From Xylographa opegraphella (taxonomy: Eukaryota): a stretch of DNA of 20,000 nt. This document shows positions 1-20,000 of the stretch, one piece after another; the first letter of the stretch is position 1; each line of letters starts with the position of its first letter. Under the pieces are notes generated by a model that searched no databases, was not told the DNA's origin, and saw only the letters and a program-made list of their open reading frames with translations. The stretch is from positions 47,005 through 67,004 of the forward strand of contig JALDZX010000082.1 in NCBI GenBank assembly GCA_022813865.1. The letters run 5' to 3'. The translations under genes and the position numbers were made by a program.

Positions 1-2070
1 TTTTAAAAAAAGGCGATATCTTTGAGGAATCTCATATATAAAAATATAAACTTTGAATAGAATTTAAACCAGCAAACGAGCCTTTGGTATTTTAAAAGAA
101 AATTGTGCAGAACCATCAGTTTTAATAATATTTTAAATAAAAAAATCTGCAAGAATAATAATAAACGTATTAAATTTAACAATAAATATATACTTACTGT
201 AAATACATAATGTGACGGCTATGACATCAGTCACAGGTAATAGGGGTCCGGCTGGATCAGGACTAGCACCTTTAGTATATAGTCTCGCCCATGGAGCAGC
301 CACACCGCTTCTCCATCTTAATCTGGGTTGAAATCGTCCACCTAAAGCTTACGTTCTAGGCGTGCTTGTGTGGTGAGTTGATGAGCCGTAACACATAACG
401 GGAAATGGCACTTTATTATATATTATTTAAAAAAATTTACAAGTAAAATAGAACTATAATATTTACGATAAGAAATTACTCGTTATAATAGTATTTATTC
501 AGAATTAAAGAGTATATATAGAAAATTGCTTCGAGCTTATTATTAATATAAACTACAAAAACCTTTTGAGCTTTATAATAACTAAAGTACTTAATAGAAA
601 ATGAATAAGGTGGGTAGAACTTTTAGAACAATACAAATTCAAAATTGTATATATACCAGGCAAGGACAATAAAAGAGTAAATATATTTAATAAAAAAAAG
701 TTATAAATAAAAAACCAATAAACGAAGTATTGCTACGGAAAAATAACAGTAAAGTTTTTATTTTGCAAAATAAATTGCGGTTTTCGAAATAAAAGTAATT
801 GCTAAGAGTCTGATAAAATTATTACCCAAAGAAATAATTAAACATTATTACGAGAGTTTAGTAAATAAATATTTAGAATTTATCAAAATAATAGAACTTA
901 TAAAGAAAAACTACGAATTCCTAAATACAAGAAAATATATAAAAAATACATTAAAAATATATATCGTGTTAAAAGAATAAATCAGCAAAATACGCGGTAT
1001 ACGAAAATATTCAGTTTTTAACTATTTTAAAGCAATCATAGGAGTAAGTTTTAATTAACTTTTTTATAAAATTATTAAGGTTAGAAAATTTAGCTACAGA
1101 ATTAAAATACGACTCGATAATAGTATTTATAAATAAATTTATTAAATACTTTATAATTATATCTTTTAGGGAAACGTTTATAGCAGAATAATTAACTTTT
1201 TTTCTTTTAAAATAAATTAATAAAAGATTATAGTTTTGCAGCGAAAATAACGTTTAATAAAAATATATTGTTTACATCGAATTTTTAAAAAACTTTAATA
1301 TTTAAAAAATATTAATCGTTTACTATCTATTAATAGATAATTAAATAGAAAGAATAAACCAAAATTTGAAAGTATATTTAAAGCATTTTATTAATTTCAA
1401 GCAAGACAATTGGGTATTTTTATTATTTTTTAAATAATTGGTATTAAACGATAAACAGTCTGCAACAACAGAATTCTCGCTATTTTTCGCAAATAAAAGC
1501 CATTATTTCGAGTTGTTTAGAAAAAAGAAACCAAGACTTAATAATAATAAAATAATAATATTAGTCAAGGATATAAAAGATACGCACAAAACGCTATTAA
1601 TAAAAATTAAATAAAACAATAATAAAATTACTGCTGCAAATACAGTAATAAAATAATGAATCTTAGCTTAAAAAAAGGGGATAAAGTATATTTTTTTACA
1701 AAGAAATTCACAATTAGCAGGAATCGAAGCAAGAAACTCGATTATATTTAGATTAAACTATTTTTAATTAGACAAAATGAAAAATCAATTAACTACCTTT
1801 TTAATCTGCCAAAAACGCAAGAATATACCTAGTATTTTATATTTTTCGATTAAAATCAGCGAACGCGAGTACTATATTAGAAATAATATTTAAATATAAT
1901 AAAAAAAGAACAGGAATTCGAAGTAAAAAAAATTCTGAATAAGCAAAATCATGAATTATGTAGTCAAATAAAAGAAATATTTAAAATTAAATAATACTTA
2001 AAAATTACTTACTAGCCTTGGGAACTGCCAGGAGCTTTTTCGACAATATTATCAAGTAGAGTTAAAATTT
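1..2070 (+). pseudogene. pol remnant of family A copy 1 (RNase H, integrase, chromodomain); many RIP stops; interrupted by a solo LTR
   Basis: De-RIPed motifs: GKWHP.AYYS (~398-430), NY.I.DKELL (~451-482), Y.PGKDN (~650-670), NQ.LE.YL and KQDNWV (~1357-1416), LGNCQELLRQYY (~2017-2052). End is approximate. Confidence 0.85.
211..393. mobile_element. Solo LTR, 183 bp, GC-rich and apparently not RIPed
   Basis: Termini TGTGACGGCT...AGCCGTAACA (9/10 inverted match). Perfect 5-bp TSD CATAA at 206-210 and 394-398. The homologous empty site is in copy 2 near 13930-13955. Confidence 0.93.
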
Positions 2071-2515
2071 TAAAAAAAACCTTTTAAAGTTTTAGAAGAA
2101 AAAAAAAAAAAACTTCGAAAAAATCGTTAATAATAACGTTCGCCTCTCGACGTTCATTATTTTCCAAAGCTTCGATATTAAATATTTTACACTGAAATAT
2201 TTCCCGTTTCTTACTTTTAATATTTAAAAGCCGACGCTTTTCACGATCAAGGGCTTTTTTTAATTTAATTATTTATTATTTTATTTTACTCTTTCATTTC
2301 TTTAAGTTACGACGATCGGCCTCGATAATAATTAAAAAGCAACGAGTTTTAGCGGCAATATAATTTACGTAAAACTTCGATTTCGACGAGATTTCGTAAA
2401 TTAAATATTTTTTAATACAGCGATCGTAAGGATGCATCGTAAACTTTCTTTTGTTACGAATATTATGTGATTCAATTTTTTGGCAATAAACGTTAGATAA
2501 TTTATATTTTGATAT
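2012..2515 (-). pseudogene. Antisense extra ORF of family A copy 1: Zn2Cys6-like cluster plus coiled coil (168 codons, RIP-disrupted)
   Basis: One frame from ATA (inferred ATG) at 2515 to TAG at 2014-2012. Reads MHP[Y]DRCIKKYLI[Y]EISSKSKF[Y]VN[Y]IAAKTRC...EADRR...ALDREKRRLL...IEALE...APGSSQG*. Bracketed Tyr codons (TAC/TAT) are one G>A change from Cys. Confidence 0.75.
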
Positions 2516-2571
2516 AATACAAGTAAACTGCTAAAAAAAATTGAAAGTAAAAATCTGGCGAAGAAAGCTAG

Positions 2572-2933
2572 TAATAAAACTCTGGTTAATATTATATAAA
2601 ATAAAAATCGAAGGAACTTTATTTCGAATACCTTTTTTGCCTTCTCAGAAAATATAAAAGGCATGACTCTTTTGCCTTAAATGCCTTTTTCGGGAGGTAT
2701 AAAAATATTTTAAAATAGAGCTTTTATATAAAATAAAGAGTTTCCTTTATTATAAAAAACGTGTTTAATTTATATAATAATCTTAAATTAATGGATTTTA
2801 ATATAAATACTGTACGAAAATTATTATATTTTGAAAAATAATAAGCCTATTACTATACTCTTTTATTCATTTATTGACGAATTCAATTTGAATCCCTAAT
2901 CGAATTATACTAATGAAAAGCAGAATCGTAAAA
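2572..2933 (+). repeat. 3' LTR of family A copy 1 (~362 bp)
   Basis: Follows a PPT-like GGCGAAGAAAG. Aligns along its length with the reverse complements of 11378-11738 and 17253-17608. Confidence 0.85.
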
Positions 2934-3215
2934 TGAAAATTTAAATTAACGAGTATTATTCGTAAATATATATTAACGCTGTAACTTTACGAATATTGAA
3001 CGTAATTGAAAATTTTAAGTGAATTCGTATTTTTTACGTAAAATTAGTTTAATTACGTATTTATACTATTTACATAAATTTAGTGAACAATTTGCTTAAA
3101 AAAATTTAAAATTAACTTTTGCTTAATTTTTATGTATTTTCAATTATTTTGAAATATGTTTTTAAGCAAATTATTTATTTTAAAATAATCTTTTAATTTT
3201 TTAATTTAATAAAAA

Positions 3216-3540
3216 TGTTGCTAAAAATGCTGAACGAGTTAAACCTATTAAATACGTAAAAAGTAAATTTTTGGTATACAAAATTTAAAATTTTTATATT
3301 ATTTCTACAGATTTGGTTATTGCGCAAAAATTATATTTTTTGATCGAATTTCCGTTTTTTATTAATATTATTATGAAACGAGCGCTTGATTACAGAATTT
3401 ATAATTTATAATAATATAAAAAAATTGAATTGTAATTATGAAAGGAAACTTCAGGTATATATTAACTCGTTAATATATAAACAGAGCAAAAAAAGAGAAA
3501 TATAAATTAAATTCAAGTTTAAAACTTACAATTCGTAATA
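3216..3540 (-). repeat. 3' LTR of family B copy 1 (~325 bp)
   Basis: Starts TATTACG (RIPed form of TGTCACG) after a RIPed PPT and ends ...AGCAACA. Aligns with the LTR starting at 19278. The left boundary is less certain. Confidence 0.7.
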
Positions 3541-3699
3541 AATTTTTTTGATCAAAAAAAATAAATATTTACGCTAAATCAAATATATATATATAAATAT
3601 AAATATATTTAAATTATTTTTTTATAATCGACCCCTTTCTTCGCTGATATTGATACGTTAATATTTGATTTTTTATCGATTTTAAAAAATTTCGATCAG

Positions 3700-5278
3700 G
3701 CGTATCGAACATATATTTTTTTATATTTTTATTATAATCCTTAATAAATTTGTGTATCTCGCTTTAAATTTTTTTGAATTATTTATTATATTTTGCCTCG
3801 TATTTTTTTACCTAATTAAAATTTTTACGATAAATCTTTTAGCAAATACATTTTTTTCGCTTATTTAATAATCGGTTTAATTCAAAGAAATGATTCTCGT
3901 AATCGTTAATGTATACCGCCGCAGATTAATCGAGAATAAATTTATAATAAGAATCGAACTTTAAATTTAATGCAAAATTAGACTATATAATTATAAAAAT
4001 TCAATCAACTTTTTAATTTATAAAAAACTCGAATTAATATATTGATTATGTAGTCTTTTTTTTAAAAAGTTAAAAAATTCTGCGTATCAAAAGAAAAGTT
4101 TTTTATTAAAAGCGATGGAAATATTATATTTTTTATATAAAAAATTATCGCGTAATCGTTTAATAATAAAAAAATTCCGAAATATTTTTTTATCGTAGTA
4201 TTTTTTTTATTGATATATTCGTAAAAGTTATTATTTTTAATTTTATATTTTATATCGCTAAAAGTTATACGTCGTTTTTTTATCGTCAGAATTTATTAAA
4301 AGGTTCGTTAAATTTAATATATCAAATTTTTTATTTAAATGTATTTCTTGCGTAATTTTGTTAGCGAATTTCGTAATAAACAAACTTATTAAAATATTAA
4401 ACGTTGTTTATAAAATTAAGAAGAGATTCGATTAATTCTGAAATATTTTTAACTTTACGATTATATATCGTAAAATTATTTTAATAGTTTACTTAATTTC
4501 TTTTAACTAATCGTCGATTTAAGGGTAATATACAATAAAAAATAATAATTTTACTTTTAAAATTCGAAAACAACGTTTTTTTAGATTTCGACAAAATTTC
4601 TTTATTTTTATTCAAAAATATAACTTTCGAAATAAATTATGTAACGATTTAAAAATATATTAAAAGATTTTTGATTTAATTTTCTGCCGTATAGATAATA
4701 TTCCTTTTTGATATTATAAAAAAACTTTTACTAAATTCATAAACTGTAATAAGGCAGCAATCGTATTTCTATTAAAATTATCTAAAAATGAGAATAAAAA
4801 TTATTATTACGCAGTAATGAAAAATATCGAATATCAAAATTTATTAAAGATTTTTTTAAAATTTATATCGTTTAATACAATTCTTAATACATAATTATTA
4901 ATATTCAATATATATTTTAAAATAATATTCGAGTTAACAAATATTTAAAGAAATCGTGATTTTTTATAAATACAATAATATTCAAAATAATCGTATATGT
5001 CGTACGTTATATATAATACGTTTTTTATTAAATTATATAAAATATATAATTATTTTCGGCTATTATTAAAGTCTATTAAATAAAAATACTCGTTACTTTT
5101 TTCGTACGGGAAAAATACCGCGTATATATTTGAAATATTATTTTTATAAATTTTTTCAAAATTTTACGTTAACGAATATCGCTTTCGTATTTAATAATAA
5201 ATTTAATTTCGAAGTTAAATAATATTTGTATTATAATCGCTTAATAGTTATATAGGCAGTTAAATTTATTATAAAATT
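3700..5278 (-). pseudogene. Integrase plus chromodomain remnant of family B copy 1
   Basis: De-RIPed motifs: YI.HC..C (~4890-4915), GYDCCL (~4750-4770), STAYHPQTDGQSE (~4500-4540), QYAGPF-like (~4070-4090), LIRWKGYG..HD.W (~3780-3820). Boundaries are approximate. Confidence 0.8.
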
Positions 5279-5478
5279 AATTGAAATAAATAAATGGAAT
5301 CAATATGGTGGAAACAGTGCTTTATTGAACTATTTATCAAAATGCGTAAAAAGATTACTTTTTTCTTAAAAAAGAAGGCTTTTTTACATACGATTACGCT
5401 AGTTTAAAAGTAAATAAACGTTTATATTATGTTTAAATAATATAAAAAATATTTTGTCAGGCAACGTTATGTTTAATA
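5279..5478 (-). repeat. Copia 3' LTR (200 bp)
   Basis: Direct repeat of 10765-10961, e.g. shared CGCTAGTTTAAAAG, TTTTGT.A..CAACGTTA and TTTATTGAA. Confidence 0.85.
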
Positions 5479-5509
5479 TTTTTATTTAATATTTATTAAA
5501 TCATTAGCT

Positions 5510-8500
5510 TTTATTACTTTTAAAATTTAATTAAGTAATAAATTTTCTAAAGTTAAATTTAAGCAGCGATTTAATTAACTCGTTTGCAATTATATTTTAT
5601 ATAAATACGATATTATTTTAATTTTAATTCTTTTAATAAAGATCTTTAATAAATTAATAAACAACGTTAATATACTTCGATTTTTCGTAAATACAAATAT
5701 TTCTAATCAGCGTTAATAATGTTGAATTATTTTTTTAGTTGCGTTGACGAATTTTTTTAATATTAATTATTTTTTACAATATTAATACTATTTAAATTGA
5801 TATTTAAATATTTACTACAGTCGAGGTTTTCAAATAATTATATAATTTAAAAATTTTTTTTCGCGCAGCTCCACAGAGCTATATATTTAATTTTAATAAT
5901 TAAAATAAATATTAGTTTTTATTTTTAATTTATTTGAATAATAAGTTTTTTATTATTAAATATATATACGTATTTAAAGATACATCTTCGATTTCACTTA
6001 TTTATCGCGTAATTAAAATTAAAAAAGTTCATTAAAATAAATCTTTTACCATTTTTATAAGTTATTTCAAAGTTAATCGTTAATCGAAGGTAATAAAGTT
6101 AGCTTTTTAATACGTAATTATAATATTTCTTAAAGTTACTCAAGTATTAATTTAATTTTTTAAGGCAAAGGCGATATTAAAATACGTATCTATAATTATA
6201 TATATTAAACTTTTAATTACGTATTGATATTCGTTTTAGTTAATTTTCTTTATTTTTAAAATCGGCTGATTAAAACGAGTCGTAATTATTTATTAAAACT
6301 TTTACTATTTTATATTTATTCATTTTTAGCTATAATTTTACGAAAACTTTTTTATATAATAAATATAATTTAAACAAATTAAATAGTTATTTTTATCGCG
6401 CTTAATTTAAATATCGAATTCTTTTTAATTTTAAATTTTTTATAAATATAATTTTAAATTCATCAACTCTAACTCGACGCGATTACTGCGATTTTAATAT
6501 TATTTAAATAGAAAAATAATTCAATTTTTTTTAAAAATAAATTAATAAATAAAGATTGATATTATATTACTTGAAATTAATTCGCTCGAAATTTTAAATA
6601 TAATATTTATATTAATTATAAATTATTTATTTAAAATTGTAAAAGTTTTATTAAAAATTTAAATAATATTTTAACTTGATTTTAATCCTCGATAAAAACA
6701 ATGTATAAAACCTTTTTAAAAAAAAATTAAATAAAAACGTTCTTAACGTTTATTTAATCATATTTTAAATTTTTTGTAACGATTAACGCGAAAAAGAGGC
6801 GAAACGTATTTTATCTTGTCGTAAAAATAAATATACTTTCGTAGTTTACGTTGTATTTTAAACAAAAAATATACCACGATACGGGCCTTAAATTTATTTA
6901 ATAAATTATTGATATAAAATTTTAGTTTAAATATTTATTTATTTATAACGATATCCTCGCCTTTTAATAAAACTGGTTTTAAATTTTGTTTAATACGAAT
7001 ACGAAAATTTTCTCGTTTATAATTTTTTTAAATTTTTTATTAAATATCGTTAATCGCTTTTTTATATATTAACGAAATAAAAACGATATTCAATATTATA
7101 ATTAATACGACATTTTTATTGTTTTTCGCTAAAACGCTAATTATATTATATTATCAAATTTTTTCCTCGATTTGAAATGATAAATTCTTTAAATTAATCT
7201 AAAATATTTTTGTTACTTTTAAATGTTAATTGATAACATTTATTTCGTCGAATTTTCTTTTAAAATTAGAAAAACAATTTTTAAATGATAAAATTTATTA
7301 AAATTAAAGCGGAAAAGGTTTAAAATAATTGATTATTATTAGAATTAATTTTATTAAATTCCTTTTTAAATAATTGAGTAACAAAAATTTCGAAGATTAA
7401 TAACGCGTTTTAAATACTTTAAATATTAAAACGTTTTGCTTAAAAATCATTATATATGAAAAATTTAATTATTAACAAAAAAGTTTTTTACATAAACGAA
7501 AACTTTTATTCAACAAAATTTTAAAGTAATTAATTATTTAAATTTATTACGAATTTAAAGATTTTTTTAAAAAAATTTCAACAAATCTTATTTGATTAGT
7601 ACGATATTTAGATTATTTGTAAATAGTATACAAATTTTTTATAAAAACTTTAATAAACAAAATATTTATAATTTGTTTTAAGTTAAAAGTTTAAAATTAA
7701 TTAATTTTTCGAATATATTTTTCTTGAATTTTACCGCGTGATTTTTAATAACACGCTAAGAATTCAATATCTATAAACGTTATTATTTATAAATTTTCTT
7801 AACGTATTTTATAAATAACTTTATACGACCGCGCGATATAAATCTTTTTAATTTTTTTTAAAATTATTAATTTTAAACCGACGTAAAAATAATTCTGAAA
7901 TTTTGAAATTTTGATATACTCAATATTACAAGTAGTATTTATTGAATTTTTTCTAAACAATATTAACTTGCCGTTAATTATAATTTCAATATCGATTTAA
8001 TTTTTTAAATAAATATGAATTAATTTAATTTTCATTTAAAATTTAATAAACATTCAATATTTTTTAAATATAACGCGTATTAAGTTTTTCGAGGTTTATA
8101 TCAATTGTTCGACAACGCTATTTTATGTTACGAAATAGTTTCAATACTTATTCCTTAATCGTTTAAATTAAATCTAAATTTAAACACGTTGTTATTATAT
8201 AAATTACTATAAATTTTCTTTAAAATTCAAAACTCAAAATTAATTTTTATTTATTTAATTTGAAAATCGCGTTTAATTTTATTTTAGCAACATATTTTAA
8301 TTTTTTTAGAATAATTATTTACGATAAAAAAATAGCTTTCGCGAAATGATAACTGGGCTTCATATAAATTCATTAAAATTAAAGGGAAATTTTTAATTTT
8401 ACGTTTATTTACGACGTAATTTTTTAAATTTTATTACTTTAAAATAACGTAAATTTCGTAAATATTGTTATTATTTTATAAAACGACGATTGATTTTTAG

Positions 8501-10720
8501 ATTTTAATTATTTTTTATAAAATTTTTATTTTAGCGTATTTTTGAGACGCAAAACGATGATATTGAACAATATATTTTATGTTTTTAATTATATCATTTT
8601 TAAATGACGTAAATTTCTTTTATTTAAACGCAAAATATATATGATTAACGAGCAATTCAAATTTTCTTTAATTAAATATAAAAATATTGATCAATTTAAA
8701 AAATTTAACCGTTTTTATACTTTAAATAAATAATACACCCTCGGTTTTACTGGGAGTAAAAATAATAAAAACGAAGTTATTGAACTTTTTTGCTATTTTT
8801 TAATAATATATATGCTATTTCTTTTACGAATAATAACTATTTATTTTATATTGTAATTGTATATATATAATTTTTTCTATTAAAATTATTATATAAACCT
8901 TTTTCGTATATTCCTTTGCCAGGAAGAAATTTAATATTAAAATTAAAAATATAAAAATATAGAAAATTAAAACTAAAATTAGTTTATGATCTTTTTCATT
9001 TCCTATAATAATTGTACTAGTGTATTTGGTATATAATTTTTCATTTCTAAATTCTATTCGGCGTTTTTCTATTTTAATTGAAATTTTAGGAAAAATTTTA
9101 AATTAATTAATTGTGTAAAAAAGCGCCAAAATTAGCTGTTTAATTAAATTTAAAATTTCTATTAATATAGGCCTTTAAGAAACGGCGATTTTAATTGTTT
9201 CATTTTTTATATTAATTTCAAAATTCGTTAATTTATAATTATTTGATTAAATTTTTAGCGTTATATTCGCGATGGTTTTTACTTAGATTGTTTTATAAAT
9301 TTCTTTTATTTTTATCGATAATTTTATTATTAAATAACTTATGTATTTAAAATAGCTATTTAAACGTTTCGTATTAATTTAGTTTTTTAACAAAAAAGAG
9401 TTAATTATAGTTTATTAAGCGATATTTTTTAATAAAAAAATATTTATTGAATTTATTACAGCGAAACTTCGATCGTTCGAGGTTAAATAATTTTTTTTAA
9501 TAATAAACATTGTTATTTTTATTCTTTTTTCCCGATGTTCTGTTTGCTTTAAAACGCGATATTATTTAAAATTTCAAAATTGTTTTTTTTAATAATTTAA
9601 TAATTTTTCTTTTAACGTTGCAGATTTCTCATGCGTTAAAATTATTTTTAATTATTTTATATTTTTTAAAAAATAAATAAGAAAAATAGCTAAAAAACTT
9701 TAATAGTATTAAAAATAATCGTTAATACAAACTTTGCCGCTGTAATTTATTTTTTTAATTTTTTTTAAATATATTTAAACTTTTTTTAATCATGATCGAG
9801 TTCAATTTTTTATAATTAATAAAACCATTTATTATTCATTAATTTATTAGTAAAGAAAATACGTATATTTAAGTTTTAACAAATCTTATTTATTTTTAAT
9901 CATAAAAAGTTTTTATACGCGTTTTTAATCAATATTATTAATATAAATAATTATTTAATAGTATATATTTATGTTATTTTGAATTTATTTATCGTTATTA
10001 AATATAATAACAAAATTTAAATTGTTTCTTAAAAATTCAATATTAAAATAGTTAAATTATGAATTAAAATGGCATTCGAGTTTATAAAAATAATTATAAC
10101 GTAAGCGTTAAATATTTGCTTAATGATATAAAATATTTATTTGAATATAAAATAATTTTAGCGAGAATAAATTATAAAAAATAATTCGTTTTTATTAATC
10201 AAAGAAAAGAGCGTTTAAAACTACAAAATTCGATAAAGTTTATCGCGACAGATTTTTTATAAAAAATTTTATAATACAATATCGCTTGTTAAATTTCGAT
10301 TTATTTATAAATTAATCGAAACAGAATTTTTTCAAAATAATATAAAATTCGACTCGCGACGAAAGAAAAAACATTATTAAAATAAAATATTTATTATCGT
10401 ATTAAATTTTTAATAAAAACATATATATCTTAATTTCGCGTTATTAACTGCCGCGAATGTCGTAAGCTTCCGAGTTATAAAAATTTTCTTTATTTCTTCA
10501 AAGGCGCGTAATAATGGCCGCGAATATATATATATATTTATTTTTATGAAAAAATCGCGTAATAAATAATCGCAGGGTTTATTTATTTCTTTTAAACGTG
10601 TAATAAAAATCGTTTAATATATAATTAATTTATTTTTATCGTAAAAAACGCATAGTATATAATGAAAATATTTATTAACATTAAATCTCGTCGCAAACTA
10701 CGGAGTATAAAACTATTTTA
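5510..10720 (-). pseudogene. Copia gag-pol remnant
   Basis: RT motifs W.FKLK...KFKARIV (~6870-6940) and DVKNAF (~6735-6750); TRPDIAFA-like (~6165-6190). RNase H motifs EYIALWSCAK (~5858-5890), SKHIDV (~5660-5680) and ADGLTK (~5570-5590). Integrase-like region at about 7800-8400. Ends are approximate. Confidence 0.85.
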
Positions 10721-10750
10721 TATAATTAATTATTTTAATCGTTGCGCGAA

Positions 10751-10764
10751 CGCGGGTTATAACC
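10751..10764 (-). promoter_or_regulatory. Putative primer-binding site of the copia element
   Basis: GGTTATAACCCGCG on -, immediately inside the 5' LTR. Resembles the GGTTATGxGCCC start common in fungal copia internal regions. Confidence 0.6.
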
Positions 10765-10961
10765 AATTGAGATAAATAAATAAAATTAGTATAATAAAAT
10801 TAATATTTTATTGAATAATTTATTAAATACGTAAAAAGGTTGTTTTCTCTTTTAAAAAAAGCTTTTTTATATACGACTTCGCTAGTTTAAAAGCAAATTA
10901 ATATTTATATTGCCTTCAAGCAATATAAAGGGCATTTTGTTAAACAACGTTAGTTTCAATA
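10765..10961 (-). repeat. Copia 5' LTR (197 bp)
   Basis: Direct repeat of 5279-5478. Begins TATTGAAAC on - (RIPed form of TGTTG). Confidence 0.85.
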
Positions 10962-10982
10962 AAATTAATTATAATTATTACG

Positions 10983-11213
10983 TGTAACGGCGTGTTACAT
11001 GGCACCTTAACAAGTGATAGACGGAACGGGACTAAAGCGCGTCCGGGACTCAGCCTAGTTCGAAAGCGGTTAGGAGTCTTGGCGTTAGCACTGTTTATTT
11101 TAACTTCTACGTGTATTACTAAACTTGCTTCCTTATATTATTCTAGGTTGAAATCGCTCACCTATAGCTGTGGTTCTAGGCCTGCTTTTCTGGTGAGATA
11201 GCGAGCCGTAACA
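10983..11213. mobile_element. Solo LTR, 231 bp, GC-rich, related to the solo LTR at 211-393
   Basis: Termini TGTAACGGC...GCCGTAACA. Perfect TSD TTACG at 10978-10982 and 11214-11218. The last ~70 bp align with 326-393. Confidence 0.93.
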
Positions 11214-11377
11214 TTACGCGTATTATCGTTTTCAAATTTAAAAATAATATTTAATATAATATAAAATTGATCGGGTTTATATTGATAATAAATTTAAACA
11301 TTTAAAAAATATTTTAAAATTTCAACGGGTTGTAAATTAAGAAATTTCAATATTTATAATTAATAAATTAATTTAAA

Positions 11378-11738
11378 TATTACGATTCTGCTTCTCATTA
11401 GTATAGTTCGATTAAGATCTGAGTTGAATTCGTTAATAAATAAACAAAAAAGTATAGTAATAAATTAATTGTTTTTCAAGAGTAATAGTTTTCGTACAGT
11501 ATTACATTAAAGTCTATTAATTTAAAATTATAATATAAGTTAAATACGCCTTTTACAATTCAGGAAATCCTTTATTTTATATAAAAGTTTTATTTTAAAA
11601 TACCTTTTATGCCTCCCGAAAAAACCATTAAGGCAGAGAGAGGTCATGCCTTTTATACCTTTTAAGAAGGCAGAGAAAGCATTCGAAATAAAGTTCCTCC
11701 GACCTTTATTCCATACAATATTAATCAGAACTTTATTA
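11378..11738 (-). repeat. 3' LTR of family A copy 2 (361 bp)
   Basis: Direct repeat of 17253-17608 and inverted repeat of 2572-2933. Confidence 0.88.
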
Positions 11739-11742
11739 CTAG

Positions 11743-11753
11743 TTTCCCCCGCC
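11743..11753 (-). promoter_or_regulatory. Polypurine tract of family A copy 2
   Basis: GGCGGGGGAAA on -, 4 nt upstream of the 3' LTR. Confidence 0.7.
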
Positions 11754-11795
11754 AGATTCTTGCTTTTAAAAGAATTTTAGTAGTTTTTTTATATT

Positions 11796-12304
11796 ATATC
11801 AAAATATAATCTATCCAGCGTTTACCGTCGAAAGACTCAATCGCACAGCATTCGTAATAAACTTTTTTTATGATATACCCTTGCGATCGCTGTATTAAAG
11901 AATATTTAATTTACGAAATTTTTTCGAAATCAAAGTTTTACGTAAATTATATTATCGTTTAAATTTATTGCTTTTTGATTATGATCGAGGCCGATCGTCG
12001 TGATTTAAAGAAACGAAAAAAATAAAATAAAACGCCGAATAATTAAATTAAAAAAGGCCCGTAATCGTAAAAAACGTCAACTTTTAAATATTAAAAATAA
12101 AAAACGAAAAATAATTCAGCGTAAAATATTTATCATTGAAATTCTAAAAAATTATAAACGTTAAAAGGCGAAAACTTTTACCAACGATTTCTTCGAGATC
12201 TCTTCTTTTTCTTTTTTTCTTTTTAAAACTTTAAAAACTTTTTTTAAATTTTAACTCTGTTTAATAATACTGTTAAAAAGGCTTTTAATAGTTTCCAAGG
12301 TTAG
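11796..12304 (+). pseudogene. Antisense extra ORF of family A copy 2: Zn2Cys6-like cluster plus coiled coil (RIP-disrupted, small frameshifts)
   Basis: 11879-11971 reads PCDRCIKEYLI[Y]EIFSKSKF[Y]VN[Y]IIV*IYC, with Cys1, Cys2 and Cys6 intact. It continues MIEADRRDLKKRK and ends QG* at 12304. Confidence 0.75.
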
Positions 12305-15300
12305 TAAATAATTTTTAGATATTATCTAACTTTAAGTATTTCTTTTATTTAACTAAATAATTCTGACTTTGCTTATCCAGAATTTTCTTTATTTTAAATT
12401 CTTATTCTTCTTTCTTGTTATATTAAAAGACTATTTATAATAAAGTATTTACGTCTGCTGGTTTCAACAAAAAGATATAAAATACTAGGTATATTCTCGC
12501 ATTTTTTGGCAGGTCAAAAAAGTAATTAATTAATTCTTTAACTTGCTTAATTAAAAATAATCCGACTTTAATATAATCAAGTTTTCTGCTTCGATTTTTG
12601 CTAGTTACTGAATTTTTCGTAAAAAAAAATATTTTATTCCCCTGTTTAAGCTAAGGTTTATTCTTTTTATTATTATATTTTATAATAATTACTTTATTGT
12701 TATTTTATTAAATTCTTTTCGATAACGCTTCGTGCGTATTTTTTAAGTCATTGATTAATATTATTGCTCTATTAATATTAAATCCTGGCCTTTTTCAAAA
12801 ATAATTCTGAATGTCGTTTCGTATTTACGAAAAAGGGCGATATTTTTATTATTATAAATTGTTTGTCGTTCAGTGCCAATTGTCCCAAAGGCAACAGTAA
12901 TACCCAATTATTTTGTTTGGAATTAATAAATTATTGTAAATACACTTTCAAACTTTGGTTTATTCTTTTTATTCAATTATTTATTTATAAATAATAAACG
13001 ATTAATATTTAATTTGACTTTTAATTCAGACATTAAAGTTTTTTTAAAAGGTTTAATATAAACAGTTTATTTTTATTGAACATTATTTCTGCTAAAAATC
13101 TATGATTTTTATTAGGCTGTTCAACAGGAGGAAAATTAATTATTTTACTATGAATAAATTTTTTTAAAAAATACGATAATAAAGTAATTGGTAAATTTAT
13201 TTATAAGTACTATTATCGAATTATATTTTAATTTTGTAGTTAAATTTTTTAATTTTAGTAATTTTCCAATAAAGTCAATCGATATTTATTTTTATAATTT
13301 CTTTGAAATATTCGAAAATAAAATGATTCCGTATACTGTATGTCTTGTTGACTTATTTTTTAATATAATACGTATTTCTTGATATATTCCTTTACATGCT
13401 TTTTTATATTTCGGGAATTTATAGTTCTTTTTATAAATTCTATTGTTTTAAAAACTCCTGGGTGGCTATTCGTTGATTTATCGTAATAATATTTATTTAT
13501 TTTTTCTAATGACAGTTTTTTTTTTAAATTTTTTGCAATCGCTTATGTTTCGAAAGCTGCGATTTATTTTGCAGAAATAAGAGCTTTACTGCTATTCTTG
13601 CATAATAATACTTTATTTATTGGTTCTTTGTTTATTAAATCTTTTTTTCTGCTAAATATATTCAGTTTTTCATTGTCTTTGCCTGGTATATATATAATTT
13701 TGAATTTAAACTGCCCTAAAAGTTCTGCTTATTTTATTTATTTTTTAAAGCACTTTCGTCGTAGTAAAACTTAATAAATTTTTATAATCTATATAAATAG
13801 TAAATTTTAAGCAACTTTCTGTATACACTTTTCATAATAAAATAAATACTATTATAACGAGTAATTCCTTGTCGTGAATATCATAGTTTTATTCTATTAA
13901 TAATATTCTTTAGTAATGTACAATAGGGTGCTATTTCCTATTTTAAATTTACAGTAAATATATATTTATAGTTAAATTTAATGCGTTTGTTTTTATTCTC
14001 GCAGGTTTTTTTAACCTAAAACGTTATTAAAACTGGTAGTTTTATATAAGCTTTTTTCAAAATATTAAAAGCTCGTTTTTGGTTCGACTTCTATTTAAAA
14101 TTTCAATTTTTATATATTGAATTTGTTTGGTTCGACTTCTATTTAAAATTTCAATTTTTATATATTGAATTTGTTAAAAATATCACTTTTTTTATGTAAT
14201 TTTTAATGAAAAGTTCTATTAAAATTTGTAAATTGTAGAAATCTTAAGATCTTTTCTGTTATTATTAATTAAGGCCGTTTAAGTATAGTTCGTATTTTTT
14301 CTAAATTTGTTTTAATTTCGGTTTTGCTAATTATAAATTTTAGAAAGACTATTTCGTTCTTATTGTATTTAAATTTTTCTGATTTAAACAGCAACTTCGC
14401 TTTTTTTTAGATATATAAGTACTTTTTATATATATTTGATATATTCTTTTGCTAATTTCGAGTAAATAAATATATCGTTTAAATAAATTAATATCGTTAA
14501 ATCCAAATATGTTCTTATTACGTTGTGAATTAATATTTAGCAATTAATTAATATATATTAATTTTAAGGGCATAATTCAATACTGGTAGTATTTATATTT
14601 GTTTTGGAATACTATTTTTTAATCCGCGTTTTTTTTTTAATTAAATCATATACGCCCCTAAAGTTAAATTTGGTAAAATATTTTACTCTATTAAATTTAT
14701 TTCGTATTTCGCTGATTTTCGGTAGCGAATATCGATTTTTAATAATAATATCGTTAAATTTTTTATAATTAATATAAGATTTCAAGCTTTCGTTTTTTTA
14801 AATATAAATATTACGGGATATTTTACCGAGGATTTTGATTCTTTTATAAATTTCTTTTTAGGCTTTTATAAATATATTTACGAAACTCCCGAAGTTCTTT
14901 TTCTAACATATTATATATAAGTTTAAATGTTGGCTTTTCCCCTGGTTTCAAATTAATCTCGCAATTTTAAGGTTAATATTTAGATAAGGCGTTAAGCTCT
15001 TTCTTTTTCTTTTTAAAAAAATCATGTTTACGCTTTATACTTTTTAGAGATATTAAGAAATACGTTGCTTTTTTTAAATTTTGATTTAATTTGTTTCACT
15101 AACCCTTGCTGATACGTATCGAGTCGAACCTTTAAGTAAAATATTTTTAGTTAAAAATAAAATTTTATTATCTCGATCGATTTTCGATTTTTTATTTATT
15201 TATTACCGTTCTTTATTCATATATAAAATATATATTAATAACGCGGTTTATATACTTTTTGATAAATATTTTTTTATTTTAATTTAAAAATACGTTGTAC

Positions 15301-15570
15301 TTGATTCACCAAAACTAATTTAGAATAATATAATATTTAGCCATAAGAATTATATCATAGATTATTTTTTATAATATTAAGAGATAGCAATAGAAAGTGA
15401 TTTTATATATCGTTCTTTTTTTTAAATAACCCGTCGGCCATTATTATTTAAATTTATTTTAAAATTAAAAACTCGAAGTCCCAACTCTTCGCGAAAGTAC
15501 TGAATATATAATTTAAATTAGCTTTAGTATTTAATATTGCGATTAATTAATAATTATTTTTTTAATCGAA
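12250..15570 (-). pseudogene. pol remnant of family A copy 2 (protease, RT, RNase H, integrase, chromodomain)
   Basis: De-RIPed motifs: AMLDTGA (~15520-15545), PGEKPTF.PIY...EKELRE (~14885-14945), NRYPLP.I (~14715-14740), FTKLDLRGAY (~14650-14680), YLDD (~14475-14490), NWVLLLPLGQLA (~12870-12910). Ends are approximate. Confidence 0.9.
14078..14173. repeat. Perfect 48-bp tandem duplication inside pol
   Basis: 14078-14125 is identical to 14126-14173. The homologous region of copy 1 (~25-80) has one unit. Confidence 0.95.
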
Positions 15571-17230
15571 ATCTTTATAAAATTTATATAATCTAGTTTT
15601 TTCTAGTATATTTTAAAGTGTATTATATTGATTTTCATATCTTTTTCCTATAATATCTTAAATTATTCTTTTTTTTGCTTAAAATAGTCGGTAAATTTCC
15701 TTGATTTCCGTGTATATTATATATTCTTCATAAAAATATTATTATTATAATGAATTTCCGTAGTTGTTTTTTTTTCGAACGAGTTCTGTATATAATAAAA
15801 GTATAGCAAGATTGTTATATATATTTTAAATTTTTTAAATGTTTTCGTTTTTCTTTTAAATGCCAAGGGCATTTATGTTTAAAAGATTTATCCTAAATTT
15901 GAATATTACAATAGGCCTTTTTTGTATAGTTATTATAATTATGGTTTTTTAAATAAATCTTGTAGTGCGTGCTTATATAAGCATTATTATATATTAAATT
16001 ATAATTTAAATATCCTGGGTTTACTCGATAATTCTATATATTTAATTTTTTAGTTTTTATCGGCGTTCTTAACTTATTAGTTTTTTTATAGATTTAATTT
16101 TCGAGATTATCTGACTCGATATTCTGTTTTTCAAAATCTTTATAAATCTACAAATTAATAATATTTTAATCGCTTTTTTCGTTATTATTAATTTTTATTT
16201 AAGGGCTGTTTTCCCTATATTAAATATTGATTTTCTGTAAATCAACCTTTTCGTGTTTTTTTATTAATATTAATTTAATTATTTAAATTTAAAATAAGTT
16301 TCGTATTTTTTCCTTGTATAAAAACAGCTAATTATCCTTTTTTCAAATTTCGGCTTTACCGAAAGTCTTAAATATACGTTTATTCATAATTTAAATTTAA
16401 AATTAAATTTTTTTATCAAGAGTTTTTAGCAATATGGCCGATTTTTTTATATACGTAATAAAATCGGCTAATCTTTTACCCCGTAAGTACTTTTTCCTAA
16501 ATCCCTGGTTTTGCTTTTAAAATATATTTATTTTTATTGATATTGATTTATAAAGATTTGGCGTTTTATATAGCTTTTCTTTTGCTTCAAAGTCATTTTT
16601 TTAATAATTATATTTTTATTATATTTTCAATTTCATATTTGCGTTTTACAGCCCTTTCGTACAGCTTGTTGTTATTTTTATATATATTTTAATTATTTAA
16701 TTTATAGTTTTAATTACGGCATTAATTTTTATTAAATCTTTAAATCTTCTGCGGTATTTTATCATTAAAGTATTGTCGTTTTATTGAATTTAAATTATAA
16801 ATTATTAAAATCGAGTCGAGTACTTTGTACAAGTTTTTTTTAATTAAAATAGTATATAAATCGTATTGTTATATTTTTCTCGTTCGATAGTCCAAATCCT
16901 TTTTCAATTTTAATTTTCAATATCGCAAAGCTTTTTAGCTATTTAAAGTCTTTATCGTCAAAATTTTCAAAATACTTTTTAAAATAAAAGGCGATTTATT
17001 TCTAAGCTTGTTCTTGTCTATATATAATAACGAAAAATAACTTTTTTAATTCTACAACATTGTTCCTTCAAAACTCGGAAAATATCTTTATTTGCATAAA
17101 TTAGTCCTTTAAATAATCTTAATTTTTTTTTATTTATCGAGTTTTTTTTATTTTAACGCGATCGTTTTTTATAGTATTTTTATTGCTTTTTATAATATTT
17201 AAAGTTGAGTTTAATCGTGCTCCTGATATA
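15570..17230 (-). pseudogene. gag region remnant of family A copy 2
   Basis: Lies between the 5' LTR and the protease. Heavily degraded coding-like sequence with Cys/His-rich remnants (KCPWHLKEK near 15850-15875). Boundaries are approximate. Confidence 0.6.
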
Positions 17231-17252
17231 CTTATTTTAAAAATATTTAAAA

Positions 17253-17608
17253 TATTACGATTTTGTTTTTAAATAAAAGAATTTAATCAGAAATTTAGGT
17301 TGAATTCGTTAATAAATAATTTTTTTTAATAATAAGTTAATCGTTCTTTAAAAGTAATACTTTTCGTACAGTATTATATTAAAGTTTATCAATTTAAGAC
17401 TATAATATGAGTTGAATACGTCTTTTACAATCAAGAAAATTCTTTACTTTATATTAAAAATTTATTTTAAAATACCTTCCATGCCTCTCGAGGAGGCTAC
17501 AGAGGTAAAGAAATCATGCCTCCCATGCCTTCTGAGGAGGCAGAGGAGGCATTCGGAATCGGGTTCCCCCGACCCTTGTTCCACACAACATTGATCAGAA
17601 TCTTATCA
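17253..17608 (-). repeat. 5' LTR of family A copy 2 (356 bp)
   Basis: Starts TGATAAG on - with the TG intact. Direct repeat of 11378-11738. The part at 17480-17608 keeps its ancestral GC. Confidence 0.88.
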
Positions 17609-19628
17609 CGAGTTACTGTTTTTACAGATTAAACTCAGCATTTTTTCGCAAAAAATCTTCAATTATTCTTTAAATTTTTTTATTCACTTTATGAACATCA
17701 ACACGGTTGTCATGTTCAATAAATAACGTGGTTTTTTTTTCAAAAAAAAAACCCTCAATTTGCATTATTAAAAACTTTTTTAGTAGAATTTTATGTACTT
17801 ACCGTGATTTTTTTAATCGAAAATAATGCAATAATTCGAGCTTACTTTCGTTTCGAAGCCTTCATCGACATTGATTATTAATTCGTTCGATACGTTTTAT
17901 TGTTTTTAAAAATTTCGTTAAATGGGTTACGATTAATAACGTTAAATTTACTAATTTTTAATTTAATCGTTTCGATCTAATTAATTTTATCGGCCTATTT
18001 TAAGTAATACGGGCAAAATCTCTAAAAATTCTGATTTAAAATTAAAACTAAGCAGTTAACAAAGTAATTTTTAAATTCGACGTAAAAAAAATTATCGAGG
18101 TCGTTTTATATTTATTATTAATATTTTTATAAAAAATCAATATCGAGAGAATTTTTACTGTAAACTTTAATTTTTTACGAATTTTACTATTTTTATTAAT
18201 AGCCAATTAATTATTCGTAACAAAAAATAATTCGAAAACTTAAACGCATTTAAAGCCCTTGATACTTTAAAAGGTTAAAAAAAATAAACGATAATAATTA
18301 TTAAAGTACTGAATTTAATAAGGCCTAGTGGGAAAGTCTTTAAAAATTAATGATTTAATATATATAAACCTCTGCTTTATTGAAATTTTCTGATCCCCCC
18401 GATTCGTTTGATTTAACTGGTTAAAATGGTCAAGACGATAAAGGCGAAATTAAAAATTACTAAAAATCGCTAAAAATCGATTTATTTTATTTAAATATGT
18501 TAATAAAATAAGGCGAAAAAACATTATTAATAAAAATTTAAAAAATTATTATGAAAATATTTATAATTTTATAAATCGATTACGTATTGTAACAAGCATT
18601 AAAAATGCAGTAGAAATACGATAAAATTTAAATATATACTTTCGTGGCGAGGTCGAACTATAGTGAAATATTTAATCTAGCAAAATTATAAAACTCGATT
18701 TAATAACTTATTTGAATAGCGTAAAAGAATTTTATAAAAATTTTTAAGCGACGTTTTTGATCGTTTTCGAGCGAAGTTTTTAATAAATACGTTAATACGC
18801 GTTGTATAATTTACTCGATTTTTACGATCATATAGGTTAATTTTCTATTAAATTTAAAATTAAATTTTTATTATAAATTTATTTCCGATCAGCCTGCAGC
18901 GATATATACTAATAGTTACGAAAATAAATTCTTAAAATAAAATTGATTATTGAATAAACGGGAAAAAATACTCCGTAAAAAACCCATCGTAAAATTTTCA
19001 TCAGGTGGAAGAGATACGAAATAAAATATAATAAATAATTAAAAAAAATTTTTAAACGAGACGCGAAAGTTTATTAACAATTATAATAAAACTATTAAAA
19101 AATATACACTCGATACGCCTGGTCGAAAGCTTTTAAAATCGATTAAAAAAGAATATTAGCGTATTAATACCAGCGAAACAAAAGGGGTCGTTTAAGAAAA
19201 ATAACCTGAACGTATTTATATTTGCATACAAATTTTGTCAAGCGTAAACGCTAGATTTTTTTTTAATTGAGGGGACTTGTCACGGGTCCTGAGTTCTGAA
19301 CCTAATTTAATCTGTGTTTCCCTTTTTTTGCTCTGTTTATAAATTTTAACGAGTCATTATATATATAGCTGAACCTTTATTTCATAATTATAATTCAGCT
19401 TTTTTACAGCATTATAAATCATAAATTCTGTAATTAAACGTTCACCTCACATTGAAAGATTATGAAAAGTAAAATCAAAATTAATATTAATATTAAAATC
19501 GTTTTTAGTTACTTATTCGAATTCGATTATTTAATTAAATTTATTAAATTTTATACTTTTAAAGAATATTATATATTTTGCATATTTTCAATATACATAT
19601 TTAAAATTCGGGATTTCAGCTCGCTCAG
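17609..19628 (+). mobile_element. Family B chromovirus copy 2, internally deleted: 5' region and gag N-part joined to integrase tail and chromodomain, then PPT and truncated 3' LTR
   Basis: Gag-like F.NRLR...IRQNLD.CLRGE.E.WW (~18570-18666, de-RIPed). Chromodomain IRWK.Y at 19000-19017. 18810-19628 is homologous to 3230-3995 (-). Confidence 0.7.
19278..19628 (+). repeat. 3' LTR of family B copy 2, cut off about 15 bp before its expected end
   Basis: Begins TGTCACGGG directly after PPT-like GAGGGGACT (19269-19277). Aligns with 3216-3540 (-) up to CTCGCTCAG. Confidence 0.75.
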
Positions 19629-19657
19629 AAGTCGGGGATCTAAATATTTAGATATTT

Positions 19658-20000
19658 AAATATAGAATATAAAATATAGAATATAAAATATAGAATATAA
19701 AATATAGAATATAAAATATAGAATATAAAATATAGAATATAAAATATAGAATATAAAATATAGAATATAAAATATAGAATATAAAATATAGAATATAAAA
19801 TATAGAATATAAAATATAGAATATAAAATATAGAANNNNNNNNNNNNNNNNNNNNNNNNNNNNNNNNNNNNNNNNNNNNNNNNNNNNNNNNNNNNNNATA
19901 TAGAATATAAAATATAGAATATAAAATATAGAATATAAAATATAGAATATAAAATATAGAACATAAAATATAGAATATAAAATATAGAATATAAAATATA
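19658..20000. repeat. Tandem array (AAATATAGAATATA)n, a 14-bp dimer of 7-mers, spanning an N gap at 19836-19897
   Basis: Directly visible near-perfect periodicity, with one variant unit (AACATAA) at about 19961. Confidence 0.97.

Follow-up and report, generated by a model that had tools for sequence, protein, structure and literature searches.

A Probable Dead Antisense Gene with a Six-Cysteine Module ahead of the 3' LTR of a Ty3/gypsy Retrotransposon in Xylographa opegraphella

The present analysis indicates that the interval 11796-12304 on the plus strand of the window, by which we mean the whole 20,000-nucleotide stretch of Xylographa opegraphella DNA that was analyzed, is a dead copy of a real additional gene of a Ty3/gypsy family, lying antisense to gag-pol and ahead of the 3' LTR. 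We give this reading a probability of about 0.8. Judged from sequence conservation, this antisense extra gene (aORF) is a genuine, conserved protein-coding gene, which in this genome is carried by a transposable element. RIP-type C-to-T/G-to-A mutation, together with two frameshifts, would have killed it. The original prediction had seen a coding-like region on the strand opposite gag-pol, between pol and the polypurine tract, and this is borne out by the low number of stops in a second copy (copy B), by three protein relatives and by the reverse tblastn search. The features discussed below are collected in Table 1.

The host of copy A, referred to here as element A, is a Ty3/gypsy LTR retrotransposon whose sense strand is the minus strand of the window, and its two LTRs, which are 76% alike, lie 5.9 kb apart. 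RT-RNase H and then integrase follow each other on one strand, as in Ty3/gypsy elements. From its letters and its place, the tract next to the 3' LTR would be the working polypurine tract of the element. At the 3' end of pol, the stretch ..KILDKQ..YLVKxKKY.., recognized by eye, is chromodomain-like; Pfam Chromo gave no match at E ≤ 10 in the pol tail of either RIPed copy. The pol stop of element A, at ~12246, is transferred from copy B and is uncertain, as there is a 2-nt indel between the copies at this point. A Pfam search of the six frames of 2900-11400 returned nothing at E ≤ 0.01.

Table 1. Features of element A, copy B and the antisense gene, in positions of the window.
Feature	Position	Strand	Basis or remark
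Antisense extra gene (aORF), copy A, RIP-degraded	11796-12304	+	~167 codons; end-to-end alignment with P0003 via copy B and the two-copy view
ATA start codon	11796-11798	+	aligned with Met1 of P0003; copy B likewise has ATA, at 2515-2513
Six-cysteine module	11882-11971	+	codons TGC TGT TAC TAC TAT TGC; spacing x2, x6, x8, x2, x6
LI(I/V)(T/E)DADR turn, basic stretch, helix, RKIF...FNIEAL-type motif	11972-12149	+	conserved
Element A 3' LTR	11365-11744	-	76% identity over 381 aligned columns to 17240-17614
Polypurine tract (putative)	11745-11768	-	adjoins 3' LTR; sense strand reads ...AAAAGCAAGAATCTGGCGGGGGA; read directly from the letters
pol 3' end, chromodomain-like stretch (..KILDKQSQNYLVKxKKY..)	12246-12440	-	translations
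Integrase zinc-binding domain of pol	13375-13506	-	Pfam Integrase_H2C2, E 4.5e-05, residues 1399-1442 of the minus-strand read-through
RT-associated RNase H of pol	13742-14014	-	Pfam RT_RNaseH, E 1.1e-07, 32.3 bits (cut-off 24.8)
Element A 5' LTR	17240-17614	-	pairs with 11365-11744
Same antisense gene, copy B, inverted relative to A	2515->2015	-	one continuous 167-codon frame; stops TGA, TAA, TAA, TAA
Copy B 3' LTR	2568-2941	+	similar to 17252-17612 and to the first part of 11370-13938
Copy B pol part, reaching the window start	34-2014	+	11370-13938 matches 2941-401 (76%); 13947-14117 matches 204-34

In copy A, the aORF lies on the strand opposite gag-pol, in the slot that separates the pol 3' end from the polypurine tract and 3' LTR, and its last ~19 codons overlap the pol tail in antisense. 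The 11796 frame gives the N-terminal part, which begins with the ATA at 11796, as well as the tail; the Cys part is read in the 11798 frame. Since the Cys part and the ends lie in different frames, copy A carries two frameshifts, one near 11857 and one near 12015. Counted in the nominal 11796 frame, there are 8 stops, and Pfam found nothing at E ≤ 10 in the raw window translations of the aORF. A single continuous antisense frame is present in copy B, with its four stops, but not in copy A with its two frameshifts. Both end points of the predicted interval stand, with the ATA falling on Met1 of the relative P0003 and the TAG at 12302-12304 following directly after the residues aligned with the C-terminus of that protein. 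The ATA is presumably a former ATG that underwent a G-to-A change in a TpG, that is, a change of RIP type. The start had been placed ~57 bp from the LTR edge; it is indeed close by, although the measured distance to the edge at 11744 is ~51 nt.

The gene strand is opposite pol also in the inverted copy B. Within the 167 codons of this copy, the aORF frame has 4 stops, compared to 7-22 in the other five frames, and in the two-copy view the corresponding numbers are 1 and 6-15; the stop count expected from base composition is 10.9-14.6. A third copy of the aORF was not found in the window by tblastn. From sequencing run X1, 37 contig pieces aligned to the window (31 of them less than 90% alike), and further diverged contigs of this run cover 11643-12140, with at least three records across the aORF; run X2 aligned only at 12422-12470, and run X3 nowhere. 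The aORF is common to several copies of the element family.

The differences between the copies are mostly transitions, which make up 118 of the 142 substitutions between copies A and B and 165 of the 211 changed positions among the genome copies. The RIP indices are 1.04 for TpA/ApT and 0.74 for (CpA+TpG)/(ApC+GpT). The codon of Cys1 is TGC in copy A and TAC in copy B, so that a TGC-to-TAC difference can be read directly from the window, and the variant rows listed for the genome copies include no G variant at 11913, 11940 or 11949 in the Tyr codons. Copies A and B are inactive relics, and their value is therefore comparative.

A HMMER search of 1,835,955,588 proteins, with the RIP-damaged window translation as the query, gave 4 proteins at E ≤ 0.001, three of which were retained as relatives, namely P0002 (E 4e-11), P0003 (E 4.8e-10) and P0005 (E 1.4e-6). 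The remaining one, P0004 (1277 aa, E 1.2e-8), was rejected as an unrelated repeat protein whose five matches are all to the KIFNIE-like motif, which means that this motif can score by itself. P0002, P0003 and P0005 lie on contigs of 361,890, 8,706 and 7,636 nt, respectively. When the three relatives were searched back against the window with tblastn, the E-values were 3e-26, 1e-21 and 1e-12. P0003 is un-RIPed, has 177 aa in an open frame and is aligned to the aORF from Met to the last residue, its residues 3-177 matching copy B at 2509-2021 (tblastn E 1e-21). An open antisense frame with six cysteines had been anticipated, and P0003 has such a frame, open and aligned end to end.

A word-based protein search returned none with the RIPed translation and only P0003 itself with P0003; such searches miss relatives below ~50% identity, and P0005 was not recovered from P0003. 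A profile made of four sequences found only the same three relatives when run against proteins, and when run against contigs it gave 598 metagenome and 118 viral pattern matches, with 0 confirmed. In the ESM Atlas, P0003 led to Ascomycota clusters of the 'hypothetical protein' kind at 0.95, without Pfam, which we regard as a lead only, and among named clusters the highest value for the Cys part by itself was 0.79, again without a Pfam family.

It might be argued that there is no gene at all, and that the frame arose by chance in AT-rich RIPed DNA or merely mirrors the coding of pol on the sense strand. AT-rich DNA does yield pseudo-peptides rich in Lys, Ile, Phe and Tyr, and the stops, the frameshifts and the overlap with pol in copy A would be in line with such an origin. 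However, the alignment to P0003 runs from end to end with matching start and stop, the E-values of 4e-11 and 4.8e-10 were obtained in 1.84e9 proteins, and the sense-strand frames across the same span carry 6-13 stops. The end-to-end homology, the E-values of the relatives and the low stop count together make the frame more than chance, such that the absence of a gene is refuted as far as the sequence evidence goes, and we consider it extremely improbable.

With a real gene as the favored reading, the intact aORF protein would have ~167-177 aa and would begin with a short basic N-terminus, followed by a six-cysteine module of the form C-x2-C-x6-C-x8-C-x2-C-x6(7)-C. Behind the module, a conserved LIITDADR turn would lead into a helix whose first half is strongly basic and whose second half is acidic, and the protein would end in a conserved RK(I/M)F-x4-FNI-x-AL motif and a short tail. 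In copy A, the latter motif reads RKIFIIEILK (12120-12149). As to the charged run that had been read behind the module, EADRRDLKKRK is present literally in the 11798 frame of copy A, whereas DREKRRLL and IEALE are not, copy A having NRKKRQLL and IEILK; these two are literal in copy B.

The codons of the module start in copy A at 11882 (TGC), 11891 (TGT), 11912 (TAC), 11939 (TAC), 11948 (TAT) and 11969 (TGC), giving C-x2-C-x6-Y-x8-Y-x2-Y-x6-C, as had been described, with one TAA inside at 11960. In P0003 the module is C-x2-C-x6-C-x8-C-x2-C-x6-C, and P0005 has five of the six Cys and x7 ahead of the last one. The two window modules share the same spacing, with 3 Cys and 3 Tyr in copy A and 2 Cys and 4 Tyr in copy B. 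Over five sequences, the six Cys columns comprise 30 cells, of which 18 are Cys and all of the other 12 are Tyr. Because the un-RIPed P0003 has all six Cys, the three Tyr of the window occupy Cys positions. This agrees with the original prediction, in which Cys3-5 had been inferred from the Tyr codons; P0003 has Cys there, and not Tyr or His. Tyr in place of Cys is a readable RIP signature, and RIP-dead copies can thus still be decoded.

The charged run and coiled coil that had been expected behind the module are matched by a basic stretch and a long helix for which pairing is predicted. In the P0003 model, residues 65-142 are helical with pLDDT >90, and the length differences found within the helix are of 7, 14 and 21 residues, i.e., of whole heptads. 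The net charge of P0003 is +12 over residues 63-100 and -8 over residues 101-145. Foldseek found nothing at E ≤ 0.001 for the whole P0003 model, and the VIA wide search returned only generic coiled coils for it, over residues 62-148 and with Z ≤ 7.4. The homodimer prediction, run with P0003 27-146 and 4 Zn, gave 0.47, compared to 0.23 for the best control, against a mark that was calibrated without ligand. Of 30 proteins solved as one-chain pairs, 21 attain that mark, and of 23 solved as single chains, none does (17 of 29 and 0 of 30, respectively, for eukaryotic proteins). The homodimer runs showed 100% contact agreement and a partner pLDDT of at least 80. The predicted contacts are antiparallel (78-110, 92-96 and 74-113), with the Cys module touching the conserved C-terminal motif of the partner. 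According to these models, the helix probably pairs in antiparallel fashion, with the basic half lying along the acidic one, in a two-chain pair or within a hairpin. The aORF and the intact P0003 offer a testable architecture, made up of the Cys6 module, a charge-complementary helix that varies by heptads and a conserved C-terminal motif, and P0003 supplies an intact sequence for expression.

The six-cysteine module would probably bind zinc, and two types of zinc module come into consideration. The Zn(II)2Cys6 pattern is C-x2-C-x6-C-x5-12-C-x2-C-x6-8-C, and Gal4-type factors have a parallel dimerizing coiled coil C-terminal to the cluster and a middle homology region. The six-Cys spacing of the aORF protein, and of P0003 in particular, falls within this pattern (PF00172), the module of P0003 starts with CDRC, and a linker and the helix predicted to pair come next. 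These features favor the Gal4-type membership put forward in the original prediction; on this reading the protein would be a true family member captured from a host factor and would bind DNA, e.g., the LTR, as a dimer by means of its zinc cluster. The claim is not established. Pfam Zn_clus scored P0003 at only 11.5 bits (E 0.33), under the gathering cut-off of 21 bits, and out of register, with residues 27-44 placed on model positions 16-34 and thus the first Cys triad on the second half. No Zn_clus match at E ≤ 10 was obtained for P0002, P0005 or four window translations. Gal4-type clusters are basic in the Cys2-Cys3 segment and have a Pro a little ahead of Cys4, but here the Cys2-Cys3 segments (IEKGLV, IRRGIL and IKNKLF) contain 1-2 basic residues each, the residue ahead of Cys4 is Y, K or F with Pro absent, and the module of P0003 has a net charge of -2. 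Unlike in Gal4-type factors, the inter-Cys segment of the aORF proteins is acidic or neutral, the predicted pairing is antiparallel, and a protein of 147-177 aa without a middle homology region is encoded by a transposon. A profile search of PDB sequences at E ≤ 10 found no Zn2Cys6 chain, the rows being coiled-coil-like only (E ≥ 0.18). AF2 on the module alone (pLDDT 69) gave one short helix directly behind Cys1 and another at Cys4, each followed by an extended stretch, which resembles the Gal4 layout of a two-fold helix-strand around two zinc ions. The sole Foldseek row for the module is the Zn2Cys6 factor Pho7 bound to DNA (6e33_A), although at a non-significant level (E 6.0, prob 0.04, TM 0.29), and VIA-align, wide and PDB, found no match at Z ≥ 2 for the module alone. 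With these results, we consider true Gal4-type membership unlikely.

Somewhat less doubtful, but still improbable in our view, is that the module is of another zinc type, such as a zinc-ribbon or a cross-brace/ZZ-like module, and that the protein is not a DNA-binding regulator but acts on RNA or proteins, in packaging or as a chaperone, or as an adaptor for Gag or integrase. Two CxxC knuckles ~15 residues apart also suit C4 ribbons, the AF2 model of the whole P0003 has strands at 38-42 and 49-54, and the PDB sequence search with the Cys part gave a single row, a CBP zinc finger, albeit not significant (E 0.65). The module is also acidic, and in the predicted pairing the acidic half of the helix takes up the basic one. 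On the other hand, all six Cys columns are conserved, whereas a C4 site requires four, no significant Pfam or PDB match to such families was found, and the confidence of the models is low in the module (pLDDT 50-60 in the whole P0003 and up to 69 at best).

A gene called brtn is reportedly known from Boty-like elements through Zhao et al. 2011, Virology 417:248. In the available text of PMC7264820 and PMC8365987, brtn is described as an antisense gene of the Botrytis and Sclerotinia element Boty, situated after pol and before the 3' LTR, and the Boty-like elements that bear it appear, also in the accessible part of PMC4227169, as fungal gypsy elements with a chromodomain in Pol. The excerpted text of PMC5987419 reports a Monilinia transcript that has a chromodomain Pol part and similarity to BRTN, in keeping with the way in which pol and the aORF nearly abut or overlap here. 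The novelty is lower than hoped, since brtn had already been published in the same position according to what is available of these four papers (PMC8365987, PMC7264820, PMC4227169, PMC5987419). Set beside brtn by description only, the aORF is likewise an additional reading frame of a fungal gypsy element that runs antisense to gag-pol and sits between pol and 3' LTR; unlike in the descriptions of brtn, the aORF copies in this window are RIP-dead. By analogy, the aORF would be the same kind of gene as the brtn of Boty-like elements and is probably its homologue. BRTN, if contained in the protein library, did not score at E ≤ 0.001 against the RIPed query, and none of the matches was named BRTN. 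The word 'brtn' is absent from the supplement text of PMC8365987, of which figure S1 may still picture the gene, and the literature search brought up no further fungal antisense retrotransposon gene, no zinc-cluster link and no paper with the motif.

Independent acquisition of the aORF, in which case it would share with brtn only position and orientation and represent a second fungal antisense family, is possible but in our judgment the less probable course. It would account for searches that gave only three singletons, none named BRTN, and it has a parallel in plant elements, where the parts of PMC7264820 and PMC4408406 at hand describe several unrelated antisense ORFs filling this slot. Against it, the slot, the orientation, the gypsy type with a chromodomain (here a putative one) and the host at the phylum level (Ascomycota-like matches) are the same as for brtn, and the sole sensitive search had a RIP-damaged query, the word searches being blind below ~50% identity.

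As to the function, the original prediction had proposed a regulator or anti-silencing factor. We propose only tentatively that the protein would be translated from an antisense transcript starting in or at the 3' LTR and that it would be nuclear and act on the nucleic acid of the element, most likely on LTR-driven transcription. HBZ of HTLV-1 is a bZIP factor that is encoded on the antisense strand, with transcription from the 3' LTR. The aORF is similar to it in being antisense beside the 3' LTR and in that its small protein is predicted to have both a basic region and a coiled coil. Unlike HBZ, the aORF protein has a Cys6 module, a fungal host and no bZIP match in Pfam (none for P0002, P0003 or P0005 at E ≤ 10). 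A much bolder proposal, which we regard as quite improbable, is that brtn-type genes of ascomycete chromoviruses form a very divergent, transposon-borne branch of Zn2Cys6 proteins that would pair in antiparallel fashion, bind the LTR and balance sense and antisense transcription, as a fungal counterpart of HBZ. If true, this would link mobile elements with the Zn2Cys6 superfamily, which is specific to fungi.

According to the available text of PMC7264820, plant elements and a single fungal family were already known to carry antisense genes, without assigned function, between pol and the 3' LTR. This text lists, under the name 'aORF-3R', the plant cases of Grande1, RIRE2, Retand and PvRetro13, which are conserved within families and have no assigned function there (PMC7264820). 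The slot and orientation of the aORF are identical to theirs, while the plant genes occur in plant hosts and mostly in non-chromovirus lineages. As described in the accessible part of PMC4408406, the domains of plant antisense aORFs are PMD/Tr28, unlike the Cys6 module of the aORF, and some of these plant proteins have a coiled coil.

The antisense reading frame between pol and the 3′ LTR is, judged from its relatives and from the comparison of its copies, a real and conserved transposon-borne gene, which the window holds in two dead copies only. A HMMER search of 1,835,955,588 representative proteins, with the read-through of copy B (the inverted family member) as the query, gave four matches at E ≤ 0.001, three of which were kept, namely P0002 (166 aa, E 4e-11), P0003 (177 aa, E 4.8e-10), and P0005 (147 aa, E 1.4e-6). 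The fourth, P0004 (1277 aa, E 1.2e-8), was dropped as a long repeat protein without the Cys module; its similarity is limited to a KIFNIE-like motif (a TKIFNIEVLD-like stretch) in five copies, and it is a spurious match of a lysine-rich, low-complexity query. P0003 has an ordinary composition, and its Cys part, MHPCDRC-x6-C-x8-C-x2-C-x6-C, is followed by LIITDADR, a basic run, a long helix, RKMF..FNIEALEEDER, and a tail with an APGSS end. In tblastn on the window, residues 3-177 of P0003 match 2509..2021 (E 1e-21), while P0002 and P0005 match with E 3e-26 and 1e-12, respectively; copy A is matched in two frames, and no window match was found beyond copies A and B.

In copy B (2515→2015, minus strand), the whole ORF lies in a single frame of 167 codons, interrupted by 4 stops; the five alternative frames contain 7-22, with 10.9-14.6 expected from base composition. 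Transitions make up 118 of the 142 substitutions between copies A and B, and a two-copy composite, in which every transition was resolved in favor of the base less affected by mutation and which was used for viewing only, has 1 stop in the ORF frame vs 6-15 in the others. The frame of copy B and the relatives at E ≤ 1.4e-6 bear out the antisense gene noticed in the original prediction, and the alignment of both ends of P0003 shows that the limits proposed for copy A, 11796-12304, were exact. Met1 of P0003 aligns with ATA at 11796 and at 2515 in copy B, and the TAG at 12302-12304 directly follows the APGSS-like end; the ATA at 11796 would most simply be a former ATG. Reading through copy A takes two frame changes, at ∼11857 and ∼12015. 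An 87-aa ORF on the minus strand (2401-2664), the longest with an ATG in the vicinity of copy B, starts within the 3′ LTR of that copy and enters the antisense gene in a different frame, overlapping the N-terminal part of the true one; it is probably a chance frame.

The predicted Cys and Tyr codons can be read directly in copy A as TGC, TGT, TAC, TAC, TAT, and TGC, with spacing x2, x6, x8, x2, x6, and so can EADRRDLKKRK downstream of them; DREKRRLL and IEALE, quoted for the same gene, are literal in copy B but absent as such from copy A. The six Cys columns of five sequences (P0003, P0005, P0002, and copies A and B) contain 18 Cys and 12 Tyr and nothing else, with six Cys in P0003, five in P0005, and two in P0002. 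The Cys1 codon is TGC in copy A vs TAC in copy B, and TGY→TAY replaces G by A within a TpG, a context favored by RIP. On these grounds, mutation of former Cys best accounts for the three Tyr of copy A, in agreement with the earlier proposal and with the all-Cys columns of P0003. Other copies in the same genome, from sequencing run X1, amount to 37 pieces, 31 of them <90% alike, with transitions at 165 of 211 change places; among the 40 of 211 variant rows listed, there is no G variant at 11913, 11940, or 11949. Copy A also carries a TAA stop inside the Cys module (11960-11962), where copy B (2350-2348) has AAA (Lys), as do three run X1 contigs; a T/A exchange, being a transversion, is not a RIP change.

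The Gal4-family label is a hypothesis for this protein. The Cys spacing falls within the pattern of Zn(II)2Cys6 clusters, but the Pfam Zn_clus score on P0003 lies below the cut-off (11.5 bits, E 0.33, cut-off 21), and the alignment pairs the first Cys triad with the model's second half. Zn_clus gave nothing for P0002, P0005, or the window translations, Pfam bZIP had no match, and the family profile found no Zn2Cys6 chain among PDB sequences. The Cys part alone returned one row from these sequences, a CBP zinc finger (E 0.65). In the AF2 model of whole P0003, the Cys module is poorly defined (pLDDT 50-60); modeled alone (pLDDT 69), it forms a short helix directly behind Cys1 and another at Cys4. 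With this model, the sole Foldseek row was Pho7, a Zn2Cys6 factor in complex with DNA (E 6.0, not significant), and VIA-align gave no match.

The helix of P0003, in contrast to the Cys module, is predicted with pLDDT >90 (residues 65-142), and structure searches with the whole model returned generic coiled coils only. Length differences within the helix among family members are 7, 14, and 21 residues, i.e., whole heptads, as expected for a coiled coil under constraint. The net charge is +12 at residues 63-100 and −8 at 101-145. A homodimer prediction (two copies of residues 27-146 with four Zn) scored 0.47 vs 0.23 for the best control; in the calibration, run without ligand, that mark was attained by 21 of 30 proteins with structures solved as pairs of one chain and by 0 of 23 solved as single chains (eukaryotes, 17/29 and 0/30). 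Agreement between the runs is 100% for the contacts, with partner pLDDT ≥80. The predicted contacts are antiparallel (78-110, 92-96, and 74-113), such that the basic half packs against the acidic one, each Cys module contacts the partner's conserved RKMF..FNIEAL stretch, and the heptad indels fall at the dyad of the predicted dimer. A hairpin formed by a single chain would also fit this pattern. The Gal4 dimer arrangement is parallel, and the antiparallel arrangement predicted here, be it a dimer or a hairpin, would differ from it either way.

The window is very AT-rich (GC 11-31% per 500 nt), with RIP-type indices of 1.04 for TpA/ApT and 0.74 for (CpA+TpG)/(ApC+GpT). In the minus-strand translation of element A, which carries copy A, read through many stops, Pfam RT_RNaseH (E 1.1e-07, exceeding the cut-off) is followed by Integrase_H2C2 (E 4.5e-05). 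This order within a repeat-bounded element identifies it, at the sequence level, as Ty3/gypsy with the window minus strand as sense. A chromodomain-like stretch is seen by eye at the pol end, where Pfam gave no chromodomain match in the degraded element.

Features of the host element and its family in the window
Feature	Position	Orientation or relation	Remarks
Direct repeats (LTRs)	11365-11744 + 17240-17614	element sense minus	76% alike; flank 6.2-kb element
Polypurine run	11745-11768	adjoins 3′ LTR	read from sequence
Second family copy	34-2941	inverted vs element A	76% identity across 2.6 kb

The sense-strand frames across the antisense ORF are closed (6-13 stops), so its conservation is no shadow of pol. 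The first pol stop in copy B corresponds to position ∼12246 in copy A, so that the last ∼19 antisense codons overlap the pol tail, the exact pol end being uncertain because of a 2-nt indel between the copies. Since the ORF starts ∼51 nt from the LTR edge, the antisense mRNA must start in the 3′ LTR, in the gap, or outside the element; LTR-driven transcription and a regulatory role can be put forward as hypotheses.

According to the citations of Zhao et al. 2011 in PMC8365987, PMC7264820, PMC4227169, and PMC5987419, an "additional antisense gene brtn" is carried by gypsy elements of the Boty-like type in Botrytis cinerea and is also present in Sclerotinia. By the same accounts, brtn is located between pol and the 3′ LTR of elements whose Pol carries a chromodomain. 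A transcript from Monilinia resembles both truncated Pol and BRTN (PMC5987419), and the function of such ORFs is not known according to the portion of the review PMC7264820 concerned. Compared by position and description only, brtn has the identical slot, orientation, and element type, and by this analogy the window gene is somewhat probably its homologue (roughly 0.6). Given brtn, genes of this kind are not new as such; novelty may lie in the architecture described above and in the intact relatives. No link between a retrotransposon antisense gene and a zinc cluster was found in the literature searched, outside Zhao et al. 2011.

Elsewhere in the window, six-frame Pfam searches of 2900-11400 had no match at E ≤ 0.01. 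A second pair of direct repeats (5371-5493 and 10854-10976, 75% alike, 5483 nt apart) may represent LTRs that belong to a further RIP-degraded element, and tblastn found no antisense-gene copy between them. A 14-nt unit (AAATATAGAATATA) forms perfect or near-perfect tandem arrays at 19658-19835 and 19898-20000 (12.7 copies at 100% match and 7.4 copies at 97%), which extend to the window end within an 11% GC stretch.
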